64,000 bases of DNA from Bigelowiella natans CCMP2755 (GCA_000320545.1 ADNK01000870.1:135619-199618), one strand, 5' to 3'. Shown: positions 1 through 64,000, counted from the first letter of the stretch. Notes: generated by a model from the sequence alone, not told the origin. Numbers and translations are program-made.

Positions 1-386
1 CAAAACAATATGAGGTGACGTCTGCAAGAATTGACCGGCAATTCCTTCTCTCAAGACGTCGTTGATGCGAAGAAGAATTTGTTGGCCATGAGACGATAAT
101 CCTGATATAGTTCTACCAACATCACCACCTACAATGGAAGATGATCCACTTGATGATGATGATGATGATAAACTGCCACCTGCCCCTTCCATACCTATCT
201 TTACAGAAACACGCCCCGTGATAGAGAAGAAGATTGCATCGAGTAGGTGTACGGGTAGCTCCCAACGTAAAGGACTTAGATCCAAGGTTTTCTTGGGGCC
301 AATAGGGAAGTTCAGCTCGGAACGAAGAGGATGAAGTAGCAGATCTACTTCGTCAAGTATCAGCACACCGTTATTGCTCCAAAGCC

Positions 387-418
<32 letters not shown>

Positions 419-3098
419 ATGATGATGATCACGACGATATGTGAAATATTAGACGACGATAAGGAACCATTAGAAAGATAAGGCGGAGACAGATTATTCG
501 AATACAAGAGTTACAAAGCAGGGATGTCAGTAGCAATAGTGCTGTGCAGAACAAAGAGTGTTTGCTATATACAGAAATTAGTCATCATCATCATCAGCTG
601 TCTAATGTATTAGAAAGGAAACCGCATGATTCTGGCAATTTCGTCCGCCATGACGCTCTTGATCCTTAGCCGTTTTTCGCCTACTTTCGTAAGCCTTGGG
701 GGAGCACATCTCATGGCATCAAGAAGCTCAATATGCTTTAGCATAAGACTCTTTATCGCCTCTGAAGTGGTTACCACAACCCCCTTTGTGGTTCTTGCAT
801 CTTTGAGCTTGGAGTACATTTTAGTTATCTCTCCTACCCATACACATGAGCGATCGAAGGAGAAAGTGTGTACACGTTTGGGAATGACCCTTGTGAAACG
901 TGCACGCATGACATTTCTTGACATTTCAAGGAGAGATGAAGGAACGACGAGAGTGACTAATGATTTTCCATCCGCTAGGATCAGGGATAACATAGGGCCA
1001 ACCACCTATAAGGAGAGAGAGAGAGGGAGGAGAAGGAGAAGGAAACGAGGAAAGAGAGAGGGAGAACAACATATAACTAATGATCAGGACAAAATACTAA
1101 ATTCCAAAGTTTTAGGGCATCGTAACTGTAGAGTAGGCGATTCTATGAGTAAACTGAGAAAATATACACGATTTTCTCCCCCCCCCCTTCCTCCTCTCCC
1201 TAATTTTCCTGTATTTGTTCTTGTTCTCCTTCTTCTTCTTCTTCTCCTTCACCACATGCATACCGTGCTTTTCCCTGCGCCCATGATCATCTGCCTTACT
1301 AGACTCCGATTTTCTTTATTCGCAGCGAGAAAGGTGTTGATGAGAGCAACCTGCTTACTTCTAAGCAGGATATTGTAAAGGTACTCGAAAATCAAATAGC
1401 GAGGGTCAAACTCCAGCTTGTGCGTCTTCTCTGCTGGCATTCCTGTTCCCATGCAGAAACGCCTTGAAGTCAAGAGCTTTGCAAGCTCTGTAGCTTTATG
1501 TCCCAACAACTTTTGCAACTCTTTGCGTGATTCGATGTCCATAGCGTCGAGGCCTTTTGAATGGGCCTGGAGGAGTTGTTGGAGGCTGAGAGCTCGTGAA
1601 AGGCAGCGATCAATACATCCCTGACGATTGACTCGAAGCATGAATCCGATTGTCATTCGCAAGATCAGTTTGATGTTCTTCTCGGTGAGGAAAGGATTTA
1701 AACGTAGCAGTTCTACACCAGGGTTAGCTGAGAGCGTCGTTGCACACAGATATCTAATATGTTATAATTATCGTCATTTTATCATCATTCATTACTTCAT
1801 GATATCATTATTGCTACTACAAAGGAACAGCAGCAAGGTCGTCTCATGTAGGAAAAGATAATTATGATGATGATAATTCAAAAATCCTTCTATATTCAAA
1901 TCCTCCTCCTATTTTTTAAAATGCTTTCTACTGTCGTTATTTTCTCAATCATAATCGCCACCAAGAAGATAGTATTCAATCTTGACACCACCACCATCAT
2001 CATCATCATTATAATTATTCAATTGATCATTGTTGCATACATGCATACATGCATGCATGGTTACTCACTCTAGCCAGATATTAGTCTCTGTCTGAGCTTT
2101 TCGTTGAAGAAGGAAGAGATATCGGTTTTCCTGCTGATTGAAACCATGTCGTTGTTCCATTGTTATCATCGCTGTATCTTCTCTTCTCCCCCCCGCTGCT
2201 TCTTCTTCATTTTCTTCCTCTTTCTCATCATCGTTTTGGTGAGAAGAAGCAGCAGCAGCAGCAGCAGGAGGAGGAGGAGGAGGAGGAGGAGCAACAGCCT
2301 GGATCAACTCCGACCAGCTTTCATCACTATTATTACTAGTTTTTGTACTGTTTTTGGGAGTGTTTCTTTTCTTCTCATCTCCTTGTTCGTTATCGTCGTC
2401 CTCGTTATCGTCATGTTGTAAAGGATCTCGTAGCTTAGGTAGAAGATCGCTACGATTCTGATCCAGTTCCACGTTATTTGCTATTGTGATGAGATATTTG
2501 GTGAGCAAATGAATCTGGTTGGTGTCTTGTTGTCTTAATTCGAGTAGGTTTGTAATTAAGTTCTGGAGGAACGTGCTCCCCTTGGAACAGAGGGCGTTCA
2601 AAGCAGAGGCATCAGGATTCTCCGAGGATATGATATCAAAGTCATCGTCCATTAGACCAATCAAGCCGGGAACCTTCTTGGCATTCTCCATCTCGGCATG
2701 TAGCTTTATATCTTTCTCTAATCGTTTCAACATCTCCCTGTTATCATGTTACAATAACAATGTTACGTTAGTGGGTGATACATATAATGAGGATGGTGAT
2801 GATGATGATAACGGCATGTAAGTAAAAGTAGTAGTAGTAGTTGTTTGTGCAGGAGATATACAGACATTAGTCAGTTGTTCCTCACTACTTCATTTTATCA
2901 TTACCAGAATAAAAGCATAGCTTAACAAACCATACAGAGATACTATCATTATTGCTAATAGTAGTAGTAGTAGTAGTAGTAGTAGTCATGGTAGATTTTC
3001 TACTAGATATTCTTCTTCTTGTTCTTCCTGTTCTCCTCCAAGTCTCTCCCCCTCCCTCTCTCCTCCCTTTCTCAATAATCTTGATCTTCACTACCACC

Positions 3099-3142
<44 letters not shown>

Positions 3143-5211
3143 CACTACTACCTAGCGACATGACTATCCGCAGCATCATGTTTAGTGAGGTCAAAAGGCA
3201 TTCTCCCTGGAAGATTCTTGGATCTTTCTTCAACCTTAACAAACGTGTCGAGTCCTATAGGACCTAGAGGCGACGTACGCATCCATTCACAATCTTGACT
3301 GCTCAACTCTATTTTCATTCCTTCCTTTTCTTCCCCTCCCTCCTCCTCCTCCTTCTCCTTCTCCTCCTTTTCTCTCTCATTGAGGAGGAGAAATGGCTCA
3401 AGACGTCTCGAAGCACAGCTGAAATCTGTAACTTGAGGTAGTGGTTTAACAGAGGAATAAGGAGGAACTGGAATCCTGGAGATAATTGCAGGATTCAATG
3501 GAGGGTAGTGTAAAGCCTTGATACGGCTTGAAGAGCTCACTACAGGACGAAGTCTTTCGATAAATTGAGATAAATGACGTCCAAATTCCGTTGGACCTGC
3601 AAAGCTGTATGTTTGCTGTCCCTCGCTCAATTGATGAGCAAGATAGCTGGGTAGTTGTGGCAGTGACGATGGAGATGAGGTCCAGTGATGTAAAAGGCCA
3701 AGAATAACGTATGGGTACCATGAATTATCGTTATAGCTTGACTTAAGCTCTAGGTTAGCCCTGCCCCCCCACTGCATGTTCTTCAACAATAGAATACGTG
3801 CAAACAGCTTTCCAAGGCTCTTTGAGTTATTTTGTCGTGGATCAACGAGGTATATCTCCACACGATTCAATAGCAGCTCAAGTACAAAGTAGAAACCTAA
3901 TTGCCTTACAACCCCTGTGACCTGATCCTTCCACATTTCATTTAGCGTCTCAATGGCTGAGCTTTGCCGTAGTCTTCCCATTTGCGGTCTATAATACTCG
4001 CACTGTGCTCTCCAAGTACGATGATTGGGAGAGTAATCTTGAAAGAAAAGGTCAATCTGTCGCTCAACTTTATCCCACGTAGTTGCTTCACCATACTGCA
4101 TGTCGTTCTGTCCGTGTGTGAAGAGATCATCATCATTAATAACACCACTTTTATTCTTGGCCTCCTTCTCATCCTTTTTCTTCTTGTTCCTTGTCGTCGT
4201 TGAAGTAGTACCATCTTCCCCCCTTCCCGCCAATAACATGAGAATGTAGTTATGTCGGTTGGAGAGTTCCGCATCTAGTGCACCGCGTTGTATATCGAGC
4301 TGGTTTTCAACCTTGTCGTATTGAGCAAATTCATTGCTGTTCCTTATATGATCCAACAGAAGGGTCTCTTCATCAAGAGATAGCTTACAATCAGCAGACA
4401 CTTGATCTAGTTTTAAGATATACTCTTTAAACTCCGATTGCAGCTCCCACAACTCCTCTATATTCATTCCAGAGAACATAACAACAAGGCTGAACTTGAG
4501 CCTCACAGCGTGTGCGTTGGGATGTTTGTCGCGATTTGCCATACGTAACTGTCTAAACACCCAAGCTTCGTCCTGAGCGAGCTTACGATCAGCCTACATA
4601 CGAGAATATATAACAACAATATTAACAATAGATGTAGACGATGCCTGACTGCATTTAAGGAGAGCACCGTTGCAACCAGCAAAGGATTAGGCTAGTGATG
4701 TTTGTACTTCAAATTGATTCATCCTCTTCTTCTTTTTATCTCTTATCAGCAGCACAGCAGCATAGCATAGCATAGCATATCATTGATTGATTGATTCTTG
4801 CGTGCTTACTACTACTACTACTACTACTACTACCTCACAGCTCTGCACCACTCGAAACGCCATTTGGTACTGCCTCGACATCATTCTGAGGAGAATGAGG
4901 TACATTGCCGACGAGAGAGTTGGTGTGACTAGGAAGGTGTGAGATCCATGAATAGGATAGAGGTAGACCCTAGACGCCATACCTGTTCATCATGATCATG
5001 ATGATAATGTAATCAATCAATCAATCAATCAACCAACCAATTAATCAATGGATAACAAATCTGCAGTAGCTAAATCAGCACAGCCAGAGTAATAGTAATA
5101 ACAACAAGAATAATAATTAATTACAAGGAGATAGATGAAGATAAATAGAACTTATCTTACACCTGATGAGCGCAACAACAATACTGTCACCCCCCGCTAC
5201 TACCCCCACTG

Positions 5212-5242
<31 letters not shown>

Positions 5243-6564
5243 ATAAGTACTTTCGAGCCACTCTGGATCACGGTGATCCATTTTAAGCTCTGTGGAAAGC
5301 GGACAGCGACTAATGTATGGGCGATGTACGGGACAATTGGACACCATAAGGAAGAGTTCTCTTGAAGCATTCTCCATCAGTAAGCTGTGTGGAATCCCTG
5401 TCGAGAGCTTGTTCAGTCTCTCGTCACGTAAATCACTGATGTAGAGATCAGAATGATCAAGGGAATACAATCGCTCCTTGCCGTCGTTATCACGCCGTGG
5501 TGAGAATCGAAGCTTTAGCCTTGGAAGCTCGATCAAACTGATCTGGCAAAGACTTCCATACCTATAAACATGTTGTTGGAAAGTTGTAGTAGTAGTAGTA
5601 GTAGTAGTAGTAGTAACAATCAACAAAGAGATGATAGAAACACATGTCGATATAACCACGAGTTAATTAGGTAACATATATGACAGAACATAATTCATTA
5701 TGATCTATCTATCTATCTACCTATCACCAACATCTCTGCAGCAGCATGATGATGATATTGGTACAACATAACCCTGCTGCAAATATATTGAGTGCTACCA
5801 CACACCTCTACACATCACTCACACAGTTACTACTACTACTACTACTTACTCCGTGACTGTTGATTCAGTCCATGCAAGGATATGGCCAAGGTCTTCTATC
5901 CTCGAAAGTACGTTAACCATCCTTCCAAGTACAGACTCTTTTGGCACAGAAAGCAAGTCGAACAACACCATCATGTGATGATCCTTTTGTGACTTTGAAC
6001 GAATTAGCTTAGGGACGATGTCGTCTTCTTCCAATGCCATCATCGCAGCATCCTTGGCGTCACCATCACCACCACCACCACCACTTTTGTCAAGATTTGC
6101 CAGTTCCCCCTTCATTGCAGAGATTTTTTCCTGATTCTTTGGGTTTGCGAGCCACGACTGCGCGATTGGTAAGTCGTACTTGAACTGCTCCAAGACCTTG
6201 AATTCATATTATGTTGACTAACATCATCCCCAATTAAACTTGCTTTATTATATTCGATCGTTATCTACATTCTATGTGTATTTGTAAATTTGTATCCTCA
6301 TCATCATACTACCTGCTTGGCAATGTGTCTTGGGTATCCTTGGCTTACAACAACCTCAAGTTTTGAGCTTTTGATTGCTACTACCATTGGATCATCATCA
6401 GCTAGCTGCATCTTCACGTCAAAAAAGTTCTTGGCTGCTATCTGTAGGGTATTCAATGAGGAGGAGGAGGAGGAGGAGGAGGAGGTGGAAGATGAGAAAT
6501 GAGAGTAGCAGCGAATAAGTTGCTGCATGGTTGAAGACTGCTGCTTTCCTGTGTATCTCTACTA

Positions 6565-6597
<33 letters not shown>

Positions 6598-7314
6598 TTA
6601 CTATTACCTCGGTGTTTGCCTTGACGTCGCTCTTTAAGAGTGGAGATCGTGTAATGACACCGCAAAGACTACTACTGCTACTACCAGCAGGACCAACTCC
6701 CTCCTCCTCCTCCTCCTTCTCCTTGTTGTCGTTGTTCTTGAAATCAATCAATCTAACACGAATCTTGTACTGAAAGTCAGGGTGGTGTAACTCCTTGGGA
6801 TATCTGTATATTGTCATAAGCACAAGTAGTATAAGGAAGGGGAGTCCTATATTATAAGCTAGGATGATGATATCTGTGTATTATTATCATTTTTATTAAT
6901 AAAAGCACAATGGATGGTATAACCAGCAGTACATGTGAAAAATAATGATGATGATGATGATGGTGGAAAGAAGGCCAAAGCTGATCGTTAGTGAAATAAC
7001 AACCCAACAAGATGGTCGTCGGTGTCTCGTTGCCAGAAGAAGAAGTTCTCTGTGAGAGCAGCTGGAATAACCCCTCTCAAGAAGCGCTCAGGTGTGAAGG
7101 TTTCCTCTATGTCGTCCTTGACATCCCTCGATATCACGACAGAATCTTTTAAAGCCACTTTACCGGTGATTTTACCAGCCTCATTCCGGAGCAAAGGATG
7201 GAACCTAGTAGTGGTGGTGGTAGTAGCAGTAGTAGTAGTAGTAGTAATAGGAGGAGTAGAAGGGGATAGATGATGGGGTTGGATGCGGCAATTAGCTTAC
7301 TTAGATATGAGGAC

Positions 7315-7348
<34 letters not shown>

Positions 7349-7420
7349 CTTCTTCGGTGCTTGAAAGTGGTTGCTAATAATAGAGACTGTGAACGTTTGT
7401 ATGTGTGTAATATTTCTCAA

Positions 7421-7458
<38 letters not shown>

Positions 7459-9688
7459 GTTGTGCTCTCCTCATCCGTCCATACCGCGTGTATAATAAGA
7501 TGATAATGTGACTGCTATGGATTTATTAGTTGATTTATTGATGTATTTGTGTTGTTGTTGTTGTTGTTACTGACGGTGATCCCCTATCATCCGTATCTGG
7601 CTTCATTGAGTAGTAGCAGTATCGTGTATTGGAAGTATAGACGAGGGATGGGTACATTCTGCGTCCATGCTCCAGCAAGACGTACATAAAACAAACATTC
7701 AAGTGCTTAACCACTTTGAAGATTCTCCATGTGCCCTTATCAAATGCTATGAGCGATGTTGAATAGGCATTCTCTCCAACAGGTTCCTTGGACATGAAGA
7801 ATCGCTTCTCTTTCACGTAAGGAACCTTTTTCCACTGTCCAAACTTCGATAAAATCGTTGGCTCGACAACCTAACAACATTGTACCAACAACCTCATATT
7901 TGGCGCTATCCATCCATCATTATCTATTCACCACCTTTTTGTATCTAGTCTCATTGATTCAATTCATTATGCACAGCAATCACAACCACGACTTACCTTG
8001 AGAATCCATCTTTCCTCAGGACGAATCTTATCACTTGGAAATGGCCTTGAATACTCTATCCCCTGCCAACGAAAGCCTCTCTCTCCTTCTGCTATAGGAT
8101 GAGGCATGTTGATCATAGTTCTTTTTTCATCTTTAGGTTCGTCCCATCTTCTGATGTTGTAGCTTCTTCCCACGAGTCTCACCCATTGTCGATGTTCATG
8201 TGCAGCTACAAGCGCACAGTGTTGCGGCTCCTTGCCAAAGATCAGAGCAAAGTCGTCGGTTCTTGCCATATGGTTAGGGACGGGCTCGATATGAGAATTA
8301 CGGAAATACAACTCTATACTCTGAATATTGATTTCAATCTCTTCTTTCTTACCACAGAAGACTCCTGTATTTCCATCACCAGAGCGAGCTACCCACCCAC
8401 TCGACTGTAATCGTTGATTTCTTGTAGCTACACGCAAGATACTCTGCATTACAGCATCTACCTCTTTGGCCGAGGCCTGTATAATATCATATAATACAAT
8501 GACGTGTGTGTGTGTGTGTGCTAGTATAAGAATACTACTTGTTGCGGGTATTTGAATCACCACCACCACCAGCAGCAGCACCACCACTACCGACCCACCT
8601 ACCTACCTACCTTCTTAAACCACTTAACAAGGCCTTGCCGGTGTATATTGAGCATATCAAAGTAGACATGTTCGGCAACTAGTAGTGGTTTTTCTATCTT
8701 AAGTCGTTCTGCTTGAGCTTGTTCCCTGGAGGACTGCTGCTTGCTACTACGCTTTCGTACGTCGCCGTCAGCAGCTTTTGCCTCTCGAATACGACGTTTC
8801 TTCTCTTCTTCCATTGCACCTTGTCCTAATCCTGGGGAATGCCAGGTTTGTAAGAAGGCAAGATACGCCTATATGTAGTAGACAAAGATGATGATGGTGA
8901 TGATGATGATGATGATGATGACGACGGAGTAATCGGTAATCAAGCACCAAAGACAAAAGTTAACCAAGACTTTGACAGCAGCAGGTCAAAATGCCATAAT
9001 ACGTAGGAGCGGAAAACAGATTATTGTATTACTACCATCATTGGTTGAACATTAGCAAGTGAAATATTCTCCGAGTAATGGACACCACGGTAAAGGATGG
9101 TCAGATGGGCATTCATGATGCATGAGTGCCTCAAATCACTTTGATCTTGTGCTTGCTGCTCCCACTGAACTAAGATCGGCCGTGCTTTATCTATCAGTAT
9201 TTCATGAATCTTCTTGGAATATCCCTCAAGTTTCTCTTTCTTACTAGCCTCCAGCTTCGTTTTCTTCGCATCGTCATTGTGGTCATTAAGCAAAAAGGAG
9301 ATAAATCTGTGCACACCAGATAGCATTCTGATAACAAAGAGGATGATGCTTGTGGATGAAGATGTATAAGATCCCGTATTAAGATAGAGAGCATCCTCTG
9401 TAAGCTGAAGCATGGATGAAACCAGCACATCGGGAGCATGTTCCAATTCATTGAGCAATAATCCATTTGGACAACCGATAAGCTCATCTCCTTTAGCAGG
9501 GACGTAACGGATATCTGGTGCATCTTCAGGAGTCCAACGCATTGGTTCGAAAAGTACACTCTCTAGAAGCTCTTGGAGTTGAAGATTCAACAATGCTGAT
9601 ACGCGGTCTTTGGTTGAGAAAAACGATACGACGATAGGAATACGCATATACGGCGCTGTCAAAGCAGATAATAGGTACCTAGTGGATT

Positions 9689-9723
<35 letters not shown>

Positions 9724-12301
9724 AGAAAGAAAGAGAGGAAAGAGGAGGGATTTGGTCAGTGACGGCAGCAGAGAACTACTAGTGAACATAATTCGCTACT
9801 ACTACTAGTACTAGTACTAAAAGATCAATAATCAGTAGTACTCTGAATCTTCCTGGCTAAGAGCGTTGTTGAAGGTGGGAAGCTGCCTTTGATGTAACAC
9901 ATCGTCCTCAGTGATTTTCTCGAGGGATTCTGCAGCTCCTTTCTTTACCCAAAGCTTTGGGTCAGCTGGACTCTTTTTGGGCTTGGTTTCAATACAAACA
10001 AATTCTTGGTTGAAACACGATGCATTGAGATCAACCTGCGTCTTTGCACTGTTTATTCCACCTGGCTCCTTGATCTTCCATCCTATAGCTGCATGTGATA
10101 TAGTCCATCTCTGGAGCTTAACATGCCTTCGATGTGCCGTGTCAGTCACAAGAATGCGGTACAGCAATGCCGTATCTCTCAGAGCGAGTAACTCTGGATG
10201 TTCTTCAGCAAAGGGAGACTTATGGTGTGTTAAGTACCACGTTGCTGCTTCGATAAAGGAGATTCCATCGTCCATCGTCTTGTTCTCCTCATCCTTTGGC
10301 TGCAAATCATACCCCATCACATTGCAAAGAACCTTTACCATCTCCATTGTTGGTGAGTTCTTGCTCAAAAAGGTAGTGCAATTATGTCGAGTTTTAAAGT
10401 TAAACAGCGCCTTCTTGCCGTGTTTTTCTTGTGCTAAAAAGTATCTGAGCATCTTTCCACGTGCAACGGCTAGAGTTGGTTCCAAAATCAATGCAGTGTC
10501 TGTGATTTCATCTATGTGTGTACCGTACCCATCATACATGCAAACATAGAAATCTGGTTGAAGCAGTTTCATGGCAGCCTCTCGATTGAACAAAGGGGGG
10601 GACGATGATGATGATGATGATGACTTCTGTTCTCCGTCCTTTTCTTCGCTATTGGAAGACGAAGAAGTAGTAGTAGTAGCAGCAGCAGCAGCTGGTGATG
10701 ATGATGAGGAGTGTGCAGTAGCATCAGCAGAAGAACCAGCTGCTCCCCCCCCCCCTTTTTGTTCGTCTTTTCCTGTTGGTGTGAGAGTGTTTTCCTTCTC
10801 TTCTCGTTTCTTTTTGCGTTCAGCATTGCGTTCTTGTATCTTTTTGTTCTCCTCGATTATCATTTGTCTAGCAGAGGTTTCAATCATTATCGCAGTCATA
10901 AGGTTGTCTGGCGTTGTGTCCATGAGTTTCTCTGCTGCTGCTTGCATGTTATTATTGCAATTTCTCAAAGCCCAATCTACAGCAAGCTTTTCATAGCCAA
11001 ATGCCATGAGTTGCATTGCCTTTTCTGAATCAGCCTCAATTAAGGGACGTGTTTTCTCTTCTAACTCTCCCTTTTCAAGGCGTTGAACAAAAGTCGTCAG
11101 TTTTTGTTCAAGTTGCCTTGGATCAGCTTCAGTGAGCGTATCAAGCTCCATATCAAGGTACAAGAACTTGAAGGTAGGAAAGCTTCTCACATGGTAACGA
11201 CGAGCAAGGGCACTTAATTTCTCGGAGTCAAGTTTGAGCATCACGACAGGTTTTTTGTTGAATTTCCGACCCAATGTAGCGTAGATGGGAGTCATTTCCT
11301 TGCACTCTTTGGACTTCGCAGAGAAAAAGTCAATGACAACAAGCTTGTCGGCGTCGTTCGCTGCCTTTATTTCCGCGTTGAATTCCTCTTCAGATTTGAC
11401 GATTTTGAGTGCAGTTGGACCCCTTGCGCGCTGCTTTGATCCTGAGAACAGGTGCTGTGTACCGTTGAGCACCATTGCAACTGTAGAGGGTTTATCTGTA
11501 CTATATGTTCGCACTATTGCGTCCAAGCATGCCATTATGCATGCCATCACGACAATGTTAGCCCCTCGAAACTCTCGATTTGACTGAACGGATCGAGCTG
11601 CTGCAGTGTAATAGCGAGCAAGCTGCTGCAGGCTGTCAATAATCTGTAGATATTGTTCTCGTTTCATTTCCATTGAAGCCCATATGCAATCCTTGAGCTC
11701 TTTTCGCTCAGCAGGAGGAATGGGCATAGGAAGCACCTAAGTATTTGTTTATCCGCAATAGTTATGATAATGATGACGATGATGTTAATCATGTACTACT
11801 ACTGAGAGTAGTCGTAGTTGATCATGTCGTTGTTGTTGTTATATCGTTGTTACAATAGATATATTGTTTGTTCTTCCTTATCGTTCGTTCTACGCACTTG
11901 CACGAAAAGTTGCTGAATCAGAGAGCAGATATAAAAATAGCTGTTGGAGGTGTGCTTTCGGGACAAGAGCTTGCACAAGTTAAGACACATATCGATTGCT
12001 TCCAGTGCCTACGATCATAGACGAAGGAGAAGGAGAAGAAGACGAAGGAGGAGGAGGAGGAGACGAAGGAGGAGGAGAAGGAGGAAGAAAATATCAAGGA
12101 GACGGTGATTCTTCTATTATTCCTGTGTTCTTACTTCGCTGTTAAACAACAAACAAACAAACAAACAAACCAACCGATTTTGAATCCTTAGCGAATATCG
12201 TTGGGAGCTTGGCCATATCGATTAGATGATTGTGAGGGACCGCATCCTGCCAACCAGCAAACGCCTCCACTGATTTGTCGCGCTTATACACTTGGAACCC
12301 T

Positions 12302-12333
<32 letters not shown>

Positions 12334-13492
12334 AGTAGTAAGTAGTAAGCAGAAATGAGAAATTAGGTATATTACCGATACAGAAAATCATAATAATAAT
12401 AATAAGAAGAGTAAGAGAATAATAGCCATTATTACTATACTAATTTCATTTCTAGCAAATAACCGAAGGGAAAAGAAGAAGAAGAAGAAGAAGAAGAAGA
12501 AGAAGAGAAGGGAAAAGATTATAAAGTCAGCAGTTAACATAACATGGCAGCCCTCATTAAGCACTACCATCACCACCATCAGCACTAGCAGAAAGCAGCA
12601 GAAAGAATCATCACCTCTTAACGGTCCCCACTTGTCTTCGGACTTTGGTTTCAGCTTTGGAATCATTCTCACATCGATACCATTTGCTCTACGAATTGTC
12701 ATTTCTTCTATTTGTTCTATTTTTGCCAAAATCTCCGCCAAGTTGGCCCCTTTCAATCGGCCTGCTTTCGACTCAGATGATGCAGCTGACGAGTTTATAT
12801 GATGATGGTGACGATGGTGATGATGATGATGACGATGGTGATAATGGGAACAATAGTTAGATAGTTCTACAGACAGGCAGCAGTCGTTAGTGTACTACGA
12901 GTGAATGATTCAATCGATGAGTCAATACTCGTTGGAACTTCTGCCACTACTAGTACCAGCTACTTCTCTCTTAATTTTTTTCTGCTGGCAGCATCATCAT
13001 AGCTCTACAATTAGAAATAGTAATCACCGTTTGAGAGCTTTTGCGCTGCAATTCGGACGAGGCGTGCATCTGAGTGGTTGATTTGGCTGTTGACTTGCTG
13101 CATGTCACTGTGTACCATGTTCACCATAGCACGCATAAAGGCGAATCGGAACTGGATTATTTTGGCCTCCTCATGTAATCCGTGCTGCGCTAATAAGAAC
13201 TCAAAACAACGATTCACCGACGAGTAGTAGCAGGTCTCCGCTCTCTGAGAAAGAAGAAAGAATAAGAAAACTAAGGAGGAGAAGAAGAACCCCATATTAT
13301 AATTCATCACCATGAGAATAACTCATAATGAGTGAAATGTCGATGCATATATTACGCAGCTGTACTACTACTACTACTACTACTACTATCTATCTATCCT
13401 TACTACTACCATTCAACAGCCAAAACAATGAGTATAATTTGCAGTTAAGTGTATGTTCTACAACAAATTAGGTGGGTGCATTTGTGTGCGTG

Positions 13493-13547
<55 letters not shown>

Positions 13548-14023
13548 AGTTATTATTATGATTGTTGTGGTACTACAACTACGACCTGTGCAGGAAAGAA
13601 TCCTGTCCCAGGTTCTTTAGTAGCATTCTTGGCTTCAAGAGCGCAAGCACGGGCAAATGGCATGCCAAGAAGATGCGGGTAGAGCACATCGTAGAAGATT
13701 TCATGACGATGGTCATCGCTCTTGGTCACATGAATCTTAAAGAACATATACCAAAATCCATGATCGAGCACTCGCTCCTGAGGTATGTTGTGAAAGACAA
13801 CGGAAGCTTCGAATTTCATTCCAGGGGGTTGAGAGGCTGTAGACCGATGGAACTTAATCCCCTTGCCCAAGTTATGTATTGAAAGGCTGAAGCCCTCCTT
13901 CTCCTGCCGTTTCAATACATGCATAATGCAGTGACCAGAATCTGTATCTTGCCATCCTCCCGGTACTACCATCTCTTGACCAGATTTCAGATCGCTGAGT
14001 TGTAGTAGTAGTAATAGTAGTAA

Positions 14024-14059
<36 letters not shown>

Positions 14060-14323
14060 GAGGAGGAGGAGTGATGATGATGATTATAGATGATGATGCA
14101 GCAACAACATTTATTTATTAAAATGTGTGATAATATCACAGTCATCGCAGATAGTAACGGTGGAGTGCACAGTAATAGCAATAGTATAAGTAGTATTAGT
14201 GATGTAGTAGTGGTAGTGATAGTGGAAGTGCTTGATTGCTTGCAAACGTCATCCCATAGGATTAAGACATAGATAAGTAGCTGCAGCAAGTTTTGACTAG
14301 TGACAGTAAGAGGTGGCTACAAC

Positions 14324-14358
<35 letters not shown>

Positions 14359-15302
14359 AAACACAAGCTCACTTACTTTAGCTCTGTGGCAAATTTCTGG
14401 AGAAAAGAAGTAAAGTGGAAAGGCTGTTTGATTTTCATACATGCCCTTGAAAGCTCCATTCCCTTTTTGAACAGCTCGTTCACTTCAATAAGAGCCTTTA
14501 ATCATCACGAGGAAGAATCATCGTCAGCATACCCAAAACTCGAAGAAATGGAGAAAATAGTTGGCACACTGCATGTATGATACAATCTATTATTAGAAAC
14601 CTTTCGATCTTCCTCGTTGCAAAGGCTAATCCACTCGGGTCGGTTTTCAATGATTTTTTCTGTGACGAAGTGGTGTACGTGCTGCAAACGATAAAAGATG
14701 ATATTGCTAAATGAGAGAAGTAACTAAATTCCATTAGAAGATGTATTTTGAATGGACTTTCTCTTTTCCTCTCCTTTTTTCAAAACTTTCATGTGGTCAA
14801 GTAAGCAAATGAATAATACCATCAGGGCTGCTATGTCACCACATCGTTTATTGTCATCGCCCCGAGTTTCAGTGCTCTCAAGGCATCTTTATATTGCATT
14901 GCAAAGAGGGGTGGTAATTATACATAAAGACTCGACTTTGAATCTGCAAAGTACAAGTAAGACACTAGATTCCCTATCCCCCCCCCTCTCTCTTCCTTGT
15001 CCCTTAATTGTGTTGAATCATATGAGTTGCCATGGTTTTCAGTATCGGTGGAAATAAGTAAGCCTCCAATGAGTAGCAGCCAGAACCAACAAAGCATCAT
15101 CTTGTACTACTATTACGTATCGTAATACTTATTACCCTTCCAGGAACATTGAAATGAAAACTCGTTCGCACCATACAGGACCAGGCATTGGGTCGGTATG
15201 TTTTAACTTGTCGAGGCAGAACACTGGAAGCTTATATTTCTAAGTGAGTGGGTGAGTGAGTGAGAGAGTAAGTGAGTAGTGACACATATAATTGTTTTAC
15301 AA

Positions 15303-15333
<31 letters not shown>

Positions 15334-16479
15334 GTAGTAGTAGTAGTAGTAGTAGTAGTAATAGTAGTCACATCTTCATCATTATCGTAATTATAATAAT
15401 CACTATTATCATCAACGTTCATTATCATCTTACGATCACTATCAGAACATGCTCCTCCTTCTTCATCATCATCATCTTCTTCTTCTTTTTCCTTTCCCCC
15501 TATTCTCATTACCGTCCATGGAAGCTGATCTCCTTTTGGATCTTCTGCTACCGCCTTTCTGCCATCTAGATTGAACCATCGTCCTGAGATGGGATCCATG
15601 ACGACCTACATACAATAAGATGTGTATATATAATTTATGTGTGTGCGTGTGCATACATCTATTCACAAGAGCGACGAGGTAAGTATACTTATTTTCTTCC
15701 TCAACATTCAAATTATGGCCCAGTGATATTGGAGTTAGAAAATTATATCGTACAGAAAATAGCGATGATGATGATGATGATGATATCTACCATGGACGGG
15801 AAAGCTGAAACTTTATAAAACTGCATAATGCGTTGCCTGTTGTTGCACAATAGATCACAGCAGCAGTCATCATTTAAAACCACCAGTTGGAATACTACTT
15901 CAGAGCATAGCCATATTATCACCATCATCAACATCCTCTTCTCACCTTAGTTCGTTTTCAGAAAAAGGAACAGCAAGAAAAGGCATGCGCTGAAGGTAAG
16001 AGTCAAAGTCTCTCGCCGTACGACAGCCACTGATGAATATGCATTGCACAGGTTTATTGGCTGCCTTCATCGCCTCGTAACTAGCGATCAGTTTTGGAGT
16101 AAATGCCTTGCAAGGGCCGCACCTTTGAGTCATTATTCAACGGGAGGGGGATGATAACATGAAGCCTTGAAACTATTGTCGATTATTTTTTGCGGAGCTG
16201 AAAGAAATCTAATGGTTTGCATCTGTTCGATTGATCTCAACTATCTGTTTAGGCTTTCTAGAGAGCACAATATTCGGTTTGGCTATTTGCCCCCCTGCCA
16301 GATTGCCTCTTAATATTTTTTCTGAGCCTACTACTTAATCACCAGGAAGCGGAAAAATAAAGCAGGATGGCCTCTGGCGGTGCTGCTCCTTCTTCTCCCT
16401 GCAGCAGGTCCGTGAAGGAGATGGTACGTCCAGTTCGATCTACAAGGCCCTTCGCCTCTCGAAGCGGACTATCTTCCAT
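1..16479 (-). CDS. Giant multi-exon protein (3' end outside window): N-terminal nucleoredoxin-like Trx, putative His/Cys protease-like region, second Trx (SxxC), two UBA-like domains, DUF3638-type P-loop region
   Basis: ATG at 16479 gives MEDSPLREAKGLVDRTG...LLYFSASW|CGPCKAFTPKL, with the WCGPC site split by an intron. PGGWQDTDSGHCIMH lies at ~13950. KLVVIDFFSAKSKECKEM lies at ~11320. UBA-like AMQLMAFGYEKLAVDWALRNCNNNMQAAAEKLM lies at ~10950 and VVSQGYPRHIAKQV|LEQFKYDLPIAQSWL at ~6140-6360. RQMIMGAGKSTV|VGPMLSLILADG and LILDEVDLLLHPLRSELNFPIG lie at 300-1300. GT-AG introns join consecutive minus-strand ORFs. Confidence 0.8.
13496..13543. repeat. (TA)n microsatellite, intronic
   Basis: Uninterrupted tatata run. 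It is one of very many intronic microsatellites ((TAG/CTA)n, (GAT/CAT)n, (GGA)n, (GAA)n, (CA)n, (GA)n). Confidence 0.95.
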
Positions 16480-16621
16480 GGTTGGAGATTCCGTCGAAGG
16501 ACTGGGGGTAGCGGAGATGCCGTCTCACCGGTATCGCTTTTTTGCGAAAGGAATCCCGATAAATCACGGAAATAGAGGGGAATTACTCGCAGCGACAAAC
16601 TCAAAATTGATCAGTAGCTAG

Positions 16622-17371
16622 GTGTTTGTCCGGAGCATTTTCACAATCGGTGATGCAGTCTTCTTCAATCATTCTTGAAACAATTCTTCTTCTTCTTCTT
16701 CTTCTTCTTCTTCTTCTTGCGTCTTCTTCTTCTTCTTCTTCATTGGTGCCAAGCTAGTCCACGTTGGAACAGCTTCACATTGAAGAAGTTGCGAGGTCGA
16801 TGATGAAAAAATGATCCTCGATTGTTGCGCCGAGCTAGCGAGTCGCGTTTGTCTGCACGCTTGCTCTTGCATGCGTGTGTCGTGGTGAAGGAAGTTTCAA
16901 TTGAGGAGGAAGTTTTCAGATCTGCGCCATTGGTGCACGCTGGTGAACGAATTGAACACTCACTGGGTAAAGGATCTGCGCCACTCCAGTCTGGCATGTG
17001 ACGTGGTGCACGTTGGAGTGCATCGGAGTGACCAGTGGAGCACAATTGCTAGATGAGTCAGTTTGCGATGCACGCGTGCCAGACAGGTGTGGCTTGTGCG
17101 ACAAGCGTTCAGCGCACAACCGCCAAGAGCAAAGCACACACGTCTGGACGTGGGTGTCACACTCGTGCACTTGTGGTGCGTCGTCTGGGTGCGATGTTCA
17201 GACGTCCCAGCACCAGAGCACTCGATCAGCACGTCATCATCTCGAGATCTGCGCATGCTTGCTCGGTGTCGTGCATGCATGCACGACTAGCTAGCTAGAC
17301 AGATGGTGACATGACTAGCTAGCTAGTGTGACAACACGTTTCTAGATCTAGAGACTTGCAGATGAGATCTA
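16622..17371. other. TpA-depleted intergenic tract (TA retained almost only as CTAG)
   Basis: Manual count: about 13 TA in 750 bp, 12 of them in CTAG; the single exception is GGTAAA at ~16968. Rich in TG/CA, TGCA and CACGT. Confidence 0.9.
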
Positions 17372-17652
17372 GTACACTAAATGTACGTGACAACAACGCA
17401 TGACACAGCAGCGAGCATGTGTGCATGGCTAGCTACGTTGTCAACGGCATGGGCAGACTAGCTAAGATCAGGCATATGTGGATATCAAGACATGGTGCTG
17501 TGTCTGTTGCATCTGGACATGCGTTGTGTCAGCAGCAGAACAATGATCACGACCACAGATTTAATTTGCCAATGCTCAGTGATACGATCGCAGCTTAGCT
17601 CATTGTGCTACAGGTAGAAACGTTCTTGCTTCATCTTTAATTATCAATCGAT

Positions 17653-19528
17653 TCACCGTGGGCGTCCATTGTGTTGTCGCGCTGTCCTTCTATCCGAATA
17701 CTCATGGGCTTGATAAGATCTTGGCCTAAAATCCCTCCGCCGTTTGGTCCTATCATGACCTCTCAAACTAGCTGATCGCCTACGTCGTGATGGTGGTGGT
17801 CCACTTAAGGCAAATCTTCGTCGAAACTGTGGTCTTTCTCGAAATGATTCTGCAAAATGTCAAAAAAAATATTTAGTTTTAGCACAGGTCAAGCATTAGC
17901 TATTACTCATTGGAAATGAGGTTCTGTTTCGAATAAGTCCCCCCTTCCATTCCAGTTCCTCGTCGCTTGCTTCAGAGACTGGATCATTTGAAGAAACAAA
18001 AGCCATTTTGCTGCGCAAAAATGTGAATCATATGTGAATATCATTCAAGAATTACCAGGAAATAAGACATTATTACCTGTAGCTCCATCGGTACTTGTAA
18101 TCCCGGAAAAGTATCTCGAACGGCTCCAGCAACTTGATCACCGCATCCCGTCGCTCTTTCAAATATGAAACTACAAACACTCTCTTTTTGTTCCCATAGA
18201 TAGTGTTGTCTTCGTCGACATAGACATATGTAGCATACGTCTCACACATCTTTCTCCAGCATTTCATACCTAAGTACGATAAATACAACACAATCAAAGG
18301 ATTTTTGAGTGATGTAAGAAAAAATCGTTCGTACGAATTTATTTTTCTTCCTCCTTGTGAGGTGAATATGCGAGTATTTACCTCGTCCATGTATGAATGG
18401 AACAGCTGATGCAGGAATATCTGCAAAATCTACAAAGGGGTGATTCAGAAAGTCTGAACTGTTATCTGTTGTGAGCATCCAATTATCATCGAGCTCTTTT
18501 GACGTGAAAAACGATAATATCAATATCTTCATTAGGTTTCTCTGGATCAAAGTTCCTACAAAAATCCTAATTTCAGCGCTATTACAGAATCTGATAAAAT
18601 AATATTAAACCGTTTATTACGACGCTTGTACTGTGACGGCTATCTGGTACGAACAATTTACACCCGCAAGCGGCTTCCATTCTTTTCATAGCAAACGCAC
18701 CGCTCCTAAGACATCAATATTTTTTTTATCATTTATTTGGCAGCCCAAATCAAGCTTAAAGTGTACGTTAGAGCTTTAAGAGTACGTTAGAAGCTTGGAT
18801 ACAAGGGGTTTATTTATCGTGAAACGCTCTGTTTGCCAATCGCTTAACGCGTAGATCTGGGAAGAGTTCATGCCAGAAGGAGCTACCTTGCCATCGGTTC
18901 GATTCACTGCCACACACACACACACACACACAAAAGATGATGTTATTATTGACAATAGGTAAGTACCACGCCGATACAAAGGCTACGTGAGGAGTGTTGT
19001 GATTTTACATCTTTATCGTACACGAGGAGAGGACGTTGGAGAGCTGTTGTTTCTGTTTGAGTGATGGCTGCTGTGAAGCTTGAGCAAGCTTCCTTTCTTG
19101 CTGGTGGTAACTTACTCTGATACTCACGATCACAGCTAGAACCAAACAACATGCCAAGGAGATAGATACGATTTTGGGAGAATGATATCTCCCCCTAGAT
19201 CCGCCCGTGCTCATGAAATGCTCTTGCCAACTAGCCCATTAGTTTTTACTGGTTGTTCGCGATGTGAATGAGACTTTTGGGCTTCCAATCCCCTACAAGC
19301 AGGTGGTAGATATAAATCTATTACTACTAACAGCTCCACATCCTTGTTGCTGCTACTTCCACATGTACGTGCAGGAACTGCATCATCATCATTTCCCGAC
19401 GACGGCAAGCTTTGCTTGTTTTCTTGTCGCAGCAGGCGGCGCTCCGAAAAATTAATGTTTTAGAGCGGCAATAAACTCCCAACAACCATCAGCATTCATC
19501 ATCTTTCTCGGGATTATGTCCTCACCAT
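17653..19528 (-). CDS. Putative KH-like RNA-binding protein with Arg-rich C-terminal tail (multi-exon)
   Basis: Spliced reading gives ERFTINKPLVSKLLT|SGAFAMKRMEAACGCKLFVPD...AEIRIFVGT and FADIPASAVPFIHGRG, two KH-like units. The last exon reads RERPQFRRRFALSGPPPSRRRRSASLR...GRPR*, stop at 17653. The start (ATG|gtgagg at 19528) is tentative. Confidence 0.5.
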
Positions 19529-19696
19529 TGCCAAAGCTATCCACACGTCGTCAACTCGAACACCAGTGGTTCAAAATGAGAGCCTCCAATATTTCGCTTG
19601 CGACAAGGTATCATGGAAATATGTGTGCTAAATCTCATGCATTTATTCATTTTAATGCTATCATTTCTGTAACATAAAGCCTTACAATCATAAACA

Positions 19697-20377
19697 ATGT
19701 ACGCTGCCTACCCTACCCCCTCGCCTCGGCGCATCCCTATCAAGACTGTTGCACTTCTTTGTGCAGTCATTTTGGGCATCGTTGCGAGCTCAATGTTGAT
19801 ATTTCGTGAAGTTCAAGGTACTAGATGACTGTGAGGTTGATCGAAACACTGACAGAGCTTGTCGTGAAGATTGTAATCACTGATAAATTTCTAGTGATAG
19901 ATCTGCATCAATACTACAACATTGAATCATCCCTCTAGCCATATGAACAGAATTACACGCTCGCACCATTTTTTATTATCAAAAATCTTATTTTTTATGT
20001 TCTAAAATTATTCAGGCTCCTTAGCTGCGCCTGCAGTCAGAAGCATGCAAACTAGTTTCACACGCCCAATGATGGCCATTTCTGGTCGACCTAGGTATCC
20101 TTTGCATAAGCTTACCCCATGAAGCAAACTTAATACGTTGAATCCTATGGCTCAGTCTGGCAGTAGATGCAACCTATGTGATGTGGAAAGGAGCTAAGAA
20201 AAAAATGATGAAGAGGTAAATTTTGTGACCAAATGAACTCGGGCTTCGACTAACCAAAATATGATTTGCAGACCTAAAAAGAAGGGATACGACTCTCGAA
20301 GAACCCCACCTGTTTACGATCAACTTCCGCAAGCTCCACCTCAGATGGTGGTGGTGAAGGCCGCAAAAAAGGATTAG
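19697..20377 (+). CDS. PSRP6: Plastid-specific 50S ribosomal protein 6 (cL38) with bipartite leader, 4 exons
   Basis: Exons 19697-19817, 20016-20094, 20156-20215 and 20272-20377 are all GT-AG and in frame: MYAAYPTPSPRRIPIKTVALLCAVILGIVASSMLIFREVQGSLAAPAVRSMQTSFTRPMMAISGRPSLAVDATYVMWKGAKKKMMKRPKKKGYDSRRTPPVYDQLPQAPPQMVVVKAAKKD*. The RPKK...D.RR.P.VY..LP..P pattern matches PSRP6. Confidence 0.75.
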
Positions 20378-20479
20378 AAAGAAGTTATCGAATTCGTGTC
20401 ACTAGTCATTACTTTGGTTAAAAATGTGTAGTAAGTGATGATTAAATTTATCCTGTGTGGTACAAAAAATGCATGCGAA

Positions 20480-21300
20480 CACAACATCACATGATATGAA
20501 GCATATTGAAACTAGTCTGATTTAGAGGTACGTATGCAATATAAGTATAGGCGGATAGCGTACCTTCACAAAGTTGATGCCTCACTACTATGCTACGACT
20601 AGACAGCCATGTGCTAAGCATGTGTGTGTACGTATAACAATAGTGTACTCCATGCACCTACGGTGGTTCTTGAATTTGCTTGCGCGTACATAGAAATGCC
20701 ATGCTAGCAAGCATGCATGGCACTAGGTGCCAACTATCTAGCTCTAGAGCTACACGTACGTAATACGTACAGAGAGCTAGAGAGAGACTACTGAAGTCAT
20801 GATAGCTGCATGTCAAGATGGGTTAAGCGTTTCTAGGTTTATATACGATCGACGAAGCGATATGCGAAGCTAGCAGCTAGCGAAGCTGTCACACAACGTA
20901 ACGCACGTCACAGCTAGCTAGCTAGATACAGCATGCCTGTGCATGGGCGCACATGTATACGCATATATTATCTAGACGACATCTAGACATGCATGTATGT
21001 CACGTACGTGTACATCTCTAGCTAGACACATGCATAGATAATAACATACAGTCTATATAATCTATGCTAGCGCGTACACGTAAATATATCTATAGGCGTG
21101 CCGTGCTCTGCTATAGTTTGTTTCTAGACAACCTAGACAGATAGGATCGGTGTATGATCTAGTGATGCTTGCAGGTATATAATTATGCACCGACACAAGT
21201 TTTTTAAGATCATCATCGATACGATGCTATTTCCAGTAATGCATAAGGAAGTATTGCCTCCATGCCAATTTGCGGCTAGCAGCTCATGTCATCGCACTTA
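20480..21300. other. Convergent intergenic tract rich in GCTAGC/CATG/TACGTA palindromic words
   Basis: Dense cagctagctagctagata, gcatgcatgg and tacgtacgta between the PSRP6 and TBC 3' ends. Confidence 0.7.
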
Positions 21301-21758
21301 AAATAATCGAGTTCTCTGGCCGTGTATACTTATTTCCATAGTGTCATACCGACTGAAATCTTATATAATGATAACCAGAGTAGATGATAATAAATACAAT
21401 TGCGAAGAAGACATTTCTGACGCATATCTTGAACATATCTAGATATATGATACTATAAAAACGAATTTAATCGTTTTCTTCTTATTTTAAGTTGGTAAGC
21501 AGAAGGCTATTGTTTATGGTATGCTAGAACTAACCATGGTACTAAAATGCATTCTTATCTTGTAGGAATACACTATATCAATGAAAAAATTAAAGTGCAA
21601 ATGCTGCTATTTTTCAATGAATTAGAATTTATTGTTAAAGCAACCCAGACATAACAGTAAGCTGATTAGTCATGAGCGACCGGTTGCATCATTCAAATCT
21701 TGGATAGAGTTAGAGAAATTATTAGCATAATTTTTAGGAGCAATAGATTTCAACGTCG

Positions 21759-22888
21759 TCAAATGCTTTTTCGATGTGCACGTTTCTCTCCAGAATCTCC
21801 CTCAAGCATGAACTAGATGGTAAATTTCAAAAACTTAAATGAGTACATGATGAGCCTTCCACAAATATGATTGATTGTTCTTTTGTCACCTTATGAACGA
21901 GTCTATCAAACCTCTTTGATGTAAGCTGAATCCTGTTAATGTTTTCAAACAACGCGGCCTACAAGAAGATGAATCCCCATAATTAGGAATATATATTCGT
22001 TCCATCGCCATAATTAGGAATATACGTATATATTCGTTCCATTGGCACGACGCTTGAAAGTACTACCTCGTTTATATCCTCTGGTGGACGATTCAGGATC
22101 GACAGACAATCCTCGAAACTCTTCGTGAGAAAACTTTGCTGAAGACGATGATTTTGGTAAGAATGTGATGGAAAGTCAACAGGAAAGTTGGTAGTATTGG
22201 TATCGTCGTTATTGTTATACCCCAAATAGCCTTAGAATTCCCAATGCAGTACGGAAAAGGAATACTTGACCGTGGAATAAGAAATTATCCCAGATTCTAT
22301 GTGCAATGTCTATTGGAAGAGACCGACTGTATATCGTTAACAACCTGATGATGTAGTATATATCATTGTATGGGCAGACAGTTGATTGATGGAAGAAGAA
22401 GAAGAAGAAGAAGAAGAAGAAGAAGAAGAAAAGTGCAATTGACGACGTGACGACGAACAGCAAGGTGTGTGTGTGTGTGTGTGTGTGTGCGTGTGTGTGT
22501 ATGCTGTGCATATGTATATGCCAGTGTTCTTGGAGGTGTGTATGCTGTGTATATGTATATGCCAGTGTTCTTGGAGGTGGCAAGCAATGATGACAATGGT
22601 GGTGGTGGTGGAATTATTAACCATTCGTATAAATACATCCCGGGCTTGATTTCGATTTCTTCAAAATGATCGTACAATTTGGGAAGTTTCTCCTTCATCA
22701 AAGTCTAGAAAGAAAGAGAAACACAAGTATTGCGATGATGAATGGCATGACATGACTGGCTCAGATCAGAAAAGAATTAATACAGATAGCACTTACAACG
22801 ATAACGATTGATGACCTGGTAGACTTTGAGATGAGTCTCCATTTTGTCGACGTCCATACGAAAAAAAGCGAAATATATATCCTGGCAG

Positions 22889-22922
<34 letters not shown>

Positions 22923-23453
22923 GAAATCTATGATGTGTAGTAAGAGAGCATGTAAGCTGTAGGACCTGATTCAGCAAATTGGCTAAACACTGAAACGCGT
23001 CTTCGGTACACATATTCAACAGCAAGATAGCAGCTAGGTACGACATTCCCTGTACATATCCGACTGGATGATAATGAAGAAAGAAAGAAAGAGAGAGAGG
23101 GAGAGGGAGGCGGTCATTCAAATAATGTATCTAACAACTACTCTGTAATAATAAATATCCAAAGCAGCAAGTGCAGTGAATAATAATACCGTCGGGTCGA
23201 TAACATACGTAAGCCTGCAACACTTTTAGCAAAGGCTCATGGAGAGGCCCCTCTTTATGAAAGAACTTTAACTGCGGAAACGTTCTTGGTATATCCTTCA
23301 AGGATGATGCAATCGAAACAGCAATAAGAGGAAACGAGAACAAATTTAACGATGAAAGAAGCTACAGTTTGAATAAAGAACAAGGACAAAGCGGGCGAAG
23401 AAGAAGAAGGGAGCTAGCTACTTTTGATAAAACCTCTATATCGTAAGACATCA

Positions 23454-23485
<32 letters not shown>

Positions 23486-24188
23486 ATAGAACAATATTTA
23501 TGTTTACTACCGCCCGTATGATCCGCATGCTATCTTCTCTCGATGCATCATCATCGTCGTCATCTTCTTCTTCCTTCTGCTTCGAGTCGCTTGATATTGG
23601 AAGCTCTGAAGAGCCTCTTCTTGCCCTTGCATTTGCCTTTTCAGATGCGGCAATCTGCTCACCCCAAAGTTTTCTTCCTCGTTTGACATTGATTGAGAAG
23701 AGTTCTGGAGTTATCTTAAGCTCATTTCCAATGATGGCCTGAAAGCACAAGAACAAGAACAAGAGTGAGTGAATAACCAATACGACAGACTCTCTCCTGG
23801 AACATGAAGCAGCACCTTCCATGCCTTTCCACGAATACTGCCTGGAATACCCTTCCAACACAGCTTGTTTACTCTTGATGATGTAGCCATTTGGGGCCGT
23901 GTTGGTCGTTTCTCCAGAAGCTGCTGCCATTCTTTCTTACGCCTTGTTTCGGATGCCTAATGAGTGAGTGAGTGAGTAGTGAGTGAGTTGGTTAATGAGT
24001 GGGTGAACAGTGAGAATAGAGACAAATTGACACACAACATCAAGTGAAATTACTCGCGGTCTATAGTAAATTACCTCTCGTTCATCCTCTTTAGCATCAG
24101 GTGATTCCATAGCTTGATGATTGAAGAATAGTTTGGCCCTCTCTGCCATGTTATTCATCTGCAGAGAATAGAGCGGGCGACCAAATGA

Positions 24189-24243
<55 letters not shown>

Positions 24244-24951
24244 TGAATGAATGGATGAAAATCACCGGTGCAAGCATAAGGTCGAGATTGAATACCTTCT
24301 TTGTGACAGCAGTTGCAAGATCTGAGACTGACCATGACCGCTTAGTTCTTAGCGTGCTGCTACGGCTGCTTCTAATAATGGTTCAGGAAGAAGAAGGCAT
24401 ACGTTCAGTTTACGCTCCCTCTGATTCAATGGCGATTGATTCAACTAATACTGATTTATTACTTGTCTGTTGGAGATTCAACCAATACATCATCATCCTG
24501 TTGGTTTTGCGTTTGAATATCTGCTACTGTGGGACTTCCATTGTTCATTTTCTTCTTCTGTGACCTTCCATCATCTTGACCCTCGTTTCCGCTGGGAAGT
24601 GAGGGTAACGGGGTGTTTTGTTTTTTAGGTGGGGGAATGTATGAGGGAGTAGGAGAGGATGAGGATGAGGAGGAGGAGGAGGCAGGGGTCTTCATAACTT
24701 TGTCTTCTGTTGCTATGGTGGTGGCATCGTCCACTTGTGTAGATTTTGCTTCTGGCTCGGTACATTCTATCTCTTTCATTTTTTTGGTTTCTTCTTCCAC
24801 CACTGTCTTGGGCACCACCAACACCTCATCATCTTGGTGTTTCGATGATGATGAAGCTGCTTCTTCAGGCTTTTTATATTCAACAAATTAGATCAGCCAT
24901 CATACTTCAAAGAATTTAAATTTTCGTTTTGACAACCTTTGCTGCTTTCAT
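21759..24951 (-). CDS. TBC-domain Rab GTPase-activating protein (TBC1D12/14-like), multi-exon
   Basis: [12 protein letters not shown]|[45 protein letters not shown]|[18 protein letters not shown] (Arg and Gln fingers), and [31 protein letters not shown]. The 5' end is uncertain. Confidence 0.88.
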
Positions 24952-25605
24952 TGAAAAATGCAGCTGCAGCTTCTTCTCCTCCTTCTTCGTCTTCTTCTTC
25001 TTTTTCCTATAAAGGGATGATGATGTTGTCATGGCAGCCCCAATTTCAAACCAAAGGCAGACGGAGCAAAACGTACTATCTACCCCAGTGACGAATGAGA
25101 CAGAGGATGAAAGCAGATTAGGTTACCTCCCACTTTCGAGTGTATCTTCTTTGAGGCCGTTTATTTACGATCGTAGGCCTACGTTAAAGTTTTTAATATA
25201 AGAATATCCTCGAAGCAGATTTACTTCCACCGTACAATCGAGCGCGGAGGGGGTAAACTTACAATAGACATTTATTAGTGACAACCTTAAGCTCCTGGCA
25301 AGATAGGGATACTGCAAGTGTATTATTTAATGGTGGAATACACAGCGCGTTACGTTATCTACTTTCCAGCCAGCGCTCGTCGCCAATCAGAAGCGTGACC
25401 CCGGCACCACCACCATTCAGTGGAATTGGCACGATTAATCAATGAATGGATCTAAAGAAGAGTGCGATTTTATCCCTGCGACTTCGTATTTATGCCAAAA
25501 CCACCAATAAATCCGCGTGTATTCACCTTCCTGGGAGAATGATATCCGGTATTTGAAAATGTTATTGGATCATTCTCAAACAGCGTTTATTTGCTATTGA
25601 AACAC

Positions 25606-27006
25606 ATGCCATTTTTTTCCATTTTGAACCAAAATCTCATGTCTTTTGCCTCAAAAGGAAGGAGACTCTACTTTCGAGTTTTTTCGGCCTTCCGTCCTCA
25701 GTTTGTCAGCTTGCCTTTTTCCTTCCGAGGAGGGGGCAGACAGTATCAACCGTGTGATGTTGCCAAAGAACGAACAACGATCATAGAGACAGCAGCCATC
25801 ACACGAATATCTTGTAGAGCAACAATCAGCCCGAAACGAACTGATTCCAACGCTTGTGCATGGCACATTTGGCATCCCCACAAAAATTTTCCCGGAGACG
25901 ATGTTGCGTGTTGTGTGTACTATTGTTTGTCTTTCTCACTGGGTTGTCTTCGAGAAACCAGGGATCACACTTCGTTCATTTACCTCGGCATTCACAACTT
26001 ACGATGTGCGTGAGACACTACTACTTTTCGTTTCACTCCAAGAGTTAAGCGAATAATATGTGATACTACTATCCTGTTACATATGTTGTTGTCAAGGCGC
26101 ATTCAGAAAGCTGATGGTGAGGATGGGGTGAAGATTTCTATGTGCCATATTGAGGACACTGTAACAATTGCTCGAGCTCTAGCTAGGATTTATAAGGTCT
26201 GTAGCGTTAGGCTTGTGGCGGTGGCAGGCAGCAGCAGTAGCAGTGGTTGGTGGTGGTGGTGGTGGCGTGTAGTTACTTTCATTTCCAGTAATGAAAACTA
26301 CCGTCTGAAACACCATCATGTTCATAAGGAATTTCTTATAGTATGTTTTGGTAGTATTTTCAAAATGATTATATTGAGAGTAGTAATACAAAACTCAATG
26401 TTGTTCTTTTTTTATTTTTAACTACAGAAGGGAGAATCACTATTTTTATCTGGTGATTTGGGATCTGGAAAGACATGCTTTGCCAGAGCGTTCATCAGAG
26501 AATTCCTTGATAACCCCATCCTTGATGTCCCATCTCCAACGTAATCAGGATACATTTACTTGCACATTACTACTAATAAGTAACCATGAATAACTCCTTA
26601 TTTCAAATGCATCCCCTGATAATTCTGCTACTACAAGTATTATTATTATGATGATTGTGTAAGTTTGATGATGATGAGGAGGAGAAGGATGGGGATGATA
26701 ATGAAGATGGCAATAATTTCCAGTGATGCAAACAGTACTGTAGATGTGTCATAAACTATCGATCGTGTCATCATTGTCTAATTACACAGATATCTCATTG
26801 CTCTAACGTATGGTGATAAGGAAGAAGCTAGTCGAGTCCGTAGCAGGTTACCACTGTAGTAGTACAATGCTGCCCCCCATGATGAGAGCTGCTTTTAAGT
26901 AAATTGGGAATAATTATTGAATAAATGCATAAGTAGTCGAGAAGAATCAGTACCACTCTGCAAAGTTACTCATTTGGATTTATACCGACTAAAGAACGCT
27001 ACGAGG

Positions 27007-27043
<37 letters not shown>

Positions 27044-27931
27044 AGTAGTAGTAGTGGAAGTAGTAGTAGTAATTTCCAAAAAGACAAGTCCTATGAAAAA
27101 GGCATATTATATATACAGTGCAACAACCTTGACATCTAGCCTCTGGGTCATCATCACCATCATTCATATAGGATTTGCAATACCATCATCACTATAGTAT
27201 TCAGTTTCAATCAGCATGATCAATAATGCTATCAGAGTGAGAAGGCTTATAGATTTCGAGGATGTATTCAACAACCAGATAAGGTTGCTACTATTTAGTA
27301 GCATATAGCGAAGATATTGATGTTTATCATACTTTATCGCTGGAACAGCCATTAGTGATGATGAGCATGAGGAGGAGGAGGAGGAGGAGGAAGAGGAGGA
27401 GGAGGAGGAAGATGTTATCCTAACCCATCAATATCAAATAGAAACTTTCAAGGAGAGTATTTGAGAGGAGTAGGAATTTATGTATTCATCTTCTTCTTCT
27501 TCTTGAGAGCTTGCTGCCTAATTGTTTCGCGATTCAGTATTATAGAATGGCCTGAGAGACTGCTGCTCTTGGAATCTAATGGAGAAAGAAGAAGAAGAAG
27601 AAGCGGAGGAGGAGGGGGGGGGAGGAGGGGTAATAAATGAGAGCTGGCCTCCACGACTTGAGGTAACATTTCACGGCAGTGGTCCTCAGGGAATACATCG
27701 AAATATTACCATCAAATCGAGTAAGACGAGTAAATCAAAAAGGTGTGTGCGATTGATACATAAACATATAACAAATAGACGCATCATGACCAACGTAGAT
27801 TAACGAATACATTACGATCTGATGGTTTTCCCACATCATTCCTTAACTTGGCATCATCATTCATTGATATGGTGCTAAGAATGATGGCCGCTCGAATTGT
27901 TTTAAGTGTTGTGAGTGTATTGTGAGTGTGT

Positions 27932-27970
<39 letters not shown>

Positions 27971-28173
27971 TGTCATCGCCATCATTTTTTCTTCTACGTT
28001 CGTATGACAACGATAATACCTCTCTGCTCTTTCTCAATATATACTAATATATATACGTGTGTGTGTGTGTGTGTATGTGTGTAGGGAAGCGACGAACAGC
28101 ATTTTGGATCGACTACTAGCAAAACTATTGATGATGTCTTCTTCGTCTTCGTGTTCAGATGATGACCACAGTA

Positions 28174-28206
<33 letters not shown>

Positions 28207-28782
28207 CTGATGCCTAAATACTACTACTATATCATCATCATAGTACTGATACTACTACTACTACTACTACAACTACTAACACTAATACTACAGATTCAAT
28301 AGCGGCAAAAGCAGGAGAGAAATGGGGGGGAGATGATGGCCACAAGTCCTACTACTCATTGAGTCGTCGCAGTCGCTCATCATTAGTTGATGATGATGAT
28401 CATCATCATCATCATTCTTCCAATGCGACAACTACTGATCCCATTAGCAGCGTATCATACCATCCTTCAAATAATGCTACTACAGCAGCTGCTCCTAGAA
28501 GTGATGATAATGATGATGACATCAAAACGAAACTTGTTTTAGGTCATTTACCCCTCCCCCCCTCCTCCTCACTATCTACATGTTCGGCTGAATAATAAAA
28601 TAATGGGTACTACTACTACTACTACTACTGTTGGTTGCGTATAGGTATTGAAACCAGTTGCGATGACACAGCTGTCGCAATTGTAATATTATAAATTGTT
28701 CTTCTTATATAGTTGTTCTTGTTGTTGTTGTTGTTGTTGTTGTTTTTTATAATCGTATACTCACTCACATTGTGTTGTGTGT

Positions 28783-28826
<44 letters not shown>

Positions 28827-29173
28827 GATCCACCTACCACCTACCACCTAGAAAGTACCACCTACTACTACTACTACTACTACTACTACTATTACTACAA
28901 CTGCAACTCTTATGAGATGAAAGCACTGTATGTAGCTCTTGTCGATACAGCGTGTGTATACATATATCATCCACCTAGTATTGTATAATACGTACTTATT
29001 ATTACATATTTCGCCTCCTCCCCCTCCTCCTCCTCCTCCCATCGTCTACTACCCGTAAATCATATAAATCATCAAGCTACGTGGTGATGGGAAGGTCCTA
29101 GCAAATCTTCGAGAAAGTCAGCAATCAATACACGAAAACTATGGAGGTGTTGTTCCAAGATTGGCCAAGGTAC

Positions 29174-29206
<33 letters not shown>

Positions 29207-29212
29207 GTGATT

Positions 29213-29250
<38 letters not shown>

Positions 29251-30666
29251 CGTGATATCGACTATGCAGGAGGCTCACGTGAGTGCCCTATCTGGGTTAA
29301 TAAAGAAAGCATTGAAAATTGCAAAAATTGATGATGATATGGGCGATGATGTCCATCATCGTCATCATCATCATCATCAACAACAACAAAATAAGCTAGA
29401 TGCTGTAGCAGTGACCATAGGGCCTGGATTGTCTTTGTGTCTTGAGGTTGGGGTAAAGGAAGCAATGAAGGTAAAAGAAGAAGAACAAGTGATAGAATAC
29501 TTCGTAGAAGAAGAAGAAGAAAGCAGCAATAAAAGGAGCAACATCATCGTTTTCGTTATGGCATCAAATGAAAAGGAGGAGAGAGAGAGATGAGAGAGAA
29601 AGAGAGGTTTCCCAAACTACTGAGGTCATACTTTTTATTTTATTCATCGTTGCCCTCCGACAAGTCAGTCAATCGTTTTTAGTATTATTTCACCATCATC
29701 ATCATCATCATCATCATCATCATATTATAGATATATCTGATTCAATGAATGATTTCATAAAACAGCTTTCTCAAAACCTCCAAATTCCTTATTTTCCAAT
29801 TCATCATCTGGAAGCTCACACTCTTGTGTCGCGGTTACCTAAATATCCATATTCTCCTCCTCATTCTCCTCCTCCTCCTCCTCCTCCTCATCATCATCAT
29901 CATCAACAACAGCAACAACAACAACAACAACCCCATCATCATCACAACGATAATCGTGGTAACTGCTTCTTCTTCTTCCTTTCTCGGTTAGCACGTAATG
30001 TATATCATACTTGCCAATCACGACAGCGGTTGAACCCTAAGCTTCATTCGTGCACTGAAAATAAGAACAACAACAAAAGTAGCCATCATTATTGTGATAA
30101 TAATGGGGAGGAGGAGAGCAAAGATGCTGTTCTGACTGCTGCTACTACTACTGCTACTACTACTACTACATCTACAACAACAACTACAACTACCGCTGCT
30201 GGGAAGTGTACTGATACTAATGGTGATGATGATGGTCATGGCTACCAACTCTCACTACTACTACCACGCACAATGAAGAAGAAGAGGAAGAAAGAGCAAG
30301 GGCGTGGGGAGGAGAAGAATGATGATGGTGATGATAATGATGCGGCAATCGACTTTCCGTTTTTAGTTTTACTAGTGTCAGGAGGACACACCATGCTAGT
30401 CGTCTCGAAAGGCGTCGGAGAATACCAAATATTAGGTCATTTATTAGCAGCGCTAGTAGTAGTTGTAGTAGTAGTCCATTGATGCTTGCTATGCTATGCT
30501 ATGCTATCACCATCACCATCATCATCGTCATCATAATTCTATTACTTGGATATAAATTGCTGTCGGTCTGCCGATGCTGTGTACTTCATCAAGGAGTTGT
30601 CAGATACTTCTAACACTTCTCCTCCTTGTCCTATTCCTCCTCTTGCTCCTCGTCCTTATTCTCTCT

Positions 30667-30698
<32 letters not shown>

Positions 30699-31278
30699 TA
30701 GGAAGTACCCTAGATGATTCTGTAGGAGAGGCCTTTGATAAGGTTGCAAGATTGTTGGGAGTGAGCGATATCCCAGGGGGTCATCAAGTAATCATTAAAC
30801 ATACAATCGTTTTCTTCTTTTTTCCTTCTTCTTTGTCTTTGTAGTAGAAGAAGAAATAAAAGTAGTAGTAGTAGTAGTGGTAGTACCAAAATCTCCGCCA
30901 ATAAGTAAGTAAATAAGTAATTAAATAGTATGAGCCAATATTATTAATATTATTATTACATCCCCATTCTCTTCCCCACCCTTAATTCTCCTTCCTCCTC
31001 CTTCCTCCTCCTTCCCCCTCCCTCCTCCTCTTCAAGGTGGAGCTTTTAGCAAAAGGCGGACATGGTACTTCTACAAACATGATATATCATGCATGATGAT
31101 TTCAAATAAGAATCTAATACATCAAAAAATGATAAATATACCTGAACCGATTGTTATCTTGATGCAGTAGTACTGATGTATGTATGTATGTATGTATGTA
31201 TGTATGATTTAGGTAAGGAATTACCAAGGCCATTACCTATCCCACTTTCTCAGTCAAGAGACCCTTGCCTTCGCCTTG

Positions 31279-31311
<33 letters not shown>

Positions 31312-32480
31312 AGTAGTAGGAACATCTAGTGCTAGTTGTAGTTGACGACGACGATCACGAGGCTGACATGCATGAGTCCAGTTAGTTAATAACCGTACAA
31401 TTATTTATTTGATGGTGTAATGATAATGATGAAGAAGAAGAAGAAGAAGAAGATGATGATGATGATGATAGTCACGGCAATGACAATCTTTGGGATAATT
31501 CGTAATAGTAAGTTTCATGTCCGCATCATTCGGTGATGTTATGATATTATCACCATACATCGTCGTTGCTTACTCTCCAATAGGAAGCTGATTAACTAAC
31601 CTTTTTAGTGTATTGATATGTGACTAACTGTCCTCACGATTTGTTTAATACTCCTCCTCTCCTCCTCATCGTCATCGTTTCCTTCGCTTTTCTTCTTCTT
31701 CTTCTTCATTAGGGTGTGATATGTCATTCTCGGGTCTCAAAACGCACGTGAAAAGGTGGTTAGACAACTATACTCGGTAGTAGTAGTAGGAGGAGGAGGA
31801 GGAGGAGGAGGAGGAGGGGGGGGTAGAGAACAACGAAACGACTATATTATTCGGTAGACAGACTTACTACTACTCGTGATGTTGCCTTCCTGCTGACTGG
31901 GGAAAGTGTTACAAGTATTAAGTAATGGGAGGAGGGAGACCTGCTGCAGGTTTTCTCATTATTCGTTATTTGTTCTTTATTAATTCTTCAAAAGTTGTGT
32001 CCACAATTACGTCGATATGTGCGGAGATAGCAATCAAGAACACCAACAAAGAATTAAGAACGTTGCTAAGGTCATCATTCATTCACCCCGTCCTTCCTTC
32101 CTCCCTCCCTACCTAATCACACTGTATGCCTTTGTTATTATAGCGAGATGGACAAATACCACACATTTCTATGCCTTATGTATAATTTTAGGGTGATATT
32201 TGTTTATGTCTGTTGTATAGGATGATCGTATATTATTGTATACTTGTGTACTACTTGCTTTGCAAGCCCATATAGGCATCCTTATCCATTCATCAAACAT
32301 AGTAGTAGTTATAGTAGTAGTAGCACACACTGCGAATACACAAATCATCATCATTATCATTATCATTATTTCTAGGCTTTCCAGGATGCTGCAATCGAGC
32401 ATTTAACAATAAGGACAGGACGTGCTATTGAAAGGGTAATCTAGTCATTGAATCATCTACGATATAGTTGTCCTCATCGT

Positions 32481-32517
<37 letters not shown>

Positions 32518-32604
32518 CAATGTTACATTCTTCATATCACAGGCCAGAGGAGATGGAAATAACATAAGTTGCCTGGTGCTTGCAGGGTAGTTAAATCAGA
32601 GATA

Positions 32605-32642
<38 letters not shown>

Positions 32643-33484
32643 CATTGTCAGCGTAATAGTAACTGCTAAGTAGGAGTTTGGTTGACCGAACGTAAATTAT
32701 TTCTTAACTTCTGCTTATTTGTACATCATGATTATAATTATTATTATTGATGCTGTTGTTATTATTGCTATCAGAGGCGTTGCTGCAAATATGCAATTGC
32801 GAGAGGCCGTCAGAAAGCTCTGCAAAGGTAAAGAACATCTCCTTCATTATAGCGTGGGTGATTCGTGATATTAGTAATGTTATTATAATAATAATAATGA
32901 TAATAACATCTCTCATTGGGATGATGATACTACATACATACTATACATACATACAGAGAAAAAGCTTCGGTTGGCTGTTCCCCCTGTTGAATTATGCACC
33001 GACAATGGAGTTATGGTGGCATGGACGGTCAATATCAACGAAAAACAACAACATCTTAGGAGGAGGAGGAGGAGGAGGATATTACAGAGAATAATAGATC
33101 GATCAATCAGAGGATGGAGTATGATTCTCTTCTTCTTATTAGGGAATAGAGAGGATGAAACTGGGACTTGGTGACGCCCCAGTAGCAGCTACTTGCACGA
33201 ATATCACAGCTTCGGTCGAGATCCGCCCAAGGTTTCCCATTATTATTATTCTTCCTTCACGATTTTCTTTCATTTCAATTTCTGCAAAATACTGATCTCT
33301 ACGGCCACCTAATTGTTATTGTTATTATTATTGTTATTATTATTGTTTGATTTATATTTGTTGTTCCAGATGGACTCTTGGGCCCAGACATCACCTAAGC
33401 ATAACACAAGAATATCAGTTAAAGGCCCGCCGTAACAGATGCTCAACATCAAAACACAATAGAGGACAGCAGCAAGGACTATGA
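25606..33484 (+). CDS. t6A37 biosynthesis protein: TsaE (YjeE) ATPase domain followed in frame by a TsaD/Qri7/OSGEPL1 domain, with an N-terminal presequence-like leader
   Basis: TsaE motifs: [19 protein letters not shown] (26440-26500), DVPSPT|[12 protein letters not shown] (~26970), IIEWPERL (~27540). TsaD motifs: VLG|[12 protein letters not shown] (28540-28680), [75 protein letters not shown]. Both domains are secure. The single-transcript fusion is inferred from in-frame splicing. Confidence 0.75.
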
Positions 33485-33539
33485 CCACTGACATAGCGAC
33501 GACTGAGCTATACGGATGTAACATGCAATGAAACGATCG

Positions 33540-34300
33540 AACAAATCAAATAAATTGTCTAATTCTAGCAGAATTGTCACGCTATGTCGCTATGCTAGCA
33601 TGCATGTAATAAGTGTAATATATAAGACAATAAGACGGCGGATGTAATCAATTAAATCAAGCATGTAGGTGTGTGCGCATGTTAGTGCAATTTAAGCGCT
33701 GCAGCTGCGGCTTTGTACAGCTTACTATATATTAGCTTATGTGACATATGACTAGATGAATTCTAAGATGACAAAAATTTTGATCATGCACGCTAGCACG
33801 CATGGCGGCGGCAGCATGCACGCTAGCACGTGTCGCTTACACATGTACGGACAATCTAGCAATGCGAGCCGTCGCATGTGTGCAGTCTATCTGTTGCATG
33901 CAGTGCATCGTAGCTACGATAGGTACGTCTGCTACGCATGCTAGCATGGATCGATATATCGACGCATCGTCGTGCAATAAGCTAGCTAGCTAGAGAGGCT
34001 TTAGCATACTAGCATAGCTAGATAGGTGTTGATGAAGTCAAATATCACAACGGTTACGTACGTACTGCGATGCCACATCACTGCCGTCAGCTTTGATACG
34101 AATCTCCGGTGTTTCAAGTGATGTGGTGTAAGATGGCATTCTAAGCACACAAAACAGTATGTATCTAGATATGCATATGTGTACATCAGCAGCCACCACC
34201 ATTGTGAACAATAACTTTGGAAGGTTGTTGAATAGCTAGCTGTGCTAATAACCATGAAATTTCTCGAAAACGACATCACGCTACAATGTAAAACATATAT
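33540..34300. other. Convergent intergenic tract rich in GCTAGC/GCATGC words
   Basis: catgcacgctagcacg occurs twice, with gctagctagctag and gcatgctagcatgg, between the TsaD and SmD2 3' ends. Confidence 0.7.
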
Positions 34301-34361
34301 TAAGATTTGGGGAACATCCCCCAACCCTACTTTGATCTAGGCGCAGGTAATCCAGTAGCAA

Positions 34362-34842
34362 TTACATCTGAAATCGATAAACAAAATCAGAATGTGATGA
34401 TGGTAAACCAAAACTGCATAAGACAAAAAAGTACATAATTACCGGATTCCGTAAAACTAAGATGACAGAATCGCCTCGGAGGAACATTTTCGATATGAAG
34501 CGATCCTTGTTAACTGGTTTTGCTTTGCTCTTTCCCTTCCCTGCTTTTGGAATCTCAGTCCATAACTCTTGTACATTTTCTAGAACCATATTGCAGTGCC
34601 TATCGAAGGCTTTTACAGATCCTAATAGCTTCTTGTTATTTCTGCAGTTGATCAAAACCTGCGTGCTGTTCATTACGCTTTGGTGCAGCACAGAGAGCGG
34701 GCCTGATTGTATATAAAATTTATAATGCTTGCAGTTTTCTACCACAAAATTTATATGTTTTGGTAGTGGCCATTTAGGATACAATCGAGGAGATACCTGT
34801 TTGGATGTCATCCTTATTAATCTCCTTTTCGTCCGATGCCAT
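34362..34842 (-). CDS. SNRPD2: Small nuclear ribonucleoprotein Sm D2, 3 exons
   Basis: [15 protein letters not shown]|[53 protein letters not shown]...[22 protein letters not shown]|M*. Confidence 0.97.
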
Positions 34843-35387
34843 TTTCTTTGGGGGTGGGAGATTGCGGAGTTTGCGAGGAAGATCTTGTCTTACGGCTTAC
34901 GGCGACAGCATTCAGCTGAGAAGACATACTATCCATCCTTCAATTAGGTGAGACAACTAATTTCTCACGTCGTAAAACATAAAAAATATGGTTATGAATA
35001 TGAAAGGGATAATGTATATTCTGAGTTATCACTGCGCAGAAAATTTAGCGCATGTTCTAGTCTACGACAAGGATGGCATTGGTTGGTTTTGATGAGCTTG
35101 TGTTGTTTATGTTGTCTCATTCAGTTAAGGTTATTCATTCGATCAAATACCTCCTATTCAAGTATTAGTACTGCGCAACAAGCATTACAATGCTAATGAT
35201 GATAATCTTGTGACAAAAAGATAGACAATAATATATCGATCAAACTTCGTAATTTTTAATTCTTATTGAACCAACGGAGGGCAAGGACAAGGAGCATCCA
35301 GACGAACCCCTCCCTACCAGACCACCTTATCAGATCAGAGAGAAGAAGAAGAAGAGGAAGAGGATAACATTGTACATCTAAGACACA

Positions 35388-37523
35388 ATGGCAACTTGCG
35401 ACTCTGCGCTCCCAGATCAGAAACTTCTTGATGAAGTCATTGACGATATTGAGGTACTTCACACTTTCTTCTCCCTGCTTTTACCTCCTCCTCACCAATT
35501 GGTTGCTGCTCGACAGGACATCTCCAAATTTGACCGTATCTTCTCCAAGGACGCGAAATGGATGCGAACGTAGGATTCTTGATTTCGAATTTGTACACTC
35601 GTGTATTTCGAATAGGTTGAGATTAGGGGATTATTCGCATAAATACCACGCACTGTACACTCGTGTATTTCGAATAGGTTGAGATTAGGGGATTATTCGC
35701 GTAAATACCACGCACTCCTCATCATTGTGGTAGCGTAAAGATGTGTGGGTTAGCTGATATTATCTCCACCATCTCTTTCCTATATCCAGCGAGATCAAAT
35801 CGGATTGCGTTAACTGGTTGGCGGAATTAATGCCAGAAGCGGATCGCAAAAAGCTCGTCCCTTTTGCTTACGAATTAGCAAAATCACCGTAAGTACATCG
35901 CGACGTGATCTTCCCGCTTTTATAGAATCCTCCGCTGAATTCATTATTTCCTCATTCAGTTTCGACAATATTGAAGATGTAAATAAGACTTATACGAAGC
36001 TTCGGAAAAAATACCGATTTATGGCAAAGAAAGCCCAGATGAACTACGGTGATAATATGATAATTTGTGTTTAAGAAGTTGCTTGTTATGTGACATAAAT
36101 ATGAATATTCTGAATCTTGTACTTGCAATCAGTCTACAGGGTACTATTGAACAAAGGCATGGTAAACAAGAATGTAATTCTGGAACAATACCTCGTCGCT
36201 AAAGCGGTCAGTTGTATCATTAGTTGTTTAAATATGTATAAATGGGTTACAAGACAATAGAGAGCACAGTACTCATTAATCCAGGTTCGATCATTGTCTG
36301 GAGTTCTCGTCATCACAGTGTTTACATCTCCTTATCCAAGATATGGAAATAAGGTAGCATATCGATTCATTTAATTAGGACGAATATTGACTGACCACTT
36401 TTCGCACAAGATCGTCACTTATTGAATGCCTCTGTTCTTCCTCATTGTACCATTGTACTTCTATCTTTCATTCGTAGGTCCAAAGATTCAGTTGCAAGCA
36501 TAACTGCTACTACTGTCCAAATGAACCGGATCTACCCAGGAGGTAGTAAGAATCATATTTGAGGAAGAAGAAAATGCAGCTGATTACAGGGGGAAAGAAG
36601 AGGGATGTTGTCGCTTGTTGAGCAACTAGTTTAAAGTTAAAGGAAGCTTGTTGATACGAAGGAAGTGACTGGGTAGTACTCGTCGGTCGTGTTCCCATTT
36701 CCTTGTTCTTGGTGGTTATTATTATTACAGCTACCTTTCGAATGAGCCAGGTGTTAGGCGTGGAAAGAGACACAGTAAGATCTACTTATTTAGTTCAGAC
36801 CCACCATCATCATCTCTAAGATACTACTATTCATGCTCAAGGGTTTCATGCAGACTACTTCCATCCGCCCTTAGTCCCCCCCTCCCCCGTGACGTGATTT
36901 ATTTATCTCTCCTTCCTCCTCCTCACTTTGATGACATGGAACAATAATAATAGGCTGGGAGCCAGTTGATCAATTCTATGCACGGGCATGGACGCACTAT
37001 CTCAACGGACATCCCATTGATAAGATTGAAATTCTTGTTCTTGGGGGTAAGTATGTGTATTATGTAGATTGGAATTTCAGTTTGTGAGAGCATGGTATTG
37101 TTGCATTGTTCTTTCTTACTAGTTGCATTGGGAGGTGGTGTTGTCTTAGAGCTCCTCCTATAGTACCTACCTATCGCTGATGTTGGTGTTGTCAGGCACA
37201 TGGTCCGAGTACCCGCAGGAGTACCAAGAAGAATTTCTAAGAGATATTTTCTGGTTATAATTTAGTATCATGCTTGTGCTGCACTCAGATCAAATCAGAA
37301 ATAATGATAATAATGATAAGAAGAAGAAGAAGAAGAATACTAATAGACGGCAGGTCTCTCCGTACTTTCACTGAGAAGAAGAAGTACTCATAAGCTTCTT
37401 CCCTCCTCTCTCCCATATGATGAAAGTATCTTACACAACATTGATTGTTGTGTTGAGTATCATCATCATCATCGTCATCGTCATCGTCATCGTCTTCTTC
37501 TTTACTCAATACTACTACACTGT

Positions 37524-37555
<32 letters not shown>

Positions 37556-39215
37556 ATCGTTAAAAGGTCTGCCAACACGTTTTTTGACGTCCCCCCCAAG
37601 AGGAAGCCTCTGTCGTTACCAGAGGAGCAAAAAATCAATGAGACTACAAGAGCAAGGTTGTTCTCTCCAATCAATCATATAATGTTGTATAGCCTGATGA
37701 TTTGATCAAACACTGATCATTCCTCCTCACGAAAGTAGTAGTAGTTTTTATCTATATTGTGTGAGGAGAGGAGGAAGATGAGGACCGACCTCCACAGAGT
37801 ATACTAATCAGTATCACATATTTTGACGATGATTAGCATCATCATCGTGATTGCTACTCTTTGTTCATTCATCCATCATTCTACTTCACAACCAAGTTTT
37901 ACCATTTAATAAAGAAGAGAAGGGAAGAAGACGCATTGATAATAATGATAAAAATGATGATGATGATAAGAATAACAATAATAATAATAATAATAATAAT
38001 AATAGTGATAGTAACAATAATGACAACAACAATATTAAAAGAAAGGCTTTATACTCAGAAATTAATCAAAATGTCATTAGACCAGCAGCGGTGTAGTATA
38101 AATATAGCACGAAATATGTTTGAAAAAAGAGAGTAGGAAGAAAGTAAGTCTCTCTTCGTCGCAAAGGGGTTATTCTGCATTATAATGATGATCTATCCAT
38201 CTATCAGGATAATAGGACTTACTCATGATGATCTATCCATCTATCAGGATAATAGGACTTACTCTTGAAACAAGGCCGGATACCATTGATGAACACGAAA
38301 TTAGAAGGTATTGTTATTTATTTTTATTATTTCTATTGTTATTTTTATTATTATTATCGGATAGTTCTTCTCTACATACATACTACCACATCGAAGAATC
38401 TACGTATTATTATCACCATACAATACACGTATTATCACCACCACCACCACCAGCCCAAAATCTCTAGTGAGAGCCATGATTATGCTAATCTTTGTTCTCG
38501 TCGTTACAATAGACTGCTTACTATATCCCTCATTGCAATGATGGTGATGATGATGATGATGATGATGATGATATGGTTAGATTTCGATACTATGGATGCA
38601 CACGGGTTCAAGTTGGCATTCAACATACAGTAAGAACAACAGCAACAACAACAACAACATTCAACATACAGTAACAACAACAGCAACAACAACAACAACA
38701 TTCAACATACAGTAACAACAACAGCAGCAACAACAACAGCAACATTCAACATACAGTAACAACAACAGCAGCAACAACAACAACATTCAACATACAGTAA
38801 GAACAACAGCAACAACAACAACAACATTCAACATACAGTAAGAACAACAGCAACAACAACAACAACATTCAACATACAGTAACAACAACAGCAACAACAA
38901 CAACATTCAACATACAGCAACAACAACAACAACATTCAACATACAGTAACAACAACAGCAACAACAACAACAACAATTGATTGATTGATTCACGTAAACA
39001 ACAATCCCAAGTGTATGTATGCATGCATATATGTCTGTACGCATCATCATCATTATCATCATCATCATCATAAGCGTGATGATGCTGCTGCTTCTTCTAT
39101 GTGTCGTTGATTTTCATTATGACTATCACCATCATCATTATAATCATCATCATTATAATCATCATCATCATCACCATCACCGCAAACGACACAAAAATAA
39201 GAGTTGTAGTACATA

Positions 39216-39262
<47 letters not shown>

Positions 39263-39372
39263 TGATGCATATGGTGCCGTTACAACTACTGGTATTCAGG
39301 ACGATGGAATATTGAAATTAATTAACCGCGGTTGCTACACTAAAGACGCAATAAAGGCCACCAAACTTCTCA

Positions 39373-39412
<40 letters not shown>

Positions 39413-39575
39413 ATGTTTAGGATAACAATATTTTATAATAGCCATCACAATCATCATCACCATTGTTACATATATATTTCAGGATGCTGGTTTTAAGATT
39501 GATTATCACTTAATGCCGGATCTTCCAGGCACTGTACGATGATCATTCAATCGTAGTAGTAGTAGTAGATGAGAA

Positions 39576-39615
<40 letters not shown>

Positions 39616-39954
39616 ATTGATAACAGCATAAATCCATGTCGTCGTCGTCGTTCAGTAGTAGTAGTAGTAGTAGTAGTAGATAGTTGTACTAACTACTAGT
39701 ACTACATGTAGATATATAAGTAATATATATTGATGATCTCAATCAGACTATTGAGAAAGACATAAAGATGTTTGACTACGTATTGTACTCAGAGGATCTC
39801 CAGGTGTGTAACACTGTTATGAGAACAAGCACCAACTACCAACAACATATAATAATAACAATAATAATAATAATAATAATAAGGAGAAGAAGAACAAGAA
39901 TAGAGTAGCTGGAAACAGTCAATTCATACTACTATTCACCCTACTGCACTACAC

Positions 39955-39985
<31 letters not shown>

Positions 39986-40033
39986 AATAATTCATAGAAA
40001 TCATCATCAACAACAACAAGAACAACAACAATT

Positions 40034-40115
<82 letters not shown>

Positions 40116-40397
40116 TCTATTGATCATGATTGCATCACCATACGATTTAAACTTTTGAGGAAAACGACGATTTGTTGTTCCTTCGTTACTTTTGCTAATT
40201 ACTTACCAATACAACGATTGTGAATGATTTAATGAATGCATAAAAGATGCTGATGCAATCAACATGCTTGAATGATTGAATAGGCGGATCAATGGAAGAT
40301 ATACCCATGCCAGACGGTGCCTTGGACGGTTATTGAGAAATGGTTTAAAGAAGGAAAATATAAACCCTATTCTCCTCAGCAGCTTATGCACGTATTG

Positions 40398-40439
<42 letters not shown>

Positions 40440-40676
40440 AAGTCGCCATCAAGGAAGGAAGGAAGGAAGGAAGGACATCAGATTTGGGTTGGGTTTCTTC
40501 CTCCTTTTTGTTGTTGTTGTTGTTGTCAGATTTGGGTTGCTTATCTTCTTTCTTTTCATTGTTGTTGTTGTTGTTGTTGTTATTGTTTCTTCTATGATTG
40601 AATATTATACTTATAAGGTTACTGCAATGAGTAAAGTACATCCATGGATCCGATTAAGTAGTAACACTTATTACTT

Positions 40677-40709
<33 letters not shown>

Positions 40710-40716
40710 TTCCATT

Positions 40717-40752
<36 letters not shown>

Positions 40753-41140
40753 AAGATAAGAGGATCTTCATCAACAATCAATTTCTTACCTCTTTTTAGA
40801 CCGCGTGATTCGAGATATTCCAAACGAGTAAGTGTCATCATCATCGTCATCATTAACATCATCATCATCATCATCATTATCATCATAGTATTATTATTAA
40901 CAAGGTACATAATGGGAGGAAATCCGGTCACAAATCTACGGCAAATGGTGGAAATAAGAATGCGAGAGAAAAATCTGAAATGCAGGTGGTTTGTGCAAAT
41001 TGTCGTGATCGTTTTACTGTGCTATGTTATTATTACTTTTGTAGTATGTTTTATTTTGTTATTCGTCTTTCTTCTTTTTAAGTTGTTCAGTAACTTTCTA
41101 TCCATATCATTACATACGATATTATCACACATTCATGCTG

Positions 41141-41172
<32 letters not shown>

Positions 41173-41630
41173 CTCCCCCTTTCTCTCACCGACACACAAG
41201 GCACACACACACACAACATATTCTTCTGGTTGGTGCTGTATAGTTATTAGAATTATTATTATTTTTCTTATCTTTTCTTATTGTTGTTGTTGTCGTCGAG
41301 GACATGAGATAGAACGTGATGATGACACAATAATAGCCTGATGATCATCTTCTTCTTCTTCTTCTTCTTCTTCTTCTTTCTTCTCATCTTGAAGGTGCAT
41401 TAGAAGTAGGGAGTGCAAAAGTGCAAAATCTGGAATAAAGGATGTATTATTATCAGCGATCAACCTACTACTTCTACTACTACTACTAATACTACTAGTG
41501 CTAGTTACTGTAAGAAAAGCTACCATTTGTTGTGATGATGGTCAACTTGTATAGCGAATAGATCTTAATAATAATAATCATGCAAAAATGAACAAGAAGA
41601 AGAAGAAGAAGAGGAAGGAGGAAGAGGAAA

Positions 41631-41666
<36 letters not shown>

Positions 41667-42247
41667 CCTGTATACATTATATGTTTAATGTATAAGTTCT
41701 TTAAATATAAACAACAATTTTATTACTACAAACACCAGGCAATTTTGAAACAACGACGCTACAAATCATCGGGTAGTAGTAGTAGAAGAAGAAGAAGAAG
41801 AAGAAGAATCAACCAACAAGAGAGTACTAGTAGTAGTAGTAGTAGTAGTAGCAGCAGCAGCAGATGTAGTAAGAATATCATCATCATCATCATCATCATC
41901 ATCATCGTGTATATCATTAATTATTCCATAAGCACCAATGTTGTTGTTTTGTTCTCGATTTCTACGATATATCCCATATAAAACAATGATAGCAAGCAAG
42001 GTTGTTCCTGTTATTCTTGTCCTTAATAACAATAGCAGTATCAATTAATGAATGTTGTTTATTGTCAGGCGGCACAGAAATCTTCCTCTCTTTTGAGTCA
42101 AAGGATGAGTCAGTGATATACGGGTAATAAGTAAGATACCATGGTGATGACCATCCAATATTGAATTATGATGGTGCTATATTCTTATTCTTAGGTTCCT
42201 ACGATTGCGCTTATGCCATCCAACCAAAGTAGTTTTCCCAGAGGTAT

Positions 42248-42279
<32 letters not shown>

Positions 42280-42476
42280 ACTACTAGCTAGCTAGCACTG
42301 GAGAAAGGAATGATAAGAATCCTGCAGCACTCATTAAATTTTAATATCTCCTCATCCTGCATCATCATAGCAGCATCCTAATCGGTGGATCATTCGCCTA
42401 TTCCAATTACGATATTATTATTCTAAATATATGATATTATTGTTTATTAATTCATTACTTATCAAAGATACCACTG

Positions 42477-42507
<31 letters not shown>

Positions 42508-42560
42508 ACAGCTAAAAAATGCAGCACTTGTCAGAGAATTGCACACATATGGGAAAATGA

Positions 42561-42597
<37 letters not shown>

Positions 42598-42706
42598 TGA
42601 GAAAAATAGTGAAGGGTTGATCCAGTTGCGGGTGTGATGAATGATATATTTGAATTATGTATTTAAATGATAAACTTCATAATACTCAGATAATAATGTA
42701 TCAATA

Positions 42707-42766
<60 letters not shown>

Positions 42767-43875
42767 CTCCTTCCTCCCTATACGTCTCTATATATGGCAC
42801 TCCTTACGTTGTCGGACCACCGTCATCGTCATCATCATCATCATCATCGTCATCATCATCATCAGGCCAGTTGGAGATAGCAAAGCATCAGCATCAGCAT
42901 CGAAGTCAGGAGGGGGGGCATCATCATCATCATCATTTTTAATGAGAATGTTGGATGGATCCTTTCTTTGGTCCTCCTCGTCATCTTCTTCGTCTTCTTC
43001 TGGATCATCACCAGCAGAGAAAGCACAACACATGGGGTTTGGCAAACGCTTAATGCGAAAGGCAGAAGAAATTGTAAGTCATTATTACCATCCATCATCT
43101 CTTTATTTCTTTTCCAGAATATGTTCTTGTCCTTGAGAGAAATCAATGTTATTGATAAAATATTGTTGGTTGATTGATTGGTTGATTGATTCATGTATGT
43201 ATGTATGTATGCATGCATGCATATTCATAGGCTGTGCAAAACAAATTTCCACGTGTTGCTGTCATTGCTGGAATCGGAACAAGAGAATACTACGCACGTA
43301 ATATTATGAGAAGAATTAGAAAGGCGAGGAGGAGGAGGAGGAGGAGAAGAAGAAGAAGAAGAAGAAGAAGAAGAAGAAAAAAGAACAACATATTTCAAGA
43401 CTACTTCCTTCATGATACTATGCTTCAACTATTTTTTAGATTTTATTTGTGTTGTAATGAGCCTAAGTAGTTGTCATCATTCATTATTGTGCTGATGATT
43501 TCCATCATGATTATCTACTACTAATTTGATCTTATGTCGTACATAGGGAGGGGATACCATCTTGAGGGGACCTACATGGTGAGAATAATTCAGAACTTTA
43601 TTAGAAAAGGGTGCTGTTATTCATCGAAAGTGTTGGTGATTGCATTCTCTCCCCTCTCCTCTCTCCTCCTCTCTGTTCCTAGGTGAAGGATCTTCAAGCA
43701 ACTATGTTAGGGTTTGATATGAGGATGGTACGTCAGCAAAATTTTATATTTAAAGCAAGAAAGGCAAAAAACGGTGTGAATTTTGTTTTAGGTCCGAGCT
43801 ATCTTGATAGTCTTCATAGCCATCATTAATGCGTACATTCTACAAACTTTGGCAACTGAAAGAGGGATGCATTAA
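35388..43875 (+). CDS. ELP3: Elp3-family radical SAM/KAT tRNA U34 modification enzyme with a C-terminal hydrophobic tail, many exons
   Basis: RSLSGVLVITVFTSPYP, FSCKHNCYYCPNEP (CxxxCxxC), IIGLTLETRPDTI, YGCTRVQVGIQHT, GFKIDYHLMPDLPG, ADQWKIYPCQTVPWT, LVRELHTYG, QHMGFGKRLM, AVIAGIGTREYY, GYHLEGTYM|VKDL. The last exon (43792-43875) is VRAILIVFIAIINAYILQTLATERGMH*. Confidence 0.92.
35592..35716. repeat. 62-bp tandem duplication in an Elp3 intron
   Basis: tgtacactcgtgtatttcgaataggttgagattaggggattattcgc(a/g)taaataccacgcac twice, with one mismatch. Confidence 0.95.
38185..38264 (+). repeat. 40-bp perfect tandem duplication spanning an Elp3 splice acceptor
   Basis: atgatgatctatccatctatcag|gataataggacttactc twice. 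Confidence 0.95.
38617..38975 (+). repeat. Minisatellite of 9 units of about 41 bp, each copying an Elp3 exon end and donor site
   Basis: cattcaacataca|gtaa(g/c)aacaacagcaacaacaac starting at about 38617, 38658, 38699, 38743, 38784, 38825, 38866, 38904 (GT lost) and 38933. Confidence 0.93.
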
Positions 43876-44159
43876 GCGGTGTCTTTCCTCTCTTACCGAC
43901 GCTTTAAAAAATAATGATTTGCTCATCTTCATCATGCTCTGGAATGATGTGGTTGTTGTGGATAAATTTATTATTCAACAACGACAGATTTGAAGTGTTA
44001 ATTTCTGTTTACGAAACATGCAAGAATCTTTTCACATTGAACAAGCGTCGTTTGGTTGCACGTGTGTGTGTACGTAGATTATCTTTTGTCGTATCCAACT
44101 ATCGCACGTCTGGACGTTCTAGCGTTAAGGGTTTGGCTTTTGCATTTTTGTGTATTCAC

Positions 44160-45400
44160 TGTCTCTAGCGCTGCCCATGCCTAGATGCCACTACTTCTCA
44201 TAAAATTTGATTTTTCAGAACAAGCCTGCAGCACTTATGATAGACACAGTAACATCATATATACATCATAGTACATGTATTATATTACATGTCTATCATC
44301 ACTGCTGCACTGATGAGCGAAGTCATGGCTAGTCTTAGTAACCAAAATGTGCATGATGAATGGGAAAGTTTAGAAGTAGCCGAACTTGAATGATGACTGC
44401 GGGAATTGCTAGATTGTGTTGTTGTTCTGTCTAGACATACGTAGCATGCAGTTCTAGCAGAGTGATGCTTGGCATGTTGTTTAGCTAGCTATAGAGACTA
44501 GGCAACTGTGCTTGCATGCATGTTGCACATTGAGACCATGGAATGCATTGATTGCATGCTAGCATGTTTTCAATGGTGCAATCCCAACAGGCTAACAATG
44601 TGGCTGTCTAGCTGTGCAGCACATCGCCCACGATGTAACGCTCATGTTGTCTAATTGTTATTCACAGTGTGCCAGAAAGCGACACGCGCGCTGCTAGGCT
44701 GCTAGCTGGTTAGCGTGTGTCGTAGCGGACGTCCCAGCACAGACAATTATAGCAGAGCACTCAAGCATTACTAGACTAGAGAAGGCAAAAAAACAATTCT
44801 TTGCATTGCACATGCAACTTTTCCAAAGAAAGTCTTTTTGAGACATGCAAGCTAGCAAGGCTAGATGGAAGGTTGTCGGCTTCATTTGCCGCTCTAGCAC
44901 TAGAGCACTCGAATGAAACCCTGCAGCGATTTCGCGTTGAAGATTTTGTCCACGTACCGTACAACCACGCTAGCTAGCTAGCTAGCTCGATCTGACATGC
45001 TAGCATGTCATGTGAGCTAGACAAGGCTAAAAATCGAAGGTCAGAAACTAGGCATGCCCCTTGTTATGGTGTTCGATTCTGTGAGACAGCAAGTGCGCTG
45101 ATGCATGAGATTTCACATGCTAGCATGTTTCAAGATTCAAGATGAGAACTAAAGAAGGCTACGACGCGCATTGTTCTGGCATTGCGCGCACGCATGTGCT
45201 AGCGCCGCGTGGCGGCATGCGCTAGATGTGTACATAATTGTGTCACATGCAGCGATGGCAACACATGACATGATAGTAATAGACCTAGTAACATCATGAC
45301 ATTCCTCATTTGTACAAGCTTGGCCAATACAGCAGCTAGGGAGCGAGCTAGCGACTTGCTGCGCATGTTTATTGCATGATGATCGATGCACATGGTAGAA
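44160..45400. other. Convergent intergenic tract rich in CTAG/CATG/TGCA, with partial loss of non-CTAG TA
   Basis: gctagctagctagctagctc, gcatgctagcatg and catgctagcatgtcatg between the Elp3 and BRR2 3' ends. Confidence 0.75.
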
Positions 45401-45483
45401 ACACTACTTCATATCAAATAAAATGTCAGCTTCATCGATCTAGTGTCTACAACTACTACTACCACTACTTAAAAAACAGATTT

Positions 45484-48400
45484 TCAGCTCTCATCTTCGT
45501 CTTCGTCATCGTCGTCTTCAGAATCGTCTTCCTCGCCTTCCGCAACTTTAATCTTGAGCTTGTATTCTTGATCGCAGCCAAGATACGAGTCACACATGAA
45601 AAACAGTTTGAAATCGTAGATTCCTTCAGCTGGCGCAATGAAGTCCAGCTTAGATTTGTGCATCTTTTTTCGCATTATGACCTTCTTAATTGACATGAGT
45701 TTATTTTTCTTCGGATCTCCGATCACAATCCACCAAGCTTCATTCTTAGGCTCTGGGTATCGTTGAGAATAGACTGGTTCTACCACGTTGACATTTTTGG
45801 AATCCTCCTCCTCATCATCCTCGTCATCAGCATCACGCTCCAACGCAACCAGGACCTCCACACGACTACCTGCTGTAATTTCTTCGGAGTCCACAACCTC
45901 ATACTTCAATTCGATATTTGGATAAGCGTTGCACATTGTCGCCACGTCGTCAAGCTTAGATGCAGACATTGAGCTCAAAAGTTCCAATCGATCATCATCC
46001 TCCATATCAAGAAGGTCAAAGATACTCTTGATTCCTGTCTTGTCACATTTGGCTGCAAGCTCCTTGGTCATGTGTGGAATTTGCAATAGTACCGAATCCG
46101 TGCTCCATATACCTTGGACAATCATTTGCGAGAGCTCCATCGCTGCAAGAGCAGGCTCAAGCCAACCGGCACTGCTGATCACATCCACAATAGCCGATAA
46201 CAGCCTTGAAGCAATGGGAAGGAGACCATCTCTGTCAGCTTGAATCGTTGGAGATAGATTTTGCCTTGAAAAATGCGACTGCAAGAGGAGATGGGTCTTC
46301 ACTGCGGGGCTGTGATATCCTACATCGGCCGCTACTTTAACAGGCATACGGCGAGCAAGTCTTTCCAGCGCTCTTTCTTCACCCTGTCGGAGTGGTATGG
46401 TTTCGAATTCACCGGCATGTGAGAGAATTTCCATGAGTCCTTTCATCTTCGTTCCCTTGGCGAGAGAAGAGTTAAAGAGCTCTACAGTCGAGTAGTTGAT
46501 GTAGTAGTATGAGGAGATCATGCCAAGATTAAGAGGTGCAAGGTCCATATCATCAACAGAAATGCATTTGGAGGATTCAAGGTCATTAAGTGTAGACTCA
46601 ACCAGCTCGGACAAGTGGTCAGAAAGATGGCGGTTTGAAGTTCCCTGTAGATTGTAGTAGTTCGGATTTTGGGTTAATCTTCTCCACATGAACGTCCATG
46701 TCATGTAGTCAACAGCATCCTGGAAAGTCTCAATTGTCTTTGTTCCAATCTCAGCGTTGAGATGGTTGTGCAAGAAGTGGTCCATGTGAGATTCGACAGG
46801 AAATGGTTCGTATAAGAATTTCTTGTAAAATTCCTTTTTAGGTGCGTAACAAAATATACTGCATTTTCCGTTGGTATCTTCTAGTGGGCGGCATGCGCGA
46901 CCCATCATCTGAACAACACTTGTGATTGGATAGTCTACATACCGATGTTCTGTGCCGTCATAGTACTGAGTACCCATAACGATTACTAAATGCGCTGCGA
47001 TCGTTAATCCCCAACATAATTTATGCTCTACGACTACAACTTGAATAGCCCCAGCACTGTATAACTCTTTGACAACATTTTTTTCGGTTTCCGTAAGACC
47101 AGTGTGAAGGATGCCTACCCCCTGAGCCAGAGTCTGCTTTAGCGTCTCGTTCTTAATTTGTTTCAGGTAGTCCTTCATATCTCCTTCATCTGCAATCAAA
47201 AATTTCTTTGCATCCTCTTCCGCTGCAGCGTAGTTGAGGAGCTCCACGGCGGTTCGGCCAGTTTGTTTACGTGAAGGAACGAAAACGATCACAGGCTTGC
47301 CCACAGATAGTCGCTTAACAGTCAAGTATGTTGGTTTGCTCATAGCCAACATTCTGGAGGGATGGTGATTAATTCCAAAGCCTTGTAGTCGAATCTCAAG
47401 GGGGACTGGCCTAACGTTAGGGTGAAAATTATAAAGGTGGGTGGAGGATGCACCAATCCAATCTCCCAAGTCCTTTGCATTCGCAACAGACGTTCCAAGA
47501 GCCACAACACGGATCTTGTTTTCAGTTTGGGCTGCGATGTAGCGCATACGAGAAACGATGACTTCCAAAACAGGCCCAACGTCACCACCGATCAGATGAA
47601 TTTCGTCAGCAATAAATAAACTCACAGTTTGTACGTCTTTCCTATTCTTCCATCTCCGCGACATAATATCCCATGCTTTTGGAGTTGAGATAACAATTTG
47701 TCCTTGTTTGAGGGTTCGAAGATCTTCTTGACCGCCTGTGAGCTTTACAACTCGAAGACCAAGGCCCTTTCCAAATTTGATTGACCAATCGTCATACCTT
47801 TCATCGGCTAACTCTTGCAAGGGTGCAATGTAAACACAGCGCCCACTACTCATTTTTTTTCCAGATGCCAATTGCGAAAGCATTCTTAAAACTGCAAGTT
47901 CAGCACAAACGGTCTTTCCAGAGCCTGTAGGAGCAGTGATCAACACGTTGCTGTCGCTCTTATACAGAGAATTGAAGGCTTGGGTTTGGATGGGGTTGAA
48001 TACTTTGTACTTTCCGCTGTAAAGTCTGATGAACTTTTCATTCTGCAATTCAGCAATTGAAAGGGGCTGCAGATCCAGCAACTCTGTTGGAGCAGCATAC
48101 CTTTCTGGCAAAATAAGATGCCTGAACGATACTGGTAACATACTAGTCGCTCCAAGCCATCGATCAGACATGACCCTGATGAAGTATTGAGGTGGCATTG
48201 GTTCGTATATTGGAATGGTGAAAGTAAGAGAATGCATTTCCTTCGAAAATTGTTCCTTTAGAATAAAGTATTCAGAGTGGAGAATCGTCTCCCCATCAAC
48301 ATCCTCAACCATAATCCAAAATGGTTCCGCGTAGCCATGAAGCTTCTTCTTAAAGTCGAAATCCGGAGTAATTGAAAGCTCTATCCTCAATACGGTGCGC

Positions 48401-51400
48401 GTGATTGGCTGAACGTGAGCCTGTAATTCGACACGGGGCAGCTGGTGTACACATCTGTGGATACGCTTACCCATGCTCGGGAAACGCACCAACTCGCCGA
48501 TTGCGTGTGGTTGCAGGTCATAAAGCCTGTCCCAGGAGAATTCTTTACCTTCAATTCTCTTAATAATTCCTGGTGGGATTCCTCGAAATTGTCGTAGGGG
48601 TGACTGAGCTCCCCACATTCTGTGGGATATCATATTACACAAGTTGAGACACTTGACAGCCGCGGCTGCCCATCCACGTTTTTGAGCTATTTCGAACATC
48701 GCGCGCATCACCCTACCAGCACTCTGTGTGATGTAAACCATGTCAGACATCAAAGCATATCCTTCGAGAGAAAGCCTGGAAATGTAAGCTTGTAGGAGCA
48801 CGTTGACTTTTGCGGATGGTTCATCTATCCCTTCTTTCACAGGAATTGGGACCTTGTCCAACAACCTTGCTAACTCAAGCTTCTCCTCACTTCTCACCGT
48901 TATAAACTGGAACTCGGAAGAGAGAGAGAATACTCTGAAAAGTTCTATATCACTCATATGAGGTTTCATGTATTCGTTAAATACAGCCATAGACTGGTGA
49001 GTGATGTAGTAGTGACTTGCTACAACTCCCAAATCCGTGACTTGGAAAGTCCCGGACTGACGATTGTATTTGATCATGTTATGCTTCTCGAGGGTTGATG
49101 CTGCACTATGAATCAAATCTACTCGGCGTTGTTCCAGCACGCTATCTGACTCCAGAGTTGAAGAGTCTACTGAGTAAAGATGGGGACTTCGGAGCATACG
49201 AACGTAAAGGTATGTATATCCTAACCACTGCACCGCTTCCTCTACGTTCTGCACAGTACCAAGTACTATTTCTGCGTTAAGATTATCTGCCATCTTCTTG
49301 ATATACTGGCTTTCAATAGGCAACTGCTCGTTGAGGAGTGAAAGATAGTAGTGGAGCTCTGAGTGGGATGTAATGAGGATGCCTTCCCCAAATTCGTCAT
49401 ACTGGGGACGGCCAGCTCGTCCCATCATTTGCATTATATCAAGAGGGCTCAGCTCCACCCAAGTCCCCTGTTCAGGGCTGTAAATCTGGGTTCCCTTTAT
49501 AATGACGCTGTGTGCGGGTAGATTTACTCCCCATGCCAACGTCGCCGTACACACTAAAACCTGAATATGGCGATCACCAAAAAGTTCCTCAACGAGTTGT
49601 CTATCTTCCTTTTTCATTCCAGCATGGTGAATAGCGAAGCCGTAAGGGAGCAATTCTTTGAGTCCTTCGTGTTTGACAGATTCGGATTCATCTTGGAGCA
49701 CGGCTCGATGACCAGAATCGTCATCAAGAAACTTTTGCAGCTCTTCTCTATCGAGAGCAGTGTCCCTTAGGAATTTTGCGGTCGTCAGAGTTTCCTTACG
49801 AGAATGCACAAAAACAAGGACCTGATTCTTACCAGCATTCTGTAAGACTTTATCGTAGCAAATCTCATTCATCATCTGATACCGCTTGAAAGCTTTCTTT
49901 GCAGTAACACCAATGTACTGTTGCGCCAAAGGGCATGGTCGATACGAATTATCGAAGAAAAATAACCCCTTTTTAGGACCATCAAGCTTGACGCGAAGGA
50001 ACATAGCTACATCTCGATAGTTCGGTAGGGTTGCACTTAAGCCCACAATTCTAATGAGTTGCTGCGTGCTTTCAGTCTGTCGAATTGAACGAGCAACGAT
50101 GCTTTCAAGGACTGGTCCCCGGGAATCATGAAGAAGGTGAATCTCGTCAATTATCACCAATTTTACAAGCTGTGTGTAGGTTCGCTCCCCGTTCTTTCTT
50201 GTAACGATGTCCCATTTCTCAGGTGTTACAATGAGAAGTTGCGTTTCATCGATTTGCGACTTTGTAAGTTGACTATCACCCGTGAGCTCTGCAACCTTAA
50301 TTCCGTAATCTTTTAGTCTCTTACCGAAGTTTAATACCATCTCTTGCGCCAAAGATTTCATTGGAGCGACATATATGATCTTGAAGGCATTCACATTGAT
50401 GCTACCATCCTTATTCATGTGCATGCCTATTTCTCGAAGTATCGTGAGAAGCGCACAATTTGTTTTTCCGGCACCAGTGGGGGCACAGATCAGCATGTTG
50501 TGAGAGGATTTAAAAGCGCATGGGTAAACGGCACTCTGAATCCGGTTTAGCTTCTCCATGCCTTTAAATGGCAACTGCGCCCATTCTGGGAGATCAGAGA
50601 AAGGTATGAGTTTCTCTCCCTTAGCAACTGGTTTCTTCTTCAAACATGGAATATGTACTTCTTGATAACCCTTTTTGTTCAGAATTTCAGAATTTTTCGG
50701 AAGTTTGCACTCTTTGGTTGACATGAAACGGGCTCCTTCCTGGAATGCAAGGGAGTCTAAATCAAGTAAAGCCTTGGGACGTTTATTCCAGAAGGTCTCA
50801 GATGTATCTGCTCCGCCATCATCTTGTTCCATTCTTGCATTTGCTTCTCTCATTGCCTCCCTTTGCTTAGCAGCATCCCTTTCCCCTGCAGTAGCTGTTT
50901 TCTTCAGCGCTTGCAAGATGGGAGCTAGTTTTGCATCCTTCGCCATTTCTTCTTCGATCTGGATTTTTTCATCTCCTTTGGCTCTCGCAAGCTTGATACA
51001 GTAAACAATTTTATGCCTGTTTTTTCTCAGTTTTCGAATGAAGCTGAACTTGTCGTAGTCGAGTTCCTCAACAAGCTGGTTTTCACATGCAACATCATTA
51101 TTTTCCGGATTCGACAGAATTATGTACACTCTTTCTGCGACACTAGCAGATGTGTGAGCATCCTTGTAGTATTCAGAAAGCTGACGTTGTAGCCAGAAAG
51201 CGTCAATAGATCGGACTTTGAGTTCGTCCTGCTTCTCAGTATCTGTGTCTTTCACATCTTCGTTGGCACTTTTAGACGATATTTTAAAAGTTCGGTCTGC
51301 TTCGACACCCTCCTCTACCATATCCTCTTCTTTTACTTCGTCAAGACCGCTATCTTCATCGTCTTCATCTGCATCAAATATCACAGGAACCTCGATTTCT

Positions 51401-52208
51401 TCATCCATTCCTTTTTTTTCGTCCTCGGCCTGTAAATCAAAAGCTTCAGATAAAAAAGAGATTAATACAAACAAAGGGAGTCTAGACCTGGTGGGTCTCC
51501 AGTTGGGCGGTATAATCCGTTATTTTTTTCGACACGTTAAGAAATCTTCCAAAGCGCTCGTCGTCCATGCCCTTCGATTTGCCGAAAAGGGCACCGAGGT
51601 CTTTACGTTGCTCTTTTTGCTTGACGTTATCCTCTTTCATGATTGCTAGGACTTCATCAGCTGCGCTCTGTAATACATCGTGGGGCTTATCCCCCATCTC
51701 TTTTTGGATGAGATTCAGCAGCATCTCGTAGGCTTGTTTTGTGTCTCTTGTTTGTGGGCGGTAGAACGCGTCCACTTGGGCATTCAGCACGTTCATCGAT
51801 GCATCTATCTGTCGCGCTTTCGCTCGGGACGCCGCTCCAACTCCCTGTTCCAAATCCTTCTTCTTTTTTTGTCTTTTTTTCAGGCGTTCCTGCATAAATA
51901 GGTTTACGCATCACTCGTAAAGAAAAAATCCAATAATAAATGGCAATGCCCACCTGCAGTTCATCCGGACGACCACGGTTGATTTTATCTCCCATTTTCG
52001 TGAGGAGTTCCTTGGTGCTAAACCTGTCCCTGAGAGTAGTTACCTCTCCAGTCGGCTCCGAGTCCCGGGGTCTCTTCCCTCTCTCGAGCTGGAGAACGAG
52101 GTTGGAGTTCTGCAACATAACATGGAGCATGAAAAAAAGTGAAAGAATACGACTCCCACACCGCTACATTACCGCTCGATACTCATAAGTCCTCTTGTTA
52201 TCCCCCAT
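45484..52208 (-). CDS. SNRNP200: U5 snRNP 200 kDa helicase Brr2, 4 exons
   Basis: MGDNKRTYEYRA|NSNLVLQ...DSEPTGEV. Two Ski2-like helicase cassettes (APTGAGKT/DEIH and APTGSGKT/DEIH) with Sec63 regions, ending FMCDSYLGCDQEY. Exons 52208-52173, 52109-51954, 51889-51488 and 51429-45484. Confidence 0.98.
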
Positions 52209-52507
52209 GATTCCTCGATGGGTATTTCAATTGGTTCTCCAACAGGACGGTTAGCTTCCTCGTTCTTGTTCTCTGCTCCTTGCGCACAAGATTGGTCTTC
52301 TGTGTAGATCGTGTCTCCTCCTCTGCGCACCACGAGTAAGTTGGAAAGATTATGGTTTCGAATTTCCCTCTAATTTTATGGAGCGACTGGCACACCTGCC
52401 AATATTCTTCAAGAAAAACCCGAATTATCAGTGGCCCAACATTCTCGCACTCGACTTTCAGACATTTCAAAAAAACTGCGCAATGAGCTGATGAGAATTA
52501 ATGGATA

Positions 52508-53790
52508 GATCTTGAAATTGCGACAAAAGGATTCCATTGATTTTGAAGGGAATTTCATTTTGAATTTCAGAGATTTTGCACCCCCATGACCTTTCAAATT
52601 GTCAAAATGCAGTGCATTTTCGAATCTCCATGGCTTTACGAATCTCGGTTTGAGTCAGTTCGAGGCACATTCAGTCCCTCACTGAAGCCAGTTCGAAGCA
52701 CTGCATTTCGCACACTGCAAGTGTCTTGTCACACTTTGGAAATGCAGTTTTCCATCATTGTTCTCATTGATGTGGGGAGTGTGACGTCTGTCACAGGTCA
52801 CTTGCTTTGTTTGGTGCCTCTCTCCTCCGTGAGGCAATTCCTTCACCGATGGTTCTGACTGTCATTTCAGAACCGCAACGTGTTGTTGGTTGTTGGGTGT
52901 TGCCCTCTGGTGGCCTGGACAAGGATCGCCTCATCGACATGTTGAGCCTTCTGGACTTTGCTGGCTTCGGGAAGTTTGTTCGTGATGCACAATCTCGAGC
53001 TCACCTTGTCCACCTGTGCACACAGCTCCAGAGCACCAGAGCTTGTTGGCAGTGCTCACGTGCAGCAGCACGTTTTGTTCCAGTGTTGGAACAGAACCAA
53101 TGACAGAACATCGAACGAACACGAATCATGTTGTGTCTTGAATCTTGAACCTGTGAACATGAACTTTGTCACAGAGACACAGTGTTTGTGCACGTGACGT
53201 TGGAGAGGACTGGAGGACACACGCACAGAGCTGGAGAGAGACAGTGTCATGTTGACGTCTGCAATGTGCACGTGTCATTTTGTCTCTTTGTTGCTCTGGT
53301 TCACTTGAAAGCCCCAGACAGAACCCTCAATTTGTCTTGGTGATCGAGTTGGTTGCCGCTCTAGCGCTCCGCTTGCTAGCTTGGAACCACTCTTCATGGT
53401 CTTCTTCGTCTCACTTTCATTTTTCATCGTGCGGCATTCTGACTTCCTCCAGTCCTTCATTTTCAGGATGTGTGGACGATTCAGCACGTCCGATGGCTCT
53501 TTCAGGTCCTCTCTTTGAACCACTTCGTTCGTTCGTTCGCTCACTCAACAAAAGCATGCCTCTAGACCTTTCTGTGGTTTTCCTCGTCCTGAACCACCAC
53601 TGCTAGACTGGATCAGACCAGTCGACGAGAACAACAAATGTGCAAATGCACGCACATTCCCACAACCGCTTCAACCAATGAAAGTGCAATGGATGTTGAT
53701 CTGGTCTAGCATTCGGCCATGATGGCACGATCAACAAGTCTAGAAGTGTCAGGGGATGATGTTGATCGTCTGTCGTCTGCATGCTGAAAA
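52508..53790. other. TpA-depleted intergenic tract (about 720 bp with no TA)
   Basis: Manual scan: no TA from 52639 to 53361. Over 52508-53790 there are 7 TA, 6 of them in CTAG. Confidence 0.92.
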
Positions 53791-54103
53791 TAAAGAGCCG
53801 CCAGCCGCCAGCCGCCAGCCGCCAACTGTGGCAGAGTGAGAGCAATGGGCTAGGAGGGCTCGTTATGCATGACGGCATGACAGCCAGATGCCATGCAGCG
53901 TTTACATACTTGTGAACACATCAATTGCAAAATGTGCATCCACACTCTATGCTAGCCTAGTAATAGTGCTCATCGCGCGCGATGCATGTGTGTGGCTGCT
54001 TTGCACCTTTGTGCACCGTGTCATGCTGCAGATGACGAGTGTTGCCTGTATTTGGGAATGTAATCCATTTTTAAAACATTGATGTAGGAAATCAATCAGT
54101 TGT

Positions 54104-55131
54104 TTATTTTGTCTTTGTAACCCTAACCTCTAATTTTTCACCCTCCATTTCAATAGCCTGTAGAGAATCTAATTGAACTTCTGGCGGAAGCGCAAATGAT
54201 CGTTTGAAAGTTGACGAATGATACCTAATTAATTGAACATCATTCTTTTAAAAATTCTTCAAAAATTTTAATGGAGAGTAGATTACCCATCATTTACAGG
54301 AGCCATCATTTTTCCTTCGATGATGATCATGTTTCCTTGAAGAGCAACATTCAGATTGCCTTTCTGTATTCCAGGGACTTCCATAGTGTATGTAAATCCA
54401 TCAGGATCTTCAATCCTATGGAGTTGGGGTGGTTTATATTTATCCTCAACCTTGGCATGAGTAGGTTGTATCGGAATTTCTTTAGTGGGAATATGAGCTC
54501 GGGCCTCGTCGAGCGTCCGTTCTTTTCTTTTCAACACATCGTTTTTTGGAATCTCAACTCCACTATCTATTTGTTGAGTTTCGACACTGTCCTGGCGAAT
54601 TCTATTAACTGCATCTTGCAGGCTATGTTCCTGTTGGCGTTGTTCATCCGCAACCCTCTCTATGGCACTCTTAAGTGCTGCACGCTGTCTTCTCCGTGAT
54701 TCTGCGAGGTCGGAAATATTTCCATCCATTTCCATTAGCTGGTCAAACACTTCCATTAACCCTCTCTCACCCCTTAAACCTTGGAAGAAAAGGTCGTAAA
54801 GAGGATCTACACCGGGTCGACGGAACTCTCCCGATGCAACTCTGATGGTCTCCCGTCGTCGAGATGACCTTGATCTTAATGCTGTTTTGGGTGACATACT
54901 CAAGAATGATCTCGGGTATGTAGGCTTCAAGTTCGAATGCATTGTCCTTGAGGAAGAGTTAGGGCCCGAGAATGCCAAAAAGGTGCCATCGTCGTAGGTG
55001 TGAAAGCGGTATCCTAGTAGCGTTATGACCACTGCTGCGACGAAAAAGAAGCAACCCTTCTTATCGATTCGGAATGGGGTTGACGTTACATCGTTTCCTC
55101 TTTCAAAGCTCGCATAAACTTGTTTCAACAT
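54104..55131 (-). CDS. Small heat-shock protein (Hsp20/alpha-crystallin domain) with bipartite plastid-type leader, 2 exons
   Basis: Hydrophobic CFFFVAAVVITLLG is followed by an S/R-rich segment ending RSRSSRRRETIRVAS. The alpha-crystallin domain reads EDPDGFTYTMEVPGIQKGNLNVALQGNMIIIEG...|YHSSTFKRSFALPPEVQLDSLQAIEMEGEKLEVRVTKTK*. Confidence 0.85.
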
Positions 55132-55683
55132 TCTTGCCTCAGAAGCGCAGAGGTCTCGAGAAATTTTACTCGAATGACTCGACGAGCGTCGCTTTCTTTC
55201 GTTCTTTCGTTCTTTCTTTCTTTTCTTCTCCTGAGAAGCGATTCGAACTACTGTGTGGTGTGTTGATAGTCTCCAGGACAGACCCTAATTCAATGGGATT
55301 TATTTTTACGTCATGAATTTACATTTGATTCAAAGTTTTTAACAAGCAAATAAAGTTCAAAAAGCTTTTCCAGGAATCTGAAACTTTGTTAGGCTCCTGA
55401 GACTTTCCGGAGAACGCTGCATTACAGTTGGCCTCGTGATCAGCGCGCGTTATTAATTTCCATAGTTTTCTTTTCCCACTTGGGTGTCCGTTAGATAAAG
55501 TGCTTCGCGGAAAATCGGGGACACCTGAATGTTTCCTCAAAATGGATAAAAGATTACATTTTGGTAAGGCGACAAGCATTTTAGAAGTCTTATGCTTTTT
55601 TTGGTGAGATGATTAGGTAACAACTCAAGATTGCTACTTGTCTTCCATCGATCCCTTCGCGTTCCCATCTTGGATACCTCAAG

Positions 55684-58600
55684 ATGGAAGTCGAAAACGT
55701 TGCCCCAAGCAACAGTTCCATTGAGAAGATATATCAAAAGAAGGTACACAGACACCATGGTCTGACTTTTAAGAATCCTGAGAATTGTGTGAACCTAGAC
55801 CCCACTGGAACACATTCTCCTGCGCCCTGACACATACGTGGGCTCCATTGAACCAGAGACTACAGAAGCCTGGGTCTACGACGATGTGGCGAAAAAAATG
55901 GTGTTTCGGGAAATTACTTTCGTTCCCGGAATGTACAAGATATTCGACGAAATTCTTGTCAATGCTGCTGATAATAAGCAGCGTGATCCAAACATGCGAA
56001 AGCTAGAAGTAAACATCGAAGAGGAAACAGGAGAAATATCCGTGTTTAATGATGGCCGCGGTAGGTGCTTCCTTTGTCAATCTGAAACGACTTTAATATT
56101 CGAAAATCAATTAGGGATTCCGGTTCAGATACACTCCGAGCATGGAATTTACGTTCCAGAGCTCATTTTTGGGCATTTGTTGACCAGTAGTAACTACAAT
56201 GTAGAACTTTTCCTAGTATGGAAACTTACAAGAAACTGAAAATAGTTTTTATCAGGATAATCAAAAGAAAACTACTGGAGGCCGAAATGGCTTCGGTGCG
56301 TCAAATGATTAGGTAACATCCATAGTCCGGTGAATCTAACAGCAAATTTTCTTTCTTCAGGGGCAAAGCTAACAAATATTTACTCAACTGAATTCATCGT
56401 GGAAACCGCTGACAAAAAGAAACGATTCAAGCAAACTTTCTCTGACAATATGGGAAAGAAATCAAAGCCTTCGATCAAAGCGTAATATACTCGTCTAACT
56501 AAATTACTACCACGATGATACTGACAAACGTTCATACTAGTTGTAAGAAAGAATGGACAAGGATAACCTTTACCCCAGACTATTCAAGATTTGGGATGCA
56601 TGGTGGATTGACAAGAGACGTTATATCTCTCCTTAAAAAGAGGTTACCTCGTTAGATTGTTTATGGTATCTGCATCACAGACAAACTATCCATCAGGGTT
56701 TACGACATGGCGGGCTGTCTGGGAGCTGGGGTTAAATGCTATCTCAATGGAGAGCTTCTAAAAATCAAGTAAAATGTGAATGCTTGAATTTAGCTAGTTC
56801 TAAAAAAATTTGTCAACACTCAGAAACTTCAAGGAATACGCTACGATGTATGTCCAAGGAAAGGATGCTAGTCTGCCACTGATCTATGAGCGTTTTGGTT
56901 CAAGGTTGACTTGCACGACAACATTGTTACATTGTTTAAGCTGACGTGATTTCGCCTGATACTTCAGGTGGGAAGTGGCGATAAGTATGACAGAAGGGAG
57001 CTTTCGGCAAATATCCTTTGTGAACAGTATCAACACAATGAAAGGCGGGCAGCACGTGAATTACATTTCTGAACAAGTTGTGAAAAAGTCCATGGCTATC
57101 ATAAAGAAAAAGCACAAAGGTTAATCGATATTCATAAAAAAATTTAGAGTTTAAACGCAAATTACCTTTTCAGGCCTATCCGTCAAGAACCACCATATAA
57201 AAAACCATCTGTGGGTTTTTGTCAACTGCCTCGTTGAAAATCCAGCATTCGATTCCCAGACAAAATTGAATCTTACAACCCGAAAATCTAATTTTGGGTC
57301 AAAGTGCGAACTCAATGATAAGTTTATTGGAAAGGTACTGAAATGTGGAATTCTTGAGCACATCCTGAGTTTTGCAAAGTACAAACAGTCAAAAGAACTC
57401 AAAAAGACAGATGGAAAAAGGAAGGGACGAATAATGGGAATCCCAAAATTATCCGATGCCAATCACGCTGGTGGAAGGAAAAGTAGCGAGTGTACGCTAA
57501 TTTTAACAGAAGGGGATTCTGCTAAAGCACTCGCGCTCAGCGGCATGAGCGTCGTAGGCCGTGACTTCTATGGCGTATTTCCCTTGAAGGGGAAACTTCT
57601 CAACGTTCGAGACGCTCCTCATAAGAGAATCATGCAGAATGTTGAAGTTTCGAGCTTGAAAAAGATCATTGGACTCCAGCAAGGCAAAACTTACACAGAT
57701 ACAAAGGAACTTCGCTATGGAAGAGTAATGATTATGGCTGACCAAGATCATGACGGGTCCCACATAAAGGGTTTAGTTATTAATCTATTCAGCCATTTTT
57801 GGCCTTCGTTGTTCAAAATGCCTGGTTTCCTGGTTGAATTTATTACACCTATTGTAAAGTGCACAAAGGGTAAGAAGAGTGTTCAATTCTTCACTGTTCC
57901 AGAATACGAATCGTGGAAACACGAGAACAACGACGGTAAAGGTTGGAAAATTAAGTATTACAAAGGTTTGGGTACCAGTACACCGCAGGAAGCAAAAGAA
58001 TATTTTTCCGACCTCGATCGCCATGTGATAGAATTCGAACACGAAGACGAGGAGGATGACGAGGCAATAGATATGGTGTTTGCCAAAAACTCAGCGGATA
58101 AACGAAAGGAATGGCTGCAAGATTTCAAAGTTGGCACGTTTCTAGCTCAAGAAGATGTAGAAAGACTGCGCTACAAAGACTTCGTCAATAAGGAAATGAT
58201 CCTGTTTTCAATGGAATCTAACCTCCGTGCCATCCCTTCAGTTGTCGACGGATTAAAACCCGGACAGCGGAAGATTATCTATTCATGTTTTAAGCGAAAT
58301 CTTAAAAAGGAGATTAAAGTTGCTCAGCTCGCCGGATATGTCAGCGAACATTCAGCTTATCATCATGGAGAAATGAGTCTCACAAGCACGATCGTGAAAA
58401 TGGCTCAGAGTTATGTGGGTAGCAATAACATTAATCTCCTAATGCCGAATGGCCAGTTTGGTACTCGATATGATGGGGGGAAAGACGCTGCAAGCCCACG
58501 TTATATTTTCACAAATCTTTCTCCAGTGACGAGAGCTATTTTCAACCCGAATGATGACAATATTTTATCGTATCTGAATGAGGATGGTCAATCGGTAGAG

Positions 58601-60128
58601 CCGCTGTACTACGTTCCTGTTCTTCCTATGGTGTTGGTTAATGGTGCACAAGGTATGGGCACCGGATGGTCTACTGCAATTCCAAACTTCAATCCCAGAG
58701 AAATTTGTGAGAATTTGAAACGGCTTCTGAGGGATGAGGATGTGCAGAAAATGAAGCCATGGTACAAAGGGTTTACGGGTTCTATTGAAGCGAAAAACTT
58801 AACTTCATACACCGTGAAAGGAGTCGTTGAAAAGTTGGGAGAGAAGTCTTTGAAGATCACTGAACTTCCAATCGGTGTTTGGACTCAGGTCTACAAGGAG
58901 TTTTTGGAAAAGAACCTCGCAGAGGGAAAAGTGAAGGACTTTAAAGAGCACCACACTGACAACACAGTATCCTTTCAACTCGAATTTCATGACGAATCGA
59001 AATTGGCCTCTTTTGAAAAGATTGGTCTGAGCAAATCTCTAAAGTTGACAGGATCTGTATCTGTTTCCAATATGGTTCTGTTTGATGCAAACGGTCAACT
59101 ACGAAAATACGCTGGCCCTGAAGATATTTTACGTGAATTTTACGATCTTCGCTTATCGTTTTACGGGAAAAGAAAGGAGTATCTTCTTAATAAACTGTCA
59201 GATATTGTAGAAAAACTTCAAAATAAGGTCCGTTTTGTTAAAGCAGTTATTGATGGGGACGTTGTTATTCAAAGGAAGAAGAAAAATGACATCCTTGAGC
59301 AACTCATTGAGCAAGGTTACCGGGCATTTAATAAAAGTGAAAAGCGAGGAATCGCGAGCGAGGTTGAAGAAGATGATCATGATGATAACGATGTCAAAGA
59401 CGCAAGCGGTGGCTATGATTACCTGTTGGGTATGAAACTTTGGAGTCTTACTTACGAGAAAATTGAGCAGCTTGAAGCGGAGCTGAGGGAGAAAGGTGAA
59501 GAGTTAGACATTCTGGAACGAACCCCAGTTAAGCAACTTTGGATAAATGATATCGACGATTTTTTGGACACTCTCGGAGAGCATGAGGCTCGAGAAAAAG
59601 AAATAGAAGCTAAGGACTCTAAACTTCGTAAGAAGACCACGAAGAAACGAGGGAAGAAAAAAAAATACTCAAGAGATGATGACTCGGATTCGGATTTTGT
59701 ACCAGAGTACAAATCGAAGAAGCGTGTTCCTGCGAAATCCAAGAAAACAGCGTCTAGGGCTCGAAAGGGTATAAAGCAGGAGAGGAACAAAGGAATGGCG
59801 AAAAAACCAATTTCGAAGAAGAATCGTGAAATAATTTCTATCCTTGATGAGGATTTAGATACTAAGCAAGATTCGGCTAAGGAAGATGACGTTACTTTGC
59901 CTCTAAGCGAGAGATTGAGCCAACGCCTCTCATCTCTTACGCTTTCTTCTCGTAGCTCTAAAGATGAACTGGCAAAAAAAAGTCAAGAGATATCTGACAA
60001 TGATTCTGCTTTCGAAGCTGAGGAGGAAGAATCCGAGTATGAACCGACACCGAAAGTGAAGAAAACTGTGCGCCAAAGGAAGACAAAGGTCACTCTTCTG
60101 ATTTCGAAAAGTTACAATCTTCCCTGAT

Positions 60129-60168
<40 letters not shown>

Positions 60169-60825
60169 CCACAAACTCTTTTTTTTAAATCTAGGCTCCA
60201 AAGTCCAGTCTTGAGACGAAAACAAAGGTATGGTATATAGTGCGAGCAATTGATCGGTTTCTTTGGATATTCATTATATTTACTGAATGCTTAGAACAAG
60301 GCGAAAACGGCGAAAGGAGGAAAGAAACTAGAGTCGAAATCTAGGGTATATCTTTGATATAATTCTAGAGAATATGACTAATTCCTTCGTTTCTAGGCCA
60401 CGACAAAAAGATCAAAGCCAAAGAAAGCCACCACTGTCAGTAAGATTGAAGCTTCACCTTCAGCAACACCTCAGCCAAAGCGTAGGAAACAGAAGAAAGC
60501 CACCCCACCACCCAAATTTCAGGATGAATCCTTCCGTATCGACGAAGAACAGGATGAGAGGTAAATCTCCATCAATTGTTTTGATCGTAGTATTGAAGTA
60601 TGCCTATTTTTTTCACAAGTGATGAAGAGTCAGTTGACGCTCAAGATGCAATTCCTGTACGCCGTGCTCGTCGCCCAGTCAAAAAAGTCAACTATGCATT
60701 CTATGGGTACTTGATTTTTTTTTTAAATGAAATTTATCCTAATTGATACTTTTGGATGACTAAGGTCTGAAGATGAGGAGTCTGCGTCAGAATATGGGGA
60801 AGAATCTGAGTATTCTGATGCTTAG
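55684..60825 (+). CDS. TOP2: DNA topoisomerase II, multi-exon
   Basis: MEVENVAPSNSSIEKIYQKK|TPLEHILLRPDTYVGS, KIFDEILVNAADN, TGGRNGFG, LILTEGDSAK, PLKGKLLNV, IMADQDHDGSHI, YYKGLGTS, AASPRYIFT (catalytic Tyr), and a K/E-rich tail ending EYSDA*. Confidence 0.97.
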
Positions 60826-60849
60826 GCATGCCATTTAAGTGTGGCATGT

Positions 60850-61780
60850 AAGAGTCGTACTCGCGAGTTTTGCAAAGAAATTTAAATCATGGACACATGT
60901 AACATCTTCCGAATCGAAAGTTGAATGTGTTTAAGACCCATGTCGTAGTCTTGCTTCTAGATTTTGAACATTTGAAAATCATGCAAAGCAACATTTGACA
61001 CAACTGCGCATTCTCTGCACCATGCAGATGCTACTACTACATTAAGCGCACTAGCATAGAATTTGCCAATGTGCCACATGCTAGCTAGCATGCATGGAGC
61101 TCATGCTCTTCAAAAATTTGACGATCATGCATTGAATGATCATGGAATTGCATGATGTGCAATAAGTCTCGTCTAGCTAGGTCTGCTAGCTAGCTAGACG
61201 TTGCGATGTTGGCTTGCGTCAGGCTAGCAGGGCTAACAACTAACAACATCAAGATGATCTAGCAGTGATGTCTGGCGGATCGATGGCGCACATGCTCTAG
61301 CTACGATGTAGCTAGCTCTAGAGCTAGTAGATAGCTAGTAGCTAGCTAGCTAGCTGGCTAGCTAGCTAGTCGTACGTAGTGCTGTCACAGTGCTACCAAT
61401 CTAGCAATGCAACTAGCCAACGCTGTCTAGCTAGCTGCGCATAGCTAGCTAACCGCTGCATTGCTAGATTGCATGCACAGCTACATCGTAGACAGCTACA
61501 CTAGTGCATGAGGATGACCATTCTAGCATTGAACAAATTCAATATTGATTCTGGATTCATTGCATGCCTCCGTACTGCATGTAAGACAGACGGATGCATG
61601 CAATGAAACTAACTAGCTATGCTAGCTAGTGTAGCTAGTCGTACTAGCGTGGCGGGTGCATGCACGTTTTCCCACTTGCTAGAAGATTGTTGCAATCAGA
61701 GAAGCGCTTATAATACACAAGTGAAGCGAAGCTGCTATACAATAATCCTACGTGGCATGCTCTAGTGCTTTATAATGACA
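60850..61780. other. Convergent intergenic tract extremely rich in (GCTA)n/GCATGC
   Basis: gtagctagctagctagctggctagctagctagtc at ~61340 and many catgca words between the TOP2 and methyltransferase 3' ends. Confidence 0.8.
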
Positions 61781-61835
61781 CGCCGCCTAGACACCGTTTC
61801 ACGGATTAGGTTAGCGAGAATTACATGTATTTTAA

Positions 61836-63093
61836 CTAGCGGGCCTTGACAGCTACCATTGCCAGGGTGCCTGCAGTCCCATCCTCTGCAGAAGCTCTCG
61901 CAGCCCGCCAGACTTTCACGCTTTCAAAGCCAGAATCCTCTAGTATTTTCTCCCACTCCCTCTCACTAAGAGCTCGCATTTTTACGTGATGAATGTCTGG
62001 CCATCCCAGTGATCTAAAAATATGTTAAGGGAATAAAAGCTTATGGTCGAAAACAGACTCTAGTTTGTAGCGTGAAACATCACTCTTTGTGCTCCGAGTA
62101 AAAGTCAACACCAGCTGCCAGTACACCTCCCGGCTTCAACCTGCACCAGTACATGATATCATAATTAATGCTTCTTAGACGATGTTTCTCACGCGCGGTG
62201 TACCATGTAGAGTGTATCCGATTGAGCACCTTCTCCAAGTCATCCCCGAGATAGTATAGAACTTCCATTGAGTGAACCAAATCCACTAAAATGGGCATGG
62301 AATTTACGAATTCGATGAATTAGTTTGTAGATGATTGCACCGAACCTTGCTCTTTAGGATTCCAGGTCTTAAGGTCCACTACTTCATATTTGCCTTCAGG
62401 GTCTATCTGTCAATGTGTAACTTCTCGGTTTGGCATCGGAGCGGTGCACAAAAGTAATTGGCAGTACCTCCTTTGCCCTTTCGATCATACCCGGAGCACC
62501 GTCTACCCCAATTACATCTCGACAACCTGAAGCCTCCTCTTTGATCTTGCTGTGCGAGCAATCGAAGTAGTAGTAGTTCGCAATACTTAGTAGCATTCTT
62601 GGATCGAATAGTAAATATGTGTCCTCACCGAGCAACCCATCCGTTCCCGCAACCAGCATCAATTGCTGTGAAGCCATCTTCTCTATCAACGTTACCCGGG
62701 GCAGAGCCCATTCGTGGTAGAGCTTCGCCTAGGATTTCTGCTACTGCTTTTGCATGGCCTGCCGCCATTCTCGCATCACGTCCATCAAGTGACCATTCAT
62801 GGAAAACATCCTGAGGCCTACGCCATTTGATTACTCCTGAAAGCAGGAGGATGCTATATGTCATGCCATAATTTAATCACAGTCCTTTGAATTCAAAGCA
62901 CGAAATGACCGTCTCCCTTGCACTCTTCTCCAGTAGATGCTCCTGATGTCGCCGTTGAGCATGCTTGACTACTCGAGGTGTAGACGCGAATTGGAGAGTA
63001 TAGCAAGAACGAGGAGAGAACGTACATGCGTGGATCCCGATTTTTCAGTGTCCGGGAGAGCCTTGATAGCAGCCACAAGGGGGGGCGCATCAT
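61836..63093 (-). CDS. Class I SAM-dependent methyltransferase with N-terminal presequence-like leader, multi-exon
   Basis: AIDAGCGNGWVAR (motif I), VIGVDGAPGMIERAK, VDLVHSMEVLYYL, LKPGGVLAAGVDFYSEH, ending GTLAMVAVKAR*. The N-terminus is MMRPPLWLLSRLSRTLKNR. Confidence 0.85.
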
Positions 63094-63259
63094 AGTTAGT
63101 AGTAAGTTAGTTAGTTAGTTGTTCTGTTCGCGTCCTTGACTTCCAAGCAGTCTGTCTTGTTTTTGCACCGATTACATCTAACTGATTCTCATATGAATTG
63201 TCGAGTAGTTTGAGTTCGTCGAGTTTAGTATGTTTCAGTCCAATATTTTAGTCACTAGT

Positions 63260-63260
<1 letters not shown>

Positions 63261-63347
<87 letters not shown>
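63261..63347. repeat. (CAA)n microsatellite, about 29 units, in a divergent promoter/5' region
   Basis: Perfect caa run ending about 20 bp before the ATG at 63369. Confidence 0.95.
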
Positions 63348-63349
<2 letters not shown>

Positions 63350-63368
63350 CTAACACACGTCGACGACT

Positions 63369-64000
63369 ATGCTACCCCCCCTCCTCCTTCTCATAATCGC
63401 ACTAAATAGTTCGGTCTCACAATCTACGAGAGTTGTACGGACAAATCAGCTTTCGTCTTGCAGTAGAGATCTTTCGCATCTGAATACTAGGACTACTGGT
63501 GCGAAGAGAGTGGGGTACCATACTGCATCGCTCCCTTTCAGGCAGCGACGACGGAACAAACTGATTCTTTACAAGGGTAAGTTTTGACGACGTATATGTC
63601 TTGACAATAACATATATCCTAATATATCTTATGGCATGCTTCTGCATGTATTTTACTGAAGAAAATGATCCAACTGTTAGGCCGTAGTCGTAGGGTTAGA
63701 GTAGGTAGCATTGACGAGGAAGAGGACCTAATGATGGATCTTGATTTGGGATCTACCACTGCTTCTACGACGGATGGTGATGAACAAACATCTGGTAGAT
63801 CAAAGTTTAGCTTACAAGCGATTCATGGAGAATGTAAGGTCTGATACAGCCTGCTAAGGAGAGAGACTTGGGCGGTGGGGATAATGAACAAAAGGAGGAG
63901 GAGGAGGAGGAGGAGGAGGAGGAGGAGGAGGAGGAGGAGGAGGAGGAGGAGGAGGAGGAGGAGGAGGAGGAGGAGGAGGAGGAGGAGGGAGGTAGAACGT
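63369..64000 (+). CDS. 5' part of a gene with a signal peptide plus transit-peptide-like leader (product unknown, continues beyond window)
   Basis: MLPPLLLLIIALNSSVSQS...RQRRRNKLILYK|GRSRRVRVGSIDEEEDLMMD...; intron 63577-63680 is GT-AG and in frame; next donor at 63834. Confidence 0.6.
63894..63988. repeat. (GGA)n microsatellite, intronic
   Basis: Long perfect gga run. Confidence 0.95.

What the first reader, a model, noticed from the sequence alone, without database searches (positions are those of the whole stretch)
25606..33484. Apparent TsaE-TsaD fusion: a bacterial-type t6A ATPase joined to the organellar t6A transferase
Seen: a complete TsaE motif set is followed by a complete TsaD/Qri7 motif set on the same strand. 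The exon at 28085-28170 ([28 protein letters not shown]) splices in frame to 28294 through a GT-AG intron with a perfect TACTAAC branch point (28274-28280). It then runs into ...IKTKLVLG|IETSCDDT. The first TsaD exon has no in-frame ATG of its own. The N-terminus ([22 protein letters not shown]) is R/S/F-rich with no acidic residues. Established: bacteria need TsaB+TsaD+TsaE, whereas mitochondrial Qri7/OSGEPL1 works with Sua5 alone and cytosolic KEOPS has no TsaE. Inference: this is a probably mitochondrial single-chain TsaE-TsaD, a t6A architecture I do not recognise as described.
Basis: partly seen in the sequence, partly recalled or inferred. Interest (0 to 1): 0.8.

Follow-up and report, generated by a model that had tools for sequence, protein, structure and literature searches.

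The report
Algal TsaE-TsaD fusion gene, widespread family
This alga really does make one spliced mRNA that joins a bacterial-type t6A ATPase (TsaE) to the tRNA t6A transferase (TsaD), but the same fusion already sits in public databases for many protists and green algae, so this gene is one more member of a little-studied family rather than a new architecture.

Summary
TsaE and TsaD exons lie on the + strand. I derive 24 GT-AG exons in one frame, from ATG 25860 to the stop at 33484 (about 934 codons).

Correction 1: the observed splice 26005>26097 puts exon 1 in the frame of ATG 25860. That gives a signal-peptide-like leader, not MSFASKG.

Correction 2: the window has one G too many at 27627-27630. 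The only contig that crosses this spot lacks it, and homology requires the frame it restores.

The architecture is not new. 77 listed database clusters carry TsaE plus TsaD, from chromerids, dinoflagellates, Perkinsus, Amoebophrya, a haptophyte, euglenids, diplonemids and chlorophytes (the last with an added HIT domain). The t6A reviews I read still describe TsaE as bacterial only.

This genome also has Kae1 and a stand-alone bacterial-type TsaD with a mitochondrial-looking N-terminus. No TsaB was found. The likeliest reading is a fusion enzyme targeted to the complex plastid; that location is inferred, not shown. The joined spliced protein was never built; exons were searched one by one.

The parts
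25680..25859 (+). 5' untranslated part of exon 1. Contigs begin at 25680, 25689 and 25697. Holds a short upstream ORF starting at ATG 25757.
   Evidence: pieces 25680-26005, 25689-26005, 25697-26006
25860..26005 (+). Exon 1 coding part. Start codon, then a leader with a basic n-region (KFSRRR), a 15-residue hydrophobic core (residues 15-29) and about 25 basic, His-rich residues. It looks like a signal peptide plus a transit-peptide-like stretch.
   Evidence: joint 26005>26097; phase; hydropathy
26097..26196 (+). Exon 2, start of the TsaE domain.
26428..26540 (+). Exon 3, TsaE Walker A (GDLGSGKT) and SPT motif.
   Evidence: Pfam PF02367 E 6.7e-7
26790..26846 (+). Exon 4, TsaE.
   Evidence: joints 26540>26790 and 26846>26937
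26937..27005 (+). Exon 5, TsaE HLDLYRL motif. The 3' end is inferred from phase, the GT donor and the contig length of 776.
27236..27283 (+). Exon 6, TsaE (LIDFEDVF). The start is inferred from the 48-letter side of joint 27283>27538.
27538..27742 (+). Exon 7. IEWPERL, a coding (GAA)n(GGA)n low-complexity insert, then the TsaE C-terminal segment [15 protein letters not shown]. The single frame needs one G fewer at 27627-27630.
   Evidence: X3 contig 27599-27743 with one letter left out at 27627
27627..27630 (+). GGGG run where the window has one G more than the transcript contig. Probably an assembly error or a strain difference. As written, the window stops the TsaE frame at 27638.
28085..28170 (+). 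Exon 8, first linker exon (contains MM).
   Evidence: records 4, 8, 12
28294..28542 (+). Exon 9, low-complexity linker ending in IKTKLVL. No Met.
28645..28682 (+). Exon 10, Tsa[10 protein letters not shown] motif.
   Evidence: the 36 letters between 28544 and 29077 in three runs (table 5c)
29077..29169 (+). Exon 11, TsaD ([10 protein letters not shown]).
29270..29470 (+). Exon 12, TsaD (VTIGPGL).
   Evidence: Pfam PF00814 27 bits; joint 29470>29766
29766..30435 (+). Exon 13, TsaD metal-binding HHLEAH and LLVSGGH. These are separated by a species-specific in-frame low-complexity insert of about 165 codons (about 29841-30340).
   Evidence: (pieces 29949-30132, 30347-30436)
30702..30787 (+). Exon 14, TsaD ([10 protein letters not shown]).
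   Evidence: depth
31037..31064 (+). Exon 15, TsaD. Boundaries by homology and phase only.
31213..31278 (+). Exon 16, TsaD. The 3' end is ambiguous in steps of 3 within a GTA repeat.
31713..31755 (+). Exon 17, TsaD (SFSGLKT).
31995..32070 (+). Exon 18, TsaD. Boundaries by phase only.
32376..32435 (+). Exon 19, TsaD ([10 protein letters not shown]).
32543..32586 (+). Exon 20, TsaD.
32775..32827 (+). Exon 21, TsaD (GGVAAN).
32957..33027 (+). Exon 22, TsaD ([10 protein letters not shown], with the metal-binding Asp).
33143..33231 (+). Exon 23, TsaD.
33370..33484 (+). Exon 24, TsaD C-terminus (RWTLGPR) and TGA stop at 33482-33484.

Best explanation
The locus is one nuclear gene of a chlorarachniophyte-type alga. 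It has 24 exons and about 934 codons, from ATG 25860 to the stop at 33484. Its product is a single chain: an N-terminal bipartite-looking leader, a complete TsaE P-loop ATPase, a linker of about 110 low-complexity residues, and a complete bacterial-type TsaD.

It is the orthologue of a TsaE-TsaD fusion family found in many eukaryotic lineages.

Proposed mechanism:
- The TsaD part transfers the threonylcarbamoyl group from TC-AMP onto A37 of ANN-reading organellar tRNAs. TC-AMP would be made by one of the two Sua5/YrdC genes of this genome.
- The tethered TsaE part hydrolyses ATP to reset TsaD for repeated turnover, as TsaE does in the bacterial TsaBDE complex.
- With no TsaB detected, a TsaD-TsaD homodimer, as in Qri7, would supply the surface that TsaB gives in bacteria.
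- In this alga the leader most likely sends the protein into the four-membrane plastid. The TsaE-less paralogue on contig C1116 would serve the mitochondrion and Kae1 the cytosol.

Shown: the exons, the splicing that joins the two halves, the intact motifs, family membership and the gene inventory.
Inferred: catalytic activity, TsaB independence, homodimer formation and the cellular location.
For: Fusion mRNA: contigs in runs of three studies cover 27599/27632-27743, then 85 letters, then 28294-28544, then 36 letters (the GIETSCDDT exon), then 29077-29162. A second contig covers 25680-26005 and exons 2-7. All 24 exons have GT-AG borders and consistent phases.

Domains: Pfam TsaE and TsaD matches above their cut-offs on single exons. 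These motifs are present: [55 protein letters not shown] and CTDNG.

Family: P0144 (Vitrella), P0191 (Lacrimia) and P0213 (Euglena longa) have TsaE at the N-terminus and TsaD at the C-terminus. 77 listed clusters carry both domains (names). Two further members lie among eukaryote-type neighbouring genes. Every window exon, including the frame-shifted 27630-27740, matches the family.

Location: the leader has a hydrophobic core with mean Kyte-Doolittle 2.91 after a +4 n-region. This genome's RbcS leader scores 2.30 and C1116 TsaD has no such segment. Chlorarachniophyte plastid proteins use a signal peptide plus a transit-peptide-like leader (PMC4641359; PMC3542566).

Inventory in the genome: TsaE occurs only here. 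PF00814 hits fall on three loci only: the window, C1116 and C2401, which is Kae1. TIGR03725 (TsaB) finds nothing. There are two Sua5/YrdC loci.
Against: - The window as assembled has a stop at 27638 in the TsaE frame. Only one contig of one run crosses that spot.
- Contigs break at the repeat near 27600, so no single contig covers TsaE Walker A through to TsaD.
- Contigs cannot show transcript ends, so an additional TsaD-only isoform starting at the MM codons of exon 8 is not excluded.
- Raw RNA reads were almost absent (4 reads laid from about 6% of run X21).
- Most family members in other lineages have no N-terminal extension at all, so the family's usual location is unknown.
- The closest bacterial TsaD sequences are alphaproteobacterial. 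That fits a mitochondrial ancestry rather than a plastid one.
- The TsaB search works exon by exon and barely detected Kae1, so absence of TsaB is weak.
- No activity, localisation or oligomer data exist.
Confidence: 0.8

Rival explanations
1. The fusion protein is mitochondrial, or goes to both mitochondrion and plastid. The hydrophobic N-terminal segment would then be a membrane anchor or would be ignored.
For: The TsaD domain of the family is closest to alphaproteobacterial TsaD (40-44% identity). Plastid-less lineages such as diplonemids and Ploeotia, and members set among intron-less eukaryote-type genes, also carry the fusion. One Perkinsus entry is named as mitochondrial.
Against: The real leader resembles this genome's RbcS leader. 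A separate TsaD with a basic, non-hydrophobic N-terminus is available for the mitochondrion. Both paralogues are about equally close to the fusion family, so ancestry does not say which goes where.
Confidence: 0.2
2. The leader delivers the protein to the periplastidal compartment, where the nucleomorph's own translation system also needs t6A, and not to the plastid stroma.
For: In chlorarachniophytes, periplastid and plastid proteins both use a signal peptide plus a transit-peptide-like leader (PMC3542566). Acidic residues (DGEDG) follow the basic part of the leader.
Against: A bacterial-type TsaD fits bacterial-type plastid tRNAs better. The stretch between the hydrophobic core and the TsaE domain is net basic. 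The acidic residues align with the start of the mature domain in relatives.
Confidence: 0.1
3. There are two neighbouring genes or two products. TsaE would end at the stop at 27638 as the window reads, and a separate TsaD would be translated from an internal start such as the MM codons near 28130. The bridging contigs would be read-through.
For: The window's own frame stops at 27638. Contigs break near 27600, and contigs cannot show transcript ends. Exon 8 has two Met codons.
Against: The splice 27742>28085 removes the frame-2 stop at 27801 and is seen in three studies. The segment 27630-27740 is the conserved TsaE C-terminus and is in frame with the TsaD exons. Dozens of orthologues are single chains.
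Confidence: 0.06
4. The gene is a recent pseudogene in the sequenced strain. The extra G would be real and would break the frame, and the in-frame contig would come from another strain.
For: One extra G in the window relative to the X3 contig.
Against: All 24 exons are otherwise open with intact motifs and splice sites. The gene is transcribed in many runs. Short G runs inside repeats are a typical place for assembly errors.
Confidence: 0.05

Closest known systems
Eukaryotic TsaE-TsaD fusion proteins in public databases. Examples: Vitrella brassicaformis A0A0G4EZU4 (697 aa), Euglena longa EP00668_P016422 (738 aa), Lacrimia lanifica EP01063_P012682 (713 aa), Symbiodinium 'GCP1' and Prymnesium parvum AB1Y20_000482.
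   Same: Same order of parts: TsaE, a family-specific segment (PPRLEV..G.GPQ..GR), a variable linker, then TsaD. Alignment is colinear over both domains, and each exon has its best matches in this family.
   Different: This gene has a hydrophobic signal-peptide-like leader, which most members lack. It has large low-complexity inserts in exons 7, 9 and 13. It has no HIT domain, unlike the chlorophyte and Chromera members.
Bacterial TsaB-TsaD-TsaE complex (for example Thermotoga maritima, PDB 6N9A and 6S84).
   Same: The TsaE and TsaD domains are homologous, with all catalytic motifs. The fusion family's TsaD domain scores 181-215 bits against bacterial TsaD chains, and its TsaE domain matches 6N9A chain E.
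   Different: Here there is one polypeptide instead of separate subunits. No TsaB was found in this genome. The gene is nuclear, has introns and carries an organelle-type leader.
Mitochondrial Qri7 / OSGEPL1 / plant GCP1.
   Same: A bacterial-type TsaD encoded in a eukaryotic nucleus for organellar tRNAs. It is presumed to work without TsaB. Database names of family members (GCP1, 'mitochondrial') reflect this similarity.
   Different: Qri7 works alone with Sua5 and has no TsaE. Yeast Qri7 scores only 110 bits against the family's TsaD domain, versus 215 bits for Salmonella TsaD. This gene's leader is not a classical mitochondrial presequence.
Bacterial fusions of t6A genes (yeaZ::rimI::ygjD, alr::yjeE, TsaE-APH kinase).
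   Same: They show that t6A subunits are prone to gene fusion. TsaE-APH fusions turned up in the same search.
   Different: These have different partners. No TsaE-TsaD fusion is described among them, and the members whose context I checked were eukaryotic.

Membership tests
TsaE (Pfam PF02367, P-loop ATPase of t6A synthesis) | Profile match above the curated cut-off | tested here: met
   Exon 3 alone scores 29.8 bits against a cut-off of 26.6. The own-genome scan gives 28.3 bits at the same place.
TsaE (Pfam PF02367, P-loop ATPase of t6A synthesis) | Walker A G-x-x-G-x-GKT, S-P-T, H-x-D-x-Y-R and E-W motifs in order | tested here: met
   [18 protein letters not shown] and IEWPE lie in exons 3, 5 and 7.
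TsaE (Pfam PF02367, P-loop ATPase of t6A synthesis) | ATPase activity stimulated by the TsaD partner | not testable with these tools
   Needs recombinant protein.
TsaD / Kae1 / Qri7 (Pfam PF00814), bacterial-type branch | Profile match and colinear coverage of the whole domain | tested here: met
   Exon 12 scores 27.0 bits against a cut-off of 24.8. Bacterial TsaD residues 4-307 align in order over 28641-33024.
TsaD / Kae1 / Qri7 (Pfam PF00814), bacterial-type branch | Metal-binding His-x-x-x-His and C-terminal Asp, GIETSCD, SGGH and SFSGLKT motifs | tested here: met
   [27 protein letters not shown] and SFSGLKT are present.
Eukaryotic TsaE-TsaD fusion family | Both domains on one mRNA and in one reading frame | tested here: met
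   Bridging spliced contigs in three studies and consistent phases. This depends on one G fewer at 27627-27630, seen in one contig.
Eukaryotic TsaE-TsaD fusion family | Family-specific segment after IEWP (PPRLEV..G.GPQ..GR) and colinear alignment to members | tested here: met
   Exon 7b scores 26-36 bits against members. Fragment alignment to 18 members.
Bacterial-type TsaBDE system | A TsaB (YeaZ) partner encoded in the same genome | tested here: inconclusive
   TIGR03725 gives no candidate. PF00814 hits fall on three loci only, none TsaB-like. The scan works exon by exon and found Kae1 only at E 0.011, so a TsaB gene split into small exons could be missed.
Qri7 / OSGEPL1 minimal mitochondrial system | Stand-alone TsaD with no TsaE | tested here: not met
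   This gene carries a full TsaE. The paralogue on C1116 does fit this description.
Qri7 / OSGEPL1 minimal mitochondrial system | Mitochondrial presequence and localisation | tested here: inconclusive
   The leader has a strongly hydrophobic core, unlike a classical presequence. No localisation predictor or experiment was available.
Chlorarachniophyte plastid-targeted nuclear proteins | N-terminal signal peptide followed by a transit-peptide-like stretch | tested here: inconclusive
   The hydropathy and charge pattern resembles this genome's RbcS leader and the rule stated in PMC4641359. No SignalP or ChloroP run and no experiment.

The most novel reading that the evidence does not exclude
The TsaE-TsaD single chain could be an overlooked third kind of organellar t6A machinery. 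It would depend on TsaE but not on TsaB, would be inherited from the alphaproteobacterial ancestor of mitochondria, and would be kept in many protist and green-algal lineages while animals, fungi and land plants lost the TsaE part. In this chlorarachniophyte it would have been re-addressed to the complex plastid, with a TsaE-less duplicate serving the mitochondrion. If so, the textbook split between bacterial TsaBDE and a mitochondrial Qri7 that works alone is incomplete.
Probability: 0.35. Interest if true: 0.65.

Novelty: new member of a known kind. Interest (0 to 1): 0.42.

Why it matters
For this window alone the result is an improved gene model: the true start codon, 24 exons and a probable one-base assembly error. 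It is one more member of a fusion family that databases already hold.

The family itself deserves attention. Reviews of t6A synthesis say TsaE has no eukaryotic homologue. Yet a TsaE fused to an organellar TsaD occurs across alveolates, euglenozoans, haptophytes, chlorophytes and now a rhizarian alga, and in this genome no TsaB was detected.

A natural single-chain TsaE-TsaD would be a convenient object for asking what the TsaE ATPase cycle does and whether a TsaD homodimer can replace TsaB. This alga carries both a fused and an unfused paralogue, so it offers a built-in comparison between compartments.

Tried and rejected
- A word-indexed homologue search with a 55-residue TsaD region of the 324-codon open stretch returned only bacterial TsaD of about 340 aa. 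Longer fusion proteins fall outside the tool's length window.
- I looked for a second genomic copy or allele of 27500-27760 to settle the G count. Only the window's own copy exists.
- An enumeration of exon 5/6 borders from an assumed contig layout gave an implausible exon containing a stop. It was replaced by the layout that reproduces the 776-letter contig exactly.
- The TsaB search by NCBIfam model found nothing, but I treat it as a weak test.
- Seven literature searches were run, five of them looking for a eukaryotic or plastid TsaE or a TsaE-TsaD fusion. Targeted reading covered reviews and related papers. No description of a eukaryotic TsaE-TsaD fusion turned up. The library lacks most subscription journals, so this does not prove absence.
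- Notes of this scan hold nothing on t6A genes.
- A cyanobacterial comparison set could not be fetched, so no proper tree was made. In its place I used summed per-exon similarity and the taxonomy of the nearest bacterial loci, which may be biased by the peptide patterns chosen.
- The joined spliced protein was deliberately not built, searched or folded. No structure prediction was run.
- Read laying was given 5,901 letters.

Full report
WHAT IS IN THE SEQUENCE

The window is nuclear DNA of an intron-rich eukaryote with about 40% G+C and many triplet repeats. Pfam recognises TsaE on 26428-26541 (29.8 bits, above the cut-off). It recognises TsaD on three exons between 29068 and 29840. A bacterial TsaD protein aligns in order over its residues 4-307 across 28641-33024.

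IS IT ONE TRANSCRIPT?

Twenty public runs of the same organism hold about 17-34% of the sampled words of 25600-29500. That is what exon-only RNA assemblies would give. I laid four runs on 25500-31400, which is 5,901 letters and within the operators' limit.

- Contigs from three different studies are spliced at GT-AG sites: 26005>26097, 26196>26428, 26540>26790, 26846>26937, 27283>27538 and 29470>29766.
- In two of those runs the listed pieces go on to 29077-29162. The joint 28544>29077, with 36 letters spelling the GIETSCDDT exon between its sides, is reported for all three.
The single G shared by both sides of the joint explains 85 versus 86.
- This splice removes the stop at 27801 and links the last TsaE exon to the TsaD exons.
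- A 776-letter contig is reproduced to the letter by exon 1 (from 25680) and exons 2-6, plus exon 7 up to about 27602.
- The two contig sets meet in the (GAA)n(GGA)n repeat near 27600. No single contig covers everything, and contigs cannot show transcript ends.
- Raw RNA reads were too few to help: 4 reads.

First, the joint 26005>26097 leaves 'AT' at the end of exon 1 and 'G' at the start of exon 2. This puts exon 1 in the frame whose first ATG is at 25860. It is in a frame that would hit a stop in exon 2.

The real N-terminus has a +4 n-region, then a 15-residue hydrophobic core with mean Kyte-Doolittle 2.91, then about 25 basic, His-rich residues before the TsaE domain.

Second, in the window IEWPERL is in one frame and stops at 27638. 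The conserved TsaE C-terminal segment ([15 protein letters not shown]) is in the next frame. The only contig that crosses this place (run X3) lacks one G of the GGGG at 27627-27630, which joins the two frames. Homology demands the same frame. I take the extra G for an assembly error or a strain difference. No second genomic copy exists to check it.

GENE MODEL

With that one-base correction, 24 exons with canonical borders and consistent phases run from ATG 25860 to TGA 33482-33484, about 934 codons.

- Exons 1-14 have RNA support: joints or laid contig pieces for exons 1-13, and depth for exon 14.
- Exon 15 has only weak depth.
- Exons 16-24 rest on homology and phase.
- I did not build, search or fold the joined protein. 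Every search used single exons by reference.

IS THE ARCHITECTURE NEW? NO.

An exhaustive HMMER search with the 38-residue Walker A exon returned, among bacterial TsaE proteins, three long proteins. Pfam shows each to be TsaE at the N-terminus and TsaD at the C-terminus. They are Vitrella brassicaformis A0A0G4EZU4 (697 aa), Lacrimia lanifica (713 aa) and Euglena longa (738 aa).

Searching with the Vitrella protein listed 77 clusters that carry both Pfam domains. Names recovered cover:

- Symbiodinium and relatives (named 'GCP1'), Polykrikos and another dinoflagellate.
- Amoebophrya, Perkinsus (named 'mitochondrial') and Chromera.
- Prymnesium.
- Euglena gracilis and Ploeotia.
- The diplonemids Namystynia, Artemidia and Hemistasia.
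- The chlorophytes Tetradesmus, Volvox, Gonium, Chlamydomonas incerta and Haematococcus. These carry a HIT domain as well.

One JGI name reads 'TsaD/...TsaE'. Two further members lie among intron-less genes of clearly eukaryotic type, such as VPS13 and the mRNA capping enzyme.

All window exons have their best matches in this family and align to it colinearly. The gene is therefore an orthologue of a widespread, automatically annotated family.

In the literature I could search, the fusion is not discussed. The 2015 review states that TsaE and TsaB have no homologues in Eukarya. The 2021 KEOPS review lists only TsaBDE, KEOPS and Qri7. The 2022 and 2023 papers I checked mention no TsaE-TsaD fusion. 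Described fusions of these genes are bacterial and involve other partners.

THE ORGANISM AND ITS t6A GENES

The 91.4-Mb genome has nuclear rbcS and psbO. Its RbcS carries a hydrophobic signal-peptide-like leader. This points to a complex green plastid. Earlier notes of this scan name the genome Bigelowiella natans, which agrees.

- TsaE occurs only in this window.
- PF00814 matches fall on three loci: this gene; C2401, which reads as Kae1 (GIEGSANK, YVSGGNTQV); and C1116.
- C1116 is a stand-alone bacterial-type TsaD with a basic, non-hydrophobic N-terminus.
- Both bacterial-type paralogues resemble the fusion family's TsaD domain more than alpha- or gammaproteobacterial TsaD.
- The nearest bacterial sequences to the family are alphaproteobacterial at 40-44% identity. 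The peptide patterns used for that scan may bias the result.
- Two Sua5/YrdC loci exist.
- No TsaB was found. The exon-wise scan is weak, having found Kae1 only at E 0.011.

HOW IT MOST LIKELY WORKS

All catalytic motifs of both domains are intact. From what is established for TsaBDE and Qri7, I infer three things:

- The TsaD part transfers the threonylcarbamoyl group from TC-AMP to A37.
- The tethered TsaE resets it by ATP hydrolysis.
- A TsaD homodimer stands in for the missing TsaB.

The leader fits the signal peptide plus transit-peptide-like rule for chlorarachniophyte plastid proteins. I therefore favour the plastid, about 55%. Mitochondrial or dual targeting comes next at about 20%, and the periplastidal compartment at about 10%.

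Most family members elsewhere have no N-terminal extension at all. The usual location of the family is therefore open.

VERDICT

- Observation: partly confirmed.
- Fusion: real.
- Mitochondrial reading: not supported.
- Novelty claim: not supported at the level of sequence databases, although the family is under-described in the t6A literature.

I found no step that needed referral.

Noticed in passing
G000 contig C1116, about 15000-17300, minus strand (loci L001, L103): A second bacterial-type TsaD gene without TsaE. It has [16 protein letters not shown] and LLVSGGH. Its N-terminus is basic, Ser/Thr-rich and non-hydrophobic, like a mitochondrial presequence. It is about as close to the fusion family's TsaD as the window gene is.
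   Followed up: partly
G000 contig C2401, about 18100-19600 (locus L013): Exons reading GIEGSANK, YVSGGNTQV and GNTLDRFAR. This is the cytosolic Kae1 of KEOPS. The whole-genome Pfam scan detected it only at E 0.011, which shows how weak exon-wise scans are in this genome.
   Followed up: partly
G000 contigs C546:12901-13401 and C3634:19540-19938 (loci L005, L006): Two Sua5/YrdC-family genes. One may supply TC-AMP inside an organelle. Their N-termini were not examined.
   Followed up: no
window 29841-30340: An in-frame low-complexity insert of about 165 codons (Pro, His, Gln, Thr and Lys runs) sits between the metal-binding HHLEAH and the SGGH motif of TsaD. Part of it (29949-30132) is present in transcript contigs. 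Relatives have 10-60 residues there.
   Followed up: partly
proteins P0331, P0334, P0336, P0339, P0345, P0349, P0351, P0354, P0355, P0396: Chlorophyte and Chromera members of the family carry a HIT (PF01230) domain in the same chain as TsaE and TsaD. In the five whose N-termini I read, a HIT-like sequence comes first. A HIT nucleotide hydrolase tied to an enzyme that uses an acyl-adenylate may be functionally meaningful.
   Followed up: no
proteins P0213 and P0322 (Euglena longa, E. gracilis): Both euglenid fusion proteins have an N-terminal extension of about 130-150 residues with one hydrophobic segment (…LLWWL…) after about 55-65 hydrophilic residues. Most other members start directly at the TsaE domain.
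   Followed up: no
locus L019:1279-1968 (G000 contig C86): Nuclear rbcS with a hydrophobic signal-peptide-like leader followed by a Ser/Thr/Ala-rich stretch. It served as an internal example of this alga's plastid-targeting leader.
   Followed up: partly
window 34362-34811, minus strand: A 149-codon open frame that looks like the Sm-D2 small nuclear ribonucleoprotein, next to the 3' end of the fusion gene and convergent with it.
   Followed up: no
window 27921-28084 and 28780-28826: Long (GT)n/(TG)n microsatellites and (TAC)n/(CAT)n triplet arrays fill the introns around the linker exons. They caused repeat masking in the read-laying tool and probably the contig breaks.
   Followed up: no
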